From Bacteroidales bacterium (GTDB lineage Bacteria > Bacteroidota > Bacteroidia > Bacteroidales > VadinHA17): 64,000 nucleotides of DNA. The stretch is from the NCBI GenBank assembly GCA_963676175.2, contig CAXXWV010000002.1, forward strand, positions 132,081 to 196,080, given 5' to 3'. The position numbers were made by a program, and so were the translations under genes. The notes under the pieces were generated by a model, which worked only from the letters and a program-made list of their open reading frames with translations, was not told the DNA's origin and did not search any database. Each line of letters opens with the position of its first letter. Within the stretch, counting starts at the first letter, position 1. Shown here in pieces: positions 1-64,000 of the stretch.

Positions 1-513
1 GATGCCAATAAACATTATGCCGGCACTTCAGCTATTTCATTAAGCACCACTGACAGCAGGGAAGAAATAATGGAGAAGATATTTGCTTCAGCAGGAGAAT
101 CTGAATTGGCAAAACTGGCTCTTTATATTTTTCGGCAGATGGACAGGATCGACTGGAGACCCTTTATCAAGGCAGCCATTGAAAGAAATCCTGTATGTTT
201 CGGCGATCTGGGAAATAAGGAGCCGGATGAAGTTTACCCGGTACTGCTTAACCTTGATAATGAATCTATCTACAATGGTTTCAGGCTTGCACTGCCTGAT
301 GAGGTATGGAACTTCAGACGCGGAGACGGAATTGAGAAGGCATTACTAATGGCTGACCTGCTTGTTAAAAGAAACAGCGACACCGGAATCACGCTTAAAA
401 TTGCCGGCAGCAATGTTTTGCTTTCAGTTGGAAGTACAAGCTATGAATTCTCTTCGGAAAAGAATCTTACAAAGACAATCATTATCAAGGGAAATTCATA
501 TGTTATTGACTAG
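1..513 (+). CDS. hypothetical protein, 3' part (open to left window edge)
   Basis: Frame 1 is open from nt 1 (DANKHYAGTS...) through the listed 70..513 ORF to TAG at 511-513. No family recognised by eye. Confidence 0.6.
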   Translation, partial: DANKHYAGTSAISLSTTDSREEIMEKIFASAGESELAKLALYIFRQMDRIDWRPFIKAAIERNPVCFGDLGNKEPDEVYPVLLNLDNESIYNGFRLALPDEVWNFRRGDGIEKALLMADLLVKRNSDTGITLKIAGSNVLLSVGSTSYEFSSEKNLTKTIIIKGNSYVID

Positions 514-525
514 ACTAAACTAAAG

Positions 526-816
526 TCAGCGAAGAACGATATCTTTAATCAGCTCTTTTCCTGCTCTGCTGTTCAGTTTTTCCCTGAGAGCCTCTCGGAG
601 CATAAGAAGTTCATTCCTGACCACGGAGGAATTAAGATATACATACAGGACGTGATCCTTTATGTATATCTTTTTAGTTTTGGAGCTTATAGCCTTACCG
701 ACTATCTCCTCCCATGAATTCACGATGGAGGTCTCACTAAGCTTGTCTCCGAAATTCATTTCACGGATGTAATCACCAATAGCTTCAGCCAGGGATACTG
801 TTTTACTGCGTCTCAT
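526..816 (-). CDS. DUF721-type small protein (recF-associated)
   Basis: 96 aa. It lies directly downstream of recF, and its ATG overlaps the recF stop by 1 nt (TAATG). Size and position match the DUF721 proteins that follow recF in many bacteria. Confidence 0.75.
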   Translation of the reverse strand: MRRSKTVSLAEAIGDYIREMNFGDKLSETSIVNSWEEIVGKAISSKTKKIYIKDHVLYVYLNSSVVRNELLMLREALREKLNSRAGKELIKDIVLR

Positions 817-1940
817 TATTCCTCACTTTTTTTCCCTGTCACATCTGCAATAGTACCGTCGGAGATCCTGAAGAGCCTGAAATCTATGTTATGAGAAGAA
901 AGAATATCAAGCAACCGGTTCTGATGCGTGTCGGTTATAAATATCTGTCCGAACCTGTGATTACTTACGAGCTTGATTATCTGCTCGACACGATCTCCGT
1001 CGAACTTATCAAAAATATCGTCAAGAAGCAGTATTGGAGAAAAGCCTGCCTTTCTGTTAATATAATCGAACTTGGCAAGCTTAAGTGCAACAAGATAGGA
1101 TTTCTGCTGGCCCTGTGACCCCAGCGCTCTGACGGGATAACCATCCATTTCCAGAAGAAGATCATCCTTGTGTATTCCAGTGGTCGTATATTCAAGTATT
1201 CTGTCTTTTGGCAACGATTGAATAAGCAAATCCTGATAACTTCCCCCTGAAAGATGAGAGCTATATGTAAGCCTCACTTTTTCACGTCCCCCGGAAATCA
1301 TTCCGTAATACTCCTGAAAGACAGGTATCAGTTCATCCACAAGGTTCTGCCTCTCACTGTAAATGTATTCACCATAACGCACCAGCTGATCATTCCAGAT
1401 AGAGATCATCTCATCATCTTTATTTCCCGATGAATTCTGATCCTTGAGAAGTCTGTTCCGCTGCTGAAGGGCTTTGCCATAACGTAAGGCAGCATCAAGA
1501 TACCCGCCGTTATACTGACTTATTATCTTGTTCATGAATTTTCTCCGGTCCTCGCTTCCCTCAGTAATAAGCGAACTGTCGGCCGGCGAAATCATGACAA
1601 CAGGATAGCGGCCTACATGGTCAGATAATTTCTGATATTCCTTCCCGTTCCTTTTAAGTATCTTCTGTTTCTGCTTTTGAAAAGCACAGCAAATATTATC
1701 ATCCTCTTCATCGCGGCTGAATATTCCCTGTATTATAAAATATTCCTCGCCATGTCTGATACTGATGCTGTCGACGGAATTAAAGAAGCTTTTTGTAAGC
1801 GACAGATAATGAATGGCATCCAATATATTGGTCTTCCCTACCCCATTATTCCCTACAAAGCAGTTTACTTTAGACGAAAACTCCATTTCTCCAAGTTCGT
1901 AGTTCTTGAAATTCGTCAGGGTAAGTTTTTTAAGATACAT
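816..1940 (-). CDS. recF: DNA replication/repair protein RecF
   Basis: Has Walker A GNNGVGKTN, signature SQGQQKSYLVALKLA and Walker B LLLDDIFDKFD. I start at MYLKKLTLTNFKN (ATG at 1938-1940) rather than the ORF-track 2081, because the extension is hydrophobic junk running over the promoter and the IS stub. Confidence 0.93.
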   Translation of the reverse strand: MYLKKLTLTNFKNYELGEMEFSSKVNCFVGNNGVGKTNILDAIHYLSLTKSFFNSVDSISIRHGEEYFIIQGIFSRDEEDDNICCAFQKQKQKILKRNGKEYQKLSDHVGRYPVVMISPADSSLITEGSEDRRKFMNKIISQYNGGYLDAALRYGKALQQRNRLLKDQNSSGNKDDEMISIWNDQLVRYGEYIYSERQNLVDELIPVFQEYYGMISGGREKVRLTYSSHLSGGSYQDLLIQSLPKDRILEYTTTGIHKDDLLLEMDGYPVRALGSQGQQKSYLVALKLAKFDYINRKAGFSPILLLDDIFDKFDGDRVEQIIKLVSNHRFGQIFITDTHQNRLLDILSSHNIDFRLFRISDGTIADVTGKKSEE

Positions 1941-1955
1941 TGTTGCTGAGAAAGA

Positions 1956-1963
1956 CAAAAGTA
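1956..1963 (-). promoter_or_regulatory. candidate Bacteroidota -7 promoter box (TACTTTTG) for recF
   Basis: The minus strand reads TACTTTTG 15 nt upstream of the recF ATG and matches the TAnnTTTG consensus. Confidence 0.45.
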
Positions 1964-2028
1964 AAAAGCAAATGTAGAAAGTAAAAAGTGAAAAGTGAAT
2001 ACTCAGCCAGGTAAAATAGTAATAATAA

Positions 2029-2326
2029 GCTTTTGAAGATGGACGGTTTAATATTGACAATAACCTTATTGAAAACAGCATACGTCCCGTAGCTCTGGGA
2101 AGAAAGAATTATCTCTTTGCAGGATCACATGAGGCAGCACAGCACGGAGCAGTAATCTATTCGCTGCTTGCCACCTGCCAGATCAGAGGAGTGGATCCAT
2201 TTACATGGTTAAAGAACGCTCTGAAAACTATCCCGGATTACCCGGCAAACCAGTTGGAAAAATTACTCCCCAATAAATAATATCAAAATCCAGTCACTTC
2301 AAAGGTGTATTTCCCCAGTCGGATAC
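2029..2326 (+). mobile_element. IS66-family transposase C-terminal remnant (5'-truncated pseudogene, possibly with the right end of the IS)
   Basis: Frame open 2029-2280 translates AFEDGRFNIDNNLIENSIRPVALGRKNYLFAGSHEAAQHGAVIYSLLATCQIRGVDPFTWLKNALKTIPDYPANQLEKLLPNK*. This is the hallmark IS66 C-terminal block (DG..IDNN..EN.IRP.ALGRKN.LFAGS...). There is no start codon and no upstream transposase body. The end at about 2326 is a guess at the IS terminus. Confidence 0.8.
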
Positions 2327-2346
2327 AATTGAATAGGTAGTTAAGA

Positions 2347-2889
2347 TTAATAGGTTGGTTCATATTCTAGAATTTCTATTATCTCTTCATTAGGCGTGGT
2401 TTCTTTTATAGCATTTATAATCTTTTCTCTGGTTTTCTCAGTTAGTTTTGGCGTATATTTAATATTTAAACAACTGGATTCTTGCTTGTCTTTAAGGTTC
2501 GAAAAAGCATTTATGATATTATAATCCAGCTCAAGTGAGTTATCTTTTAACACTTTGTTTGAGTAATACTTTAAATAGCTTGAGGTGAGGAAAAGGTTTA
2601 TAATCGATTTTTGTTTATTCATTCTGTAAAGTTCATATTCTAACTCTGCTATTTTCAAATCAACTAAATTAGATTTTTCCAATATTACTTTAATATCTAC
2701 TTTACTAGGCATAGCGATAAGATCCTTCTTTAAAGAGTTGATCCCTTTCTTCTGACGCCATTTAAAAATACTAAGATTGGTTGGTATTTCAATAAAAAGA
2801 TAAGTAAATAAACTTCTCAATCCTTTAAAGATTAGATATATGAATAACCAGCTAAATGACAGTACTATTAATAGGAGTAAATCTTTCAT
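2347..2889 (-). CDS. hypothetical N-terminally membrane-anchored protein (island operon gene 4)
   Basis: 180 aa. Has a hydrophobic N-terminus (LLLLIVLSFSWLFIYLIF) followed by a K/E/N-rich soluble part. It sits 1 nt after the upstream gene and is very AT-rich. No family recognised. Confidence 0.7.
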   Translation of the reverse strand: MKDLLLLIVLSFSWLFIYLIFKGLRSLFTYLFIEIPTNLSIFKWRQKKGINSLKKDLIAMPSKVDIKVILEKSNLVDLKIAELEYELYRMNKQKSIINLFLTSSYLKYYSNKVLKDNSLELDYNIINAFSNLKDKQESSCLNIKYTPKLTEKTREKIINAIKETTPNEEIIEILEYEPTY

Positions 2890-2890
2890 T

Positions 2891-3322
2891 TTAAAAACGA
2901 TTATAGCTTAATACTAGAGAACCAAAACTTAAAAAATAACTAAACGTAATATTGAAGAATAATCTTCTATCGCTCAGTGGAGTTTTTTCTGTTCTCTTTC
3001 TACGTTTGATAAAGGACCCATAAAGGATCCCTAAACTAAAAGTAACCAAAATCAAGCACAAAAACCATAATATAAAAAAAACAAACGAAATTGGATTTGG
3101 AGAAATAAGGACTTTACTAATACAATATGCAATGGTAATAAAGGCAACGTCTATGCTATACCAGGAAAAAATCTCCCAATAATCGTTTGTTATTTCAATC
3201 AGATTTCTAATAAAGGTTTTAATACAAAATTTAAATACTAAGTAGACTAAAGGAGCGATAATTATAAAATTCTGTTCTAATATCTTTACACTTTGATCAA
3301 GTGTTAAAATGAAAGTACTCAT
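2891..3322 (-). CDS. hypothetical small polytopic membrane protein, about 4 TM (island operon gene 3)
   Basis: 143 aa with four hydrophobic stretches and a basic loop, KRRKRTEK. It sits 13 nt downstream of the receiver gene. No family recognised. Confidence 0.7.
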   Translation of the reverse strand: MSTFILTLDQSVKILEQNFIIIAPLVYLVFKFCIKTFIRNLIEITNDYWEIFSWYSIDVAFITIAYCISKVLISPNPISFVFFILWFLCLILVTFSLGILYGSFIKRRKRTEKTPLSDRRLFFNITFSYFLSFGSLVLSYNRF

Positions 3323-3335
3323 AATTGTTTTATTA

Positions 3336-3746
3336 CTATTGAAATATAGATTTAATTTTTAGTATTAGATCGTCAGTAGAGGAACTCTTATCTATGAAAT
3401 CAGCAACTTTATAAGTTTCAAGAAACCTTGAAACAAGGTTATCTTTCTTTAATATGCTTACGATTATGATTGGGATTTTATTGTCAATTTTACGTATTTC
3501 TTTAATTACAGCAGCTCCAGTTAGGGAGCCTCCATTGGTTTCTTCTTTGTTAAATTCATCACGAGGGGGCATTATTAGATCAACAATCACTAAATCAATA
3601 TCTTTAATTAATGAGTCTAATCTATATTTTATGTTAACAATGCTAAATTCAGGTTTTATACTAATACCATTGTCTTCTAAAATCTCAAATTTAGACCTCA
3701 TCTTTTCAGTATTAGCTTCATCATCAATGTATAAGGTTCTTATCAT
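3336..3746 (-). CDS. stand-alone response-regulator receiver (REC) protein
   Basis: 136 aa. Has the acidic pair YIDDE (D8/D9), a phospho-acceptor context DLVIVDLIMP (D56), IIIVS (S97) and FIDK (K120). There is no output domain. Confidence 0.85.
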   Translation of the reverse strand: MIRTLYIDDEANTEKMRSKFEILEDNGISIKPEFSIVNIKYRLDSLIKDIDLVIVDLIMPPRDEFNKEETNGGSLTGAAVIKEIRKIDNKIPIIIVSILKKDNLVSRFLETYKVADFIDKSSSTDDLILKIKSIFQ

Positions 3747-3752
3747 GACTTT

Positions 3753-6080
3753 TCAAATTAATTTTTTTGGTAATTCAAAATAAATTCTCGTAGGCTTTCT
3801 TAATTTCTCGATGAAAATCTTCCCCCTATGCTTCTCGATAATATTCTTACAGTATGCAAGACCAATGCCTGTTCCCTCTGGGAAAAATTTTGTAGCGTCA
3901 CTTCCTCTAGTAAATTTATTAAAAATAATATTTTCCTCCCCACTTTTTATACCAATTCCATTATCCTCAAGTATGAATTGAATTTTATCAGATTTGTCAA
4001 CTGCTGATATTTTAATATAATTTAATGGTTCATTGTCATCTTTATATTTAATCGAATTTCTTATTAAATTATAAAATACTCTCATTAAATGTAACTGATC
4101 CCCATTGAATTTCGAAGGGACGTCAAGATAATGTGGTAACGTAAAAATGATATTATGCCTCTCAAATTCATGCTTGAAAAAATATTCACATTTCCTTACT
4201 AATTCGAGAAAATTGAACTGTTGATTAATAGTTACTATTTTATCTAAATTATCCATACTATAAACTAGAACTTCGATCAACTTAATATTTTGTTCAATGT
4301 CGTCAAATTTAATTCCAATTTTACCTACATTCCAATTTTCTGGTTTATTGTTTTTAAGGTGATGTTTAAACCACTCTGAATGGTTCCTAATACCCTCTAC
4401 TGGGGAAAGTATTTCATGACGTAAAGAATAGATGTTCCTTTCCCTATCTTCCAGAATATTTTTTACCAACTTGACCTTTAATGTAACATTTGACACTACT
4501 TTACTAATATTTTCAAGTTTTATTATGTCATCATTAGTAAATCTATCAAACTGAAATCCTATTCTATTCGCTTTATTATTGCATCTTACTAGCCCAATTA
4601 CTTCTCCCTTTTCGCTTTTGAGAGGCACAAATATTATAGACTTAGATTTCTTATTTCCAATTATTTCACTAAACTTGTTTGCATGAATTTTTTCAAATTC
4701 TACGTTATAATCATCATAATAAATAAAAGATTTACATTTTTGAAATACATAGCCAGTAAGTCCTTCCCCAAGTTTATATCGGACTGTACTGTATTCATGA
4801 TTGCCTATTATACCTGTCGTGCCATAAAGAACAAGCTCAGAATTATTATCCTTTAAGAAAACAGAACACCCATCACTATTCATTATAGTTTTAACCAACT
4901 CAGCCATAGAGTTCCAAGAATTTCTTTCATCTTCAAATGTCATTAAATTTGAAAATATTTGATCGTATTCCTTTAAGAAATTCTGAATATTATCGAGGTT
5001 CCAGGACTTATGAATAATTTCAAATAACTTAAAATATGAACCTATTTCGTTTATTTTGAGATTGTTGTGAGCAAGTTCGGTTTTTTCAACTTCTCCATAA
5101 GTTTCAAATGGGGTATAATAGATTATTCCAATAAATTTTCCATCACTAAAAATTGGATAACTAATGAACCACTCGATGGAAAATTTATTAAAGAATTTTT
5201 TATGAGGAAAGTTCTCCAATTTATTTAGATTGCAGTAGATATGGGGTTGTTGACTTTCAAATACTTCCTTATCAAAACTATCGGATATTCTAATAATTTG
5301 ATTATCAAAGTCAGTTAAACTTACAGTACGGTTATCAACCTTCAATGGGTATAGAGACTTAAGTATAAGAACATCATCACTTTCAATTTCCGTATTCAAC
5401 CATAGACATAAAAATTTTATTCCAAAAACTTCATTAATCAAGTTAAAAAAATGATCAATAGTCTCATCGCATCCTACATCCATTTTTTCAGTTAAGTTTG
5501 AAATAAATTGCAGCCTCTTTTCACGATTTATATTTTCAAAATAATTTTGAGTAAAATATCTGAAGAGCTTCCCTAGGATCAGAAAAATGTTTCTTTCTGA
5601 ATTTACAATCTTCTGATTGAAATCAATTATTATGATACCAACGATGTCATTCAAGAATAAAATTGGAATAATTACCTCTGACTTTATTTTATCGTCAATA
5701 TTAATAAAGACACCATTTTTTTCTGAGTCTCTTGCTGAATTTATGATAACGATATCTTTCAATTGATATGCCTGCCCTATTGCACCATCACTTATATTTC
5801 GAGAGATTATTCTAACTTTTTTGGGCGAGGTATAATCCTTTGGTAAAACGAGGTCAATTTTAAATTCGTGAGTATCTTTTACATATTCATAATACCTACA
5901 CAAATATGGATTGAAGTGCTTATATATTAAAGCTACAAGTTGTTCAGGAAAGTTGTGGAGCGGTTGAGCAGCATAAAGACTCTCAAGCGATTTATTCATA
6001 TTTTCTAAAGAAATTGAAAATGAAACAAGTTTTTCACTTAAAGTTTTCGAACTTCTATCTCCGATATTAAAAAAACTCAT
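3753..6080 (-). CDS. soluble sensor histidine kinase with three GAF-like modules
   Basis: 775 aa with no TM segments. GAF-like motifs include DGAIGQAY and LGEGLTGYV. The H-box is SLRHEILSPVEGI (His555, codon 4416-4418), the N-box LIRNSIKY, the G1 box EDNGIGI and the G2 box GTGIGLAYCKNIIEKHRG. Confidence 0.88.
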   Translation of the reverse strand: MSFFNIGDRSSKTLSEKLVSFSISLENMNKSLESLYAAQPLHNFPEQLVALIYKHFNPYLCRYYEYVKDTHEFKIDLVLPKDYTSPKKVRIISRNISDGAIGQAYQLKDIVIINSARDSEKNGVFINIDDKIKSEVIIPILFLNDIVGIIIIDFNQKIVNSERNIFLILGKLFRYFTQNYFENINREKRLQFISNLTEKMDVGCDETIDHFFNLINEVFGIKFLCLWLNTEIESDDVLILKSLYPLKVDNRTVSLTDFDNQIIRISDSFDKEVFESQQPHIYCNLNKLENFPHKKFFNKFSIEWFISYPIFSDGKFIGIIYYTPFETYGEVEKTELAHNNLKINEIGSYFKLFEIIHKSWNLDNIQNFLKEYDQIFSNLMTFEDERNSWNSMAELVKTIMNSDGCSVFLKDNNSELVLYGTTGIIGNHEYSTVRYKLGEGLTGYVFQKCKSFIYYDDYNVEFEKIHANKFSEIIGNKKSKSIIFVPLKSEKGEVIGLVRCNNKANRIGFQFDRFTNDDIIKLENISKVVSNVTLKVKLVKNILEDRERNIYSLRHEILSPVEGIRNHSEWFKHHLKNNKPENWNVGKIGIKFDDIEQNIKLIEVLVYSMDNLDKIVTINQQFNFLELVRKCEYFFKHEFERHNIIFTLPHYLDVPSKFNGDQLHLMRVFYNLIRNSIKYKDDNEPLNYIKISAVDKSDKIQFILEDNGIGIKSGEENIIFNKFTRGSDATKFFPEGTGIGLAYCKNIIEKHRGKIFIEKLRKPTRIYFELPKKLI

Positions 6081-6812
6081 TTTTTGAAATTTTTATAGAT
6101 AAAATGAATTCGTAAGGATTATAAGAATTGTATTCCTTTTGAAAAATTCATTCTAATATTATACCCAATGATTGAAGTTTTAATTAAAGCAATTTATATA
6201 TGTCCTTTTTAAATATCCATTCTTAAATTAAGAATAAACCATTATATCAATGAGTAACTAAAAGTAATTAAGTTAGTTCTTCAATATCTGTTCATTTTGA
6301 GCAAGTTATTTTTCCTCAATTGGTATAAGTATAGTTTTGTAGTCAATTACATGACCATCTTATACATCTTCTTATCAAACATTAGCCTAATAAAATTAAA
6401 CTATATTTTTTATTTTGCAAAACTTTGTTTCAGTACGTCTCACCATATAAACCAAGGTGCACTCAACTACTCTTTTCAAAGACTTTGACTGAAGCCATTC
6501 TACATTTAAATCCCCATATAATTGAACAATGGGTCATACAAGTTGATTTTATTCTTAGCCTAAGCAACCCACCCAATAAGCTCATTCGACAGTCTATTCT
6601 CTTCTATTGTTAATCCTAACTGTTTTGAAAGGGTGTAAAATGGCACGAACCAGATCATCATATAAAGCTCTTGTCGAGTTAAGACAGTTCTTTCCATTTT
6701 GATAGTATTAATGTTCTATAATACTGGAGTTTCCTTAAAATTTAGTATAAAAATTCTGATGGGCTGATATAATGCGAGATTAAGAACTTTTATAAGTGAA
6801 ACCCAAACAAAA

Positions 6813-7727
6813 ATCGAGTTTCCTCAAAAAAATGCGTCCAAACAACGAACCTGGCATTTGACTAAAATATCAAAACTCAAATGGACGCAAATTCTTTATT
6901 AATGAACCGGTTCAGGATGCAAAATAATAAATTTTCAGGAACTATTTCAAGAAGTCTTGGCAAAGTTAAAAAACGATTGGTTTAAGAGATGATTTATCGG
7001 ATACAGGCATCAAAAGACGTTAAGCTTTCAAATATAAGGCGAGCATTAATGGAATCTGTTCCACTGATAAAGACTGAAGACAGGCTAAGTCGCAATTTGG
7101 GTGACGAGGATCTGACCTCCACGATTAATAATAATATCCTGCGACTGGCCGATGACAAGGTTGATGAAACGATGGTTATAGCTATTGATCCGGGCGACAT
7201 GATGAAACCATACGCGAAGGTGATGGAAAATTTGTGCAACATCTATGATGGTAGCAGCCACAACCAGGCAAGAGGTTATCATCTGTGCCAGGTAACAGCG
7301 GCGAATCAAGCTCACGACAGAATAGTGCCATTGTATTGCGAGGCATATTCAACAGAAACTGAAGATTACCCAGGGAGTACTGAAAAACTCATTGAGATTA
7401 TCAGAAAAGTCAAAGCATATACTGGTGCCACAGGCACTTAGGCAATTGACAGGCAAGGTGATGATACATGCATAGCTTATTTTACAAGTATATATCTGGG
7501 AATGTCTTTAAAACTGAAGATCTTGGTTCAAAAAATTTTCATCCTCTCGAAAAGATTTTTTGGAGTACCCTCATTTTATAACTATGCAATGGCTGATGGT
7601 ATCTTTGAACTTATAAAACACTCGAAACGGGGATTATCTGAATTCAGAGGTAGAATTGGACCCCATCATGACAGGTTCCAGCTATCTTTATTCCCAGACT
7701 AACCATTTTTTGAGGAAACTCCAGGAA
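6813..7727 (+). mobile_element. degenerate, internally deleted IS element with terminal inverted repeats
   Basis: The left end atcgagtttcctcaaaaaaatg (6813-6834) matches the reverse complement of the right end cattttttgaggaaactccag (7705-7727), with about 2 mismatches and 1 indel. It encloses a broken transposase ORF. At about 0.9 kb it is too short for an intact IS. Confidence 0.7.
6881..7702 (+). pseudogene. DDE transposase pseudogene (IS4/IS1634-like; family uncertain)
   Basis: One reading frame is interrupted by TAA (6983-6985) and TAG (7439-7441, where a Trp is expected: GT*AIDRQGDD). It contains VIAIDPGDMMKPYAKVMENL (first D region) and a C-terminal GIFELIKHSKRGLSEF (E/K region). The middle of the protein is missing. 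Confidence 0.7.
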
Positions 7728-7784
7728 TTTCATCATTCAACCCATAATCATTAAATAATTGTTTTAAAATTACTTGAAAAAAAT

Positions 7785-7792
7785 TACTTTTG
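7785..7792 (+). promoter_or_regulatory. candidate -7 promoter box (TACTTTTG) for the TPR-ribH genes
   Basis: TAnnTTTG match 37 nt upstream of the ATG at 7830. Confidence 0.45.
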
Positions 7793-7829
7793 CGGTGGAA
7801 AATTTTGAAGATAAAAAGTATTTACCAGT

Positions 7830-8516
7830 ATGGCTAAGAAGACTAAGGACGCAAATCCACAGACCATTTCGAACGTTGAGCAGACTCTGACCAGAACAGA
7901 GCAATATCTTGAGGAAAACTACAAGACATTACTGACCGGACTGGCAGTGATTGTTGTATTGGTTGGACTTGGATGGCTTGGAAAATTATATCTGAATAAA
8001 AGGAATGATGAGGCTCAGGCACAGATGTACCAGGCTGAAAAGTACCTTGAAATGGATTCCATCAAGCTGGCTCTCAACGGTGACGGCAACTATCTTGGAT
8101 TTTTGGATATCGCGAAAAGCTACAAGCTTACAAAGGCAGGCAACCTTGCCCGTTACAGTGCAGGCATATGTTACCTTCATCTTGGCCAGTATCAGGATGC
8201 AATAGAATATCTTAACAAGTATTCCAAAAAAGACCAGGTGATAGGTTCTCTGGCTATTGGCGCGACAGGCGACGCCTATATTGAACTGGGTCAGACTGAC
8301 AAGGGCATAGCAAAATATATTGAAGCCGCCGATTATGCAAAGAATTCATTCAACACACCTCTGTTTCTGATGAAAGCCGGCCAGATATACGAGCTTAACG
8401 GGAAATATTCTGATGCTTTAAAAGTATATGAGAGGATTGAAAGCGAGTATCCTGAAAGTACAGAAGGAGCAGTAATTGAAAAATATATCACAAGGATCAA
8501 ACTTCTGATCAAATAA
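7830..8516 (+). CDS. membrane-anchored tetratricopeptide-repeat protein
   Basis: 228 aa. Has one TM (LLTGLAVIVVLVGLGWL) followed by TPR-like helices (YSAGICYLHLGQYQDAIEYL...). It lies immediately upstream of ribH. Confidence 0.8.
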   Translation: MAKKTKDANPQTISNVEQTLTRTEQYLEENYKTLLTGLAVIVVLVGLGWLGKLYLNKRNDEAQAQMYQAEKYLEMDSIKLALNGDGNYLGFLDIAKSYKLTKAGNLARYSAGICYLHLGQYQDAIEYLNKYSKKDQVIGSLAIGATGDAYIELGQTDKGIAKYIEAADYAKNSFNTPLFLMKAGQIYELNGKYSDALKVYERIESEYPESTEGAVIEKYITRIKLLIK

Positions 8517-8525
8517 TTGCGGACC

Positions 8526-9011
8526 ATGGCAACAGCCAATCTATCCGCCTACGATCCCTCAGCGGTGCCTGATGCAGGCGATATGCGCTTTGGTATCGTG
8601 GTGTCGGACTGGAACAATGATATCACCTGGGCCCTTCTTGAAGGTGCTGTTTCAACACTCATCAAACACGGAGCTGCCCAGGAGGATATAGTAATCAAAC
8701 ATGTACCCGGTAGTTTTGAACTGACACTCGGGGCTCAGTTTCTTGCAGAATATGATGATCTTGATGCGGTGATCTGCCTGGGTTGTGTTATACAGGGTGA
8801 AACACCACATTTTACATATATCTGTCAGGGTGTGACCCAGGGTATCACGCAGCTTAACCTTGAATACAATATCCCTTTTATTTTCGGAGTTCTGACTACA
8901 AACGACCACAAGCAGGCAGCAGACAGGGCCGGAGGAATTCACGGAAACAAAGGAGATGAAGCTGCCGTAACAGCCATCAAAATGGCAGCCCTTCAGAGGG
9001 AGATGGAATGA
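8526..9011 (+). CDS. ribH: 6,7-dimethyl-8-ribityllumazine synthase
   Basis: Motifs seen are [36 protein letters not shown] and [17 protein letters not shown] at 8526 (MATANLS) is preferred over the TTG at 8517. Confidence 0.92.
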
Positions 9012-9033
9012 TCATAATAATCATTTACGGTTA

Positions 9034-11940
9034 TTATCTTGTGCAAAGTCCCCTGTAGGAACACCACGAACATTTTCCCCTGATATCAGAAGTCATTACA
9101 AATTCAGAATCCATACTGAATATTGAAGACACCGTGTTTTTTAGATTTTCAATAAATTCTACACGTATCTCATGATAATCATCAAGCTGGCGATCAGTCC
9201 TCTGGTCGGTTTTTAGTTTAAGTTTATCATTTCCCGAAATAACTGATTTTCTGACTCTGTAAACCGATGGCCGTACTTTTGCATCCGGATTTGAGATAAG
9301 ATAGGCCTCGCAGTATAGGAGAGTTTGCAGCCAGGCATCGAGGTCTTTCTTCCTGTCGTCGGTAAAAAGCTCTTCCACCGATCCGATCTTTTCAGCCACA
9401 GAACCGGTCTTATAGTCCACAATTCTTATACTCCCTTCTGCCTGGTCAATCCTGTCAACAATACCTCCAACGGTAACTTCATTTTCAATACCGTTGATAT
9501 TCACCTTCATGTCGAATTTGTACTCCGATTCCAGGGCTATGATACTAAAGGGGGCAACAGCTTTATCAGCTTTAAGGATTTTCTGAACAAAGCTTTTTAA
9601 AACTTCCCTGATTATCAGTTCGGAGCCTTCTACCCGACGGTCGGTACCTCCGCTGAATCTACTGCTGATCGAATCCTTTATGATATCCTCCAACCCGGTG
9701 CCGTTCCGAAGTATCCCGTCAATAACGTTTTCTCCCGTTACCTGTCCTCCTGTGCCGTCATAGAGCTTTTGCATTATTTCATGCAGGATAGCTCCAAGCA
9801 TGGCTGAATCTATATCTTTTGATATCTCTTCCGGTTCCTTAAGCCCGTTAACGTATCGGTAGTAAAACTTCATCCTGCAGCCCAACCATGTATTTATGGC
9901 AGATGGAGAAAGAGTTCTCCTGTTATCAGGCGATAAAAACCTCGACCGAAGACGCCTGTCATGATCTTCAGTTCTGGCGATACTCCTGGCAACCGGACCA
10001 TGTGATCTGATCTCAAAATTAAGATTCATGAATTCAGGCTTCAGGCGCTCATCATATCTCATTTGATTCAGAAACCTGCTCATTTCGCCTGTTCTGAGAC
10101 CGTCGGAATTTGAATTGTACAGAAATGTGACGTTCTCGGCTCTTTCAAGCAGTCTGTAAAAATGATATGCATATATCGACTCCTGATGATTGATTGAAGG
10201 TATCCCAAAAGCTTCCCTGAGATTGTATGGAATAAAGGAGGAACCTGTCGAAACAGACGGTAATACACCTTCATTTACAGACAGTATGATTAGGTTCCTG
10301 AAGTCAAGGGCCCGGGTCTCCAGTATTCCCATTATCTGAATACCGGATAATGGTTCACCAGAGAAGGGGACGGACTGGATCTTGAGTATTTTATCCAGGA
10401 TCTTCATATAAGTATCGGCGGAAAAAGTCACATCTGTCTGACTGACTATGGAATCAAGCCTGTTTACCGACAGTAATCCGCTGTAGATAAACTCATTTCT
10501 TATCCTTTCGTCCATTGTCCGGCCATCCGGATTATCATTTCCATGAATATTCAACGATCCGATAGTGGCAAGGATATTCCTGAAATATTCTGATAATTGA
10601 AGAGTGGTCGCTGGTTTCGAGAAAACAAGTGAAAGATATCCGGATTCCGCGAAACGATTGGCCGGGACCCAGAGCAGATTGGTAACAATGATCTCCTCTA
10701 TCAGCTCATTTTCCTTCTCCCCTGCCAGGCTTTCAGTCAGCGGATGTCTGAGTATATTAAGCACATCGCGATGATTAAACCTCACACCGGAACCTGAATG
10801 AGATGCATTGCGCTGAAGGTCCATCAGGTGTTTCAGGAAAGTATAAACCAGGGTCTGTCTCAGGGGATATCCCATGGTAATATTGATGTCCCCATTGTAT
10901 GCAGGCAGACTGGTTAACACAGGGATAAGAAGATTCTCATCTGCAAGCACTACAGCAGTATGATGAGCTGTTTCCGGATTAAGTCCGGGCAGCTGGCTAA
11001 GGAGATGAGGTAAAAGTTTTACCTGTGCCACATCGGAAGAGGTTTCAATAACTCTTCTCGGAACGCTTTCCGCCGTTGGTGAAAGAAGTGTATCGTAATT
11101 CCAGTCAGCCGGCATGTCGTTGCCGAACATCCTGATGTTGTTCCGCATGAAAAAACCAGCTGAATTCCGGGTACCCTCTTTAATGAAAGAATTATCATAG
11201 TCCCAGTAGAATTTAGCCTTCCCGGCCTTCCTGAAACCATGCATCAACTTTTTCTCACACTCATTGAGCGCATTGAACCCGATAAAATGAATCGTCTCCC
11301 AGGCAATGGATGAATAGAAATCCCCATCCATATTCTCAGCTATATCTCTGAATATCATGCCTTCATAGGCAAGTCCTTTTGATTTAAGGTTCTCTCTGAA
11401 TTCCTGATATAGATCCAGCAGAACCGACCAGATATCAGTAAAGCTGGCCTTCTGTTTTGTAGGTTTATCAGGATTAAAATTCACCCAGAATTTCCTAATC
11501 ACTTCCACCTGCAAAGTTGTCAGTTCACCGAATTGTCTGTCAATGTTTTTAAGATCCTGAACATTATTGAACAATAACCTGGCGTCAACAAGATATTTAT
11601 CTACATCGTCAAAATCATTCAGCAGCATGTCTCCCCAGAAATAGAACTCGTCGAATTTTTCAGGGATTTTTTTCACTTTGGTGTAGGTGCGGTAAAGCTC
11701 AAAGAGAAGGATTTCAGGATATGCAGTCTGCATGGAGGAGTAAGAAGAGAACAACTCATTGATGGTATAAACTGCAGGTGTCCATACCGGTTTTTGAATC
11801 ATCGATGCAAGATATCGCATGAAATATAACCCGGCTCTTCTGTTAGGAAAGACCAGACAATGCCTGTTCAGTTCATTTCCATACCTTTGATTCAGGTCTC
11901 TTGCAATATTCTGAAGGAAGTACTCCATTTTGGTTTCCAA
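9034..11940 (-). CDS. AddB-like PD-(D/E)XK nuclease family protein
   Basis: 968 aa. The C-terminal nuclease motif is VDRIDQ...IRIVDYKTG, flanked by four Cys (WLGCRMKF; CSWCSYRGLC) as in the Fe-S 'iron staple' of AddB. It is partnered by a UvrD-type helicase gene nearby. Confidence 0.8.
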   Translation of the reverse strand: METKMEYFLQNIARDLNQRYGNELNRHCLVFPNRRAGLYFMRYLASMIQKPVWTPAVYTINELFSSYSSMQTAYPEILLFELYRTYTKVKKIPEKFDEFYFWGDMLLNDFDDVDKYLVDARLLFNNVQDLKNIDRQFGELTTLQVEVIRKFWVNFNPDKPTKQKASFTDIWSVLLDLYQEFRENLKSKGLAYEGMIFRDIAENMDGDFYSSIAWETIHFIGFNALNECEKKLMHGFRKAGKAKFYWDYDNSFIKEGTRNSAGFFMRNNIRMFGNDMPADWNYDTLLSPTAESVPRRVIETSSDVAQVKLLPHLLSQLPGLNPETAHHTAVVLADENLLIPVLTSLPAYNGDINITMGYPLRQTLVYTFLKHLMDLQRNASHSGSGVRFNHRDVLNILRHPLTESLAGEKENELIEEIIVTNLLWVPANRFAESGYLSLVFSKPATTLQLSEYFRNILATIGSLNIHGNDNPDGRTMDERIRNEFIYSGLLSVNRLDSIVSQTDVTFSADTYMKILDKILKIQSVPFSGEPLSGIQIMGILETRALDFRNLIILSVNEGVLPSVSTGSSFIPYNLREAFGIPSINHQESIYAYHFYRLLERAENVTFLYNSNSDGLRTGEMSRFLNQMRYDERLKPEFMNLNFEIRSHGPVARSIARTEDHDRRLRSRFLSPDNRRTLSPSAINTWLGCRMKFYYRYVNGLKEPEEISKDIDSAMLGAILHEIMQKLYDGTGGQVTGENVIDGILRNGTGLEDIIKDSISSRFSGGTDRRVEGSELIIREVLKSFVQKILKADKAVAPFSIIALESEYKFDMKVNINGIENEVTVGGIVDRIDQAEGSIRIVDYKTGSVAEKIGSVEELFTDDRKKDLDAWLQTLLYCEAYLISNPDAKVRPSVYRVRKSVISGNDKLKLKTDQRTDRQLDDYHEIRVEFIENLKNTVSSIFSMDSEFVMTSDIRGKCSWCSYRGLCTR

Positions 11941-11980
11941 ATTTAGTGAATAGCTGTCAGCCTCCGCGTTTTAAAGTGAT

Positions 11981-11988
11981 TATATTTG
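11981..11988 (+). promoter_or_regulatory. candidate -7 promoter box (TATATTTG)
   Basis: TAnnTTTG match 22 nt upstream of the ATG at 12011. Confidence 0.4.
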
Positions 11989-12010
11989 TTGTTAAGCCAA
12001 TTATGAATAT

Positions 12011-13642
12011 ATGATATGCAGGAATCTGATAGGTGCAGGACTGACAGTCATGTGTCTGCTGCCCGGATGTAACAGGACGGACCAACAGTCGGAGAACAGG
12101 GAACGTCTTTTTTTTGATCAGGCTGAATTCAACGGGAAACTGGTGAATGAAGGTTTTAACAGGTGCCTGAACTACACCAATGCCTGGCTTGGTCTGGCAG
12201 ATAAGGAGACTGGGCTGATACCACGCAATATTATTGACTCCGGGAGCAAGGATATCTGGAATGCAAAAGATTGCGGGGCAGATAATTACCCGTTCATGGT
12301 GCTCACTTGCGCCTTGCTTGACCAGGATCTGTTCAATGGCAGAATGAGGGAAATTCTCCGCACGGAAACAAAAATTACATCCCGGATTGGTTCGCTTCCG
12401 GACACGTATTCATTTTCAAAGCATGGATTTTTGAACAATCAGGTAAATCTTGAAGATATTATTTTCGGTTCTTCCGAATATGTCAAAGATGGTCTGATCC
12501 CCCTTACCGAATGGCTTGGTCCAAGCCCCTGGTCAGAAAGAATGATCTCGATAATCAATGATGAATTGAAATATGCTCCGGTAAAAACAAAGTCCGGCAA
12601 TATTATTTCTGATAATCCGGAAGTGAACGGAGACATGCTCCAGTCTCTTTCGAGGATCTATTGGATGACCGGCAACAGTAAGTATCTCGAAGAAGCCATA
12701 CGGATCGGTGATTATTATCTGCTTGGAAATAATCATCCTACCCGTGATTTCAAGGTACTCCGACTTCGTGATCATGGATGTGAAATAATCTCCGGATTAT
12801 GTGAACTGTACGCTACTTTAAGTTACTGCGATACTGTTAAAAAAAATGAATATCGTGCGCCTCTTTATGAGATGCTTGACAGAATACTTGAAACCGGAAG
12901 GAATGCCGACGGACTTTTCTACAATTCAATAGATCCGGTCAGAGGGATACCTGTTGACGGTGCTATTGCAGACAATTTTGGATATACACTTAACGGCTTT
13001 TATACCGTCTGGCTCATTGATCACATTAAAAAATACAGGGATCCTGTCATCAAAGCTTTATCGGTCCTGAATGAAAAATACAGGAATTTTCCATGGGAAG
13101 GCTCAAGCGCGGACGGCTATGCCGATGCAATAGAAGGAGCTTTAAACCTAGATGCGCGTGAACCTTCGACATCAACGGAACAATGGATGAACAGCGAAAT
13201 AAAGGTAATGTGGTCGAAACAGAAAAAATCAGGGCTTATTGAAGGCTGGCACGGAGACGGGAATTTTGCCAGGACAACGATAATGTATTGTTTTTGGAAA
13301 ACAGCCGGGACATATCTGATGCCATGGAGGCAGGACCTTGAGTACGGCGCAATTATGGACGACAGCCTGCTTTTTCTTAGTATCTATGCTGTTCAAGACT
13401 GGGATGGAAAACTGATGTTCGATAAAAAACGTCACTCTGAATTCCTTCATCTGCCGGTTGACTGGCCAAGAATCAACCAGTTTCCGGAATATTTCACAGT
13501 AGTTGCTGAAGCAAAATATGAGATCAGGACATCTGAAAAAAAGAATATATTGATTATTCCGGGGAATGAGCTCGGAAAGGGATTGCCTCTGAAAATAGGT
13601 AAAGGAGAATATCTGAGGCTCAGGATCAGGAAGCTGACATGA
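12011..13642 (+). CDS. hypothetical lipoprotein
   Basis: 543 aa with a lipoprotein-type signal (VMCLLPGCNR). No catalytic family recognised by eye. Confidence 0.75.
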   Translation: MICRNLIGAGLTVMCLLPGCNRTDQQSENRERLFFDQAEFNGKLVNEGFNRCLNYTNAWLGLADKETGLIPRNIIDSGSKDIWNAKDCGADNYPFMVLTCALLDQDLFNGRMREILRTETKITSRIGSLPDTYSFSKHGFLNNQVNLEDIIFGSSEYVKDGLIPLTEWLGPSPWSERMISIINDELKYAPVKTKSGNIISDNPEVNGDMLQSLSRIYWMTGNSKYLEEAIRIGDYYLLGNNHPTRDFKVLRLRDHGCEIISGLCELYATLSYCDTVKKNEYRAPLYEMLDRILETGRNADGLFYNSIDPVRGIPVDGAIADNFGYTLNGFYTVWLIDHIKKYRDPVIKALSVLNEKYRNFPWEGSSADGYADAIEGALNLDAREPSTSTEQWMNSEIKVMWSKQKKSGLIEGWHGDGNFARTTIMYCFWKTAGTYLMPWRQDLEYGAIMDDSLLFLSIYAVQDWDGKLMFDKKRHSEFLHLPVDWPRINQFPEYFTVVAEAKYEIRTSEKKNILIIPGNELGKGLPLKIGKGEYLRLRIRKLT

Positions 13643-13656
13643 TGAAGGTGGCAGTT

Positions 13657-14625
13657 TCAGGACTGAGGATATAGTCTGCCCTGCCAGGTGTTGAGCTTCT
13701 CAAGTCTTTTTTCAACGATGCCAACAATCTCATCACTTCTTTTCATGCCCCAGCCCGGTCCGGTGAGGAATCTGGGAGGAGCCTCCCCTGTGAACCTTTC
13801 GACAACGATCATCGGATTGAGATGTTCCAGAAATTTTATAAAAAACCCCAGGTATTCATCCCAGGTAAATAGCTCAAATTCATCCGGATCTTTCCGAAAC
13901 TCTTTTTCCATACCGGTACCTTTAATAATCTGAAGCTGATGGAATTTTACCGTTCTGAGAGGAAGGTGTGAGATAATATCCGCTTCCTTCAGCATATCCT
14001 CCCTCGATTCACCGGGAAGTCCAAAAATAAAATGTGCACCTGTATTGATCCCAAGCGCCGACGTCTTTTCCACAGCTTCCTCAGCTTCCTCAAACGTATG
14101 CCCCCTGTTGATCCGCCTCAGGGTCTTGTTATAGCACGATTCGATACCATATTCAACCGCTATATAATGTTTTTCAGACAGTTCCCGGATATAGGAAAGC
14201 TTCTCGTCGTCGATGCAATCAGGCCTGGTCCCTATAATCAATCCGACCACTCCCGGAATACTCAAAGCCTCCTCATAAAGCTCCCTGAGCCTTGATAAAG
14301 GGGCATATGTGTTAGAATAAGCCTGAAAATAAGCCAGGTAAGAATTTGCCTCCCTGTATCTTTTAGTATGAAATTCTATACCTTCCGCTATCTGCTGTGA
14401 TATAGTTTTCACAGGTTGGCAATATGATGGATTGAAAGCATCATTGTTGCAATAAGTGCAGCCTCCGTTACCTTTAGAACCATCCCTGTTCGGACAGGTG
14501 AATCCGGCATCAACGGATACTTTCTGCACCCTTGCACCAAATAATTTCCTGAAATAATTGGAGTATGCATTGAACCTGCGCTCATGTCCCCAAGGGAATA
14601 CCTGTTTCCGGATCTCTTCCACCAC
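13657..14625 (-). CDS. TIGR01212-type radical SAM protein
   Basis: Motifs seen are DAGFTCPNRDG...GGCTYCNN and the downstream radical-SAM core. Its GTG start sits directly after the TGA of the upstream helicase gene. Confidence 0.85.
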   Translation of the reverse strand: MVEEIRKQVFPWGHERRFNAYSNYFRKLFGARVQKVSVDAGFTCPNRDGSKGNGGCTYCNNDAFNPSYCQPVKTISQQIAEGIEFHTKRYREANSYLAYFQAYSNTYAPLSRLRELYEEALSIPGVVGLIIGTRPDCIDDEKLSYIRELSEKHYIAVEYGIESCYNKTLRRINRGHTFEEAEEAVEKTSALGINTGAHFIFGLPGESREDMLKEADIISHLPLRTVKFHQLQIIKGTGMEKEFRKDPDEFELFTWDEYLGFFIKFLEHLNPMIVVERFTGEAPPRFLTGPGWGMKRSDEIVGIVEKRLEKLNTWQGRLYPQS

Positions 14626-17600
14626 TCAGACTTTTTTTATCTGTTCCCTGTCAACATACCAAACATAGCCTTCAACACCCGGATAGCCCATCTCTGAAAG
14701 CAGATCCATGTACTGATTTACCTGCCCGGCATAGGATGATGATTCATCACCAAATTTAAAATCGATAACCAGTGTTTTATCTTTCCTGAAAATAACCCTG
14801 TCAGGACGCCTGGTATTCCCGGAAGGCAGAAGTATCGAAGCTTCTGTGAGAATTTTATTATCCGCACTGAACCATCCCGAAACTTCGCTTCCTTCCATCA
14901 GATCTTTGATTCGTTTGCAGAGAGCTTCAGACTCCTCCTCCGCCACCAGTCCATCTCCGACCGCTGTCCTTACTGCAGGAACTATATCATGTACTGTCAA
15001 TATTTTCTCAAAAATACCGTGCATAATTCTACCGTGGTTTATCCTTTCACCGGTACCGGCATCATAGGGTTTAAAGAAATCTTCACCGTGAAGTCTGAGC
15101 TTCAGGGAATCGGCAGGCAGACCCACATCGTAAGAATTAAGTCTGAAATCATTTAATATTACCGTTGTACCTTTTACTTCAGGAAGCTGTCCGAAACTGA
15201 AAACATGATTTTCTTTGTCATAATATGTCCCAAGATCAATGCAATGTTCATTTCCTGTATTAATACCAGCCATAAAGGCATTTTGAATTAAACCGGCAAT
15301 TGTTCTCTCTTTTTTAGGGTTTTCTCCTGAAAAGCCATAAATAACTTCTCTTGCCCTTGTCAGAGCCACATAAAGAAGATTGATATTATCGACATAGATG
15401 GAATGCTTCTCTTCATAATAGCTTGGAGCAAACCATGTATCCTTCAGATCCGAACTGTAACGCACGGGTACCAGGCCAATTTCAGCAAAAGGTTCCTGGG
15501 CAGGTTTTATCCATAAAAACGGCTGCTTTGATGGCATATGATCAAGCGGCCAGGTAAGGAAAGGGATGATCACAACCCTGAATTCTAGTCCTTTCGATTT
15601 ATGAATAGTCAGTATCCTCATGGCATTCTGGTCGCCTGGGAGCACTACTGATTTGCCGGAGCCAGAATCACTCCACCATCCCAGAAATGAATGAAGATCT
15701 CCTGTACGGCTTCCTGTAAAATGCACAACATGATCCTGGAACGTGCTCAGATAAGCAATAGCGGAAGGATTTTCTCCAAGGCCGAAGAATCCTATTATAC
15801 TCTCAGTTGCTTCAAAGAGAGGCATCTGTCTTAGCTTAGTGAGAAAGTTCTTATATCCTGAAGGAAAGTACTTTTCAGATGTTTCATCCAACATGTCACC
15901 TGCAAGGCAGACGGTGTCGGCTTCGCTGCTGTTTTTACAAAGCAGGTAGTATCTGATCATACCTGCTCTGCTTATCATAACATCTGGCGTATCTATATGT
16001 CTGAGTACGGATATTATAAAGTTTATGACATGAGAGTTTGAGAGCAGGAGGGAATCGCCCGAAACAATATTATAATTATATCTTTCCTTTTTTTCCGGTT
16101 CAGCATTATTCCCGTAATCAATAAATGTTCTCAGCACATCGGCCCCTTCCCTGCCGTCTCTGACCAGTATCCCGATATCAGACGCGCTGTAGCCGTTATC
16201 CTGCAGCTTCTCAACAGTTTCCGGCAACCTGGTAAGTATTTTATCGTGGGCTTTCGAATCAGCATCATTCTCAACGAACTCGATACGCACATAACCTCCT
16301 GGTTTTGCTACAGGTTCGGATTGAACCGCTTCAGAATAAATCTTTGAAAAGCTTATGGACGAGACATCCCCTTCAAAATCCCTGTCAAGCAACTCAGGGA
16401 TCACAGAAAACAAAGTATTATTGAAGCGGATAATCCCCGATAAACTTCTCCAGTTGCCTGTCAGAGGGATGCTTCGTATCCTGTCGTTGTCGATCCTTCT
16501 GTTCAGTTCCACTCCCAGTATCTTCCAGTCGCTGTTTCTCCACCTGTAAATAGACTGTTTTACATCACCCACGACCAGGTTATCATATCCTTCAGCCATA
16601 CTGTTTTCAAGCAGAGGCTGAAGGTTTTTCCACTGCAACGCTGATGTATCCTGAAACTCATCAATCATGAAGTTTTCATACCTGTTTCCTACTTTCTCAT
16701 ATATAAAAGGAGACTGATCCTCTCCGGTTATCTGACTCAGCACATCCCCTGCATCCGAAAGGAGAAAGCTGTTTTCATCCTGGATAATGTCTCTGATCTT
16801 GCCCAGAATGTCCGACAGTATCCCAAGTGAATAGATATTTGCCAGAATAATCTTCGCTGTTTTGTAATCCTTCAGATTCTCATCATAAAATTTCAGAACA
16901 CCGGTAAGCGTTTCTTCCAGACCATCAGCAATTGCTGCTTTAAGCTTTTCCGCCGGAGCGGCAGTTGACCATCTTGGCGGAGAATTCCTCAATTCTCCTA
17001 CAGCCTGGTTAGGCTCTTTGACAACTCCGGCAGCCACAGCCCTGATGTATCCCGGGACTCCCTGGCTCTTTCTGAAAAACATGTCATCGGAAAGATCATA
17101 TCTGGCAAAAATGTCCAATGCTTTCTTTCCTGCATCCTGAAGTTCTTTTTCAAATGAAGAAACCAGCTTGCTCAGCTTTCCGATGAAGGTCATCAGAAAT
17201 TCCTTATCGGCCAGCTTGGCCTGTCCTTCATTATAAAGAATTTTGAATCTTTCCCTGAACAGTTCCCCGGAAAGGTTTAATATATTATCTCTCAGGTTCC
17301 ATGATTTCTCCTCCTCAATGTTTGCAAGAGCATATTTTGTGAGCCACCTGTTCAATACTGTGCCTTCAACGGCTGAACCCAGCATTTCATCAACGGCTGA
17401 AGAAAGAATGGCGCTGTGATCGAGTTCAACATTAAAACCGGATTGCAGTCCCACGTCCCTGATAAAAGCTCTCAGTATTTTTTGAAAAAAACTGTCTATG
17501 GTTGATATAGAGAATCTGGAATAATCGTGCAGAATTGTAAGGAGAATATCCCCTGCCTCCTTTCTTATCCATTCTTCGCTCCTGCCGGTGTCTTTCATCA

Positions 17601-17823
17601 GTTTTGAAAGATAATCCGACGGTTTTCCTGAGGCAAGCTTGTGGAGACTCTCCAGTATTCTGGATTTCATCTCGGCAGTCGCTTTGTTGGTAAAAGTAAC
17701 AGCAAGAATTTTTCTGTAATTATATCTGGAATGAAAGAGACTGGTAAGATATATCTCTGTCAGTGTATATGTTTTACCTGAACCAGCAGATGCGCTGAAT
17801 ATGGTTAGTGTTCCTTTTCCCAT
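14626..17823 (-). CDS. AddA-like UvrD-family helicase with C-terminal nuclease domain
   Basis: 1065 aa. Has Walker A SASAGSGKTYTL, DEFQDTS and other UvrD/Rep motifs (TIHKSKGLEF, VALTRA), plus a C-terminal RPDRV...VIDFKFG nuclease motif. Confidence 0.85.
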   Translation of the reverse strand: MGKGTLTIFSASAGSGKTYTLTEIYLTSLFHSRYNYRKILAVTFTNKATAEMKSRILESLHKLASGKPSDYLSKLMKDTGRSEEWIRKEAGDILLTILHDYSRFSISTIDSFFQKILRAFIRDVGLQSGFNVELDHSAILSSAVDEMLGSAVEGTVLNRWLTKYALANIEEEKSWNLRDNILNLSGELFRERFKILYNEGQAKLADKEFLMTFIGKLSKLVSSFEKELQDAGKKALDIFARYDLSDDMFFRKSQGVPGYIRAVAAGVVKEPNQAVGELRNSPPRWSTAAPAEKLKAAIADGLEETLTGVLKFYDENLKDYKTAKIILANIYSLGILSDILGKIRDIIQDENSFLLSDAGDVLSQITGEDQSPFIYEKVGNRYENFMIDEFQDTSALQWKNLQPLLENSMAEGYDNLVVGDVKQSIYRWRNSDWKILGVELNRRIDNDRIRSIPLTGNWRSLSGIIRFNNTLFSVIPELLDRDFEGDVSSISFSKIYSEAVQSEPVAKPGGYVRIEFVENDADSKAHDKILTRLPETVEKLQDNGYSASDIGILVRDGREGADVLRTFIDYGNNAEPEKKERYNYNIVSGDSLLLSNSHVINFIISVLRHIDTPDVMISRAGMIRYYLLCKNSSEADTVCLAGDMLDETSEKYFPSGYKNFLTKLRQMPLFEATESIIGFFGLGENPSAIAYLSTFQDHVVHFTGSRTGDLHSFLGWWSDSGSGKSVVLPGDQNAMRILTIHKSKGLEFRVVIIPFLTWPLDHMPSKQPFLWIKPAQEPFAEIGLVPVRYSSDLKDTWFAPSYYEEKHSIYVDNINLLYVALTRAREVIYGFSGENPKKERTIAGLIQNAFMAGINTGNEHCIDLGTYYDKENHVFSFGQLPEVKGTTVILNDFRLNSYDVGLPADSLKLRLHGEDFFKPYDAGTGERINHGRIMHGIFEKILTVHDIVPAVRTAVGDGLVAEEESEALCKRIKDLMEGSEVSGWFSADNKILTEASILLPSGNTRRPDRVIFRKDKTLVIDFKFGDESSSYAGQVNQYMDLLSEMGYPGVEGYVWYVDREQIKKV

Positions 17824-17852
17824 AACCGCATAAAGTTAGGTAATCTTTTAAT

Positions 17853-17860
17853 TACCTTTG
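17853..17860 (+). promoter_or_regulatory. candidate -7 promoter box (TACCTTTG) for mnmA
   Basis: The TAnnTTTG match ends 4 nt before the ATG at 17865. The 14-mer aattacctttgcat is also present upstream of thrS. Confidence 0.5.
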
Positions 17861-17864
17861 CATC

Positions 17865-19064
17865 ATGAAGACAAGAGTAGTGGTCGGATTATCCGGAGGG
17901 GTTGATTCAAGCGTTGCAGCGTGGATTCTGAAAGAACAAGGATATGATGTTTCCGGACTGTTCATGAAAAACTGGCACGATACCACGGGACTTCTTCAGA
18001 GCGACTGTCACTGGGAAGACGATCTCATGTTTGCCGAGATGGTTGCGAAAAAGATAGGTATCCCGTTCAGCATGGTTGACCTTAGTGATCAATACAGAGA
18101 ACGTGTGGTCAATTATATGTTCTCTGAATATGAGAAAGGCAGAACGCCTAATCCGGATGTCTTGTGCAACAGGGAGATCAAATTCGATTCCTTCGCGGAA
18201 GAGGCAAAAAAACTTGGAGGGGAGTTCGTGGCAACCGGACATTATTGCAGAAAAGAACAGATTAATGCAGGCGGCAGCACCATCTACCGTCTGCTTGCCG
18301 GACTAGACAGCAACAAGGATCAGAGCTATTTCCTCTGTCAGGTGAATCAGCAACAGCTTGCCGGTGCACTTTTCCCTATAGGAGGACTAAATAAAACCGA
18401 AGTCCGGTCAATTGCATCGGAACAGAAACTTGCCACTGCCCAGAGAAAAGATTCGCAGGGAATATGCTTTGTAGGGAAAGTTCATCTTCCTACTTTCCTT
18501 CAGCAAAAGCTGCAGGCAAGAAAAGGTCCAATAATTGAGATTACAGATATATCGGTTTTCCCTTCAGCTCCTTCAGGTGTCCCTGATGCCGGTGCAGATG
18601 AAACGTATCTCAGGCAGCTTAGTTCTCCTTTCAGATATGATCCATCTTACGGCAGGATTATCGGTGAACACAATGGAGCTCATTTTTTTACCGTAGGACA
18701 AAGAAAAGGTATGAATGTGGGCGGACATAAAGAAGCTCTTTTTGTAATTGCAACAGACGTTGAGAAGAATATAATTTACACGGGAGAAGGTCATTCTCAT
18801 CCGGGGCTCAACAGAAAAGGACTGTTTATCAGAGATGATGAAGTACACTGGATAAGACCCGATCTTGAAATGCAAACCGGGGAATGTCGCGATTATCTCG
18901 TTCGGATAAGATACCGTCAGCCGTTGCAGGAAGCCAGGATATTCAGATGCGGAAAAGGATATTACATCATCTTCAGAGAACTTCAGAGAGGAATAGCGCC
19001 CGGGCAATTTGCGGCCTGGTACGATGGTGAGGAAGTTGTCGGATCAGGTGTAATAGCAAACTGA
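17865..19064 (+). CDS. mnmA: tRNA 2-thiouridine(34) synthase
   Basis: Has the PP-loop GLSGGVDSSVAA, NPDVLCN, KDQSYFL and KDSQGICF. Confidence 0.93.
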   Translation: MKTRVVVGLSGGVDSSVAAWILKEQGYDVSGLFMKNWHDTTGLLQSDCHWEDDLMFAEMVAKKIGIPFSMVDLSDQYRERVVNYMFSEYEKGRTPNPDVLCNREIKFDSFAEEAKKLGGEFVATGHYCRKEQINAGGSTIYRLLAGLDSNKDQSYFLCQVNQQQLAGALFPIGGLNKTEVRSIASEQKLATAQRKDSQGICFVGKVHLPTFLQQKLQARKGPIIEITDISVFPSAPSGVPDAGADETYLRQLSSPFRYDPSYGRIIGEHNGAHFFTVGQRKGMNVGGHKEALFVIATDVEKNIIYTGEGHSHPGLNRKGLFIRDDEVHWIRPDLEMQTGECRDYLVRIRYRQPLQEARIFRCGKGYYIIFRELQRGIAPGQFAAWYDGEEVVGSGVIAN

Positions 19065-19080
19065 ATTCAGGCAGTTATCT

Positions 19081-20673
19081 TTATTCCACCTTACTGAAAA
19101 GCAGTTTCACATCAGGATCGGGTATGATCTCTTTAATCTCCGCATAAGGAACTTTCACTGTTGTTACCCGTTCAGTCACATGAACTTTCTCACGATGTTC
19201 TCCATTAGCAGAGCTTAACAACAGATCGAGACTGAAATCAAAAAGGTATTTCTGTTTCTGCTCAATTTTAATCTCAGTGGTTCCTGATCGGTCTGAACGT
19301 TTCGTTGATATTTTCAGCTCCGGCTGACCCGGCACCCAAAGCCATTGTCTGAAGAATACTGTCAGTTCTTTACCACTTACTTCCTCCATCACATGTTTAA
19401 AATCGTCAGTCAGCGCATTGGAATTCCTGTATCTGTCAAAAAAAAGCCTTAATCCCTTCAGGAAGCTTTCGTTTCCAATTTCATTCCTGAGCATATGAAG
19501 TACCCAGGCGCCTTTCTGATATGAATTGACGCTGAGAAGATCCATCAGGTTTGTAATCGTTGTGTCAATCACCGGGCCTGGTTTCTTTGCGTAGCTTTTC
19601 AGCACCAGTTCTCTTGTACCGGCCATGTCTGCAGCAAGTTTTTCTTTTCCGTAAACCGATTCCATATACATCGATGTCAGGTAAGTAGCAAAACCTTCGC
19701 TGAGCCAGATATGATGCCAGTCGGCTTCCGAGACACAATCGCCAAACCACTGATGGGCTATTTCGTGTGCCATTAAACCTTCGGATCTGCCTTTGCCGGT
19801 AACTGAATTTTCAGAATAAAAAACAGCGCCGGCATTCTCCAGTCCGCCGTAAATTGTCTTTGACTGCACATTAGCCAGCTTTTCAAACGGATACTTACCA
19901 AGAATGTCACAATAGAACTTCAACGGTCTCAGCGCCGCGGAATAATCGCTGAAACCCTCACTTCTGTTCTGCGGATAAACCCATGCCCATACCGGTATCC
20001 CCTGATAATCTCCGGAATTCTCTACAGCAAACCTTGCCACTCCGAAAGTCATAACCTTCACTGGTATGGGAACATTCTCGTTCCAGCGGGTCATTTTCAT
20101 ATTACCCTGAATTGAAGACTGTTCTACCAGATTGCCATTCGCCACAACATTATATTTTTCAGGAGCGGTTATAATAAATTCTACAGTTGCCTTGTCATAA
20201 GGATGATCGATACATGGCAGATAATTATGCGCCCTGTCAGGCCAGTGATCGGCGAAAAATGTTCTGTCCCCGTATTTATTTCGTGAAATAATAAGTCCAT
20301 CTTTCGGTTTCCCTCTGTAACGGATCATGAATTCAAGAGTATCTGAAGAGGCTATCCTGTCGCCCAGGACAATACCCAGCTTCGAGCTCCCCTGCTTCCA
20401 CCCTATGTCTTTTCCTCGCGATGTTACCGACAACACATTCATTCCATTTCCCTGACTGTCAGAAGCATACAGATCAAGTATCAGTGAATCGCACTTTCCG
20501 GATACACGAAATGTAATAAAAGCGTTCCCTTCAATAATATCTGTGGTATCATTAAGTTTAATATCAAACTCATAATGAAGGATATCAATATTCCTGAAGC
20601 GGGTATATCCGTCAGAAGCATGAAGAGAGACCGAGAGGAAGATCAAAGGCAGAATCCTGACTAACTGTTTCAT
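19081..20673 (-). CDS. M1-family zinc aminopeptidase (secreted)
   Basis: Has a signal peptide, a GGLENAG (GxMEN-type) motif, and HEIAHQWFG-X18-E (WLSEGFATY). Confidence 0.9.
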   Translation of the reverse strand: MKQLVRILPLIFLSVSLHASDGYTRFRNIDILHYEFDIKLNDTTDIIEGNAFITFRVSGKCDSLILDLYASDSQGNGMNVLSVTSRGKDIGWKQGSSKLGIVLGDRIASSDTLEFMIRYRGKPKDGLIISRNKYGDRTFFADHWPDRAHNYLPCIDHPYDKATVEFIITAPEKYNVVANGNLVEQSSIQGNMKMTRWNENVPIPVKVMTFGVARFAVENSGDYQGIPVWAWVYPQNRSEGFSDYSAALRPLKFYCDILGKYPFEKLANVQSKTIYGGLENAGAVFYSENSVTGKGRSEGLMAHEIAHQWFGDCVSEADWHHIWLSEGFATYLTSMYMESVYGKEKLAADMAGTRELVLKSYAKKPGPVIDTTITNLMDLLSVNSYQKGAWVLHMLRNEIGNESFLKGLRLFFDRYRNSNALTDDFKHVMEEVSGKELTVFFRQWLWVPGQPELKISTKRSDRSGTTEIKIEQKQKYLFDFSLDLLLSSANGEHREKVHVTERVTTVKVPYAEIKEIIPDPDVKLLFSKVE

Positions 20674-20779
20674 AAATATTGAATTATTGTCATCCCGGAT
20701 TACTAACGCATAAAAGAATAAAACCTGCTTCAGACCGGCAATTATTCAAAGATAAGAGATCCAAATGGCTGTTCACAAC

Positions 20780-21688
20780 TCAGACGGCAACGGTATTTTC
20801 TGCACGTGGCCGGCTGACAATGAAAACGCCTGTGAATATGAGTAAACCAGCCATGATCATTATAAAATCAATCCTGTCCTGCCCCAGCACGGAAGCCAGA
20901 TAGGCGGCAACCACCGGCTGGGTATAGGTATAGGTGCTCACAATAGTAGGGCTCAGCCTCCTCAGTCCGAAAGTGATCAGAAGATACCCGAGATAGGTCG
21001 CAAAAACTGCGACAAATCCGATCGAAAGATATCCTTTCAAAGGAATAGCCGACCAATCCATGGTGCTCCATTGACCATAACCGGCAGGGCCGGTAACAAG
21101 GAGACCGAAGAAGAAAGTCCATTTCATGACTGTAACCGGACTGTATTTTTCAAGCATCCTCTTAATGATAACAGTATAAAATGCCCAGCTTATTGTGTTT
21201 ATGATAGTAATAACATCTCCCAGGAAAGTTGAGCTCCCCCAGTCAGGTGTCCCGTTTTTTAGAATAAGGATCATCACACCTGTCAGACCGAGAGCCAAAC
21301 CGCCACCTTTGAGCACCGTGATTTGTTCCCTGAGAATTATTGCGGCAAATACAAAAGCAAAGATCGGATTGGTGGATATAAGTATTGATGAATTTATAGG
21401 TGAGGTCATATTCAAACCGGCAAGGAAAAAAATCTGGTTGATCACGACACCGAAAAGAGAACATCCCATAAGATAAAGAAGGTCTTTTCCGTTTACTTTT
21501 TCTTTTGGGAGGAAAAGGCCGGTTATCCAGAATAGTATTGTTGCAACAAGATTACGAACAGATACAAGGGCAAGGGGCTTAATATACCCCGGCATCACTG
21601 ATTTAGCAATTGAAAAGTTAATACCGTATATAGCATTAGCAGAAAGCAAGGCTACATGAGCCCATGTATTGAACAGTTTTCTTCCCAT
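20780..21688 (-). CDS. EamA/DMT-family transporter
   Basis: 302 aa with about 10 TM segments in two repeated halves, typical of the DMT superfamily. Confidence 0.8.
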   Translation of the reverse strand: MGRKLFNTWAHVALLSANAIYGINFSIAKSVMPGYIKPLALVSVRNLVATILFWITGLFLPKEKVNGKDLLYLMGCSLFGVVINQIFFLAGLNMTSPINSSILISTNPIFAFVFAAIILREQITVLKGGGLALGLTGVMILILKNGTPDWGSSTFLGDVITIINTISWAFYTVIIKRMLEKYSPVTVMKWTFFFGLLVTGPAGYGQWSTMDWSAIPLKGYLSIGFVAVFATYLGYLLITFGLRRLSPTIVSTYTYTQPVVAAYLASVLGQDRIDFIMIMAGLLIFTGVFIVSRPRAENTVAV

Positions 21689-21704
21689 TTTGAAATTTGT
21701 GCCG

Positions 21705-21712
21705 CAAAAGTA
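21705..21712 (-). promoter_or_regulatory. candidate -7 promoter box (TACTTTTG) for the EamA gene
   Basis: The minus strand reads TACTTTTG 16 nt upstream of the start at 21688. Confidence 0.4.
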
Positions 21713-21780
21713 GGAAAAGGGACAGGATTATCAAAACAACTACAATAATGATCATGTTTTCCGATTCGTCCTTATTCGGT

Positions 21781-21788
21781 ATATTTGA
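21781..21788 (+). promoter_or_regulatory. candidate -7 promoter box (TATATTTG) for the SDR gene
   Basis: TAnnTTTG match 60 nt upstream of the ATG at 21849. Confidence 0.3.
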
Positions 21789-21848
21789 CGGCGACCATGA
21801 ACTTACAGCAAATTGAATCGTTCTATCATTTATTAAACTGACATTATT

Positions 21849-22553
21849 ATGGGTACAAGAATATCATTGATCAGCGGAGGAGCCAGCGGGCTTGGTCTGG
21901 AGCTTGCTGATCAGCTGATCAGGGCAGGCAGAAAGGTAATGATCATTGGCAGGAACAGCGACAAACTGAAAAGAGCAGTTGCAAGGCTTGAAAAAACTGC
22001 CGGTGAAGACACTGTGTTTTCGTTACCTTGTAATATCGGGAAACAAGATGATGTAAGCAAAGTCGGGAAATTTTTAAAGGACCATGATCTGGATACAGAA
22101 TACCTGTTCAACAACGCTGGCAAAGGCCTGGTAACCGGAACAGAATCAAGCACATCAGAGTTGATAGACAGTATCTTTGAGGCTAACCTTAAAGGTATGA
22201 TCCTTCTTACTACAGAAATACTCCGCATCACTCCTCCAAGCCAGGAGTTAACCATTGTAAACATAATGTCGACCTCTGCCCTAATTGGAAGATCACAGGA
22301 AACTATCTACTGTGCCGCGAAGTTCGGGGCAAGAGGATATACTGAAGCTTTACGTGCAGAACTCAAAGGAAGCAAAAGGAACGTGATTGCGGTTTACCCC
22401 GGAGGCATGAAAACTGATTTCTGGAACATGGAAGGTCAGAATAAAGACCTGAGCGGATTCATGGATCCGGCAGTTGTTGCCGAAAAGATTGTGAGTGCTG
22501 TTAAGGCATCTGACAGGATGTTAGTTACCGACATCACTATCAACAGGAAGTAG
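21849..22553 (+). CDS. short-chain dehydrogenase/reductase (SDR) family oxidoreductase
   Basis: Has the Rossmann motif SGGASGLG, NNAG and the catalytic YCAAK motif. Confidence 0.85.
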   Translation: MGTRISLISGGASGLGLELADQLIRAGRKVMIIGRNSDKLKRAVARLEKTAGEDTVFSLPCNIGKQDDVSKVGKFLKDHDLDTEYLFNNAGKGLVTGTESSTSELIDSIFEANLKGMILLTTEILRITPPSQELTIVNIMSTSALIGRSQETIYCAAKFGARGYTEALRAELKGSKRNVIAVYPGGMKTDFWNMEGQNKDLSGFMDPAVVAEKIVSAVKASDRMLVTDITINRK

Positions 22554-22626
22554 TTCTATCCAACCTGTTCAGCTTGTAAGATACACAGAAAGGTCTGGTG
22601 GAATATTCCGGGGCCAGAGCTTTATG

Positions 22627-23766
22627 CTAGGACAATCTGTCTTTATAATCATGATACCCGAACTCCCTGATGAGTCTGAACCTGCCATCCTGTGTCCACA
22701 TTCCGATTGAAGGATGATGGACGCCGTTGAAAGTGGTAGTCTTCACCATCGTATAATGGATCATGTCCAGAAACACCACCTTATCACCCGGTATAAGCTG
22801 TTTCTCAAAGCACCAGTCGCCCATTACATCGCCGGACAGGCATGAGTTGCCACCAAGCCGGTAAGTCATTCTGCCGGGGACGGGATCAGTGGCTCCGAGA
22901 ATTTTTGGTTTATACGGCATCTCCAGACAGTCGGGCATGTGGGCAGTAAATGAAACGTCGAGTATTGCGGTGGTAATCCCATTATTAACAACTATATCTT
23001 CCACCGTTGAAACCAGTTCTCCTGTTTCCCAGCCAAAAGCGCTGCCCGGTTCGAGAATAACATGCAGCCCTGTCTGTTCTCTGAAATCTTTCAACAAAGC
23101 GATCAGATGATCAGTTTCATAGCCTTTTCTGGTCACCAGGTGACCGCCTCCCATATTTATCCATTTCAGATTTTTGAAATATTTTCCGAACCTGGATTTA
23201 ACAACTTCAAGCACTTTCTCAAGGGCATGTGAATCAGATTCAAACAGAACATGAAAATGTAGCCCCTCTATTCCTTCAGGCAGCCCTTCTTTCAGATCCT
23301 CAGCAACAATGCCAAGCCGGGAACCTGGGGAACAGGGATTGTATAATCCGTGACTGATCTCAGAAAATTCAGGGTTGATCCTCAATCCTGCTGATATCTT
23401 GCGAGGATAATCCCTGAGCCGATCAGCAAATTTCCTGTACTGATTTAATGAATTGAATGTAATATGAGAACTGTAAGTCATTATTGCATCAAAATCCTCC
23501 TCCTTATATGCAGGAGAATATGTATGTGCAAATGATCCGATTTCCTCAAAACAAAGATGCGCTTCATCGGCTGAACTGGCAGCTGCTCCGCTTATATACT
23601 CCCGTAGGACAGGAAAGACGCCCCACATGGCAAATCCTTTGAAAGCAAGAATTATTTCTGCACCTGATCTGTGCGCAATCTGACTGATCAGGGCAAGATT
23701 ATTACGGAATCTTACCTCATCTATCACATAGCATGGAGACGGGATCTTACTGTAATCAATGTCCAA
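22627..23766 (-). CDS. nspC: carboxynorspermidine/carboxyspermidine decarboxylase
   Basis: 379 aa with a type-III PLP decarboxylase fold (PSPCYVIDE, GGGH, EPGSA). It is paired with the synthase gene immediately upstream. Confidence 0.85.
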   Translation of the reverse strand: MDIDYSKIPSPCYVIDEVRFRNNLALISQIAHRSGAEIILAFKGFAMWGVFPVLREYISGAAASSADEAHLCFEEIGSFAHTYSPAYKEEDFDAIMTYSSHITFNSLNQYRKFADRLRDYPRKISAGLRINPEFSEISHGLYNPCSPGSRLGIVAEDLKEGLPEGIEGLHFHVLFESDSHALEKVLEVVKSRFGKYFKNLKWINMGGGHLVTRKGYETDHLIALLKDFREQTGLHVILEPGSAFGWETGELVSTVEDIVVNNGITTAILDVSFTAHMPDCLEMPYKPKILGATDPVPGRMTYRLGGNSCLSGDVMGDWCFEKQLIPGDKVVFLDMIHYTMVKTTTFNGVHHPSIGMWTQDGRFRLIREFGYHDYKDRLS

Positions 23767-23781
23767 AGCAAAACTACGTTT

Positions 23782-24975
23782 TTACAGTTCAAGGTCAATA
23801 TCATGAAGTTCCACCCATGGAAGTCCATGTTGATTGAGAGCATCCATAAACGGATCCGGATCAAACTCTTCAACATTGTATACACCCTGTTTCTTCCATA
23901 AGTTTTTCAGGTACATCATCGCTCCTATGGCAGCGGGAACGCCTGTAGTATAGCTCACTGCCTGCGCTCCTGTTTCAGCGTAGGCAACTTCGTGACTGCA
24001 ATTGTTATAAATGTAATAAGTCTTTTCCTTCCCTCCGCGTATACCTTTTATCCTGCAACCGATTGAAGTTTTGCCTTTATAGTTCTCTCCAAGTTCACCA
24101 GGATCGGGCAACACGGCTTTCAGGAACTGGATTGGGATTATCTCTCTTCCCTCAAACATGATTGGTTCGATGCCCGCCATTCCTATGTTCTGAATAACAC
24201 GAAGGTGAGTGAGGTACTCCTGACCAAAAGTCATCCAGAACCTGGCTCTGCGGATCGTGGGAAAATTCACAACAAGGGACTCAAGCTCCTCATGGTAGAT
24301 CAGATAGGATTCCTTCGGACCTATCTCCGGATAATTCAATGGTTTATGAATAGCATGAGGTTTTGTTGTGATCCATTTACCATCTTCCCAGTATTTCCCC
24401 TTCTGTGTCACTTCCCTGATATTGATCTCGGGATTGAAATTTGTCGCAAAAGGTTTTCCATGATCACCTGCATTGCAGTCTACTATATCCAGATAATGAA
24501 TCTCATCGAAATGATGTTTGGCAGCATATGCTGTAAAAACAGATGTCACCCCGGGATCGAATCCACAGCCCAATATAGCTGTGATCCCTGCCTTCTTATA
24601 TTTTTCGCGGTAAGCCCATTGCCAGCTGTATTCATATTTTGCCTCCTCAAGAGGCTCATAATTTGCTGTGTCAAGATAAGAAACGCCGGCTTCCAGACAG
24701 GCATCCATAATATGGAGATCCTGGTAAGGAAGTGCAACATTGACAACAATGTCAGGCTTGAATGACTTTATCAGTCTGACCAGTTGCGGAACATCATCAG
24801 CGTCAACCTGTGCGGTTTTAATCCTGTCAGTTCCAAGTCTGGCTGCCAGGGCATCACATTTTGATTTCGTTCTGCTGGCAATTAAAATTTCTGAAAAAAC
24901 TTCCGGAAGTGAAGCCATCTTGCTTACCACAACAGTACCTACACCACCGGCGCCGATCACCAATACTTTTCCCAT
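23782..24975 (-). CDS. carboxynorspermidine synthase (saccharopine dehydrogenase family)
   Basis: 397 aa with an N-terminal Rossmann motif, VLVIGAGGVGTVV. Family size and adjacency to nspC also fit. Confidence 0.82.
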   Translation of the reverse strand: MGKVLVIGAGGVGTVVVSKMASLPEVFSEILIASRTKSKCDALAARLGTDRIKTAQVDADDVPQLVRLIKSFKPDIVVNVALPYQDLHIMDACLEAGVSYLDTANYEPLEEAKYEYSWQWAYREKYKKAGITAILGCGFDPGVTSVFTAYAAKHHFDEIHYLDIVDCNAGDHGKPFATNFNPEINIREVTQKGKYWEDGKWITTKPHAIHKPLNYPEIGPKESYLIYHEELESLVVNFPTIRRARFWMTFGQEYLTHLRVIQNIGMAGIEPIMFEGREIIPIQFLKAVLPDPGELGENYKGKTSIGCRIKGIRGGKEKTYYIYNNCSHEVAYAETGAQAVSYTTGVPAAIGAMMYLKNLWKKQGVYNVEEFDPDPFMDALNQHGLPWVELHDIDLEL

Positions 24976-25281
24976 ATCAACATATTAAATTATCATTAAG
25001 ACAGATAGCAATACCTGTATAAAATCGTGAGCTGTCTAATACATATCTGTGGTAAATCCGAAAACTGATAAGCAAACTGATCAACTAATAATTCTCTGCC
25101 GGATACAACAGACTTAAAAACGTAACTATCCCTGAACAAAATTCCGCCCCAAATATAAGATTTAATCTGACCTCTCGATTATTTACAGCATTACAAATTA
25201 TATGCTTTTGTTCAAGGATGAAACAACAAGCGATTGGAATTCATTTCTCTTTATATTTGTACCGGAATTTCCCATTAATAA

Positions 25282-26727
25282 ATGAAACTGATACACCCTT
25301 TTCTCATTCTCAGGATGCTGAGCAGGATACTTCTCATCGAGACTATCGCATTTCTTTTCTGTATTCCTGTTGCAATTATCTACGGGGAGAATTCAGAGCC
25401 CTTCATTATCTCAGCTGCCCTAACTCTCCTGTTATCGGCTATGTTTTTTTTGTCAGGAAAGAGATCTGATCCCGACAAATTCTCAAACAGAGATGGTTAT
25501 CTTTCGATAGTTTTATCATGGGTGGTATTTGCGGTGTTCGGCACTCTTCCGTATCTTCTGAGCAGCTCCATTACATCGTTCACGGATGCATTTTTTGAAT
25601 CCGCTTCAGGATTTACCACTACCGGGTCGACAGTGATCAGGGATGTTGAAAGCCTGAAGTACTCGGTCCTCTTCTGGAGAAGTCTCACCCACTGGGTCGG
25701 AGGTATCGGCATAATAATACTTGTTATTGCCATCCTGCCATCACTGAGAGTGACAGGATATCAATTATTCAGCCTGGAATCCTCGATGAAAGAAAAGATC
25801 CACCCGAAAACAAGATCTATAGGTTTCAGAATATTATTCATTTACCTCGCACTGACCGTTGCCCAGATCATACTGTTAAGCTTTGGTGACATGAACCTTT
25901 TCGACAGCATTTGTCATTCTTTCGGAACCATTTCAGCGGGAGGCTTCTCGACAAAAAACGACAGTATGATGTCATATTCGTCATACAGTCAATATATTGT
26001 TTTACTATTTATGTTCCTTGCCGGGATCAGTCAGGTAATATATTACTTCATTATCAAGGGGAATTTCAAGAAGGTACAACAGAATGAGGAGTTGTGGTTT
26101 TATCTGGTTGTGGCCCTGATTGCCGGATCGATCGCCACCATAACATTGTTGGCAAATTCCACACGGACTTTTGAGGAATCGTTCAGAGAGGGATTCTTTC
26201 AGATCATTTCAATGCTGTCATGTTCAGGATATTACTCAGCTGACTATACTTTATGGCCAATGTCTTCAGCCCTATTAATCTTCCTCATAATGTTTGCCGG
26301 AGGAAGCACAGGATCTGCCAGCGGTGGTATTAAGATGGCAAGACATCTGATAGTAATGAAAAATATCAAAAACCTTTTCATTAGACTTAATCATCCCAAA
26401 TCGGTCACTTTTATCAGGTTAAATGGAAAAGTAATTTCCGAAACTGCAAATATTTCAGTCCTCTCTTTTGTAGTCCTGTATCTGTTTGTTTTTCTTGCAG
26501 GGACAATAGTAATTGTTCTTACCGGGACCGACACGGTTACAGCATCAAGTGCAGTTGCATCGTGTATGGCCTCCATAGGACCAGGCCTAGGGTCAGTTGG
26601 ACCGTCAGCAAGTTTTGCCGACATGCCGGAAATGGCCAAGATCGTACTCAGTATTCTTATGATTGCAGGAAGACTTGAACTTATAGCTCTGTTCGTGATC
26701 TTTACCCGGACATTCTGGAAAATATGA
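25282..26727 (+). CDS. trkH: TrkH-family potassium uptake protein
   Basis: 481 aa polytopic protein with repeated selectivity-filter-like motifs (TTTGST, SAGGFST, CSGYYS, STGSASGGIK). Confidence 0.88.
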   Translation: MKLIHPFLILRMLSRILLIETIAFLFCIPVAIIYGENSEPFIISAALTLLLSAMFFLSGKRSDPDKFSNRDGYLSIVLSWVVFAVFGTLPYLLSSSITSFTDAFFESASGFTTTGSTVIRDVESLKYSVLFWRSLTHWVGGIGIIILVIAILPSLRVTGYQLFSLESSMKEKIHPKTRSIGFRILFIYLALTVAQIILLSFGDMNLFDSICHSFGTISAGGFSTKNDSMMSYSSYSQYIVLLFMFLAGISQVIYYFIIKGNFKKVQQNEELWFYLVVALIAGSIATITLLANSTRTFEESFREGFFQIISMLSCSGYYSADYTLWPMSSALLIFLIMFAGGSTGSASGGIKMARHLIVMKNIKNLFIRLNHPKSVTFIRLNGKVISETANISVLSFVVLYLFVFLAGTIVIVLTGTDTVTASSAVASCMASIGPGLGSVGPSASFADMPEMAKIVLSILMIAGRLELIALFVIFTRTFWKI

Positions 26728-26737
26728 CCGGAACGGG

Positions 26738-27460
26738 TCAGGATTGATCCGCAAGAAGCTTTCTTACAAGAGAAAGGCTTTCAGGAGTACCTACATCGAC
26801 CCAGTACCCTTCATCATGCTTCAGGGTATAAATTCTATGTTCAGCAGCCAGTTTCAGGTAAAGATCGATAAGGGTATATTTTCCTTCTGTCATATAACTG
26901 AATATCTCCGGTTCGGCAATGTGCATGCTCGAAAATGCAATTTCGGATAATTCATCAGAGTAACCGTTTTCAAGGATCTGTTCTCCTGTTACTATGTTCC
27001 TCCATCCTCTAAGCCTGCCGTCATTGTCAACCAGGAGGAATCGTTTTCCCTCGCGATGTCTCACAGCGAGTGTTGCGAGACCTTTCTTTGCAAGGTGGTG
27101 ACTGTAGAGAGCTGACAGATCCAGATCTGAAACGATATCCACATTATACATCAGAAAAGGTGAATTATCGAAGAAATGCCTTGCTTTAAAAAGGCCGCCT
27201 CCGTTTTCAAGAAGCTCACTCCGTTCATCTGAAATAGAAATTCTGTAACCCATCCGGTTAAGTTTCTTCACTTCCTCTTCAACCATATCTGCAAAATGGT
27301 GGACATTGATAATAATATCGTCAAAACCGGCACGGGTACATTTTTCCACTGCACGGTGCAGAACGGTCTTCCCGTTTACATCAACAAGCGCTTTAGGTAT
27401 TGTCTTTGTTATTTCGCCAAGGCGTCTGCCCATCCCGGCCGCGAAGATCATCGCTTTCAT
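26738..27460 (-). CDS. MurU-like sugar-1-phosphate nucleotidyltransferase
   Basis: Has the N-terminal motif IFAAGMGRRLGEIT..PKALV. It is 240 aa and lies directly downstream of an AmgK-like kinase gene. Confidence 0.75.
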   Translation of the reverse strand: MKAMIFAAGMGRRLGEITKTIPKALVDVNGKTVLHRAVEKCTRAGFDDIIINVHHFADMVEEEVKKLNRMGYRISISDERSELLENGGGLFKARHFFDNSPFLMYNVDIVSDLDLSALYSHHLAKKGLATLAVRHREGKRFLLVDNDGRLRGWRNIVTGEQILENGYSDELSEIAFSSMHIAEPEIFSYMTEGKYTLIDLYLKLAAEHRIYTLKHDEGYWVDVGTPESLSLVRKLLADQS

Positions 27461-27517
27461 CAGTCTTTCAATTCAATAAACTATTGCAAAATAATACTGT
27501 ATATTGTACAGAGTCTG

Positions 27518-28558
27518 CTAAATATCCTCCTTCCCCTGTTCAAGATCCCTGTATATTTTCACTGAAGTAATTGCCTTTGCTGTCTGGAAAAGCTCAGGCA
27601 GTGTTACAGGAAGCTTTCCCGAATCAACTAACAGAAGAAGAAGACTCACCGCAGGAACAATGCTGCCTGTAAAAGTAGGTTTCCGTTCATATAATCCCCT
27701 GAAACCGAAGGCGCCCATGGCCTGCATAAGCCTTATCATACTGAATCCTGTAAAAAATCCGGTAAATTCCTCCCTGCTTTCACCGGTAACTGAGCAGAAT
27801 GAAGTGATATAGTGATCAAGAAGCCGCTGGCGTGACGCATCAGGTATGCGAGCCTTAGCATCAAACAGAAGAGATGCAACATCGTACTGGGGAGCACCTT
27901 TGCGACCACCCTGATAATCAATGAACCAGGGATCTCCTTCAATAAGCATGACATTAGCCGATTGAAAATCACGATAAAGGAAATACTCCTGACCTGCTTC
28001 CAGCAGGAAATCGGCAAGCTTTTCAAAATCATGCTCGAGTCTCCGCTCATTGAAAGGAACAGCCAGTAACTTGAGGAACATATACTTGAAATAATTCATA
28101 TCCCACATCATCGATTGTCTGTCAAAGCTGCGGTGAGGATAGCATAATTCAAGATTAAGTCCTTTTATCCCTTCGGTCTGGAACAGGATCAGCCTGTCAA
28201 GGATCTTACGGTAGATCTGCTCTGCCTCGGAGTCGAATCCTTCCGATGATTGTCTTTGCTGAAGCCAGCCAAAAAGGTTGATATCCCCGAGATCCTTCAG
28301 ATAATAAACATTTTTTTCAGGAAGGTAACCATAGACCTGCGGAACAGGAAGATTTTTTGAAAGGAAATGACCAGTAAATCCCACAAATGCCTCATTCTCT
28401 TCCTGATTGGTGTTATAAGCACCGATCATACTTCCGGAGCTTCCAATGATCCTGAAATACTTCCTGTCGGAACCCGATTGAGGAAGAGATCTGACTTCAG
28501 CATCGGAGGAACCGAAAAGCTTCCTGTATCCCTGCAAAACTATTTCAATTACATCCAT
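27518..28558 (-). CDS. AmgK-like anomeric sugar kinase (aminoglycoside phosphotransferase fold)
   Basis: Has the APH-fold catalytic region YRDFQSANVM...FIDYQGG. It is paired with the MurU-like gene. Confidence 0.72.
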   Translation of the reverse strand: MDVIEIVLQGYRKLFGSSDAEVRSLPQSGSDRKYFRIIGSSGSMIGAYNTNQEENEAFVGFTGHFLSKNLPVPQVYGYLPEKNVYYLKDLGDINLFGWLQQRQSSEGFDSEAEQIYRKILDRLILFQTEGIKGLNLELCYPHRSFDRQSMMWDMNYFKYMFLKLLAVPFNERRLEHDFEKLADFLLEAGQEYFLYRDFQSANVMLIEGDPWFIDYQGGRKGAPQYDVASLLFDAKARIPDASRQRLLDHYITSFCSVTGESREEFTGFFTGFSMIRLMQAMGAFGFRGLYERKPTFTGSIVPAVSLLLLLVDSGKLPVTLPELFQTAKAITSVKIYRDLEQGKEDI

Positions 28559-28623
28559 ATGGTAAAAGCCCGTTTTGGATTATATAAGTAATGTATATTA
28601 AATAAATTTTATTCAGATCGTGT

Positions 28624-29736
28624 TCATAACCTGATCATGATCTTTTTCCTGTACAGGATAAGAGCCACGATCCACATCAGAAGCACCTGAACAACAGCAA
28701 ACAACAGACTTCCGTTAAGGTTACCGGCTACCGGTACACATACTTTCTCATAAAACCAGGTGTAAAAACTTATCTTCTCAGTACCAGATGGTATTTTTAT
28801 TGTATAAAGCATCAACTTGGTCCATAAAGCAGTTAATGCAAAAGTGAAGATTGCATTTGTACCGAAAATAACAAAGAAAGTTCCCCATACCTTGAATTTG
28901 AGCACGTCAGCAATAAGATAAATTACTGCCAGTACCAGTGTTGCTATTCCCCCAGTGTAAAGAACATATGAACTGGTCCAGAGTGGCTTGTTTATCGGGA
29001 AGATCATTCCCCATAAATAACCCAGACCTGTCAGGCCGGCACCAATAAGCAAAAGCTTCAAAACAGTTTTTCCGCTTGCGGCGCCTTTTGAAACCTGGTC
29101 ACCCATAAAATATCCAAGTATCACAGTTCCAATAGCAGGTATAGTGCTCAAAAGACCTTCAGGATCAAAAGGAATACCAAATCCTTTATACATATGATTC
29201 TTTCCCAGAACAGCAAGATCGATCTGAAGAGCAAAGTTATCTTTAAGGCTATAAGGATCTGCCCCACCGAAAAAGGCCAGAAGAGCCCAGTATCCCAGAA
29301 GAAGGACAGCCAGAACAATCCATAAATACTCCTTGCGAACAGACATGCAGATAATTGCACCTATTCCATACGCAATGGCAATACGCTGCAGCACTCCCAT
29401 AATTCTGAGAGTGGAGTAATCACGGATAAAATTCGGGAAAACAGTTAGAAACATTGCGACCGCGAATATTGAAACGGTACGTCTGAATATTCTGAAAACC
29501 GAACTGCCGTTCAGTTCATTCCCGTATTTTTTTAACGAATAAAAAGTCGATACCCCTACAATAAACAGAAAGAAAGGAAAAACCAGATCTGTAGGCGTAC
29601 ATCCATGCCATTCCGAATGCCTCAAAGGAGGGTAAACATAATTCCAGCTTCCCGGAGTATTGACTATTATCATAAAGGCAATGGTCATCCCCCGGAAAAT
29701 ATCGAGAGATACCAGTCGTGAGCTGTTCTTTGCCAT
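28624..29736 (-). CDS. HGSNAT/DUF5009-like transmembrane acyltransferase
   Basis: 370 aa with about 10 TM segments. The N-terminal RLVSLDIFRGMTIAFMIIVN motif is typical of heparan-alpha-glucosaminide N-acetyltransferase-like proteins. Confidence 0.7.
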   Translation of the reverse strand: MAKNSSRLVSLDIFRGMTIAFMIIVNTPGSWNYVYPPLRHSEWHGCTPTDLVFPFFLFIVGVSTFYSLKKYGNELNGSSVFRIFRRTVSIFAVAMFLTVFPNFIRDYSTLRIMGVLQRIAIAYGIGAIICMSVRKEYLWIVLAVLLLGYWALLAFFGGADPYSLKDNFALQIDLAVLGKNHMYKGFGIPFDPEGLLSTIPAIGTVILGYFMGDQVSKGAASGKTVLKLLLIGAGLTGLGYLWGMIFPINKPLWTSSYVLYTGGIATLVLAVIYLIADVLKFKVWGTFFVIFGTNAIFTFALTALWTKLMLYTIKIPSGTEKISFYTWFYEKVCVPVAGNLNGSLLFAVVQVLLMWIVALILYRKKIMIRL

Positions 29737-29878
29737 AGTTAAGTGAAATTTCTGCGTAAAAGTAATAATTAAAGACGACTATGAAAGATTTTTACAAATA
29801 TGGTGAGGCGGATCTTAATTATATGGCAGATTGAGGAGAAATGCCACTCCATGATGCTGCGCTAAAACCTAAATTACG

Positions 29879-29886
29879 TACTTTTG
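29879..29886 (+). promoter_or_regulatory. candidate -7 promoter box (TACTTTTG)
   Basis: TAnnTTTG match 42 nt upstream of the ATG at 29929. Confidence 0.4.
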
Positions 29887-29928
29887 GATCACGACCTGAA
29901 TAAGAACAAAACCGAAAAACTTCCTGTA

Positions 29929-32880
29929 ATGAAAAAAACAAAAAACAAGATCCTGTCGCTTTTATTTACCATAATCATTTCCGCCCCTGCGGTAGCACAA
30001 AATTCTGAACCGCCATTCCTGAAATATCTCGATCACCCCTGGGTCGACTCAGTAATGAAGACACTTACTACAGAGCAGCAGATCGCTCAATGTATCTGGG
30101 TAGCAGCATGGTCAGACAATAATATCGAAAACCAGGTTGAACTCAGTGAAATGATTAAAAAATTCGGGATAGGCGGCATAGTCTTCTTCCAGGGAAATGC
30201 TGAAAAACAAGCAGTACTTACCAATTATTACCAGAAAATCACAAAGGTCCCACTGGCAATAGCTATGGATGCTGAATGGGGAGCAGGAATGAGAATTGAA
30301 AATGTAGAGAAATTTCCATATCAGATGACTCTTGGTGCAATCAGGAACGATTCCCTGCTTTACAGACTGGGGGAAGCAGTGGCAGCACAATTCAAAAGGA
30401 TGGGAATGCAGATCAATCTAGCACCGGTAGCCGATATTAATGTCAACCCAAAGAACCCTGTAATAAATTACAGATCGTTCGGCGAAGAAAGGGAGAATGT
30501 TGCCGGCAAAACAATTATGTACATGCTGGGAATGCAGAACAATGGGATTATGGCAACTGCCAAACATTTTCCAGGACACGGCGACACAAATGTCGATTCA
30601 CATCAGGACCTCCCGGTAATTTCCCACTCAAAAGCAAGGCTCGACAGTGTAGAGCTTTATCCCTTCAAAAAGATGATACAGGCGGGAACCGGTGGAATAA
30701 TGACTGCCCATCTCAGTCTTCCATCGCTCGACTCCACTTCGGGGCTGCCATCTACCCTGTCATCCCTTATTATAAACGATCTCCTGAAAAAAGAGCTCGA
30801 ATTCAAGGGGCTGATCATCACTGATGCCATGAACATGAAGGGAATCACAAAGTATTTCAAGGACGGTGAAGCAGATGCGAAAGCTCTTGCTGCAGGTAAT
30901 GATGTGATTGAATATGTTATAGATCCCGCATCAGCCATCAGTGAAACAATGGCTTATATTAAATCGAAAAAGATCAGCAAAGCCGATATTGCAGATAAAT
31001 GCAGGAAGATTCTCGCGATGAAATACTGGGCCGGACTGTCCGGCTCACATCCGGTGGAAAGGAACAATATTCTGCCCGACCTTTCCCCTGACAGAACCAG
31101 GGCTCTCATCTATGATCTCTATTCGGATGCGCTGACAGTACTGAACAACAAGGACAGCATAATTCCTGTTAAAAAACTCGATAAGATCAAAATAGCAACC
31201 GTGGCCCTTAACAGTAAGGAAATCACTTCATACCAATACAGACTCGCGGATTATAATACTGCCGATCATTTTACCGTAAATACATCTGTAACTGCTGTTT
31301 GCGATTCTGTCCTCAAAAGATTGAAAGAATATGACCTGGTTATTGCCGGCGTGTTCGGACTCGATCAGAGACCATTTATGGATTTCGGAATAAAGCCCGG
31401 TCTGGAGACATTTATTGATAAACTTTCAGGGCAAAATAAAACAATTATCACATGGTTCGGAAATCCTTACGGAATTGCCAGGGTAACATCAATTCAGAAG
31501 GCCGATGGTGTTGTGCTCGCATACCAGGATAATGATTATACAAGAGATCTGTCGGCCCAGCTGATTTTCGGAGCACTAGGCGCTAAGGGAAAACTTCCGG
31601 TTACTATTAATAATAAGTGGACTGCAGACTATGGCATAGCGACAACTGGCGGTCTGAGACTAAAATACGGTGTCGCTGAAAACGCTGGTTTATCATCAGA
31701 GAAGCTGAAACGAAAAGTTGACTCAATTGCGCTGGCCGGACTGGACGCAAGAGCATATCCCGGATGTGAGATTATGATTGCCCGTAAGGGAACAGTTATT
31801 TTCAGAAAATGTTATGGCTACCATACCTATGAGAACAGGACTCCGGTAACAGACGCCGATCTCTTTGACCTTGCTTCTGTCACCAAGATATCCGCATCAT
31901 TGCCCGGCTTCATGCTGCTGACCACACAGGGCAAGTTCAGCCCCGACAAGACGCTTGGTGATTATCTTACCTATTACAAGCATTCCAATAAGGCAGACCT
32001 CAAAATGCGGGATATCTTCGCTCACCAGGCGGGTCTGACACCTTTTATTCTGTTCTGGAAAGGAACAATGAACAGTGACGGTAGTTACAGGAAAAAAATC
32101 TACAGTCATGAATATTCCCAAAAATTCTCTCTTGAAGTAGCTCATGGTCTCTATATAAGGAATGATTACAGGGACAAAATGTTCGCTGAAATAAAAAAGA
32201 GCGGACTCGGTGAAAAGAAGTACACTTATTCCGATCTGACATTCATCATGACACCCGCAATTATTGACTGTATCACCGGACAAAAATGGACCGATTTCGT
32301 GAAAACAAATATCTACAGCAAACTCGGAGCTCACGATATCGTTTTCAATCCCGATCAGAAATATCCGCTTATCAGACTTATTCCTACTGAATACGACTCT
32401 CTTTTCAGGAAACAGCAACTGGTCGGTACTGTGCATGATGAAACCGCCTCTATGCTGGGAGGAGTTTCGGGCCATGCCGGATTATTTGCAACAGCAAACG
32501 ATCTGATGAAACTGATGGAAATGTACAGGAGAATGGGTAATTATGGCGGAGAACAATTGATAGGCTCTGACGTGATGAAGGAATATACCCGAGTGCAATT
32601 CCCTGAAAATAATAACCGCCGGGCCCTGGGCTTCGATAAACCCCTGCTTGATAATGACAGGTTGTCGCAACAGGAAGCTTACCCCACAAAAGGAGCATCA
32701 CCTTCAAGCTTCGGACATTCGGGATATACCGGGACTTTCGTCTGGATTGATCCTGAATACGAGGTAACATACGTCTTCCTTTGCAACAGGGTATATCCGA
32801 CACGGAAAAGCGATGCACTGTATAACCTGAACATAAGGACTGAGATACTACAGGCAGTCTATGATTCAATTATCAAATAG
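29929..32880 (+). CDS. GH3 (NagZ-like beta-hexosaminidase) fused to a beta-lactamase-fold serine hydrolase domain
   Basis: The N-terminal half has KHFPGHGDT and ITDAMNMKG. The C-terminal half has SVTK (SxxK) and HSGYTG (KTG-like). The signal peptide starts at MKKTKNKILSLLF, so the ATG at 29929 is preferred to the TTG at 29884. Confidence 0.85.
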   Translation: MKKTKNKILSLLFTIIISAPAVAQNSEPPFLKYLDHPWVDSVMKTLTTEQQIAQCIWVAAWSDNNIENQVELSEMIKKFGIGGIVFFQGNAEKQAVLTNYYQKITKVPLAIAMDAEWGAGMRIENVEKFPYQMTLGAIRNDSLLYRLGEAVAAQFKRMGMQINLAPVADINVNPKNPVINYRSFGEERENVAGKTIMYMLGMQNNGIMATAKHFPGHGDTNVDSHQDLPVISHSKARLDSVELYPFKKMIQAGTGGIMTAHLSLPSLDSTSGLPSTLSSLIINDLLKKELEFKGLIITDAMNMKGITKYFKDGEADAKALAAGNDVIEYVIDPASAISETMAYIKSKKISKADIADKCRKILAMKYWAGLSGSHPVERNNILPDLSPDRTRALIYDLYSDALTVLNNKDSIIPVKKLDKIKIATVALNSKEITSYQYRLADYNTADHFTVNTSVTAVCDSVLKRLKEYDLVIAGVFGLDQRPFMDFGIKPGLETFIDKLSGQNKTIITWFGNPYGIARVTSIQKADGVVLAYQDNDYTRDLSAQLIFGALGAKGKLPVTINNKWTADYGIATTGGLRLKYGVAENAGLSSEKLKRKVDSIALAGLDARAYPGCEIMIARKGTVIFRKCYGYHTYENRTPVTDADLFDLASVTKISASLPGFMLLTTQGKFSPDKTLGDYLTYYKHSNKADLKMRDIFAHQAGLTPFILFWKGTMNSDGSYRKKIYSHEYSQKFSLEVAHGLYIRNDYRDKMFAEIKKSGLGEKKYTYSDLTFIMTPAIIDCITGQKWTDFVKTNIYSKLGAHDIVFNPDQKYPLIRLIPTEYDSLFRKQQLVGTVHDETASMLGGVSGHAGLFATANDLMKLMEMYRRMGNYGGEQLIGSDVMKEYTRVQFPENNNRRALGFDKPLLDNDRLSQQEAYPTKGASPSSFGHSGYTGTFVWIDPEYEVTYVFLCNRVYPTRKSDALYNLNIRTEILQAVYDSIIK

Positions 32881-32948
32881 CACCTCAGGCCGGGTTAAAG
32901 CTGTAATAAGATCATCTTACCAATTATGAAATACAGAATTGTACAATA

Positions 32949-35423
32949 ATGAAGATTACCCATTGCATTGTTGCGGTACTGATACTGACTGTATCAGCAT
33001 GCATTAACAGCCATACTTCAGATACAGGCAACATCGCGACTGAGAACCGGAAATTCACCCCTCCTCTGGATAATCAGAGGATGAGACTCTTCGATTCCGG
33101 GTGGAAGTTCGCATCCGGCGACTTCAAAGGAGCTGAAGAGCCGGGATTCGATGACAAAAACTGGCAAAGTGTCGATTTGCCTCACGACTGGAGCATTGAA
33201 GATCTGCCCGGTCAGAAGGAAAATGAAGTCATCGGGCCATTCGACAGTAAAAGCATTGGAGTATTTTATACCGGATATACAGCCGGAGGAACAGGATGGT
33301 ACAGAAAGAAATTCATTGTTGATGAATCGGACAAGGATAAGGAGATCGCTATTTACTTTGACGGAGTATATATGGTCGCGGAAGTATGGATCAACGGCAG
33401 ACGTCTTGGAATACACCACCATGGTTATACACCATTCTACTTCAGTTTGAACAGGTATCTCGAGAAAACGGGCAGGGAAAATACCGTTGCAGTTCTTGTG
33501 AAAAATAAAGGAGAAAACAGCAGATGGTATTCTGGCTCAGGAATATACAGACATGTCTGGCTAAGAGTGACAGAACCTATTAATATACCTGAATGGAGCC
33601 TTAATATTACCACGCCTCAGGTTTCTGAAGAAAAATCCACTGTTTCAGTGAAATTAACTGTGGTCAATAATAAATCTGTTCATGAGGAATTTACAGTAAG
33701 GAATACAATATATGATCCAGAGGGCAGGAAAAAAGCGACGACAGGTGTTGTTACAAAAGCATCTCCAGGAGAGAAGAAGACAATTCATCAGACTCTGACT
33801 ATAGAAAGACCATTGCCTTGGTCGGATGAAACGCCCTCGCTTTACCTTCTGCGCACAGAGATACTCAGACATGGTGAGGTAATTGATTACCTGGAAACTC
33901 CATTCGGGATCAGAAGTATCAGTTTTTCTCCTGATAAAGGTTTTCTTCTGAACGGGAAGAAAACAGTGCTCCGTGGCGCCTGCATCCATCACGATAATGG
34001 AGCACTTGGCTCAGCGGCATTTGACAGGGCTGAACAGAGAAAAATATGGCTTTTGAAGCGGGCAGGCTTCAATGCCATCCGTACAAGCCATAACCCTCCC
34101 TCCCAGAGTTTCCTGGATGCATGCGACAAAATGGGCATGTTTGTTCTTGATGAGGCATTCGACATGTGGGAACAACCCAAGAGAAAGGATGATTACAATC
34201 TCTATTTCAGAGAACACCATAAGGAAGATATTCAGTCGATGATCCTCAGGGACAGGAATCACCCGTCGGTGATAATGTGGAGTATCGGGAATGAAATAAG
34301 GGAAAGAGCCGACACATCAGGCTTGCGCATTGCCAGGGAGCTGATTGGCACAATAAAGGAACTGGACAGCACCAGACCTGTGACCATGGCAATATGTGAA
34401 TTCTGGGAAACAAAAGGCAGAAAATGGGACGATTCTGCTCCGGCTTTCAACCAGCTCGATGTATGCGGTTATAACTATAAATACGGGGAATACGAAAAAG
34501 ATCACAACCGTTTTCCGGAAAGGATAATGGCGGGAACCGAATCGTTCGCAATGGATATTTACCAGAACTGGAAAATGTCTACCGGGAAGCCCTATGTTAT
34601 CGGCGACTTTGTCTGGACCGGAATGGATTACCTGGGAGAGGCCGGAATAGGTCAGACAATGACCGATTCAACAACAATGTGCTGGCCATGGATCATATCC
34701 AACTGCGGGGATCTTGATATCATGGGATTCAAAAAACCACAGGCATATTACCGCGACGTCGTATGGAACCGCAGTCGTGTTGAAATGGCAGTGGAGGAAT
34801 TACCGCCTTCCGGTAAAACGTGGCTTATCAGAGCCTGGGGTTGGCCAAGAGAATACAGATGCTGGACATGGCCCGGGAATGAAGGAAAGATCATGAATGT
34901 CCGTGTCTATTCAAAATGCACTGAAGCTGCCCTGTTCCTTAATGACAGCCTCATATCAAAACAAATAAATGACAGCGCGGGGAGATTTACTTTCAATTTC
35001 AAATCTGTCTATAAACCAGGCATACTGAAAGCCGTTGTTTATTCAGACGGTAAAGAGGTTGCATCACAAAAGCTTGAAACTGCAGGGCCGGCAGCAAGTA
35101 TATTCATTAACCCTGACCGTAACAGGATTTCATGCAACAGAAATGACCTGGCGTATATTACCATTGAACTTCATGATGCAAACGGAAGGCTTGTTCCATG
35201 GGAGTCTTCCCGGGTAAAACTCCGGGTTGAAGGAGCTGCAGATCTGATTGGAGTGGATAACGGTGACCCGAGAAGCCCAAGAAGCTTTAAAACGAACTGG
35301 TGTAAAACATTCAATGGCAGATGTCTTGCGATTCTGAGACCTGCAGGCAGGAAAGGAGAAGTGATTGTAACCGCTTCCGCTGATAATCTGGCTCCTGTAA
35401 GCTGCAGGATCGGAATAGACTGA
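32949..35423 (+). CDS. glycoside hydrolase family 2 protein (beta-galactosidase-like), lipoprotein
   Basis: Has a lipoprotein signal (LTVSAC), NAIRTSHNP, WSIGNE and a C-terminal Ig-like region. Confidence 0.85.
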   Translation: MKITHCIVAVLILTVSACINSHTSDTGNIATENRKFTPPLDNQRMRLFDSGWKFASGDFKGAEEPGFDDKNWQSVDLPHDWSIEDLPGQKENEVIGPFDSKSIGVFYTGYTAGGTGWYRKKFIVDESDKDKEIAIYFDGVYMVAEVWINGRRLGIHHHGYTPFYFSLNRYLEKTGRENTVAVLVKNKGENSRWYSGSGIYRHVWLRVTEPINIPEWSLNITTPQVSEEKSTVSVKLTVVNNKSVHEEFTVRNTIYDPEGRKKATTGVVTKASPGEKKTIHQTLTIERPLPWSDETPSLYLLRTEILRHGEVIDYLETPFGIRSISFSPDKGFLLNGKKTVLRGACIHHDNGALGSAAFDRAEQRKIWLLKRAGFNAIRTSHNPPSQSFLDACDKMGMFVLDEAFDMWEQPKRKDDYNLYFREHHKEDIQSMILRDRNHPSVIMWSIGNEIRERADTSGLRIARELIGTIKELDSTRPVTMAICEFWETKGRKWDDSAPAFNQLDVCGYNYKYGEYEKDHNRFPERIMAGTESFAMDIYQNWKMSTGKPYVIGDFVWTGMDYLGEAGIGQTMTDSTTMCWPWIISNCGDLDIMGFKKPQAYYRDVVWNRSRVEMAVEELPPSGKTWLIRAWGWPREYRCWTWPGNEGKIMNVRVYSKCTEAALFLNDSLISKQINDSAGRFTFNFKSVYKPGILKAVVYSDGKEVASQKLETAGPAASIFINPDRNRISCNRNDLAYITIELHDANGRLVPWESSRVKLRVEGAADLIGVDNGDPRSPRSFKTNWCKTFNGRCLAILRPAGRKGEVIVTASADNLAPVSCRIGID

Positions 35424-35651
35424 CAGAATTATTCAGATGTTGCCAGTTGTTCATTCAAAGAAACAGTCAGTTGCAGGAATCACCTGTGATAAAATGACGG
35501 TATCACTGTTTGACCGTACAAATCATTTATATAAACAACTGCATTTATTGAAACATTTCAAGAATTCAGAAATAGTGTCAGCATAATAATGGTCAGGCTT
35601 TTTAATGACAAAACAGAAGGAGAGATTAACCAAAATATATTTCGGTAACTG

Positions 35652-37739
35652 ATGAAAAAATATTATAGAATTCATAGGATGGCGGCCGTAGCGCTCTTTA
35701 TGGTTTTTCCGCTGCTGTCCGGGCAGTCGCAGGATAAAAAGATAAAACAGGGAATTTCCGAATCCAGCTCCCCTGCCGGCATGAACGAGGAAAGCTCATA
35801 TCGCGACATTTACCCTGACACATGGGTTGGCAATGATGCACTTGGCCGCATAATGCCCGATTTTCAACAGGTTGGTCCCGTTAAAACCGATCAACGGCGC
35901 GTTGTGGGAATTTTTTATATTACATGGCACACCCAGGATCATTTCAGCGATTTTAAAAGCCCTTATTCCGCCGATGTGACCAAAGTTTTAAAATCGGATC
36001 CAGGTTCCAGGCTTGATGCCAGGCACCCACTGTGGACTGAAAATTCTTACCACTGGGGAGAACCGGAAAACGGATACTTCCTGAGTCAGGATGAATATGT
36101 GATCCGCAAAGATATGTCAATGTTTGCTGACGCCGGAGTGGATGTCCTGGTAATGGATGTTACCAATGCAGTCCAGTACTGGGACGAATGGGAGGTGACA
36201 TTCCGCACCATGGAAAAGATGAAAGCTGAAGGCAATAAAGTTCCGAAATTTATCTTCTGGGCATTCAACGGACCGGTGATTACAGTGGTACAGAATCTGT
36301 ATGACCGCATTTACAGTGAAGGAAAATACAAGGATCTCTGGTTTTACTGGGATGGCAAACCATTATTACTTTATAACGGATCTCCTGATTTCGACGCCAA
36401 CAGCGGAGGCAACAAACACCCTAATCCGCATTACGATGCTGCAGCAGTGACCGATCCCAAGAACCCTCATTATGGCGATCCTGATTATACTGAAGAGCTC
36501 TATAAAACTTATACCAAAGACGTCAGAAACTTTTTTACCCTTCGCTCCATGTGGTGGGGCTATTATGAATGGGGCGGAAAACGTTACGTCGGAACGGAAG
36601 ACAACTGGAGCTTCGGCTATAGCATGGCTGATCCGAAGGTAAAAGACCTGAAGCCTGAAGAACTGTTGTCAACCCATCAGGGCCAAAGAGAAGAAGCAGC
36701 AGTCACTCCTGCCCAGCACCCGGTAACCATGACCAGTGAAAATATGGGCGTCGGCAAATCATGGTCAAAAAAATATGGCGAGCCGAAACTGAATCAATAT
36801 GATGTGCCCGATTCTGCCTTTGTTCCCTGGCTTGGGAAGAAAGTAAGGGACCCTGAAGGATATGGTATCTATTTTCAGGAACGTTGGGACGATGCACTGA
36901 AAGCCAACCCGCAGTTCCTGTATATCAACGACTGGAACGAATGGACAGCAGGAAAATATCAGCCTGATGGAGGTGGAACCTTCCCCTGGCTGGGACGCAA
37001 TAATCCGTTCTATTTTGTAGACCAGTATAATTCCGAGTTCAACCGTACAGTGAGCCCCATGAAAGGCGGCTATACAGACAACTATTATATGCAGATGGCT
37101 CAGAATATCCGCCGTTACAAAGGCATTCGTCCGATACCTGAGTTGAAAGGATATTCAAAGATCAAAACAGATGGAAACTTTGATGACTGGAACTCAGTTG
37201 AAACTGAATACCGGGATACCAAAGGCGATATTGTTCACCGCGACCATAACGGGTATGGCGGCTTGCATTATACAGATAATTCAGGACGAAATGATCTCAT
37301 TACCATGAAAGTTGCTGTGGATAAGAAAAACCTGTTTTTCTATGCAGAAACCAGCAATAAATTATCCATATATTCAGACAATAACTGGATGTTGCTGCTT
37401 ATCGATGCCGATAAAAATCCTGATACCGGGTGGTTCGGCTATGACTTTATTGTGAATAAAAATATAAAGAACGGCAATACTACAACACTTATGAAATTTG
37501 ATCCGGATAAATCAGGGAACCATTGGAGAGAAATTGCCGATCTTAATTACAGATTTACAGGAAATAAGCTCGAATTAGCGATACCGCGTGCATTGCTTGG
37601 CCTATCATCGAACTCATTCACATTCGATTTTAAATGGAGTGATAATCCTGGTGATCTGAACGATCCCGTTTCTATCTGTACCCATGGAGATACAGCTCCC
37701 AACCGGAGATTTAACTACAGGTTTATATGGTCGAAATGA
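35652..37739 (+). CDS. secreted hypothetical protein, possibly a TIM-barrel glycosidase
   Basis: 695 aa with a signal peptide. The INDWNEWTAG motif is reminiscent of NEW-motif glycosidases. The family was not established by eye. Confidence 0.7.
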   Translation: MKKYYRIHRMAAVALFMVFPLLSGQSQDKKIKQGISESSSPAGMNEESSYRDIYPDTWVGNDALGRIMPDFQQVGPVKTDQRRVVGIFYITWHTQDHFSDFKSPYSADVTKVLKSDPGSRLDARHPLWTENSYHWGEPENGYFLSQDEYVIRKDMSMFADAGVDVLVMDVTNAVQYWDEWEVTFRTMEKMKAEGNKVPKFIFWAFNGPVITVVQNLYDRIYSEGKYKDLWFYWDGKPLLLYNGSPDFDANSGGNKHPNPHYDAAAVTDPKNPHYGDPDYTEELYKTYTKDVRNFFTLRSMWWGYYEWGGKRYVGTEDNWSFGYSMADPKVKDLKPEELLSTHQGQREEAAVTPAQHPVTMTSENMGVGKSWSKKYGEPKLNQYDVPDSAFVPWLGKKVRDPEGYGIYFQERWDDALKANPQFLYINDWNEWTAGKYQPDGGGTFPWLGRNNPFYFVDQYNSEFNRTVSPMKGGYTDNYYMQMAQNIRRYKGIRPIPELKGYSKIKTDGNFDDWNSVETEYRDTKGDIVHRDHNGYGGLHYTDNSGRNDLITMKVAVDKKNLFFYAETSNKLSIYSDNNWMLLLIDADKNPDTGWFGYDFIVNKNIKNGNTTTLMKFDPDKSGNHWREIADLNYRFTGNKLELAIPRALLGLSSNSFTFDFKWSDNPGDLNDPVSICTHGDTAPNRRFNYRFIWSK

Positions 37740-37892
37740 TGAAAGCCCTACCCTGCCGGCAATTCGGCTATTTTTGAATATAGATCCTCGAGTCTCAACA
37801 GATTTTCTTTACAGGCTGCAATGAGAAAGCGCTGCATCGGCTAATGATCCTTTCATCTGCTGTTTCTGCGTTATTAACGTATTGAAAGAGCT

Positions 37893-39923
37893 TCAGACTG
37901 TCTGGATGAAATTTGTCAGATTATCTTCCCGTTTTATGCCCAATTTCTTCCTGATCCTGGTCCTGGCAACCTCTATGCTTTTAAAAGACTGTCCTGTAAG
38001 AGATATGATTTCCCTGGTGTTCATATTGAGACGCAAAAAGGAACAGAGCCTCCGTTCAGCCGGAGTCAGATCATGGAACCTCTCAAGTAACCGTTCATGA
38101 AAACCCGGATGAACATCGTTGAATTGAATCTCAAACTCTTTCCATGAATCAGGTGAAATCTCCTTTTTCAATTCCCTCTGTAAATGCCCGATCCTGTTTT
38201 TCATTGTATCAGGTTCTGCGCTCATTATTTCAAGCTCGTCAATAAGATTCTTCAGCAAACTGTTCTTCTGGGTAATATATACCGTCTTGGTTGTAAGTTC
38301 CCGTTCTTTGATCAAAAGATTCTCATTCAGCTTTACTATTTCAGCCTGTTTTAGTGATTTCTCCTTTAAAGCCAGTGATTTCGCATCCTGATGTCGCTTA
38401 ATTATCAACCAGAAGACAATAAGGAAAAGAAAAAAACACAGCGCTATTGAAACCAAAGCTATATTCCTTATTTTCAATGCCTGTTTCTGCAATTCACTGT
38501 TCTGAATAAGGATCTGATTTTCATATTCAAGTTTTGTACGTGTAAACCCGGCTTCAATCTCTTCAATTGAACGGTTCTTTTCGGCGCTAAAAATGCTGTC
38601 CCTGAACTGAAGAACGTTCTTGAGGTATTGAAGAGATTTCCCGATATTCCCCTTTTGCTCCCATATTTTTGCAAGGCATTCATTTGCATTTGCCAGTGTT
38701 TTCAATGCGCCTATGCTCCGGGATAATTGTTCGCCGGTACCTGCATGTCTGACTGATTCATCAATTCTGCCGGCAGATAGCTCGGCAGCAGCAAGCTCTA
38801 CAAGTGTTTCTGCCTGTTCAGCTTTTGCACCGATTGCCTCAAACATCTCCGAAGCTTTTTTGAGGTATAGGATGCCTGTTTCTGCTGATCCCTTATGTAC
38901 ATGAATATTCCCCACCTGCGAATAACATGACGCCAGCAGGAACTTATCATTGGTCTTTTCTGCCAGGTTCAGGGCTTTATCAAGAAACAGGGTTGCATTG
39001 GTAAAATCCTTCAGCGTAAAGTAGGCATCCGCCAGATTTTTATACCTGCTCACCAACCGGTAATTATCCTTTTGAACAGCCTCGATTTGAACTGACCTGT
39101 TGTAATAATCCAGAGCTCTGAAAGGATCACCATTATCCATATAAAGATTCCCAATATTATTCAGACAATCTGATGCAGAAAGCTCTTCCTTCATCTCCAT
39201 GAAGCAGGAGATAGCCTTTTCGAACGAATCCATTGCTTTGGGGAAATTTCCCTGTTTGCGGTACACGTTCCCTAGATTATTGTAACAATATGCTGCTTCA
39301 ATTTTCATTGATTCTTCGCTTGTGATTGAAAGAGCCTTTTCATAGCAAATAATTGCATCATTAAAATTGCCGCATTGCTTTTGTGCGATTCCCATGCCCG
39401 TATAGCACCAATAAATGCCAGTTTTATCGCCTGCTTGCTGGTATTCCTGCAGAGCCCCGAAATAATGGGTCATAGCCTGTGAATACTTACTCTGCTCAAG
39501 ATCTACTTCAGCAAAATTGAATAGACACTCTGCCAAATAAAATGGTTCATTTATCTCTTTGGCCCACCTGTAGGCAGTGTTGTAATGTTCAAGTGTCTTA
39601 TCGTAATCAACAATCTGATAATAATGAAGTCCGGAATTTAACTCTGCTGATATTAAGAGTCTTATGATACGTCTTCTGACCTTTTCGTCCTTTAGAGAAC
39701 CCTTCAGAAATTTTCCGGCAAGCTCAGCAGCTTGTCCGGAATAATAAAATGATGAATCGGCGCTACTCTTTCCCGCTCTCAGAATATATCCTGAAATCAT
39801 AGCTGTATCTGATTCCTGATTCTGTCCAAAGGACGTACAAAAGCAAACAGCCAGAAGTAAGTAAATAAATAAAATCTTGTTTTTTGTCTCCCCAGGGATA
39901 TCTGGTATAAATGATCCTGTCAT
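37893..39923 (-). CDS. transmembrane TPR-sensor / LuxR-type HTH transcriptional regulator
   Basis: Has an N-terminal signal or anchor, many TPRs, an internal TM (IALVSIALCFFLFLIVFWLII), a coiled coil and a C-terminal LuxR HTH (LTPAERRLCSFLRLNMNTREIISLTGQSFKSIEVARTRIRKKLGI). Confidence 0.85.
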   Translation of the reverse strand: MTGSFIPDIPGETKNKILFIYLLLAVCFCTSFGQNQESDTAMISGYILRAGKSSADSSFYYSGQAAELAGKFLKGSLKDEKVRRRIIRLLISAELNSGLHYYQIVDYDKTLEHYNTAYRWAKEINEPFYLAECLFNFAEVDLEQSKYSQAMTHYFGALQEYQQAGDKTGIYWCYTGMGIAQKQCGNFNDAIICYEKALSITSEESMKIEAAYCYNNLGNVYRKQGNFPKAMDSFEKAISCFMEMKEELSASDCLNNIGNLYMDNGDPFRALDYYNRSVQIEAVQKDNYRLVSRYKNLADAYFTLKDFTNATLFLDKALNLAEKTNDKFLLASCYSQVGNIHVHKGSAETGILYLKKASEMFEAIGAKAEQAETLVELAAAELSAGRIDESVRHAGTGEQLSRSIGALKTLANANECLAKIWEQKGNIGKSLQYLKNVLQFRDSIFSAEKNRSIEEIEAGFTRTKLEYENQILIQNSELQKQALKIRNIALVSIALCFFLFLIVFWLIIKRHQDAKSLALKEKSLKQAEIVKLNENLLIKERELTTKTVYITQKNSLLKNLIDELEIMSAEPDTMKNRIGHLQRELKKEISPDSWKEFEIQFNDVHPGFHERLLERFHDLTPAERRLCSFLRLNMNTREIISLTGQSFKSIEVARTRIRKKLGIKREDNLTNFIQTV

Positions 39924-40124
39924 AAATAGAACATAAAAATCTGATCAAATGTCTTCCTGTCATAAATATATAAATCAACAATATACCATACAAGTATGCA
40001 CAATTAAATCTTGATCACGCATAATTACCTGATTACATGAATAATATAACTGCTGAGTGTTTTTGTAGGGTTGATTTATGGTTTTTGTAGGAAATGATTC
40101 TCAGGTAAAATAATATTAGGCATA

Positions 40125-40132
40125 TAGTTTTG
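40125..40132 (+). promoter_or_regulatory. candidate -7 promoter box (TAGTTTTG)
   Basis: TAnnTTTG match 118 nt upstream of the ATG at 40251, in the divergent intergenic region shared with the LuxR regulator gene. Confidence 0.25.
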
Positions 40133-40250
40133 CGATCAATAACAGCCTGGGATATGAATACATACTGGTGTTAATTCTCCTGCATGTTTCATGTTGAGAA
40201 AGCTGGCTATAATTCTTCACTAAACCCTCGACATAATTAACCTGCAAGCG

Positions 40251-41678
40251 ATGAAATATGAAAAGTACATTTTATTCCTGATGGTGATCATGCTCTTCAC
40301 CTGTAACCGAAAAGAGACTGGTGATATTAATGACGACGATGATCCAACACGGAATGGAAAGGGATCTTGTATCTGGTTGAGCACAGCCGGAGGCAAATTT
40401 GCAGAATACGGACAAAAGCTTGCCGTAGACTCCCATGGCTATATTTATATGACAGGATATTTCAATGGCACTGCCACTTTCGGTGATTTTACTATGACGG
40501 CAAATGGTGATAACAACAGCTATGCAGCGAAGGTTGATCCTGAAGGAAACTTCATCTGGGTAAAGAGTTTTGGAGGAACAGCTCTGTTCTCAAATGAATA
40601 CTACAATTCAATTACTATTGATGATGAAGACAATATTTACCTCACAGGAATATTTGATCTGAAAGCCCAATTCGGTCAGACCACCCTGAATTCTCACAAT
40701 GGTTCAACTGATATTTTTATTGCAAAAATGGACAAATCGGGTAATTTTCTCTGGGCTAAAAATGCAGGAGGAAACCAAAATGCCGACCATAGTATTGCAA
40801 TTTGTGCGGGTTCGAATGGTGATATTTACCTTACGGGAACTTTTTATTACAAAGCATGGTTTGATGATATTGAATTGTCTGCGGAAAACCAGGGGTACTA
40901 TTCATTTCTGGCGGCAATTGATAAGGCAGGGAACTTTCTTTGGGCTAAAAGAGAGGGAACTTCCTCATTGCTGGCAATTACCGATATTGCTCCCGGAACA
41001 AACGGAGATATTCTGATTGTCGGGTATTTTTTCGGTGACGAGGATCTGGGTGGAGTTTCTCTCAGTAATAACTCCAATGTTGCAGCAACCTTTGTTGCCG
41101 GAATAAACCAATATGGAGTCACCGGCTGGGTAAGCAAAGCTCTGAGCAGTACCGGAGGAATCTTTGGCAAGTCAATTTGCAGGAATAATCAAGGTGACAT
41201 TTTCGTAACAGGCAACTTTGTCAAGGATGGCACGGTTGGATCAACAATACTGAGCTCATCGGGGAAGGATGCATTCTGGTCAAAACTGAATAAGAACGGT
41301 GACTGGATCTGGACCAAACAATCCAGGACAGAGGTACTGATTGACGCGAATTATTGTTCCGGTTACAGGATTACAACCGATGCCGATGACAATATCTACC
41401 TTGCTGGTAACTTTTCAGGAAATACGATAATCCAGGATAATACCTATCAGACCAATAATTATGAGAATGGTTTCTGGGCAGGAATCAATAATAACGGTAG
41501 TGTGAAGTGGTTTAAGAAAAATACCCCGACAGGTACCGCCGTGGTATCTGACCTCATCCCAGATAATTTGGGGTACATTTATTCCACAGGATACTATGGG
41601 AATAAAGCTGCATTCGATTCAATTCAGCCAGTATGGAGAGGTGGTACAGATGTTTATTTAATGAAATCAGAAAACTGA
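40251..41678 (+). CDS. SBBP-type beta-propeller repeat lipoprotein
   Basis: Has a lipoprotein signal (MLFTCN). It has about 8 repeats of the pattern D..GNIY.TG.F.G....G......G..D.F.AK.D..GNF.W.K. Confidence 0.8.
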   Translation: MKYEKYILFLMVIMLFTCNRKETGDINDDDDPTRNGKGSCIWLSTAGGKFAEYGQKLAVDSHGYIYMTGYFNGTATFGDFTMTANGDNNSYAAKVDPEGNFIWVKSFGGTALFSNEYYNSITIDDEDNIYLTGIFDLKAQFGQTTLNSHNGSTDIFIAKMDKSGNFLWAKNAGGNQNADHSIAICAGSNGDIYLTGTFYYKAWFDDIELSAENQGYYSFLAAIDKAGNFLWAKREGTSSLLAITDIAPGTNGDILIVGYFFGDEDLGGVSLSNNSNVAATFVAGINQYGVTGWVSKALSSTGGIFGKSICRNNQGDIFVTGNFVKDGTVGSTILSSSGKDAFWSKLNKNGDWIWTKQSRTEVLIDANYCSGYRITTDADDNIYLAGNFSGNTIIQDNTYQTNNYENGFWAGINNNGSVKWFKKNTPTGTAVVSDLIPDNLGYIYSTGYYGNKAAFDSIQPVWRGGTDVYLMKSEN

Positions 41679-41741
41679 GACCCTGAGAATAAAACAAAGA
41701 AACGGGCTAATATTTTTCAATATATATCATTCACAGGCAGC

Positions 41742-42851
41742 ATGAAAATCTTTGGTAGCATTCAGATCATATTTGACATCATGTTGCTGCTGTCTGGAGG
41801 AAGTTGCTCGGATGCAAAAAACAATAATGCATCCGGCAACCAACCACAGTATGGCAGGGAGGCTTTGGTATTTAACCGTGTAAATGAACCAGGTGAGAAT
41901 GCGTTTACCTTCCTTCTTCCAAAAGGATGGACTATTTCCGGAGGAATCACCAGGGTTGATCCAAATGCGGCTGGCGGCGCCGGCAACGCCATTGAAGCAA
42001 AACTCTATATGAAACTTGCTTCACAGGACAACAAAGCATCCTTCGCATGGTTGCCCGATACCCGGTTTTTTGATATACGCCGCTATGGAAATAATCTGGC
42101 AGCTCCAATGTTCCCTGAAGGCAGCAATTACAATGGCATGACAGTTTCAAGGATCATGAATCCAGCTGATTTTGTGAAATTTATCGCTATTCCATTTGCT
42201 CATCCGCATGCAATATCACTTCAAATAACCGGAGTTCAGACCCTCCCTGAACTTGCCAATGAATATTCACAGATGTCGGCAAAAATGATACCCGGATACA
42301 TATTTCATTATCAGGCTGCGATTGTTACAATGGAATATACTGAAAACAACACCAGGTATCTGGAAAAAATGGTTTGTGTAATAGAAGATTTTGGGCAGCA
42401 GGGCGCCGGATTATGGGGCAATAAGGAAACGTGGTACGTCAGAGCTGAAAAGCAGCTCTTCGAAGAGATGGCCCCTGTTTTTTCAATAATCGGGCAATCC
42501 GTAAAACTAAATCCTCAATGGATAAACCGGGAGATACGCGGTCAGCAGATCAACAGCAATATAGCAATTCAGACTCAGCATGAAATTGAACGCATCGATC
42601 GTGAAATTACTGAACACCGGTCCCATATCAATGCCGAAATAAATAATGATATGTATCTCACCCTGACCGGACAGGAGGATTATACAAATCCATTCACACG
42701 TGAAACAGAACGAGGTTCGAATGAATGGAATTACAGATGGGAAAACCAGTCGGGTGATGTAATATATACTGATAATCAAAACTATAACCCAAATGATGAT
42801 GTAAATCTTGTCATTAAGGGATATAAAAGATCAGTGATCAGAAAACGCTGA
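41742..42851 (+). CDS. hypothetical lipoprotein
   Basis: 369 aa with a signal/lipobox (LLLSGGSCS). No family recognised. Confidence 0.7.
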   Translation: MKIFGSIQIIFDIMLLLSGGSCSDAKNNNASGNQPQYGREALVFNRVNEPGENAFTFLLPKGWTISGGITRVDPNAAGGAGNAIEAKLYMKLASQDNKASFAWLPDTRFFDIRRYGNNLAAPMFPEGSNYNGMTVSRIMNPADFVKFIAIPFAHPHAISLQITGVQTLPELANEYSQMSAKMIPGYIFHYQAAIVTMEYTENNTRYLEKMVCVIEDFGQQGAGLWGNKETWYVRAEKQLFEEMAPVFSIIGQSVKLNPQWINREIRGQQINSNIAIQTQHEIERIDREITEHRSHINAEINNDMYLTLTGQEDYTNPFTRETERGSNEWNYRWENQSGDVIYTDNQNYNPNDDVNLVIKGYKRSVIRKR

Positions 42852-43435
42852 AACCGAATATTATACACCAGAATAAATTTAACTATATGATCACATCCCG
42901 GGGATCTGTAATGAACAGCTTAACCAATCCCGGGAAAATCTGCTATCCTGCGCTTCACTTTTCCATGTCCAGTAAATCGCTGAAGAAGATCAGTTTCCCC
43001 TTTGATTAAGCAGGTAAACCTTTCATGCCTGATATGAATGGCAAAGGCAGCCGGAATTAGGCTTTGCCTGGGATAACAATACCCGGTTAAAACGGATAAA
43101 CATACTATCGCGTTTTATCTCAGCTCCTGTAATACGTAAAATAATTATACGGTGCTCTGTGAATTAGTTTGACAATTGTTTAGCATTCAAAAATGCTAAT
43201 ACCTAATGATGAGCAGATTAGATTTTTGGTATGATTCTGGCAATAAGTATAATCCTGTTAACATATATTTTTTGTCTGATGCATTATGTTCTGAAAACTG
43301 CCAGAGAGGGAACGCAGCCATAATGAATCGGGTTGAATAGTTGAGGAAAGAATAATGAACAGAGGAATAATAATTACCTGATTTGCAGATACAACTATCT
43401 TGAAACCAAAATGAATCAAATTAAAGAAAACAAGA

Positions 43436-45790
43436 ATGTCGAAAACTATGGAAAAACTTTTCAGTTCAATTTACCGGAAGGCAATCAAGTACAGGATCTA
43501 TACGATCATCAATATTGCAGGCCTGTCCACCGCTTTCGCACTGTCGTCGCTGTTGTTTTTGTATTCATGGAACGAATATAATGTGGATAGTTTTCACCGG
43601 AACAAAGATCGGATATATCGGGTGGTTGACAGCAAAGATGGTTGTGCATTTACACAACCTTTATTAGCCGGCGAGTTAAAAGATGCATTTCCGGAAATTG
43701 AGGCAGTAACACGGGTAAGGCATAACGACGGCGGGTATTATAAATTCGGGGAAAACATCTTCGACATTAAGTACGACATGTGTTTTGACTCGACAGCCTT
43801 TCAGATTTTTGATTTCCACCTGATTGCAGGAAATGAAAAAGAGGCGCTTAAAAATCCATTTTCAATAGTATTGACAAAGAGCGTTGCCAAAAGGATTTTT
43901 AAGGAGATTGACCCGATTGGTCAGACTCTCCGTTATAACAACCTCTGTAATTTTGTGGTTACGGGAGTAATGGATGACCTTCCCGAAAACTCATCTTTCA
44001 GTGTTGATGCCATACTTCCGTTTCCGGTGTTGGCCTACCTTTGGGAAGGAAACCCCGAAAAGCCTTCCAATGTACTTACAATCAGAGATAACGCATCTTT
44101 TCATACTTACATCTTGTTCAAGAAAAACATAAATGTCCCGGCTATTGAAAGCAAGATCACTGCATTTATGAAAAACAAAGATTATGAACAGGATTTTAAA
44201 CTTCAATCCCAGAAGAATATTTACTTTGATAAAAATGCCCGCGACCGCTGGATCAATAAAGGTGATGCCTCGATGGTAATCCTCCTGCTGTCGATCGCCA
44301 TCGGGCTATTGATAATCAGTATTGTAAACTACATCAACCTTAATTCAGCCATAACCCGGAATAACTTGTTCAACCTTGGGATCAGAAAATTGCTGGGAGC
44401 AAAAACTAATCAGATAGTTTCCTTTTCAATTGTTGAAACACTTATATTTTTTTCAGTTTCCATCGCTCTGGCTGCCCTGATCATCGCCTTTATCAAAGAA
44501 CCGTTTCAGAATATCCTTTTAGTAAATTATAGTTTTTCGTCCATTGCCGCCGGCAAACTGTTTTTTTTAGTCGCTCTTCTCACTCTTGTTGTTGCTTTGT
44601 TGTCAGGCATAATACCTGCCCGGTATTTTATAAGGTTGCATTCAGTCGCAGTAATTAACAGTAAGCATTCTAACAAAGGTTATTCAAACCTGACCAATAA
44701 TTCATTGATTATCCTCCAGTTCTTCATTACTATCGTTTTCATTGTTGCTGCACTAACCATCGAAAAACAGGTTTTTTACATCAATCACAAAAACCTTGGA
44801 TTCAACAAGGACTTGCTGGTTTATGTTGATATGAAGTCGATGAATCTGACCGAATCTCAGGCCAAATCATTGAAAGAAGATTTGATTTCTGATCCCCGCA
44901 TACAAAGCATTTCGTACTCGGCTGGCTTATTTGGCGATGTCCGCCGCGGGGACTATGCAGAGTTAAATGGCATAAAAGCTCTTTACCGAAGGATCCCAAC
45001 CGATCCTGATTACATTAAAACAATGGGATACCACATTGTTGAAGGACGAGATTTCAGCTTTAACATGAAGACCGATTTTACATCACAGGCATATATTATC
45101 AACCAGGCAACAGTCAAAGCATTTGAGATGAAAGATCCTCTCAACGAAAAAATAAACGACCATCCCATTGTGGGCGTGGTCGAAGATTTCAATTTTGAAT
45201 CGGTTCATAAAAACATCCAACCGGTAGCTTTCGTATGTAATCCGGAGGAGGCAATCTGGATAGCCAACATTAAACTTTCTTCAGGTGATGTCAGAGGCGC
45301 TGTTCAGCATATCAAAAATATGTTCAAAAAAATAAAACCTGACAGCCCCTTACACTATTCTTTTGCTGACGAACGGATTGCGGGTTATTACAAGAAAGAA
45401 ATCCAGTTCTCAAAATTGTCGGTTATATTTTCGATTATTAATATAATCATTTCCTGCATCGGACTGGTGGGACTGGTACTTTTCAGAATCAGTTGCAGGG
45501 TAAAAGAAATAGGCATCCGTAAAGTTAACGGTGCAAAAATTTCCGAAGTTATGGTTATGCTTAACCACGATTTTGTGAGATGGATAACTATTGCCTTTGT
45601 AATAGCTACGCCAATTTCGTGGTATGCCATGAATCTCTGGCTTAAAAACTTTGTTTATAAAACCGACCTGAGTTGGTGGATTTTTGCTTTATCAGGTATT
45701 TTGACTCTTGGAATTGCATTACTCACAGTAAGTTGGCAAAGCTGGAATGCAGCAGCACGAAATCCAGTGGAGGCCCTCAGATATGAATAA
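43436..45790 (+). CDS. MacB/FtsX-type ABC transporter permease (duplicated FtsX architecture)
   Basis: 784 aa with two TM-plus-large-loop-plus-3-TM units. The C-terminal motif is GIRKVNGAK...NPVEALRYE. No ATPase gene is adjacent. Confidence 0.85.
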   Translation: MSKTMEKLFSSIYRKAIKYRIYTIINIAGLSTAFALSSLLFLYSWNEYNVDSFHRNKDRIYRVVDSKDGCAFTQPLLAGELKDAFPEIEAVTRVRHNDGGYYKFGENIFDIKYDMCFDSTAFQIFDFHLIAGNEKEALKNPFSIVLTKSVAKRIFKEIDPIGQTLRYNNLCNFVVTGVMDDLPENSSFSVDAILPFPVLAYLWEGNPEKPSNVLTIRDNASFHTYILFKKNINVPAIESKITAFMKNKDYEQDFKLQSQKNIYFDKNARDRWINKGDASMVILLLSIAIGLLIISIVNYINLNSAITRNNLFNLGIRKLLGAKTNQIVSFSIVETLIFFSVSIALAALIIAFIKEPFQNILLVNYSFSSIAAGKLFFLVALLTLVVALLSGIIPARYFIRLHSVAVINSKHSNKGYSNLTNNSLIILQFFITIVFIVAALTIEKQVFYINHKNLGFNKDLLVYVDMKSMNLTESQAKSLKEDLISDPRIQSISYSAGLFGDVRRGDYAELNGIKALYRRIPTDPDYIKTMGYHIVEGRDFSFNMKTDFTSQAYIINQATVKAFEMKDPLNEKINDHPIVGVVEDFNFESVHKNIQPVAFVCNPEEAIWIANIKLSSGDVRGAVQHIKNMFKKIKPDSPLHYSFADERIAGYYKKEIQFSKLSVIFSIINIIISCIGLVGLVLFRISCRVKEIGIRKVNGAKISEVMVMLNHDFVRWITIAFVIATPISWYAMNLWLKNFVYKTDLSWWIFALSGILTLGIALLTVSWQSWNAAARNPVEALRYE

Positions 45791-45825
45791 GTCTGAACAA
45801 TGAACATAACGCAAATGAAAAACAC

Positions 45826-46521
45826 ATGAATTACCTTGACAAGACCAGCCTCGCGAATACCATCGATAATGTTTCTGAAGCTTTGCTCTTTGGACTCGAT
45901 ATTGAAGCACCTGAAAAAACAGAAATATCCAGGTTCATTGCTAACCAACATTATTTACCCCACGCTTATGCCAACACTTTTGCTCCAACCCATCATGATC
46001 TATCCCGCGATCTGGTATTGTTCACCGGAGAAAAAGTAAAAAGCAAAGCCGGCAAATGTCATATAATTGGAGAAGAAGCCAGCAGGATATTACTGGGATT
46101 GAACACCCGGGAAAATGATGTTAAAACAACTATCCGCCAAGCTGATGAAGGATTACAAATACGGATTAACGAGTATATGAACAGACAGGGAGAAACATTT
46201 GGAACTTATTGCTGTAAAACATGTTCTTGTTCGTTATGGTTAAATTTGTCGGCTGGTGGATTAAACAACAATGTCCAAATGCTGTTGGCAGGACTTGGCT
46301 TCTTAAAACAATCCCGCAACAATAACGGTTCCTGGAATGGATTTCCTTATTACTATACTTTATATGTATTGAACGAAGTAACTCCTGCTTTGGCCATGGA
46401 GGAGCTGAAATTTGCTGCTGGTTCAATCAAAAAACGCCTTAAAAGAATGAACTGCGATAAAAATAAGTTCACTTTAAGAAGAGACTTCATTTGCAGATCA
46501 ATACTGGAGAAAGTCAGCTGA
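45826..46521 (+). CDS. hypothetical Cys-rich protein
   Basis: 231 aa with the motifs GTYCCKTCSCSLW and NGSWNGFPYYYTLYVL. No family assigned. Confidence 0.65.
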   Translation: MNYLDKTSLANTIDNVSEALLFGLDIEAPEKTEISRFIANQHYLPHAYANTFAPTHHDLSRDLVLFTGEKVKSKAGKCHIIGEEASRILLGLNTRENDVKTTIRQADEGLQIRINEYMNRQGETFGTYCCKTCSCSLWLNLSAGGLNNNVQMLLAGLGFLKQSRNNNGSWNGFPYYYTLYVLNEVTPALAMEELKFAAGSIKKRLKRMNCDKNKFTLRRDFICRSILEKVS

Positions 46522-46769
46522 ATCAAAATAGCATTCTTCAGGTTTAGGTTAAAGATCAGTAAAAACGCATCACTCTACTAAGCGCATTTGAACCTGCAAT
46601 AAATGGCGCGCCGGAATTATTATAAATAAGTCAGGCCATCCATTGTAACGGTGAAAATGATATATTTGAGATGCTTACAGAAAGTTCCTCAAAAGATATC
46701 GATATTAAACTGATGTAAGAATCCATAGAATAAACATATTTCAATTATATTATTGCAAAACAGGAACAT

Positions 46770-48170
46770 ATGAAAAAAACATCAATTCTCTTCTTAACAC
46801 TATTACTGATGGGTACTGTTGGCAGTTACTCTCAGAATACCTACAAGGCTACATGGGAGTCGATCGACAGCCGCCCGGTTCCCACCTGGTTTGAGGATGC
46901 AAAGTTCGGTATCTTTATCCACTGGGGATTATATTCAGTACCGGCTTACAGTCCGTCAACCCGTGATAAAGTTGGAATTTATGAGCGCTATGCAGAATGG
47001 TATTGGAGCCGATTGGCAAGTCCATCAACTACTCAGAAGTTCTTTATTGATTTTCACAAGCGGCTTTATGGCGAAAATCTTAAATATCAGGATTTTGCAA
47101 ACGAGTTCAAGGCAGAACTTTTTCAGCCTGACGAATGGGCGGAACGTTTCAAAGAAGCCGGAGCCAAATATGTTGTTCTTACTTCAAAGCATCATGAAGG
47201 ATTCGCATTATGGCCTTCAAGTCAAAGCTGGAACTGGAACTCGGTTGATGTTGGTCCGCACCGCGATTTATGCGGAGATCTGACCAATTCCGTGAAGGCA
47301 AATGGACTCCATATGGGATTTTATTATTCACTTTATGAATGGTTTAATCCTTTATATAAAGAAAACCTGGAGAAATACGTGGATGATCATATGATTCCGC
47401 AAATGAAAGATCTGGTTACACGTTACCAACCTGATGTCTTTTGGACTGACGGTGAATGGGACCAACCGAGCGAAGCATGGAAAAGCACCCAGTTTCTTGC
47501 CTGGCTGTATAATGAATCGCCTGTAAAAAGCACCGTTGTTGTTAACGACCGCTGGGGAAAAGAAACCAGAAGTAAACATGGTGGATTTTATACGACTGAA
47601 TATGATCTGGTAGATCAGACCAATGCAGAAGGTGTAAAATTCGATCATCCATGGGAAGAGTGTCGTGGCATTGCAGGTTCATTCGGTTACAACCGTAATG
47701 AAGTGCTTGAAGATTATTCGACATCTGAAGAACTGGTGCATATACTTATAAACAAAGTGGCCCGGGGGGGTAATCTCTTATTAAATATCGGACCAACAGC
47801 CGATGGCCGCATTCCTGTTATAATGCAACAACGCCTGGCTGATATGGGCGCCTGGCTGAAGGTTAATGGAGAAGCTATTTATTCTACACGCAAATGGGAC
47901 AAAGCCCCAGCTATTACTTCTGCGACAACCAAATATTTCACAAAAAAAGGTTCCGATTTATATGTTATTGTTACCAACTGGCAGAATAAAACTGTTGAAG
48001 TTGAAGGCATAGGTAAGGCTGAGGCTGTTACAATGCTTGGATACAATGGCAAGGTGAAATATACTGTCTCAAAAAACAAAATTGCCATTACACCGCCATT
48101 GATTACGCCCGCAGACAATCCATGCCAGTATGCATGGGTATTTAAAGTAAAAAACTGTTTGGATAAATAA
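46770..48170 (+). CDS. alpha-L-fucosidase (GH29)
   Basis: Has a signal peptide, FGIFIHWG, GAKYVVLTSKHHEGFALWPS and WTDGEW. Confidence 0.9.
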   Translation: MKKTSILFLTLLLMGTVGSYSQNTYKATWESIDSRPVPTWFEDAKFGIFIHWGLYSVPAYSPSTRDKVGIYERYAEWYWSRLASPSTTQKFFIDFHKRLYGENLKYQDFANEFKAELFQPDEWAERFKEAGAKYVVLTSKHHEGFALWPSSQSWNWNSVDVGPHRDLCGDLTNSVKANGLHMGFYYSLYEWFNPLYKENLEKYVDDHMIPQMKDLVTRYQPDVFWTDGEWDQPSEAWKSTQFLAWLYNESPVKSTVVVNDRWGKETRSKHGGFYTTEYDLVDQTNAEGVKFDHPWEECRGIAGSFGYNRNEVLEDYSTSEELVHILINKVARGGNLLLNIGPTADGRIPVIMQQRLADMGAWLKVNGEAIYSTRKWDKAPAITSATTKYFTKKGSDLYVIVTNWQNKTVEVEGIGKAEAVTMLGYNGKVKYTVSKNKIAITPPLITPADNPCQYAWVFKVKNCLDK

Positions 48171-48243
48171 TGAGATCGGTGCAGCAAAAGAAGATCATGA
48201 AAATCGTTATCCGACAAAGGATCCAATAATCAGGAAAGAACAT

Positions 48244-48280
48244 AAAAAAAGCGCTTGAGATCATACTTAAGCGCTTTTTT
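48244..48280. terminator. bidirectional rho-independent terminator
   Basis: A-run, then the stem agcgcttgag/cttaagcgct (1 mismatch, 6-nt loop), then a T-run. It lies between the GH29 gene (+) and the tRNA genes (-). Confidence 0.6.
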
Positions 48281-48299
48281 AACTACTTATAACTTGGGG

Positions 48300-48383
48300 T
48301 GCCCAGAACAAGACTCGAACTTGCACACCCTTGCGAGCACCAGCCCCTCAAGCTGGCGTGTCTACCAATTTCACCATCTGGGC
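48300..48383 (-). tRNA. tRNA-Leu (anticodon GAG), class II
   Basis: Folded by hand. Acceptor stem GCCCAGA/TCTGGGC, 3-bp D stem, anticodon stem CCAGC/GCTGG with loop TTGAGGG, long variable arm, T-loop TTCGAGT. It is 84 nt long and CCA is not encoded. Confidence 0.9.
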
Positions 48384-48390
48384 AGAGTTT

Positions 48391-48398
48391 CAAAGATA
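48391..48398 (-). promoter_or_regulatory. candidate -7 promoter box (TATCTTTG) for tRNA-Leu(GAG)
   Basis: The minus strand reads TATCTTTG 7 nt upstream of the mature tRNA 5' end. Confidence 0.4.
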
Positions 48399-48479
48399 AA
48401 AGATAAAAGTTAAAAAGATTAAAGTAAATGCTCACAATTTACTCCTTTTGTCTTTATCCTTTTGTCTTTTGTCTTTAAT

Positions 48480-48563
48480 GTGCCCAGAACAGGACTCGAA
48501 CCTGCACATCATTGCTGACACTAGTCCCTGAAACTAGCGCGTCTACCAATTTCGCCATCTGGG
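48480..48563 (-). tRNA. tRNA-Leu (anticodon CAG), class II
   Basis: Acceptor stem GCCCAGA/TCTGGGC, anticodon stem CTAGT/ACTAG with loop TTCAGGG, long variable arm, T-loop TTCGAGT. It is 84 nt long. Confidence 0.9.
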
Positions 48564-48609
48564 CATTTTCTGTAAAAGAACTACTGTACAGGTATACTTG
48601 ACAGCGGCG

Positions 48610-48617
48610 CAAAAATA
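48610..48617 (-). promoter_or_regulatory. candidate -7 promoter box (TATTTTTG) for tRNA-Leu(CAG)
   Basis: The minus strand reads TATTTTTG 46 nt upstream of the tRNA 5' end. Confidence 0.3.
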
Positions 48618-48863
48618 ATAATTTTTTCAAAACAAAACCTCCTTTGTACAAAAAAGTAAAAAGACTTGATCTTCCAGGTCAAGATCACACTATCGTATCA
48701 CATATTTAAACAGTCATGCCGCCCTGATAGCTGAATTTTCATTACATGAATTGAAGACAGATTCTTTCCACATTCTGATTATAAAATCTTAATAGGAAGC
48801 ATGGTCTTAATTAAAGAATTGTAAAAAAACAATTTCATTCATGTTCCGTATTAATTAAAAATA

Positions 48864-49017
48864 TATTTTTGCTCCCTGATTTAAAAATTATGAACGAACA
48901 GCTGAAAAAACTTATTAAATGTATTAAGCATCTGTTATACAGGTCTGTAACTGCATTTGTCCAATAATAGCAATAAAACACAAGTACAGACCTGCAAATA
49001 AAAGCAGGTTTTTTTTT
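48864..49017 (+). promoter_or_regulatory. candidate lysC leader: -7 box, 25-codon Lys-containing leader ORF, alternative hairpin and terminator
   Basis: TATTTTTG lies at 48864-48871. The ORF at 48890-48967 encodes MNEQLKKLIKCIKHLLYRSVTAFVQ*. A 10-bp stem forms between 48940-48949 and 48985-48994, and it shares bases with a terminator stem (48990-48995 with 49004-49009) followed by T9 (49009-49017). No plus-strand gene lies upstream that this terminator could serve. Confidence 0.45.
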
Positions 49018-49033
49018 ATAATCAGGAAAGGAT

Positions 49034-50362
49034 ATGAAAATAATGAAGTTTGGCGGTACATCGGTTGGAAATCCCGACAGGATGAGGGCTCTGATACCGC
49101 TGGTAAATGATGGTGATAAGAAAATTGTTGTCCTGTCTGCCATGTCAGGAACAACTAACAACCTTGTCGAGATCGCGGATCTCCTGCATGCAGGTAAAGT
49201 TGATGAGGCTTCGCAAAAAAACGAAGACCTCAGGACAAAATACCACAAGGTTGTAGACGAGCTCTACTCGAGTGAGGAATTCAGGAAATCTGGACATGAG
49301 CTTATAGACTCGCATTTTGAGTATGTAAGGAATTTTACACTCAGGGTTTTCACCAAACTTCAGGAGAAAGCTATTCTTGCCCAGGGTGAATTGTTGTCAA
49401 CATCACTGTTCCATATCCTTCTTCAGGAGAGGAACATTAAGTCCGTTCTTCTGCCGGCGCTTTGTTTCATGAGGATAGACAAGGATGGTGAACCCGATGA
49501 ATTTTATATTAAGGAGAACCTGCGCAGGGAGCTGAAGAAATATCCCGGAGAGAATATTATTATCACTCAGGGGTTCATCTGCCGTAACGCTTATGGCGAA
49601 ATTGACAACCTTAAAAGAGGCGGCAGTGACTTTTCTGCCTCTCTGATAGGAGCAGCGCTCAAAGTAACTGAAATACAGATATGGACCGACATTAACGGTT
49701 TCCATAACAATGATCCCAGATTTGTGGAGAACACTGAAGTTATCAGGGAATTATCGTTTGATGAGGCTGCTGAACTGGCATATTTCGGCGCTAAAATATT
49801 ACATCCTTCCAGTGTTAATCCTGCCCGCGGGAAAAACATACCGGTAAGATTAAAAAACACTATGGATCCAGATGATCCGGGCACTCTGCTCACAGCAAAA
49901 TGCGACTGGGCAGACTACAAAGCTGTCGCGGCAAAAGATGGTATTTCTGCAATCAGGATCAAATCAGACAGGATGCTGATGGCCTATGGTTTTCTGAGGA
50001 AGGTTTTTGAAATATTCGAAGCCTACAGGACACCGATAGATATGATCACAACATCGGAAGTATCAGTTTCAATTACTATAGACAATTCTGAATTCATTGA
50101 TCAGATAATTCATGATCTTAATGAACTCGGAACGGTGGAAATCGAAAAGGATCTCTCAATCATCTGCGTGGTTGGTGATTTCAGAACTGAAAAGACAGGA
50201 TCAGCTCCGGAAATCTTCGAAGCTCTGAATACCATTCCATTGAAGATGATATCATATGGAGGAAGTCCCAACAGCCTCTCCCTCCTTATTGATACAAAGA
50301 ATAAAATACAGGCGTTAAGATTATTAAGCGAACATCTTTTTAAACATAATAATGATCAGTGA
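49034..50362 (+). CDS. lysC: aspartate kinase (monofunctional)
   Basis: Has MKFGGTSVG, the kinase core and C-terminal ACT-like repeats. It is 442 aa. Confidence 0.9.
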   Translation: MKIMKFGGTSVGNPDRMRALIPLVNDGDKKIVVLSAMSGTTNNLVEIADLLHAGKVDEASQKNEDLRTKYHKVVDELYSSEEFRKSGHELIDSHFEYVRNFTLRVFTKLQEKAILAQGELLSTSLFHILLQERNIKSVLLPALCFMRIDKDGEPDEFYIKENLRRELKKYPGENIIITQGFICRNAYGEIDNLKRGGSDFSASLIGAALKVTEIQIWTDINGFHNNDPRFVENTEVIRELSFDEAAELAYFGAKILHPSSVNPARGKNIPVRLKNTMDPDDPGTLLTAKCDWADYKAVAAKDGISAIRIKSDRMLMAYGFLRKVFEIFEAYRTPIDMITTSEVSVSITIDNSEFIDQIIHDLNELGTVEIEKDLSIICVVGDFRTEKTGSAPEIFEALNTIPLKMISYGGSPNSLSLLIDTKNKIQALRLLSEHLFKHNNDQ

Positions 50363-51506
50363 TTCAATTACAGGCAGGTTCAGGGAAATTGAGACCCCAT
50401 TCTACTACTATGATCTCGATATGCTCCGGACCGGTCTCGACAAAATAAGAAAAGAACTGGATAATTCCGGTTTCATTGCTCACTATGCCCTGAAAGCCAA
50501 TTCAAATCCAAGGATTTTAAAGCTTATTGCATCCTACGGAATAGGAGCCGACTGTGTAAGCGGCAACGAGATAGCAGCGGCTCTGGAAGCCGGGTTTGAC
50601 CATGCAGGTATTGTCTATGCAGGAGTTGGTAAAACGGATAAGGAAATTGCATTCGCCCTGAAAAGTGACATTTCCTGCTTCAACTGTGAATCTATCCCGG
50701 AAATAGAAGTAATTAACCAGATAGCCTCAAATCTGAATAAAACAGCTACTATTGCACTGAGAATCAATCCATATATTGAGGCTCATACTCATAAGTACAT
50801 AACTACCGGTATTGAAGAAAGTAAATTCGGTATCAATACATGGGAATTGGATGAGGTAATAATGAAAATTTCAAAGCTCAGAAATATAAAACTTACTGGC
50901 ATACATTTTCATGTGGGATCCCAAATCTCCAGAATGTCGGTTTTTAAAAGCCTCTGCTCAAGGATCAACGAATTACAGGAATGGTTCATTTCACACGGCA
51001 TTGAACTGCATACGATCAATGTTGGAGGCGGGCTCGGGATCGATTATGAAAATCCTGAAAAAATGCCGCTGTTCGAGGAATATTTTACCATGATTAATGA
51101 ATTCGTAAATCTCAGGCCGGGACAAAAACTTCATATGGAACCAGGGAGGGCCATCATCGGACAGTGCGGCAGCCTTATATCCAGGGTGCTTTTCATCAAG
51201 AATGGCAGCAATACCGTATTCGCAATCATCGATGCCGGAATGACCGATCTCATCAGACCGGCACTGTACCAGGCACATCATAAAATAGAAAATCTTTCAT
51301 CAAAAGGGCATATTTACAGATACGATGTTGTAGGACCGGTGTGTGAATCATCCGACGTATTCGGGAAGTTTATTGAACTTCCGGAAACGGAAAGGGGCGA
51401 TTTCATTGCTATCCGGTCGGCCGGTGCATATGGGGAAGCTATGGCCTCCAGGTATAACCTTAGGAACCTTCCTGCCTCAGTATTCTCCGATGACCTTAAT
51501 GTCTGA
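50352..51506 (+). CDS. lysA: diaminopimelate decarboxylase
   Basis: Motifs seen are YALKAN, HFHVGSQ, GGGLGI, EPGRAI and CESSD. It overlaps the lysC stop by 11 nt. Confidence 0.9.
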   Translation: MISDSITGRFREIETPFYYYDLDMLRTGLDKIRKELDNSGFIAHYALKANSNPRILKLIASYGIGADCVSGNEIAAALEAGFDHAGIVYAGVGKTDKEIAFALKSDISCFNCESIPEIEVINQIASNLNKTATIALRINPYIEAHTHKYITTGIEESKFGINTWELDEVIMKISKLRNIKLTGIHFHVGSQISRMSVFKSLCSRINELQEWFISHGIELHTINVGGGLGIDYENPEKMPLFEEYFTMINEFVNLRPGQKLHMEPGRAIIGQCGSLISRVLFIKNGSNTVFAIIDAGMTDLIRPALYQAHHKIENLSSKGHIYRYDVVGPVCESSDVFGKFIELPETERGDFIAIRSAGAYGEAMASRYNLRNLPASVFSDDLNV

Positions 51507-51531
51507 TATTACCCGATCTGTTTTGCAGAAT

Positions 51532-51569
51532 AAAAAAAAGACCACCGATGAAAATCAGTGGTCTTTTTT
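51532..51569. terminator. bidirectional rho-independent terminator
   Basis: A8 run, then the stem aagaccac/gtggtctt with a 12-nt loop, then a T-run. It lies between the convergent lysA and permease genes. Confidence 0.7.
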
Positions 51570-51604
51570 GTAAGGCATAAAAACCGGTTCAGCAATAAAC
51601 CGAT

Positions 51605-53197
51605 TTATGAATTTCTTGACTGTCGTATCTTACTATGCTTTGTCCCATAAAAGAAATATATGGCAAAACCTATCGCCATCCAGATGATAAGCCTGAGCCA
51701 TGTATCAAGAGGAAGTGATGCCATCTGAATAAAACAGATCGAAGCGCCCAGAATAGGAACGACAGGTACCCATGGTGTTCTGAAAGGCCTGTGAATATCC
51801 GGCCGCGATTTCCTCAGAATAATAATGCTGATGCAGACAATTATGAAAGCCAGCAAGGTTCCGATTGAAACAAGCTCTCCAAGGATGCTTATGGGAAGAA
51901 TTCCTGAAATTATCATCGCCACAGTACCGGTAATAACGGTACTGACATATGGAGTTTTGAATTTAGGGTGAATCGTGGAGAATACCGGAGGAAGCAAACC
52001 ATCCTTTGACATTGAGAAAAAGATCCTGGGCTGCCCGAGAAGCATCACCAGAATTACAGAGCTCAGTCCGGCAATGGCCGCAATCTTCACAATTGGCCGT
52101 AGCCAGAACATCCCTTTGCCCATAGCGTCAACTCCAACTGCGACAGGATCTGCTACGTTGAGTGTGGTATAGCTTACTATCCCTGTGAGAACAATAGCAA
52201 CCAGAATATAAAGAATTGTAGAAACACCAAGAGAACCAAGTATACCAATAGGCATATCACGTTGAGGATTTTTCGCTTCCTGAGCAGCGGTCGAAACAGC
52301 ATCAAACCCGATATAGGCGAAGAAAATCACACCCGCTCCTCTCAGAATACCACTGATCCCGTATTTTCCAAATTCCGCCGAATAAGCTTTTAACCAGGCC
52401 ATAAATGATCCATATTGAGAGATAGGCGCTGCTTCAACTTTATTCTCCGGAATAAATGGATGCCAGTTAGCAGATTTAACAAACATGAAACCGATTCCGA
52501 TGAACATTATGATCACCGAAACTTTGGTTATCACCATGATATTATTGAAGTTGGCAGATTCCCGTATACCGATGATCAGAAGTGTTGTCAGAAGCGCAAC
52601 AATGAACATCGCGGGGATATTTAAAATGCAGGTGACATGTGTGAGGGAATCAGCTTGAATTCCTGATGCTGAAAGAGTCTTTACCAGAGCATCTGACAAC
52701 GGTTTCCATCCCATGTTGGGCACATCTATCATTACTGATCCGGAAGCACCGGTAAACTGAGGAGGAATGAAGATGTTAAGATCCTTCAGGAAACTTACCA
52801 CATAGCCTGACCAGCCTACAGCTACTGTTGATGCAGCAAAAAGATATTCCAGAATAAGGTCCCAGCCAATGATCCAGGCAAGAAACTCCCCGAGAGTTGC
52901 ATAAGCATAAGTATAAGCGCTTCCTGCAATCGGAATCATGGAAGCAAACTCAGCATAGCATAAGCCGGCAAAACCGCAAGCCAGACCAGAAATAACAAAG
53001 GAAAGGACAATAGCCGGACCGGCATACTGTGCCGCAGCCTGCCCGGTAAGTACAAAGATTCCTGCTCCGATTATGGCGCCAATGCCAAGAGTCGTTAAAT
53101 TAAGTGAGGTTAGTGATCTTTTAAGCCCCCCCGATTCCTTTGATTCATAAAGAAGGAGATCAAGCGGCTTTGTATAAAACAGCGGGCTTTTTGACAT
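51605..53197 (-). CDS. APC-superfamily amino acid permease (cationic amino acid transporter-like)
   Basis: 530 aa with about 12-14 TM segments. The N-terminal GIGAIIGAGIFVLTG motif is typical of APC transporters. Confidence 0.85.
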   Translation of the reverse strand: MSKSPLFYTKPLDLLLYESKESGGLKRSLTSLNLTTLGIGAIIGAGIFVLTGQAAAQYAGPAIVLSFVISGLACGFAGLCYAEFASMIPIAGSAYTYAYATLGEFLAWIIGWDLILEYLFAASTVAVGWSGYVVSFLKDLNIFIPPQFTGASGSVMIDVPNMGWKPLSDALVKTLSASGIQADSLTHVTCILNIPAMFIVALLTTLLIIGIRESANFNNIMVITKVSVIIMFIGIGFMFVKSANWHPFIPENKVEAAPISQYGSFMAWLKAYSAEFGKYGISGILRGAGVIFFAYIGFDAVSTAAQEAKNPQRDMPIGILGSLGVSTILYILVAIVLTGIVSYTTLNVADPVAVGVDAMGKGMFWLRPIVKIAAIAGLSSVILVMLLGQPRIFFSMSKDGLLPPVFSTIHPKFKTPYVSTVITGTVAMIISGILPISILGELVSIGTLLAFIIVCISIIILRKSRPDIHRPFRTPWVPVVPILGASICFIQMASLPLDTWLRLIIWMAIGFAIYFFYGTKHSKIRQSRNS

Positions 53198-53367
53198 TTG
53201 ATTATTTTAAAAAAGGTGTGTGTTTTCTTTATCGTTTACAAACCTAACTGTTTTTTATAATAAAATAATTGCAAAACCAAGTAAAAAATTGAATTTCCTA
53301 AAATATGACTCGCTCCTATTCCGACAATTTCAGCTATTTTTAATTTTCAAAATAAATTGCAGACGCT

Positions 53368-54063
53368 ATGCGAAAAATACTTGTCGCCGGACTGGCAATA
53401 TTAATGTTGTCATGTTCTCCTATTGATAAATACAAAAATACAACAGAAGTACTGGGATGGGAAAAAGATATTCAGGCTTTCGGACAACTCGATAAGGCAG
53501 AACAACACCCAGGTGATGCCATCCTTTTCGCCGGCAGTTCGAGTATAAGACTATGGGATTCCATTGCCTATGACATGGCGCCTTATCACGTGATCCGGAG
53601 AGGCTACGGAGGTGCAAGTCTGAGCGATTTTGCAATTTATGCTGACCGTATTATTGCCCCCCACCCCTGCCGCGCTATAGTACTTTATATAGCCAACGAT
53701 ATAACGGGTAATAAAAATGATAAAAGACCCGGGGAGGTTGCCAGACTGTTCAGATATACACTCAACGAAATCAGAAAATCACACCCTGTCACTCCCGTGT
53801 TCTGGATCGCAATAACACCAACTGCATCAAGATGGGCAGTATGGGAGAAAATAAGGCTGGCAAACAATATAATAAAACATCTCTGCGAAAACAGCCCGAA
53901 TACCTACTTCATTAATACAGATTTTGCATACATCGGATCGGACGGTAAACCAAAGACCGATCTGTTCATTGAAGATAAACTACATTTGAACAGGCAGGGG
54001 TATACCATCTGGACCGGGATAATCAAAAAGGAAATGGATAATGTCCTGACAGGAAAGAAATAA
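53368..54063 (+). CDS. SGNH/GDSL-type hydrolase (lipoprotein)
   Basis: Block I FAGSSS, block II GYGGAS, block III IANDI, block V DKLHLN. Has a lipobox (LMLSCS). Confidence 0.8.
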   Translation: MRKILVAGLAILMLSCSPIDKYKNTTEVLGWEKDIQAFGQLDKAEQHPGDAILFAGSSSIRLWDSIAYDMAPYHVIRRGYGGASLSDFAIYADRIIAPHPCRAIVLYIANDITGNKNDKRPGEVARLFRYTLNEIRKSHPVTPVFWIAITPTASRWAVWEKIRLANNIIKHLCENSPNTYFINTDFAYIGSDGKPKTDLFIEDKLHLNRQGYTIWTGIIKKEMDNVLTGKK

Positions 54064-54157
54064 ATCAATCCGGATTATTCAGGGTAAGCAATATCCTGAA
54101 TATTTCAGTCACTGAACCTGTTCTTTTCCAATCGGAGAAATAACAGAACCTCATGAA

Positions 54158-54907
54158 TCAATGAATACTCTTCTTATACAGTTCCTGCCAGTTCTCATCA
54201 GTACTCCCTATGGATTGCAACTGAACGCCAGCTTCTCTCCTGACCAGTTTCCTGATCACATGTGATCTGGTTCCCTTTGATACCCCTGTTTCATGCTGAA
54301 CATAGTCGACATAGGCGGTAAACCTGTTTATTTTATGCGGTATCACTTCAGTGACATGTATAAACTCAGGATCTTCCGCTCTCAGAGCATAATTATCATA
54401 GTTTTGCTCCCATACATCCACATAGTGATCGGAATTTGACAGTCCTGCAAAAACAGCTATCCCGTACTGATCGGTAAAGCCTTCAATAATACTGTTAGTT
54501 TGGCTATCCCAGTCGGCAAGAGTAGGATAAAGGATAATGCTTGCGTTAGGAACAATGTATTGCTCATAATATTCCAGAACCTCTATTTCCAGAAGAGTCG
54601 GAACAGTTACAGTGATAGTAAGCGAAGCCTTGTCTTCAATGCTGTTTTTCGAAATTGCCGTAAGCTTTACCTCGTAAGTTCCGGTTGAATTAAAAGAATG
54701 AACAGGATTTACATCATTTGAAATATACCCATCACCAAAATCCCATTTGAAAGCAGATGCATCTCTTGAATCATTTACAAATACCACGCTCTGTCCTACT
54801 TCCGGTTCAACAGTGTCGGTGTGGAACACAGCCACAGGAGTATAAGTTTTCTTACATGATACTAACAGTACCGGTAATATAAATGTCAAGAGGAGTAGTT
54901 TCTTCAT
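54158..54907 (-). CDS. PKD-domain lipoprotein
   Basis: Has a lipobox (LLVSCK), and the FKWDFGDG motif marks a PKD fold. Confidence 0.8.
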   Translation of the reverse strand: MKKLLLLTFILPVLLVSCKKTYTPVAVFHTDTVEPEVGQSVVFVNDSRDASAFKWDFGDGYISNDVNPVHSFNSTGTYEVKLTAISKNSIEDKASLTITVTVPTLLEIEVLEYYEQYIVPNASIILYPTLADWDSQTNSIIEGFTDQYGIAVFAGLSNSDHYVDVWEQNYDNYALRAEDPEFIHVTEVIPHKINRFTAYVDYVQHETGVSKGTRSHVIRKLVRREAGVQLQSIGSTDENWQELYKKSIH

Positions 54908-55034
54908 ATTGATGGTTTTTAAGTATTTATTTACCGTTCTAAGTTCCTTCCAGAAATGTTAAAATTAAGCAATATTAAGTAGATTACAACCAGTGTATGA
55001 TCACTATGAACATCTATTAATCAAAAATATTAAT

Positions 55035-55042
55035 TACCTTTG
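55035..55042 (+). promoter_or_regulatory. candidate -7 promoter box (TACCTTTG) for the thrS operon
   Basis: TAnnTTTG match 27 nt upstream of the ATG at 55070. Confidence 0.5.
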
Positions 55043-55069
55043 CATTCCTGTAAAAAAGAGCAAAGATAT

Positions 55070-57007
55070 ATGATAAAGATTACTTTTCCAGATGGGTCCA
55101 TCAGGGAATATAACAAGGGGATCAACAGTCTCGAAATTGCGGAACAGATTAGTCCAAGGCTTGCCAGAGAGGTATATAGCGCCACAGTTAACGGCGAAGT
55201 ATGGGACCTGTCAAGACCTATTGACAATGATGCCACTTTGAAACTCAATAAATGGGAAGATGAAGAAGGGAAACATGCATTCTGGCATTCTTCAGCTCAC
55301 CTCATGGCAGAAGCGCTTGAAGCTCTGTATCCTGGAATGAAATTCGGGATAGGTCCGGCAATAGAACAGGGATTTTACTATGATGTAGACCCGGGGGAAG
55401 CAGTAATTACCGAATCTGATCTTCCTGCAATTGAGAACAAGATGAAAGAACTTGCTTCGAAAAATGAAGTTTACAGCAGACGCTCCGTGAGTAAAAAAGA
55501 AGCTCTCGATCTTTTTACCAAAAAAGGAGATGAATATAAGACAGAACTCATCAGTGAACTCACTGATGGGACTATAACACTATATACTCAGGGAAATTTC
55601 ACCGACCTCTGCCGCGGACCTCATCTTCCATCGACAGAACCAATGAAAGCTATTAAGCTGATCAGTGTTGCCGGTGCTTACTGGAGGGGAAACGAAAAGA
55701 GGAAAATGCTCACCAGGATTTATGGCATAACCTTTCCAAAACAGAAACTTCTCGACGAATATCTGGTCTTCCTTGAAGAAGCAAAGAAAAGGGATCACAG
55801 GAAGATCGGCAGGGAGCTTGAACTTTTCACATTCTCGCCTAAGGTCGGCATGGGCCTTCCTCTCTGGATGCCTAAAGGTGCTGACATAAGGCAGAATCTG
55901 ATCAATTTTCTTACCGGAGTTTTAAGAAAAAGAGGTTATAAAATAGTTGCAACACCACATATTGGCAATGTAAATCTTTACAAGACCTCAGGCCATTTCG
56001 AGAAGTACGGAGCCGACTCGTTCCAGCCGATATCAACTCCCCAGGAAGGTGAGCAGTTTATGCTAAAACCGATGAACTGCCCTCATCATTGCGAAATATA
56101 CAATGCTACTCCGCATTCATATAAAGACCTGCCTCTGAGGATGGCGGAATTCGGAACAGTATACAGATATGAGCAGAGCGGGGAACTTCATGGTCTCACC
56201 AGGGTCAGGAGTTTTACCCAGGATGATGCTCACCTGTACTGCAGGCCCGATCAGCTAAGAGAAGAGTTCAAAGGGATCATAGATCTCATTCTGTATATTT
56301 TCAGGATACTTAATTTTAATGATTTTACGGCTCAGGTATCCCTCAGGGATCCGAACAATAAACAGAAGTATATTGGTTCGGATGAGAACTGGGAAAGAGC
56401 AGAACAAGATATCATTCAGGCTGCTGCTGAAAAGGGACTCCAAACAACGGTAGTCACGGGAGAAGCAGCATTTTACGGACCAAAGCTTGATTTTATGGTT
56501 AAGGATGCCATAGGCAGAAAGTGGCAGCTCGGAACAATCCAGGTCGACTATAACCTTCCCGAAAGATTCGATCTTGTTTACAACGGAAGCGATAACCAGA
56601 AGCACAGGCCTGTGATGATCCACCGTACAATTTTCGGATCGATGGAAAGATTTGTTGCCGTGCTCATTGAAAATACGATTGGAAAGTTCCCTCTGTGGCT
56701 TGCTCCTGAAAAAGCCGTCATCCTTCCTATCAGTGAAAAATTCAATGATTATGCACTAAAAGTTTTGGAAATTCTAAATAATTCCGATATTTGCACACTG
56801 ATTGACGAGCGCAGTGAAAAAATTGGTAAAAAGATAAGGGATAATGAATTAAAGAGGATTCCCTATCTTCTTATCATAGGCGAAAAAGAGGTTGAGAACG
56901 GAACAATTGCTGTCCGTAAACAGGGAGAGGGTGATAAAGGAAGTATGAAAGTAGAAGAATTCGTTAGTTTTATTAACTCGGAGATCAATAAAGAGATTGC
57001 ATTATAA
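55070..57007 (+). CDS. thrS: threonine--tRNA ligase
   Basis: Has the TGS domain [14 protein letters not shown] and class II motifs ([24 protein letters not shown]). The ATG at 55070 is preferred to the ORF-track 55040. Confidence 0.93.
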
Positions 57008-57053
57008 TGCACAATAGATTACAGAGTACTAACAAAAGAAGGAGGAAAGAACC

Positions 57054-57602
57054 ATAGCTTTACCAATCAAGCGAAGCCCGGCGAGAATCGCCCAGCCGGC
57101 TCACAAAATCAATCATAGGATCACTGCAAAAGTGGTCAGAGTGGTCGGGGATGAAATACCACCAGAGGTTATGAATATTCAGGATGCACTCCGACTGGCA
57201 GACAGTATGGAACTTGATCTTGTTGAAATCTCACCCAATGCGGACCCTCCGGTATGCCGGATCGTTGATTACCAGAAGTTCCTTTATCAGCAGAAAAAGA
57301 AACAAAAGGAGATCAAGGCAAAGACCTCAAAGGTTGTGGTTAAAGAGATCCGTTTCGGACCGAATACAGATGACCATGATTATAACTTCAAACTGAAGCA
57401 TGCAATCAGGTTTCTGGATGAAGGGGCGAAGGTCAGAGCTTATGTCTTTTTCAAAGGCAGATCGATTTTGTTCAAAGAGCAGGGTGAAGTATTACTCCTG
57501 CGTTTCGCAAATGACCTGGAGGAGTATGGAAAGGTTGAACAACTTCCAAAACTTGAGGGTAAAAGAATGATCGTTTCTTTCTCCCCTAAAAAGAAAAAGT
57601 AG
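57054..57602 (+). CDS. infC: translation initiation factor IF-3 (non-canonical start codon)
   Basis: The conserved N-terminal block [17 protein letters not shown] lies upstream of the first GTG (57132). The frame is open from 57033 with no ATG/GTG/TTG/CTG before 57132. ATA at 57054 is preceded by AGGAGG (57040-57045). The exact start codon is uncertain. Confidence 0.8.
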
Positions 57603-57629
57603 TTTTTTAAATATATTCGAGAAAGAGAA

Positions 57630-57827
57630 ATGCCAAAAATGAAGACGAATCCGGGTGCAAAGAAGAGATTTTCTCTCACCGGAACAGGAAAGATCAAACG
57701 TAAGCATGCTTTTAAGAGCCACATCCTGACTAAAAAATCAACTAAGCGTAAAAGAAATCTTACTTACGCGGGTCAGGTACACAAGACAGATCTTAAAAAT
57801 GTTAAGCTGTTGCTCGCGATTAAATAA
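57630..57827 (+). CDS. rpmI: 50S ribosomal protein L35
   Basis: Begins [14 protein letters not shown] and is 65 aa. Confidence 0.93.
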
Positions 57828-57921
57828 GCAGATTACGTATTGATAAAGTAAATTAATTATTAACAGATTGTTCAGCCGGTAAGAGTCCGAAAAGGACCGC
57901 TGACATTCAAAAAAATGAGTT

Positions 57922-58266
57922 ATGCCAAGATCAGTTAATTCAGTTGCGTCAAGGACCAGGAGAAAAAAGGTCCTGAAGCAGACAAAAGGTAACTTCGGTT
58001 CAAGAAAAAATGTCTTCACGGTAGCAAAAAACACCCTAGACAAGGGCCTGAATTATGCATACCGCGACAGGAGAAAAAAGAAAGGCGCCTTCAGGGCTCT
58101 GTGGATTCAGAGAATCAATGCAGGTGTTCGCCAATATGATATGAGCTATTCAGAGTTCATTGGCAAGATTGCTAAAAAAGGAATCACTCTTAACAGAAAA
58201 ACTCTTGCAGATCTTGCAATGAATCATCCTGATGCCTTCAAGGCAATTGTTGAAAAAGTAAAATAA
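57922..58266 (+). CDS. rplT: 50S ribosomal protein L20
   Basis: Begins [23 protein letters not shown] and is 114 aa. Confidence 0.93.
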
Positions 58267-58281
58267 ACTTAAGGCTATCAT

Positions 58282-58321
58282 AAAAAAACAGGGTGTCCCG
58301 AAAAGACACCCTGTTTTTTTA
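58282..58321. terminator. bidirectional rho-independent terminator
   Basis: A7 run, then the stem acagggtgtc/gacaccctgt with a 7-nt loop, then T7. It lies between the convergent rplT and lepB genes. Confidence 0.75.
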
Positions 58322-58364
58322 TATGAATTCAGGTATTTTTTACTCTAATAGTTTAAACCGTATA

Positions 58365-59753
58365 TTACCTTACTTTCATGAACATCCTGTTGAAACGGAT
58401 GCTCTTTAACCCTTTGGCTTCCTTGTCGAGCGACAGCCAGATGAACTTGGGCTTTCCTACAATATGATCTTCCGGAACAAATCCCCAGTACCGTGAGTCG
58501 GCTGAATTATGCCTGTTATCTCCCATCATCCAGTAGTAGTCCATCTTGAAGGTATAACTGTCTGCCGGTTTATTATTTATATAGATCTTATCGCCTTCAA
58601 CTCTCAGGTCATTGGCTTCATAAACATCTATAATTCTTTCATAAAGGCATAAATTCGATGTGTCCAGCTTAACAGTCGCTCCTTTGGCCGGGATCCATAT
58701 AGGACCATAATTGTCTTCATTCCATCCATAGACAGCGCTGTACGGAAAAATATGCGGAGCGAATTCACCTTTCCTGGCCACAACTGAAGCTACCTCCGTT
58801 ACATTGGAAAACCTTCCGATCGTTTCGGCATTGCCTTTTGTGAGAGGCAACAGATAGGCTGAACCTGAAATCATTGACTGGTCCGATTTGTATATGTTCA
58901 GTCTCTCGAACGCCTTCGGATTAATTGTTGTACCATTTGTCTGGACCACATAGGTGGTCTGCTGCGTGGTATTCTCAGGTACAACCTTGCCATTCACATA
59001 TACAACACCTTCCTTAATAGTAAGTGAATCACCAGGAATACCAATGCATCTCTTTACATAGTTATCTCTCCGGTCAACCGGTCTGAATATAATAGTATAT
59101 TTGCTCTTTATCTCATCACGGGCTATCTTCATATAATAGCCTTCAGGCTTTGCCGGAGAGCCGCTGTAAGTATCCCTTGCCTTGAGATCCCTGGCGCTCC
59201 TCCTCACAATTTCATAATAACTTGTAGTTGTCTCCTCCAATACAACTGTATCGCCCGCGGGAAAATTGAAAACTATAGGATCATTATTCTTTACTCTGCC
59301 GCAACCTACAAGCCTTTTGTATTTCCAGAGAACAAGGTTAGACCACGACTGTCCTTTAGTCAGTGGCATAGTATTTTGTGTAAAAGGAAAGGCAAGCGGA
59401 GTATTAGGCATCCTCGGACCATAAGCAAGTTTGCTCACAAAAAGATGATCTCCGACAAGCAGCGATTTTTCCATCGATGGAGTTGGAATCCGGTAATTCT
59501 GAAACAGAAATATATTTATAAGCGTAACGGCTATTACCGCAAAAATCAGAGCATCAAGCCATTCAACAAAAGTACTGTTTTTGCCATGACGCTTCTTCCA
59601 GAAAGTCCAGTTCACCTTTTCAGTGATATACAGATCGTAAATGATCCCAAGCCCGAGCAACAGCCAGTAATTGCCAATCCAGATGACAATGAGCAGATAT
59701 ATGACAGCAGCAATACCGAACCTGGTATACTTTTTAGACAAAAATTCCTTCAT
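58365..59753 (-). CDS. lepB: signal peptidase I
   Basis: Has the catalytic Ser box PTPSMEKSLLVGD, the Lys box YVKRCIG and box E GDNRHNSADSRYWG. Confidence 0.9.
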   Translation of the reverse strand: MKEFLSKKYTRFGIAAVIYLLIVIWIGNYWLLLGLGIIYDLYITEKVNWTFWKKRHGKNSTFVEWLDALIFAVIAVTLINIFLFQNYRIPTPSMEKSLLVGDHLFVSKLAYGPRMPNTPLAFPFTQNTMPLTKGQSWSNLVLWKYKRLVGCGRVKNNDPIVFNFPAGDTVVLEETTTSYYEIVRRSARDLKARDTYSGSPAKPEGYYMKIARDEIKSKYTIIFRPVDRRDNYVKRCIGIPGDSLTIKEGVVYVNGKVVPENTTQQTTYVVQTNGTTINPKAFERLNIYKSDQSMISGSAYLLPLTKGNAETIGRFSNVTEVASVVARKGEFAPHIFPYSAVYGWNEDNYGPIWIPAKGATVKLDTSNLCLYERIIDVYEANDLRVEGDKIYINNKPADSYTFKMDYYWMMGDNRHNSADSRYWGFVPEDHIVGKPKFIWLSLDKEAKGLKSIRFNRMFMKVR

Positions 59754-59790
59754 AATTACATTATTGACATGGTAAAAGTAAAAATAATTA

Positions 59791-60507
59791 TCAGAATCCC
59801 ATTATTTCCTTCATTGTGAAAACACCTTTCCGTGAATGAATATACTCGGCAGCAACAACAGCACCGAGAGCCAGGCCTTTCCTGTTCCTGGCCTCATGCC
59901 TCAGTATTATCCTGTCAACATCTGATTCCCACGTCACCGTATGAGTTCCCGGAACATCACCTTCCCTGACAGCACGGACCGGGATCATCCCATCCTCTTT
60001 ATTATCTTCAAAACACCATCCCCTGTAACCAGAATGTCCTTGCAGGATACCTCTTACAAGCGAAATCGCGGTACCGCTGGGAGCATCCAGCTTTTTTGTA
60101 TGATGTATCTCTTCTACCGATACGGTATAATCGTCATATTTTGATATATGCCTGGCAAGTTCCTCATTAAGCATCATCAACAAATTCACGCCTATACTGA
60201 AATTCGAGGAATGAATAAAAGAAGTATTCCTGCTTCTGCAGGTGGATGCTGCCTTTTCATAGTTATCCAACCAACCGGTGGTACCTGAAACTACCGGCAC
60301 GGATAACTCAAGGCATTTAATAACATTCTCAAAGGCGGATGAGGGTGAAGAAAACTCAATCACAACATCTATCCCGGCAAGCTTCTCCCCGCAGAGATCA
60401 TTCATATTGTCAATATCGATTATCAAACCGATCTTATGTCCTCGTCTGATAGCCATCGCTTCAATCTCATGCCCCATCCTTCCGTAACCTATCAATGCAA
60501 TATTCAT
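59791..60507 (-). CDS. dapB: 4-hydroxy-tetrahydrodipicolinate reductase
   Basis: Has MNIALIGYGRMG and EIHHTKKLDAPSGTA. The ATG at 60505-60507 is preferred over the ORF-track 60588. Confidence 0.9.
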   Translation of the reverse strand: MNIALIGYGRMGHEIEAMAIRRGHKIGLIIDIDNMNDLCGEKLAGIDVVIEFSSPSSAFENVIKCLELSVPVVSGTTGWLDNYEKAASTCRSRNTSFIHSSNFSIGVNLLMMLNEELARHISKYDDYTVSVEEIHHTKKLDAPSGTAISLVRGILQGHSGYRGWCFEDNKEDGMIPVRAVREGDVPGTHTVTWESDVDRIILRHEARNRKGLALGAVVAAEYIHSRKGVFTMKEIMGF

Positions 60508-60682
60508 AATGCAGTTTTTATTTTGCGAAAATACCTGTTTTAAATTGGCCTGCAACGTTTCTCTCCCTAAAAGTACAGGAAGGTACATATCAGCATTCCA
60601 TTATCGCGATTAAGAATAATGTCAGATCAATATACTGTATTCCAAATAAATATATATATTGAACACACGAAACACTAAGATC

Positions 60683-62371
60683 ATGAAAAACACAATCTCA
60701 TTATTATCAATTATATACATACTATGTCTCTGTTCATGCTCAGAGAGAGAGAAAGCTGACCTCGTGATCCTGAACGGGAAAGTTCTTACTATAGATAAAG
60801 ATCACCCTACGGCGGAAGCCATTGCCATATGCGGCGAAATGATCACTTCCGTCGGGACCAACGAACAAATCTCCCGGTTGATAGTCAGAGGGACAACCAC
60901 AGTAATAGATGCAAAAGGAAGGCTTGTTATTCCAGGGTTCAATGACGCTCATGTTCATTTCGGTCCTCTCGATCCGGATTATATAGAACTAAGATATACA
61001 ACTGATCCGTCTGTCATAACACGGAAGGTAAAAGAACAGGTTGCCAGGTCAAAACCCGGTGAACTGATTAGAGGCGGACATTGGGAACATGAGATGTTCA
61101 TTGACAAAAAATGGCCCACCAGGGAACTCATCGACAAGGTTTCTCCTGACAATCCGGTGATTCTCAGCAGGGCCGACGGGCATTCGGTTCTTGTGAATTC
61201 GTATGTTCTGAAAGCTTCCGGAATTACCAGATCCACTCCGAATCCTTTCGGAGGTGAAATACAGAAAGATCCTGTTACCGGTGAGCCAACAGGGATATTG
61301 AAAGAGAATGCAGAAGGTCTGGTGGTCTCTGGTGAAATAAAACCGGCAAGAACGAAGGAAGAAGAAGATGCAAGGACCTGGCAGGGTTATCTCATTGCCC
61401 TGAAGGAAGCGCGTGAACTGGGAGTTACAAGCCTGCAGGTGCCTGGAGCCGCGGATTTTGATGCATATGTAAGACTTCAGCATGAAGGCTTTCTCACGAG
61501 CAGGATAGATATCGGAGAGCCACTCACCGGTGATACTTCTAAACTTAAGGAATATTCTCTCCTGATTAAAGCGTATCCGAGGACCGGGAACTGGATCAGG
61601 TTCGGTTATCTGAAATGCTTCATTGACGGCACAATCGGTTCAGGAACGGCACTTATGTTCGAGCCTTTCTCTGATAATCCCAAATCATGCGGACTATCAA
61701 TGATGCCGTACGAAGAATTTGAAAACATGGTTATCTCTGCCGATAAAATGGGCTTCCAGATTGGTGTCCATTCGATTGGCGATAAGGGAAACAACTGGAC
61801 ACTGAACGCCTTTGAAAAAGCTATGAAAATCAATGGAAAACGCGACAGCAGACACAGGGATGAACATGCACAAACACTGCAGCCTTCAGATATACCCAGA
61901 TTCGCTGGTTTGGGTGTGATAGCCTCCATGCAGCCCACACATTGCATTTCCGACAAAAAATTCTGCGTCAAAAGGATGGGCGCGGAAAGAGCCAGGGGAG
62001 CATATGCATGGAAAAGTCTTGCGGATGCCGGAGCCATTCTTGCATTTGGAACAGATTACCAGGTTGAACCATTGAATCCGATGGAGGGCCTGTATGCATC
62101 TGTTACCAGGAAAGACAGATTAGGTGAAGAGGGTGAAGGCTGGTATCCGGAACAAAAAATATCAATGACTGACGCGATCAGATACTATACCCTGGGCTCG
62201 GCATACGCTCAGTTCATGGACGACAGAAAGGGTATGATAAGAAAAGGTTATCTGGCCGATATCGTCATTACTGACAAAGACCTGCTGACCATTCCTGAAA
62301 AGGAGATCATGAAAACAAAGATCGACTATACTATCACCGGGGGTAAGATTGTCTATCAGTCAGGGAAATAA
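60683..62371 (+). CDS. amidohydrolase-family (Amidohydro_3-like) metal-dependent hydrolase, lipoprotein
   Basis: Has a lipobox (ILCLCSCS) and the metal motif FNDAHVHF. The C-terminal GYLADIVI motif is typical of this family. Confidence 0.8.
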   Translation: MKNTISLLSIIYILCLCSCSEREKADLVILNGKVLTIDKDHPTAEAIAICGEMITSVGTNEQISRLIVRGTTTVIDAKGRLVIPGFNDAHVHFGPLDPDYIELRYTTDPSVITRKVKEQVARSKPGELIRGGHWEHEMFIDKKWPTRELIDKVSPDNPVILSRADGHSVLVNSYVLKASGITRSTPNPFGGEIQKDPVTGEPTGILKENAEGLVVSGEIKPARTKEEEDARTWQGYLIALKEARELGVTSLQVPGAADFDAYVRLQHEGFLTSRIDIGEPLTGDTSKLKEYSLLIKAYPRTGNWIRFGYLKCFIDGTIGSGTALMFEPFSDNPKSCGLSMMPYEEFENMVISADKMGFQIGVHSIGDKGNNWTLNAFEKAMKINGKRDSRHRDEHAQTLQPSDIPRFAGLGVIASMQPTHCISDKKFCVKRMGAERARGAYAWKSLADAGAILAFGTDYQVEPLNPMEGLYASVTRKDRLGEEGEGWYPEQKISMTDAIRYYTLGSAYAQFMDDRKGMIRKGYLADIVITDKDLLTIPEKEIMKTKIDYTITGGKIVYQSGK

Positions 62372-62446
62372 GATAGTTGCACCAGATCTTCATAATTTGC
62401 TGTAGTTAATACTGAAGAGGGTAAATTTCCGAAACATCCGGTTGAA

Positions 62447-62689
62447 TCATTCTGACAGGGAATAAAGTATCCTGAATGCTTCATCCCTGTCGGAACCGCA
62501 GAACTCGGCCTCCGCTTTAAAATCACCGCAAACTTTGGGCCGCGACGGATCGTTGAACAAGGAGCACCTGTAATCCTCCAGTAAGTGTATGCATCTCTCC
62601 CCTACCGCCTTTCCATCAGGCATCCCGGGAATATGAGAAGAAATAGATAATGCAATGCAGCAGGCTCCGCAACCGGGACGACAATCCAT
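62447..62689 (-). CDS. YkgJ-family cysteine-cluster protein
   Basis: 80 aa with CRPGCGACC and CSLFNDPSRPKVC. Confidence 0.75.
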   Translation of the reverse strand: MDCRPGCGACCIALSISSHIPGMPDGKAVGERCIHLLEDYRCSLFNDPSRPKVCGDFKAEAEFCGSDRDEAFRILYSLSE

Positions 62690-62883
62690 TTTCGAGATGT
62701 TATGAGTTACGAGATAGAAGTTATTTTGGTGCTATAAATGATTCTGCGAAGTTAATTATTTATTTTTTTGACATCTGCTGATCAGAAAATATCTTCAATA
62801 CCTAAGCCCCTGGCATATAACCGCTGAAACCTCGCGTTGCACCTATTTATTATTCTTATTACATTTACGCGAAAACAGCCTTG

Positions 62884-63567
62884 ATGAGAATCGATATCCT
62901 TACAGTCCTTCCTGAATTGCTTGAAAGCCCGTTAAATTATTCAATTGTAAAAAGGGCCAGGGAAAAAAAGCTGGTTGAGATAAATGTCATCAATCTCAGG
63001 GATTTTGCCTCAGATAAGTATAAAAGCGTCGATGATTATGCTTTCGGTGGTGGTGCCGGCATGGTAATGATGATTGAACCTGTTTTCAAAGCAATCAGTA
63101 AACTAAAGAGTGAAAGAGTATATGATGAAATAATCTATACCTCGCCTGACGGAGAACAGTTCACGCAAAAAATGGCGAACATGCTGTCGATGAAAGACAA
63201 TATTCTGATACTTGCAGGCCATTATAAAGGAATCGATCAGCGCGTACGCGATCATCTGGTAACAAGGGAAATATCAATAGGAGATTATGTGCTTTCAGGA
63301 GGGGAAATTCCCGCAGCCGCCATCACTGATGCAATTGTAAGACTTATTCCCGGGGCAATGTCAGATGAACAATCAGCACTATCAGATTCCTTTCAGGACG
63401 ATCTCCTTGCTCCTCCGGTATATACACGCCCTTCTGAGTTTATGGGCTGGAAAGTTCCGCCTGTCCTGCTTTCCGGAAATACGGCGGAGATAGATAAATG
63501 GAGACACGAACAATCTGTTGAAAGAACAAGAAAACTAAGACCTGACCTTGATACATATGAAGACTAA
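62884..63567 (+). CDS. trmD: tRNA (guanine37-N1)-methyltransferase
   Basis: Motifs seen are [24 protein letters not shown] and [11 protein letters not shown]. Confidence 0.92.
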
Positions 63568-64000
63568 TTATCGTTTTGCCGGAGTATTGTTCATCTCAAT
63601 GCTCCTGTTATTTATGACTTCCTGTACGACTGTTCCGGTAACAGATCATCTGAAACAGGGTTTTATCAATCCTCCCGACTCTGCCCGACCTGGAGTATAC
63701 TGGTACTTCATGGATGGCAACCTGAACAAGCAGGCTATGACCGAGGATCTTGAATCCATGAAAAAAGCCGGTATCGGCTATGTTCTGTTTCTTGAAGTGA
63801 ATGTTGGCATTCCAAGAGGAAAGATCAATCTCCTGAGCGATGAATGGCAGGATCTTTACCGGCATGCAATAAAGGAAGCTGAAAGGCTTGGCATCAGAGT
63901 GGTTATGGGTTCGGGCCCAGGCTGGGCCGGAAGTGGCGGACCATGGGTGACACCGGAGCAATCGATGTCGCATCTTGTTTCCGCTGATACCCTGGTGTCG
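63557..64000 (+). CDS. glycoside hydrolase-like lipoprotein, 5' part (runs off the right edge)
   Basis: The ATG at 63557 overlaps the trmD stop. Has a lipobox (LFMTSC). [34 protein letters not shown] resembles the N-terminus of a Bacteroidota glycosidase family (possibly GH106-like). The frame is open to nt 64000. Confidence 0.6.

Follow-up and report, generated by a model that had tools for sequence, protein, structure and literature searches.

What occupies the 5.7 kb between recF and a TPR gene in this Bacteroidales genome, how did it come to be there, and what might its genes do? The window, which is the whole 64,000-nucleotide stretch of DNA that was analysed, carries near its start a block that the first-pass annotation had described as an AT-rich island at 2029-7727, bounded by dead IS elements. 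The segments of the locus, with the basis on which each was assigned, are as follows.

526 to 816, minus strand: dciA (DUF721), native flank (PF05258 DciA, E 6.8e-17).
816 to 1943, minus strand: recF, native flank (SMC_N/AAA_15 matches; start at 1943).
1944 to 2033, no strand: native recF-proximal spacer remnant, 90 bp (A/G-rich AAAAG(T/A)AAAAG tract common to relatives).
2034 to 2326, plus strand: IS66-family remnant, 293 bp from the 3′ end of an element of 2,293 bp (NF033517 and blastn against resident copies).
2327 to 6723, minus strand: AT-rich cargo (GC, GC3, uniqueness in the genome).
6724 to 7724, plus strand: dead IS701/IS4-like element, “IS-X” (both terminal inverted repeats, resident copies).
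7725 to 7829, no strand: native TPR-proximal spacer remnant, 105 bp (aligned with six relatives).
7830 to 8516, plus strand: TPR gene, native flank (TPR families; protein 71-83% identical within the genus).
8517 to 9011, plus strand: ribH, native flank (PF00885, E 4e-55).

The open frame of recF extends to 2081. This extension is not conserved, and the start codon at 1943 aligns with that of relatives, RecF being 68-79% identical in 16 complete same-genus matches whose alignments begin at residue 1 or 2. Among same-genus genomes with recF and the TPR gene both on one contig, the two are divergent neighbours in 16 of 16, at a distance of 190-380 bp. Outside the family, 12 genomes of the order were compared, and 6 of them have the same adjacency, with 187-301 bp between the genes. 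The divergent arrangement of recF-DUF721 and TPR-ribH put forward at first pass holds in this comparison. The gap in this genome is 5,886 bp, against 187-380 bp at the 22 empty sites. An alignment of the empty sites, suggested at first pass, places the end of the native DNA at approximately 2033 on the recF side and its restart at 7725 on the TPR side, so that the two halves of the native spacer flank the block. These two pieces sum to 195 bp, a length inside the empty-site range. The alignment supports the original proposal of an insertion into the recF/TPR intergenic region, along with the estimate that some 90 bp of native DNA (1944-2033) is left upstream of recF. A Bacteroidota-type -7 box (TACTTTTG) was located by motif scan in each piece, at 1956-1963 on the minus strand of the recF-proximal spacer and at 7785-7792 in the TPR-proximal spacer. 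A housekeeping promoter spacer can take up 5.7 kb, apparently without loss of either native promoter. Searches for the cargo kinase found no orthologue in 40 relatives, and the four-TM protein encoded by gene C of the cargo is missing from 400 additional genomes from the phylum.

The block also stands apart in composition. Sliding-window GC is 0.41-0.43 at 1-1750, falls to 0.25-0.31 at 2251-6750 and is back to 0.40-0.48 from approximately 7000. By segment, GC is 0.415 in recF, 0.430 in the IS66 stub, 0.382 in the IS-X remnant, 0.421 in the TPR gene and 0.489 in ribH, and the cargo (2327-6723; 4,397 bp) has 0.284 against approximately 0.42 around it. This is the GC minimum of the 5.16-Mb genome (z -4.9; 10,249 windows of 4.4 kb, mean 0.421, sd 0.028). 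In tetranucleotide usage the cargo lies at z +6.0 from the genome mean, a distance exceeded in only 5 of 2,333 windows. The four cargo genes have a GC3 of 0.23-0.28, compared with 0.44-0.46 in dciA, recF, the TPR gene, ribH and an addB-like gene, and the cargo DNA is single-copy in this genome. The compositional step is thus present by sliding-window GC, tetranucleotide profile and GC3, and the description of 2029-7727 as AT-rich is right for the 4.4 kb of 2327-6723 and wrong for the two IS remnants, whose GC is host-like. Taken with the empty sites, these observations make it almost certain that the island is an acquired insertion of foreign DNA into the divergent promoter spacer of recF-dciA and TPR-ribH.

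At the left border, the IS66-family remnant amounts to 13% of the element. Its right end (…GTCGGATAC) is intact, the 5′ 2.0 kb is deleted, and the final 83 codons of the transposase are left. The stub matches NF033517 transpos_IS66 (E 1.6e-23) over profile positions 322-386 of 387, the C-terminal 65. The right end of the remnant runs collinear with five resident copies of 2,293 bp; the same holds for two additional partial matches, which lie on contig C7. Identity to the resident copies is 92.5-94.9% by blastn; over the same segment, four of these copies are identical to one another and the fifth is 98.6% identical. The interval 2029-2280 first given for the stub is correct as a transposase frame; as the extent of the element it gives way to 2034-2326, which is all IS66-derived DNA. 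The copy at C4:966,831 seemed to share similarity beyond the IS66 end; this was set aside as a weak chance resemblance, and the genome has no second homologue of C or D.

At the right border, the degenerate IS that had been reported is the dead IS-X, which ends at 7724. Its start had been placed at 6813, 90 bp off the true start at 6724, and the repeat at 6816-6831 is internal. The inverted repeat at 6724-6740, considered as a solo extra end, is the true left end of IS-X. Intact IS-X measures 1,465 bp, and both of its terminal inverted repeats (CTGGAGTTTCC…) are kept in the dead copy, which has lost 462 bp from its interior and carries 53 substitutions, two 1-bp indels and three premature stops. 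Its identity to the resident copies is 94.7%; these are 99.93-100% identical to one another. All six resident copies have the inverted repeats and 8-10-bp target duplications. The family assignment is approximate, as the transposase scores below the cut-offs of the IS701 and IS4 models (33.9 bits vs 150) and has no Pfam match.

The ends of the IS sequences fall exactly at 2326 and 6724/7724. The flanks of IS-X, CTATAATA and GAATTTCA, do not match as a target-site duplication, and no repeat was found at the left junction or at the outer ends of the whole insert. Duplications at the outer IS ends had been proposed as a mark to look for, and a comparison of 8-10 bp on either side gave none. There is no tRNA within 1-12000 and no integrase ORF, and neither an att site nor direct repeats were found at the island ends. 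A composite transposon was considered and rejected because the two bordering elements belong to different families, one being a 293-bp stump, and lack a target duplication. Three parts of the insert are left: the IS66 3′ end, the 4.4-kb AT-rich cargo and the internally deleted IS-X. Both IS copies are dead, approximately 5% diverged from near-identical resident copies that are now active, and without target duplications. Later insertions of IS elements, and deletions associated with them, probably shaped the current borders, and not one clean transposition.

Among the features by which genomic islands are recognised, the locus has a deviant composition, absence from relatives with an empty site, and mobility-gene remnants at the borders; direct repeats or a duplication, an att site, an integrase and a tRNA are absent from it. 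As a genomic island it is a routine case, though an unusually clean one. DciA identity does not exceed 80% in the other species of this genus and reaches 99% in one metagenome contig. The contig of this 99% strain carries different genes directly upstream of recF, including a SIR2_2 protein, which suggests that the recF-side site varies between strains. A search with the exact TPR protein turned up no further assembly of this species.

The cargo is the more valuable part of the locus: a closed mobile phosphorelay whose only possible outputs are two family-less small membrane proteins. It forms a four-gene minus-strand operon with all four ORFs intact, adjacent to an IS-X with three stops, two frameshifts and a deletion. 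In the direction of transcription, it consists of the following.

6081 to 6723, minus strand: AT-rich non-coding leader upstream of the kinase, 643 bp (scans below).
3753 to 6080, minus strand: soluble sensor histidine kinase, 775 aa (Pfam).
3336 to 3746, minus strand: receiver-only protein, 136 aa (PF00072, E 5.9e-7).
2891 to 3322, minus strand: gene C, 143 aa, approximately 4 TM helices (family alignments).
2347 to 2889, minus strand: gene D, 180 aa, a single TM helix at the N-terminus and, after it, a cytoplasmic domain made up of helices (TM segment predicted at residues 3-21).

The kinase has a weak GAF-like match at the N-terminus, a clear GAF domain (393-526), an H-box with H555 and a HATPase_c domain (660-773). 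The GAF matches are to PF13185/PF01590; no TPR was found and no TM segment is predicted. Residues H555, E556, P560, N671, N675, the DNGIG motif at 706-710 and G736/738/740 are invariant in nine family members. The receiver has the canonical D8/D9, D56, S97 and K120, invariant across the four receivers aligned, and a conserved insert (…ETNGG…) after the phospho-acceptor. The canonical two-component core is therefore complete: one protein has the phospho-accepting His together with the catalytic ATP-binding domain, and the other has the phospho-accepting Asp. The 136-aa protein is a receiver domain only, with no DNA-binding or enzymatic output domain.

Genes C and D encode no receiver domain. 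The gene C product has a basic loop, KRRKRTEK, and its residues D47, W49, W54, D58 and Y101 do not vary among 11 cassette loci. Gene D has no match in Pfam, NCBIfam or PADLOC, and its homologues occupy the same position in 10 loci. The AF2 models of C and D have a pLDDT of 89.1 and 88.8, respectively. PDB fold searches gave no match at E<2 for either protein, returning generic helical bundles only, and no toxic or pore-forming fold was recognisable. PADLOC gave no system match for the cassette and generic domain matches only, namely PDC-M43B on the ATPase domain (1e-10) and PDC-M60B on the receiver (2e-3).

Scans of the leader were equally sparse. Rfam had no match on 1-9500, and comparison with the leaders of loci L015 and L017 revealed neither DNA conservation nor a conserved small ORF. 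The TAnnTTTG box is absent from the kinase leader; a sigma-70-like TTTTCA-16-TATAAT lies at 6145-6118, and the promoter/terminator scan did not rise above shuffled expectation. No canonical Bacteroidota promoter box precedes the kinase, so expression of the operon in this host may be poor.

The same cassette occurs elsewhere, and it is rare. The gene C family comprises 45 clusters in 1.84e9 representative proteins. In every further locus checked that spans the complete cassette, the kinase-receiver-C-D order is the same, namely in L015/L016, L017, L020, L022/L023, L025, L027, L028, L030 and L031. Other loci are partial: L019 and L024 end inside the kinase gene, L026 ends in the last gene, and L018 lacks a called C gene. 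Of seven metagenome loci, five were discarded, since L033-L036 hold unrelated receivers and L032 has no detected cassette gene. The hosts of the same gene order are distant and belong to at least two phyla; a contig scan with the receiver alignment found a family member in one Acidobacteriota MAG. The nearest homologues (47-49% identity) lie on unrelated low-GC contigs, and in 10 of 10 loci measured the cassette is 4-13 GC points under the rest of its contig. In phage and plasmid collections and IMG/VR the cassette was not found; the only matches there were generic ones to the kinase core, and gene C had none at all.

Several of the loci have mobile or defence surroundings, in the form of Tn7-like, conjugative or IS genes, or of CBASS, TIR, PD-T4-9 or E1-E2/JAB genes. 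In L028 the cassette lies in Tn7-like cargo, with TnsB (PADLOC, 2.7e-24), TniB/AAA_22 and a TIR_2 protein as neighbours. Beside the cassette in L015 are rve and AAA_22 genes, E1-E2/JAB (1e-30), a DrmC-like PLD protein and an LmuA-like MBL protein. In L022, a relaxase and a T4CP are accompanied by SMODS, HORMA and AAA genes, a CBASS type III-like gene set. L031 has MqsA and a SecB-like chaperone with a match to PD-T4-9_C at 1e-13, L017 has Peptidase_M78 and aGPT-Pplase/ADDT, and L020 has DUF3408. Association with defence genes is seen in 5 of 9 informative contexts, a count made without statistical control. Contexts that are not defence-like include L019 (MacB and T9SS cargo genes), L030 (unannotated genes only) and the downstream side of L031 (ubiB-like, phasin and WS/DGAT genes). 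The four genes are very probably a self-contained mobile cassette.

The presence of this cassette on mobile elements beside anti-phage genes elsewhere indicates that it may be an undescribed defence module. The Detocs system (DtcA/DtcB/DtcC) has shown that a kinase and receiver phosphorelay can work as defence, with transmembrane effectors among the possible outputs (Rousset et al. 2023, bioRxiv 10.1101/2023.01.24.525353). In the cassette, the kinase would sense an intracellular cue through its GAF domains and autophosphorylate at H555. The phosphate would then pass to D56 of the receiver. Having no output domain of its own, the phosphorylated receiver might switch a membrane complex of C and D, which could collapse membrane integrity or potential and so arrest the infected cell. 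The statement as a whole, an acquired island carrying a Detocs-like defensive phosphorelay with a membrane effector, is modestly favoured. Its parts are graded separately. A defence or conflict function, judged from sequence, is a substantial possibility that falls a little short of even, and a Detocs-like defensive phosphorelay is the likeliest of the functions considered. A more tentative proposal is that of a new family of defensive two-component systems, in which a GAF kinase acts through a free receiver on a C/D membrane effector to give abortive infection, with the recF/TPR spacer as a defence hotspot whose content differs between strains, a SIR2-type system taking its place in another strain. 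That C and D are the effector is doubtful.

The rival that survives best also takes the island as acquired and regards the cassette as ordinary accessory signalling, such as sensing of envelope/membrane stress or of small molecules, with no role in phage defence. Here, C and D would be membrane co-sensors or scaffolds for the soluble kinase, and the receiver would act on a host target in the manner of CheY/Spo0F. Two-component systems include well-known cases in which a membrane accessory protein controls a soluble or intramembrane kinase, and C and D could equally be co-sensors that feed into the kinase. The components themselves are standard two-component parts with intact catalytic residues, the cassette has no effector domain and no PADLOC system match, and some of its contexts (L019 and the downstream side of L031) are not defence-like. 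However, a closed four-gene unit that crosses phyla on Tn7-like and conjugative elements, enters defence neighbourhoods and brings no target genes or DNA-binding output speaks against this explanation, and such extreme rarity and patchiness would be unusual for a physiological regulator. Ordinary signalling is therefore considered unlikely, while retaining appreciable weight.

It is less probable still that the cassette serves its carrier elements, through addiction/post-segregational killing, entry exclusion or transfer control, and not host immunity. The cassette does follow directly on the relaxase and T4CP in L022, sits beside DUF3408 in L020 and lies within Tn7-like cargo in L028 and L015, and membrane proteins are typical of exclusion functions. 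Yet no toxin-antitoxin signature was found, and in this genome the cassette is intact with its carrier gone and both flanking IS elements dead, which speaks for an advantage to the host or for self-maintenance.

The last two rivals dispute the insertion itself. In a metagenome-derived assembly, a chimeric join at a repeated IS could produce such a block, and these elements are multi-copy in this genome. Against this, both IS remnants are unique variants, approximately 5% diverged, one truncated and one internally deleted, and so are not collapsible repeats; moreover, the block is flanked by two halves of one native spacer, the pattern of a real insertion and not of a chimera. An assembly artefact is thus very improbable. 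Least credible of all, and effectively refuted, is that the block is ancestral DNA lost by the relatives, its composition due to local constraints and not to transfer. The nearest species representative compared is only 79% identical in RecF, but against this reading the short spacer is conserved at 22 independent empty sites from several families, the block is the genome-wide GC minimum with outlying GC3 and tetranucleotide profile, IS ends lie at both borders, and homologues sit on unrelated low-GC contigs and in the Acidobacteriota MAG.

Returning to the acquired island and its possible defensive phosphorelay, the locus can be set beside three kinds of known system. As in IS-bounded islands at strain-variable hotspots, it is a compositional outlier absent from relatives, with IS remnants and accessory cargo, and a near-identical strain appears to hold other cargo (the SIR2_2 protein) at the same place. 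It differs from such islands in having no integrase, tRNA, att/direct repeats or target duplication, and in that its border elements come from different families. With CheY/Spo0F-type systems the cassette shares the H, N, G1 and G2 boxes of the kinase and the acidic pocket, Asp, Ser/Thr and Lys of the receiver; unlike them, it has no chemotaxis or phosphorelay partner in the operon, and is mobile, extremely rare and always coupled to C and D. If the function is not defence, what is left is a signalling module of great rarity that lacks an explanation and is disseminated by transposons and conjugative elements.

No description of a defence system made up of a GAF kinase, a receiver and two TM proteins was found in open-access papers and preprints. 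PADLOC, whose library may or may not include Detocs models, matched no Detocs-named model at E<=0.1. Detocs has a TPR-repeat sensor and two receivers, one of them fused to an effector, which is a PNP in 80% (bioRxiv 10.1101/2023.01.24.525353). Compared with DtcA, the kinase core is present here with a GAF sensor and no TPR; compared with DtcB, there is a stand-alone 136-aa receiver with canonical residues, a likeness of form only. DtcC joins its second receiver to an effector domain (PNP, nuclease or TM); here the operon has one receiver, and the candidates for the effector role are C and D, each a small membrane protein encoded on its own. What the two systems have in common is a compact operon in mobile/defence contexts, a cytoplasmic kinase with a stand-alone receiver, and an output that does not bind DNA. 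If the cassette is defensive, it would offer a four-gene system in which the activation of a membrane target by a single-domain receiver could readily be studied, and the Detocs principle of signal transduction as immunity would gain a new type of sensor and a detached membrane effector.

The AT-rich block between recF-dciA and TPR-ribH differs sharply in composition from its surroundings. The GC content is 0.41-0.43 over recF, falls to 0.25-0.31 at approximately 2250-6750 and returns to 0.40-0.48 over TPR/ribH (500-bp windows). By segment, it is 0.415 for recF, 0.430 for the IS66 remnant on the left, 0.284 for the cargo (2327-6723), 0.382 for the IS remnant on the right (IS-X), 0.421 for TPR and 0.489 for ribH. 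The cargo is the GC minimum of the 5.16-Mb genome (z -4.9; 10,249 windows of 4.4 kb, mean 0.421, sd 0.028), and its tetranucleotide distance to the genome mean has a z of +6.0, with 5 of 2,333 windows deviating more. GC3 is 0.23-0.28 in the four cargo genes versus 0.44-0.46 in five flanking genes. The compositional step claimed by the first-pass annotation is real and sharp in these sliding-window GC and tetranucleotide profiles. Its limits of 2029-7727 become 2034-7724 with the IS remnants at both borders; as the AT-richness is confined to the central 4.4 kb (2327-6723), the remnants are compositionally host-like. Other 4.4-kb windows of low GC (0.30-0.32) lie elsewhere in the genome (C numbers denote its contigs), at C4:617001, C4:961001-977400, C1:161001, C4:1286501 and C5:929001; these may be further acquired islands. 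The stretch at C4:961-977 kb encloses an IS66 copy.

RecF and the TPR protein were both searched in relatives, and spacing was scored in genomes with hits to both. In all 16 such genomes of the same genus, the two genes are adjacent and divergent on a single contig, 190-380 bp apart; of 12 genomes belonging to other families of the order, 6 share this arrangement (187-301 bp), which bears out the proposed adjacency. The distance in the window genome is 5,886 bp. Alignment with six empty sites indicates that the recF start codon and an adjoining A/G-rich tract are native up to approximately 2033, and that the conserved TPR upstream block (…CATTAAATAATTGTTTTAAAATT…TTACTTTTGCGGTGG…) restarts exactly at 7725. 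The remnants of 90 bp (the recF-side length first proposed was about 90 bp) and 105 bp give 195 bp, inside the empty-site range. Each retains a Bacteroidota-type TAnnTTTG box (1956-1963, minus; 7785-7792, plus), so the native promoters on the recF and TPR sides probably both survive. The block is, on these alignments, an insertion; the finding is real and its first interpretation correct, with corrected coordinates. A chimeric assembly is unlikely because two halves of a single native spacer bracket the block and each bordering IS copy is a unique variant that has diverged. An ancestral block lost in other lineages is effectively excluded by the short-spacer empty sites within the genus and in other families, by the lack of a cargo kinase orthologue in 40 relatives and by the absence of the 4-TM cargo protein (C) from a sample of 400 other genomes drawn across the phylum. 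The recF open frame (816-2081) reaches upstream past the conserved start (1943), by 46 codons and into the IS66 remnant, and automatic annotation could yield a 421-aa RecF with a spurious hydrophobic N-terminus.

Both borders were redefined by blastn against the whole genome. The left remnant, 2034-2326, is the final 293 bp of a 2,293-bp IS66-family element. It shares the terminal sequence …CCCAGTCGGATAC with resident copies, is 94.9% identical to them and codes for the final 83 transposase codons (NF033517, E 1.6e-23). The five resident copies are mutually 99.5-100% identical over their full length:

C4:226704-228996, resident 2,293-bp IS66-family copy
C4:453457-455749, the same
C4:966864-969156, the same
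C4:1169458-1171750, the same
C5:950304-952596, the same

A further diverged IS66-family pair and fragments are found on C7 (95-99 kb).

The right remnant, 6724-7724, derives from a 1,465-bp element whose terminal inverted repeats read CTGGAGTTTCC…; the left boundary first assigned to it, 6813, is an internal repeat. Its transposase matches IS701 and IS4 models only weakly; all its NCBIfam matches fall below threshold, and it has no Pfam match. At least eight copies reside in the genome, six of them full-length:

C2:58912-60376, full-length resident IS-X copy
C5:171676-173140, the same
C4:1163024-1164488, the same
C4:1460797-1462261, the same
C4:1133199-1134663, the same
C1:215123-216587, the same

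These six carry 8-10-bp target duplications and are mutually 99.93-100% identical; together, these features suggest a very recent burst. The copy in the window shares 94.7% identity with them and is damaged by an internal deletion of 462 bp, by two 1-bp indels and by three premature stop codons. The target-site duplication looked for at its flanks is missing, CTATAATA and GAATTTCA being different, and no tRNA, integrase or direct repeat was found at the insertion. The simplest course would be that resident-type IS elements entered a larger acquired segment, which then lost DNA through a deletion into IS66 at one end and a deletion next to IS-X at the other.

The site may vary between strains. 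The DciA of the window clusters closely with just one protein, which matches it at 95 of 96 residues; identity to other species of the genus does not exceed 80%. The metagenome contig of this cluster-mate (JGI sample 3300075153, 4,109 bp), which corresponds to 526-2033 of the window and beyond, has four small co-directional genes directly upstream of recF-dciA, one encoding a 205-aa SIR2_2-domain protein; both the TPR gene and the cassette are missing from these 4,109 bp. This hints that the recF/TPR spacer holds alternative defence-type cargo in different strains, and it may be a strain-variable hotspot for such cargo.

The island as such is unremarkable. It carries a four-gene phosphorelay that is rare, uncharacterised and horizontally mobile. 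The genes form a minus-strand cassette with gaps of 1, 13 and 6 nt:

3753-6080, minus, kinase, 775 aa; GAF 393-526, weak GAF-like match 92-152, HATPase_c 660-773; no TM segment predicted
3336-3746, minus, receiver, 136 aa; receiver domain only
2891-3322, minus, C, 143 aa; approximately four TM helices
2347-2889, minus, D, 180 aa; single N-terminal TM helix, then a helical domain

Nine aligned kinases share an invariant H-box (H555, E556, P560), N-box, DNGIG and G2 box, and much of their GAF pocket is likewise invariant. The receiver retains D8/D9, D56, S97 and K120, with a conserved insert downstream of the phospho-acceptor. In C, D47, W49, W54, D58 and Y101 are invariant in 11 cassette loci, several within membrane helices. 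C and D have no family in Pfam, NCBIfam or PADLOC, and their confident structure models (pLDDT 89) have no PDB fold match at E<2. None of the four ORFs is disrupted, whereas the adjoining IS-X has accumulated stops and frameshifts, which is consistent with selection on the cargo, although some IS divergence may predate the IS-X insertion. The 643-bp operon leader (6081-6723) contains no Bacteroidota TAnnTTTG box and has a sigma-70-like TTTTCA-16-TATAAT at 6145-6118; these features could stem from an origin outside the Bacteroidota, or AT-rich DNA could show them by chance.

Among 5.8 billion proteins, a word-indexed search picked out only three relatives of the kinase sensor part (49, 47 and 30% identity). 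For C, an exhaustive profile search found 45 representative clusters among 1.84 billion, every one approximately 140 aa. The order kinase (~760 aa), receiver (~138), C (~145) and D (167-243) recurs in every locus spanning the whole cassette (L015/L016, L017, L020, L022/L023, L025, L027, L028, L030 and L031, from other genomes and metagenomes); L019, L024 and L026 are interrupted by a contig end. The D proteins are homologous in all loci. L018, a more distant cassette, lacks a called C gene; a C-family gene is expected in the 470-bp gap between its receiver and D-like protein (4898-5369) and may have been overlooked by the gene caller. Among the hosts are Bacteroidota-like contigs (L019, T9SS cargo genes; L020, DUF3408) and a Pyrinomonadaceae (Acidobacteriota) MAG (L028), and the cassette is absent from PLSDB, INPHARED and IMG/VR. 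It lies 4-13 GC points under the rest of its contig in 10 of 10 loci measured, at absolute values of 0.235-0.457; being more AT-rich than its host is thus a property of the cassette. Its neighbours are as follows:

L028, Tn7-like TnsB and TniB, TIR_2 protein
L015, rve and AAA_22, E1-E2/JAB, DrmC-like PLD, LmuA-like MBL
L022, relaxase, T4CP and NikA directly upstream; SMODS, HORMA, AAA and DUF6602 (CBASS type III-like) downstream
L031, MqsA and SecB-like toxin-antitoxin-chaperone set, matching PD-T4-9
L017, Peptidase_M78 and aGPT-Pplase/ADDT, the latter domain listed by DefensePredictor (PMC13092281) as an unvalidated defence prediction

The Tn7-like element of L028 (1-20399, DASVQM010000072.1) comprises TnsB, TniB/AAA_22 and a HEAT-repeat protein of 690 aa; among its cargo are the cassette (GC ~0.40 against ~0.51 for the remainder, windows up to 0.59), the TIR_2 protein, a Methyltransf_24 protein and DUF6065. 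No defence genes flank the cassette in L019, L030 or on one side of L031. Directly upstream in L030 (697-7531), a metagenome contig, are ORFs of 1,750 and 530 aa that match nothing in Pfam or PADLOC. Recognised or predicted defence genes occur in five of nine informative contexts and mobile-element genes in five of nine, a suggestive association counted without control loci.

Judged by sequence, the kinase/receiver pair is catalytically competent and is inherited, as part of a mobile unit, together with two membrane proteins. The cytoplasmic GAF sensor would detect an intracellular cue, and phosphate would pass from H555 to D56. The phospho-receiver, which has no output domain but a family-specific surface insert, could then bind and switch a C/D membrane complex, causing membrane damage and growth arrest. 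The chance that the cassette has a defence function is put somewhat below even. Alternatively, C and D may act as co-sensors on the input side in an ordinary accessory signalling system, or the module may serve its mobile carriers.

The nearest precedent is Detocs, which comprises a cytoplasmic kinase, a “buffer” receiver that stands alone and a receiver fused to an effector, the fusion sometimes being transmembrane (bioRxiv 10.1101/2023.01.24.525353). Both systems pair a cytoplasmic kinase with a stand-alone receiver. However, the cassette is not a Detocs member, since it has a GAF sensor where Detocs has TPR, a single receiver instead of two and no fused effector, and no Detocs-named PADLOC model matched it. 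It may nonetheless work like Detocs and can reasonably be considered a candidate for a new defence system of that type.

Follow-up and report, generated by a model that had tools for sequence, protein, structure and literature searches.

In a 64-kb stretch of DNA (here called the window), we identified a compact four-gene cassette encoding a histidine kinase, a receiver-only response regulator (REC) and two small membrane proteins (TM4 and P180), the order and spacing of which are conserved in other loci. Tentatively, and with a little less than even confidence, we read this cassette as a phosphorelay that serves in conflict or defence and whose receiver acts on the two membrane proteins by binding them directly. 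The cassette and the features around it are as follows.

2029..2280, plus strand: left flank, 3' fragment of an IS66-family transposase, last ~83 codons (translation, Pfam)
2233..2245, minus strand: terminator-like hairpin ~100 nt 3' of the operon's last gene (consensus scan only, weak)
2347..2889, minus strand: P180, membrane-anchored protein, 180 aa (hydropathy, exhaustive phmmer, alignment)
2891..3322, minus strand: TM4, membrane protein, 143 aa (hydropathy, seven homologues)
3336..3746, minus strand: receiver-only response regulator, REC, 136 aa (Pfam Response_reg, subfamily alignment)
3753..6080, minus strand: histidine kinase, 775 aa (Pfam HATPase_c and GAF, conserved residues, full-length homologues)
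6081..6720, minus strand: AT-rich stretch without genes 5' of the kinase gene (presumed promoter or leader)
6724..7724, plus strand: right flank, decayed insertion-sequence remnant (transposase pseudogene bracketed by inverted repeats)

In the ORF list of the window, the four minus-strand ORFs lie at the positions, and with the gaps of 6, 13 and 1 nt, that the first-pass annotation had given. The same annotation had described the module as an AT-rich, IS-flanked island, and this proved correct: the GC content of the four-gene module is 28.5%, compared with 41-42% in its flanks; its 2-kb segments (29-30% GC) are the lowest within the 64 kb; and IS sequences bracket it on both sides. The IS66 fragment, located between recF and the 3' end of the operon, matches DDE_Tnp_IS66_C in Pfam with an E value of 1.3e-11 (44.9 bits vs a cut-off of 30). 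On the other side, the read-through translation of the transposase pseudogene (6989-7702) contains an in-frame stop at 7439-7441; the pseudogene shows weak NCBIfam matches to IS701 (E 1.4e-3) and IS4 (E 0.02) and no match in Pfam, and of the inverted repeats around it, one lies at 6724-6740 or 6816-6831 and the other at 7706-7724. Further, a stretch of 0.9-1.05 kb without genes precedes the kinase gene in each of the four loci for which upstream DNA is available, and its sequence is not conserved; in the window, 6081..6720 contains neither an Rfam match nor the Bacteroidota-type TAnnTTTG motif.

The proximity of the IS66 fragment, which abuts the 3' end of the operon, could be taken to mean that the system has decayed, its true output gene (a DNA-binding regulator or an enzyme) having been lost to IS66 and the two small ORFs being incidental. 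The first-pass annotation had raised this, and the homologous loci contradict it. The order HK-REC-TM4-P180, the conservation of which had been proposed as a check, was found in no fewer than five further, independent metagenome loci (L001/L002, L003, L077, L079 and L081), with the tight spacing kept and the flanking genes differing, and the module is partially present in L080 and L078. The kinase homologues are 32-53% identical to the window protein, the REC homologues 36-60%, those of TM4 25-46% and those of P180 20-41%, and in both small proteins length and motifs are preserved even where identity drops to 20-25%. The 180-aa gene is the last of the module in all loci, and what follows varies: L001 has a Csx27-like gene there and L077 an ABC permease in convergent orientation, and no gene is called at this position in L079 and L081. 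This recurrence indicates that both small ORFs are real genes and that no output gene was lost to IS66, a scenario that we now find scarcely credible. The GC content of the module is 1-14 points below that of the flanks in all loci; among the TM4/P180-type loci, the single flank of L081 excepted, the difference is 5-14 points. No phage-borne or plasmid-borne copies were found when these were looked for. Given the low GC content and the IS flanks, the best explanation is that the four genes form a rare, self-contained and horizontally mobile cassette.

The kinase is predicted from its sequence to be a multi-GAF class-I histidine kinase with intact N, G1, F and G2 boxes and H555 as the phosphorylated histidine. 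Its HATPase_c domain is matched at an E value of 1.6e-19 (Pfam) and its HisKA domain weakly (E 0.097), and residues H555 (H-box), N671, N675, G708, G710, F720, G736 and G738 are invariant in four homologues. Full-length homologues share 52%, 53% and 32% identity with it, the last of these being that of L079. Of the approximately three GAF modules noted at first, one is confident, namely that at residues 393-526, which is the sole GAF domain above the Pfam threshold, but the two N-terminal modules are sub-threshold (E 3e-4 and 0.026); internal profile-profile matches among the modules are weak (P 3.6e-4 and 1e-3), and a model of low confidence (pLDDT 53) has a secondary-structure pattern consistent with additional GAF modules. 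The only strongly hydrophobic stretch, residues 136-154, lies within the first GAF-like module, and we read it as the buried core of the GAF-like fold and not as membrane-spanning; the kinase thus has no convincing TM segment and is probably soluble. Because Pfam detects no REC domain in it, the kinase is not a hybrid kinase, in agreement with the first-pass annotation.

The stand-alone receiver is the only receiver of the operon. Its Pfam Response_reg score falls marginally below the cut-off (30.1 vs 30.2 bits), its profile matches PDB receivers at an E value of 1e-11, and all 15 sequences aligned share D8, D9, D56 and K120, with Ser or Thr at position 97 (S97 in the window). D56 is the predicted phospho-acceptor. 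The residues of a two-component pair are therefore present on both sides: the H-box and the N, G1, F and G2 boxes in the kinase, and the acidic pair, the Asp, the Ser/Thr and the Lys in the receiver. Comparison with CpxR (4uhj) revealed a family-specific insertion of ~13 residues (EETNGGSLTG) after the "MPP" motif, C-terminal to the acceptor Asp, which is conserved in the family. Across 82 records, members of this subfamily (alignment A7) score 121-161 bits and other receivers at most 68 bits. The absence of an output domain was borne out, but its unusualness had been overstated, since receiver-only response regulators are a common class and not unusual on their own.

The two membrane proteins were originally placed outside known families, with four TM segments in one and a single segment plus a charged soluble tail in the other. 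TM4 has three strong hydrophobic segments and a weaker C-terminal one, a conserved D-x-W-E-x-x-x-W loop following TM1, and a strongly basic loop preceding the last helix; its seven homologues (25-46% identity) are always encoded between the REC and P180 genes, and it has no match in Pfam, PADLOC, PHROG or the PDB. P180 has a single N-terminal TM segment with a conserved LSxSW..Y motif (hydropathy and alignment A6) and a basic juxtamembrane stretch (W-R-x-K-K-G), because of which its predicted helical C-terminal domain of ~130 aa is placed in the cytoplasm in either topology. In a single-sequence AF2 model of P180 (pLDDT 50), only the N-terminal helix is confident, and such a model supports neither a pore nor an adaptor fold. 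An exhaustive phmmer search among 1.84 billion representatives returned 11 matches, P180 itself included, and no family match was obtained in Pfam, PADLOC, PHROGs or PDB sequences. Both small proteins thus stand outside the known families searched. TM4 and P180 occur only as a pair, and only after a REC of this subfamily. We predict that TM4 is an output component and P180 an output or an adaptor.

Information could also flow the other way, with the membrane proteins as inputs instead of outputs. The cassette would then be an ordinary accessory signalling module in which TM4 and P180 are inputs or anchors that tether and modulate the kinase and report the state of the envelope or membrane, in the manner of LiaF, VraT, YycH/I and other small membrane proteins that act on kinases, and the receiver would have unlinked targets or function as a phosphate sink. 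Several observations are consistent with this. First, the kinase itself lacks a TM segment, and its N-terminal modules are conserved alongside TM4 and P180 (as in L079, at 32% full-length identity). Second, receiver-only regulators often act on distant partners, MrrA being an example. Third, membrane accessory proteins of kinases are well known, the VraTSR three-component system providing one case. The module's neighbours in the window are housekeeping or secretion genes, as are those of L077; defence genes adjoin the module in neither, and this too would fit an accessory module. Overall, we consider this reading rather unlikely, for reasons that lie in the wider family and in the remaining loci.

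In ~10 reference genomes, a related REC gene lies immediately 3' of a related GAF kinase gene, and the gene after REC follows at a distance of 0-50 nt. This slot is occupied by an S8 subtilase in L011, L018, L036 and L054, by a 415-aa protein followed by a CHAT peptidase in L012, by an SPFH protein in L004, and by a homologous ORF cut by the contig end in L005. The S8 subtilases resemble the PADLOC "subtilase" and IetS models, and no docking domain common to P180/TM4 and the protease effectors was detectable. The best explanation is that the kinase-receiver pair is a conserved sensor-switch core and the downstream slot a swappable effector cassette. The S8 and CHAT peptidases are effector-like and not sensor-like, which argues against the accessory-module reading, as do the low GC content in all loci, the rarity of the cassette and the IS flanks in the window, all of which point to mobile accessory cargo. 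The swappable protease and SPFH cassettes also provide new support for the proposal that output does not proceed via transcription, although that the membrane proteins are the outputs is something that we infer.

The genomic neighbourhoods bear on the same question. Three of the five loci with usable flanks, the window being among the five, carry defence or toxin-antitoxin genes, an anecdotal count from too few loci for statistics. L001 has a DrmC-like PLD upstream and, downstream, a Csx27-like/PDC-M48A protein, an MBL/PDC-M48B protein and an E1-E2/JAB protein; L003 has a PD-Lambda-2_B-like M78 peptidase and DNA hypermodification genes; and L079 has MazE/PIN and RHH/PemK pairs. A PycTM/CyanoTRADDas_TM-like protein is present at a distant HK-REC locus, and the protease-type relatives have mixed flanks. 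The defence-like setting envisaged at first is therefore seen in the neighbourhoods of some homologous loci and not in that of the window itself, and the several neighbourhoods rich in defence or toxin-antitoxin genes again speak against an ordinary accessory module. In PADLOC-DB v2, no system had all its components matched. There were partial-domain matches for the HATPase part of the kinase (PDC-M43B, E 1e-10) and for REC (PDC-M60B, E 0.002 for the window and 4e-7 for the L018 relative), these being the only two models matched by the window proteins, and TM4 and P180 were unmatched; the likeness to PDC-M43 and PDC-M60 thus lies in generic domains only, and none of their partner genes were found.

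We compared the cassette with known systems that combine similar components. LytSR-LrgAB/CidAB comprises a kinase, a regulator, a ~140-aa four-TM protein and a second membrane protein, and thus has the same gene order and, in LytS, a GAF-bearing kinase. However, the LytS kinase is a membrane protein, LytR regulates transcription through a LytTR DNA-binding domain, and LrgB has many TM segments, whereas P180 has one; TM4, P180 and REC have no Pfam matches to the LrgA/CidA or LytTR families at E<=1. The CheA-CheY-FliM pathway also uses a receiver-only protein, the phosphorylation of which is read via binding to a membrane-associated target, as we propose here. In contrast to CheA, the present kinase has class-I HisKA-like dimerisation and HATPase regions with GAF sensors; the proteins proposed as targets, both small membrane proteins, are novel; the ~13-residue insertion follows the acceptor Asp of the receiver; and no che genes are present in the operon or its flanks. 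A small membrane protein activated by a sensor-signal step, as proposed here, is likewise found in CBASS, Pycsar (PycTM) and the Detocs TM effectors, but the signal in the present case would be a phosphorylated protein and not a cyclic nucleotide, and TM4 and P180 match none of the PADLOC and Pfam effector models.

The closest parallel drawn by the first-pass annotation, which nonetheless held the two to be distinct, is Detocs (DtcA/DtcB/DtcC), a defensive two-component system in which receiver-only DtcB is proposed to be a buffer and DtcC is a receiver fused to an effector (PNP, nuclease, TM and others) (Rousset et al. 2023, bioRxiv 10.1101/2023.01.24.525353). The two share His-Asp phosphotransfer signalling (putative here) in a non-transcriptional system, a receiver-only protein, the operon layout, and modular effectors that include TM types. 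They differ in that the Detocs kinase has TPR repeats and the present one GAF modules, with no TPR detected by Pfam, and in that there is a single REC here, with separate putative effectors, in place of an effector-fused receiver; neither Pfam nor the REC profile A7 finds a REC in TM4 or P180. The distinction from Detocs thus stands. No Dtc-named PADLOC model was matched at E<=1, in a library that may not include Detocs models.

The cassette might instead be a toxin-antitoxin-like addiction or stress module, with TM4 (with or without P180) as a membrane toxin that the kinase-receiver pair restrains constitutively and the phosphorylated receiver as the antidote, so that losing the signalling or the cassette would free the toxin; its role would then be to stabilise a mobile island and not to sense phage. 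Small hydrophobic proteins beside regulators are typical of membrane-toxin modules, L079 adjoins two toxin-antitoxin pairs, the mobile cassette has a low GC content and IS flanks, and the Detocs receiver-only protein is proposed to buffer against autotoxicity. However, a simple antidote would hardly call for a sensor as elaborate as this 775-aa multi-GAF protein, the protease-bearing relatives better match a sensor-switch-effector logic, and the toxicity of TM4 and P180 is putative. We therefore regard a toxin-antitoxin-like role as improbable.

Under the phosphorelay reading that we tentatively prefer, the soluble multi-GAF kinase would sense an intracellular cue, autophosphorylate on H555 and then donate its phosphoryl group to the stand-alone receiver at D56. 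Because the receiver has no output domain, it would act by protein-protein contact, as CheY does on FliM, and its targets would be the co-encoded TM4 and P180. Contact would most likely be made with the C-terminal domain of P180, predicted to be cytoplasmic, with the conserved TM4 loops, or with both, and the likely result is altered membrane integrity or permeability, leading to growth arrest or an abortive-infection-type defence.

A broader proposal, which we regard as possible yet doubtful, is that the family represents a second, Detocs-independent form of two-component immunity, in which a soluble multi-GAF kinase detects infection and a receiver-only switch, which the kinase phosphorylates, activates separate, swappable killing modules by contact. 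The switch of such a system would be marked by the conserved DTNGGxxTG insertion, and its killing modules would be a membrane-disrupting TM4-P180 complex, subtilases or caspase-like CHAT peptidases. On this broader proposal, TM4 and P180 would constitute a new family of phosphorylation-gated membrane effectors.

Overall, given that relatives carry proteases in the slot occupied here by the membrane proteins, the cassette is a good candidate for a conflict or anti-phage system of a new kind, driven by phosphorylation.

The genes for HK (a GAF histidine kinase), REC (a receiver), and the membrane proteins TM4 and P180 are four minus-strand ORFs spaced by 6, 13, and 1 nt, and both the coordinates and the gaps are exactly as the first-pass annotation had them. 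The features of the locus are the following.

3753-6080, minus strand: HK, 775 aa
3336-3746, minus strand: REC, 136 aa
2891-3322, minus strand: TM4, 143 aa
2347-2889, minus strand: P180, 180 aa
2029-2280, plus strand: remnant of an IS66-family transposase gene, comprising its final ~83 codons (3' end; DDE_Tnp_IS66_C, 44.9 bits; cut-off, 30)
6724-7724: decayed IS remnant with a transposase pseudogene at 6989-7702 (weak IS701/IS4-like matches)

The GC content of the four-gene module is 28.5% compared with 41-42% in the flanks, and its 2-kb windows, at 29-30% GC, are the lowest anywhere in the 64-kb window. Housekeeping genes lie on either side, namely recF and a DUF721 gene to the left and genes for a TPR protein and ribH plus a large gene to the right, with the IS66-family fragment placed between recF and the operon. 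The pseudogene on the other side is interrupted by an in-frame TAG at 7439-7441 and bracketed by inverted repeats (two left candidates at 6724-6740 and 6816-6831 and a right one at 7706-7724); a tblastn search of this IS remnant against plasmids matched nothing. Because the GC content of the module is low and IS debris is found in both flanks, the earlier description of an AT-rich, IS-flanked island is correct. Separately, we note that the long recF ORF (816-2081) overlaps the IS66-family fragment through a 47-codon N-terminal extension, which is probably spurious; the true start is likely the Met near 1940 (MYLKKLTLTNF...).

The module recurs elsewhere. Two full-length homologues of the kinase, at 52-53% identity, lie on contigs where the four genes recur in unchanged order, 1-10 nt apart, and all four proteins can be aligned among the window, L001/L002, and L003 (identity to the window proteins of 46-60% for REC, 44-46% for TM4, and 40-41% for P180). 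When 1.84 billion representatives were searched exhaustively by phmmer, P180 had only 11 matches, itself among them, and these lie on contigs that again bear the module (L077, L079, and L081 whole; L078 and L080 in part).

Copies of the module at homologous loci
L001/L002: HK 772 aa, REC 137 aa, TM4 142 aa, P180 185 aa
L003: HK 757 aa, REC 138 aa, TM4 140 aa, P180 183 aa
L077: HK, REC, 137-aa protein, 182-aa protein
L079: GAF-HK of 757 aa (32% identical over the full length), REC, 145-aa protein, 231-aa protein
L081: HK, REC, 145-aa protein, 243-aa protein
L078 and L080: partial copies

Because the same four genes and the HK-REC-TM-TM order recur at the five complete entries, we conclude that both small ORFs are genuine genes and that these four genes make up the complete module. 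Further, the gene 3' of the last module gene differs between loci, and we therefore reject the suggestion that an output gene was lost to the IS66 insertion. TM4 and P180 co-occur obligately with the kinase and receiver, and the HK-REC-TM4-P180 family is very rare. Word-indexed protein searches with TM4 and P180 had returned the query alone, and an exact-sequence look-up found the small proteins of the window not to be on record; these two methods missed real homologues or records, and a self-only result from them should not be taken to mark an orphan. Here it was a sensitivity artefact, exposed by the neighbors of the kinase homologues and by the exhaustive phmmer search. Relatives were absent from viral collections scanned with the REC, TM4, and P180 alignments, a metagenome scan with TM4 matched solely a JGI contig already known from other searches, and tblastn against plasmids gave generic kinases only; thus, no phage or plasmid copies of the module were found.

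The kinase contains a HATPase_c domain (Pfam E value of 1.6e-19), and its homologues show no variation at His555 or at the N, G1, F, and G2 box residues. Pfam detected no receiver domain in it, and the kinase is therefore not a hybrid. Its sole strongly hydrophobic stretch (residues 136-154) falls within the first GAF-like module; we take this stretch to be the buried core of the GAF-like fold and regard the kinase as probably soluble. Of the roughly three GAF-like modules originally proposed, the one at residues 393-526 is confident and the only one above the Pfam threshold; the two N-terminal modules are weakly GAF-like (Pfam E values of 3e-4 and 0.026; p values of 3.6e-4 and 1e-3 in internal hhalign comparisons among the modules), and the alternation of helices and sheets in a low-confidence model (4 sequences, pLDDT of 53) fits such a fold. 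A triple-GAF architecture is plausible. The receiver scored 30.1 bits, marginally under the Pfam cut-off of 30.2, and has the full catalytic set (Asp-8, Asp-9, Asp-56, Ser-97, and Lys-120). Compared with solved receivers such as CpxR, it bears an insertion of ~13 residues after an MPP motif, and this insertion (xDTNGGxxTG) is kept across a receiver subfamily in which Asp-8, Asp-9, Asp-56, Pro-60, Gly-73, Gly-77, Pro-92, and Lys-120 are invariant. The profile built from the subfamily alignment (A7) scored members at 121-161 bits, including sequences outside its building set, and all other receivers in the 82 records at 68 bits or less. Kinase and receiver are both intact.

The first-pass annotation could place neither small membrane protein in a family, and we agree: neither as single sequences nor as family profiles did TM4 and P180 match Pfam, NCBIfam, PADLOC, PHROGs, or PDB sequences, and both families are without known relatives. 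By its hydropathy profile, TM4 contains three strongly hydrophobic segments and probably a fourth. P180 begins with a TM helix, which is followed by a basic stretch (W-R-x-K-K-G) and then by a helical domain ~130 residues long; a single-sequence structure prediction (pLDDT of 50) modeled only the TM helix confidently. From the basic stretch, we infer a cytoplasmic location for the C-terminal domain, whichever of the two topologies applies.

When GTDB species-representative genomes were scanned with the kinase alignment, most matches were generic kinases, but at ~10 loci a related GAF kinase is directly followed by a small receiver that belongs to the subfamily described above. At these related kinase-receiver loci, the gene directly 3' of the receiver, 0-50 nt away, varies.

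Genes in the post-receiver position of related loci
L011, L018, L036, and L054: S8 subtilase, with additional HEAT repeats in L054
L012: 415-aa protein, then a CHAT peptidase
L004: SPFH/Band-7 membrane protein
L005: homologue of the L004 SPFH protein, its ORF ended by the contig edge

The subtilases resemble the PADLOC subtilase and IetS models. An N-terminal domain marked by a conserved W...GG..E motif is common to the S8 proteins (L011 11293-12939, L018 11336-13990, L036 11266-13959, and L054 10816-14382) and the 415-aa protein (L012 11128-12375), and may be an adaptor or docking domain; BLAST and hhalign detected no docking domain common to P180/TM4 and the protease-type effectors, and the N-terminal domain itself shows no detectable relationship with either P180 or TM4. 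A variant locus (L028 8963-13291) encodes a GAF kinase and a subfamily receiver, followed by a HATPase-only protein of 234 aa, a protein of 161 aa, and another receiver that nearly duplicates the first. Further, a distant kinase (P0006, 24% identity; JGI 3300075153) is preceded by a 229-aa PycTM/CyanoTRADDas_TM-like protein and followed by a 137-aa receiver and a 159-aa protein. A conserved sensor-switch pair with exchangeable effector-like genes is an architecture typical of conflict systems. In the main rival reading, TM4 and P180 would instead serve the soluble kinase as co-sensors or anchors, as in three-component systems such as VraTSR; the protease cassettes of relatives, in which such swapping is evident, speak against this explanation, and we regard it as less likely than the model favored below.

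The surroundings of the module differ between loci. In L001, a gene for a DrmC-like PLD nuclease (3582-4043) lies upstream, and a three-gene cluster directly 3' of the module (10375-14403) encodes a Csx27-like/PDC-M48A small protein, an MBL-fold PDC-M48B-like protein, and a 783-aa E1-E2 (ThiF) and JAB fusion; this neighborhood looks like a defence island. L003 contains, at 497-4640, a PD-Lambda-2_B-like M78 peptidase gene beside thymidine hypermodification genes (aGPT-Pplase3/ADDT and a thymidylate-synthase-like gene), which may be a phage-derived or DNA-modification island. The neighbors are MazE/PIN and RHH/PemK pairs in L079, an ABC permease and Por_Secre_tail (type IX secretion signal) proteins in L077, and housekeeping genes and IS remnants in the window; the flanks of protease-type relatives are mixed. 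The Por_Secre_tail proteins at L077 make it plausible that the window is of Bacteroidota origin. The GC content of the module is below that of its flanks in every locus, the difference being 5-14 points for most of them. Such a pattern is consistent with mobile accessory cargo that lands often, not always, among defence genes, in a sample too small for statistics. Further, 0.9-1.05 kb 5' of the kinase gene is gene-free at each of the four loci for which upstream DNA exists (window 6081-6988, L001 5439-6354, L003 4641-5696, and L079 2064-2988). No ORF or DNA sequence is common to these four regions, Rfam found nothing in that of the window, a sigma-70 promoter scan did no better than shuffles, and the Bacteroidota TAnnTTTG motif was not found upstream.

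Detocs consists of the TPR kinase DtcA, the receiver-only DtcB, and the receiver-effector fusion DtcC (bioRxiv 10.1101/2023.01.24.525353). In the cassette, phosphotransfer would likewise drive a non-transcriptional effector; however, we looked for both a TPR kinase and a receiver-effector fusion and found neither, and the cassette is therefore not a Detocs member. Ambrosia, in which a two-component pair with a wHTH regulator is coupled to restriction-modification-like enzymes, is of unrelated design; it and Detocs were the only two-component-based defence systems found in the literature, and the cassette matches neither. In PADLOC, the kinase resembles PDC-M43B and the receiver PDC-M60B at the domain level only. 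The gene order is similar to that of LytSR-LrgAB, which comprises a membrane kinase and a LytTR regulator, but the cassette proteins have no LrgA or LrgB homology. The closest analogue for the action of a bare receiver is CheY-type signaling.

Under the model that we tentatively favor, the GAF kinase would sense a cytoplasmic cue and phosphorylate Asp-56 of the receiver, which, having no output domain, would act by direct contact with the P180 cytoplasmic domain and/or conserved TM4 loops; the TM4/P180 pair would then alter membrane integrity, in a conflict or defence role. A toxin-antitoxin-like addiction module is an improbable alternative reading of the four genes, and a decayed system is a very improbable one. 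The first-pass observation is confirmed and its interpretation partly supported; the proposal of a membrane output rather than transcription is strengthened by the conservation of the module and by the swappable effector-like cassettes of its relatives. Overall, we classify the module as two-component phosphotransfer with separate, putatively non-transcriptional output proteins.

If accessory membrane proteins feed a soluble kinase, as in the co-sensor explanation, the module would be a new case of this arrangement, of narrower interest. If the phosphorelay model is true, His-Asp phosphorelays would serve, beyond transcription, as the signaling core of conflict or immune systems, an idea so far experimentally documented mainly for Detocs, and the design would be new, with a free-standing receiver switch and separate, exchangeable effector proteins. 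TM4 and P180 would then represent two new membrane-protein families, the receiver subfamily would provide a search handle for further subtilase, CHAT, or SPFH cassettes, and the four small genes would offer a simple test bed for CheY-like gating of a membrane effector.
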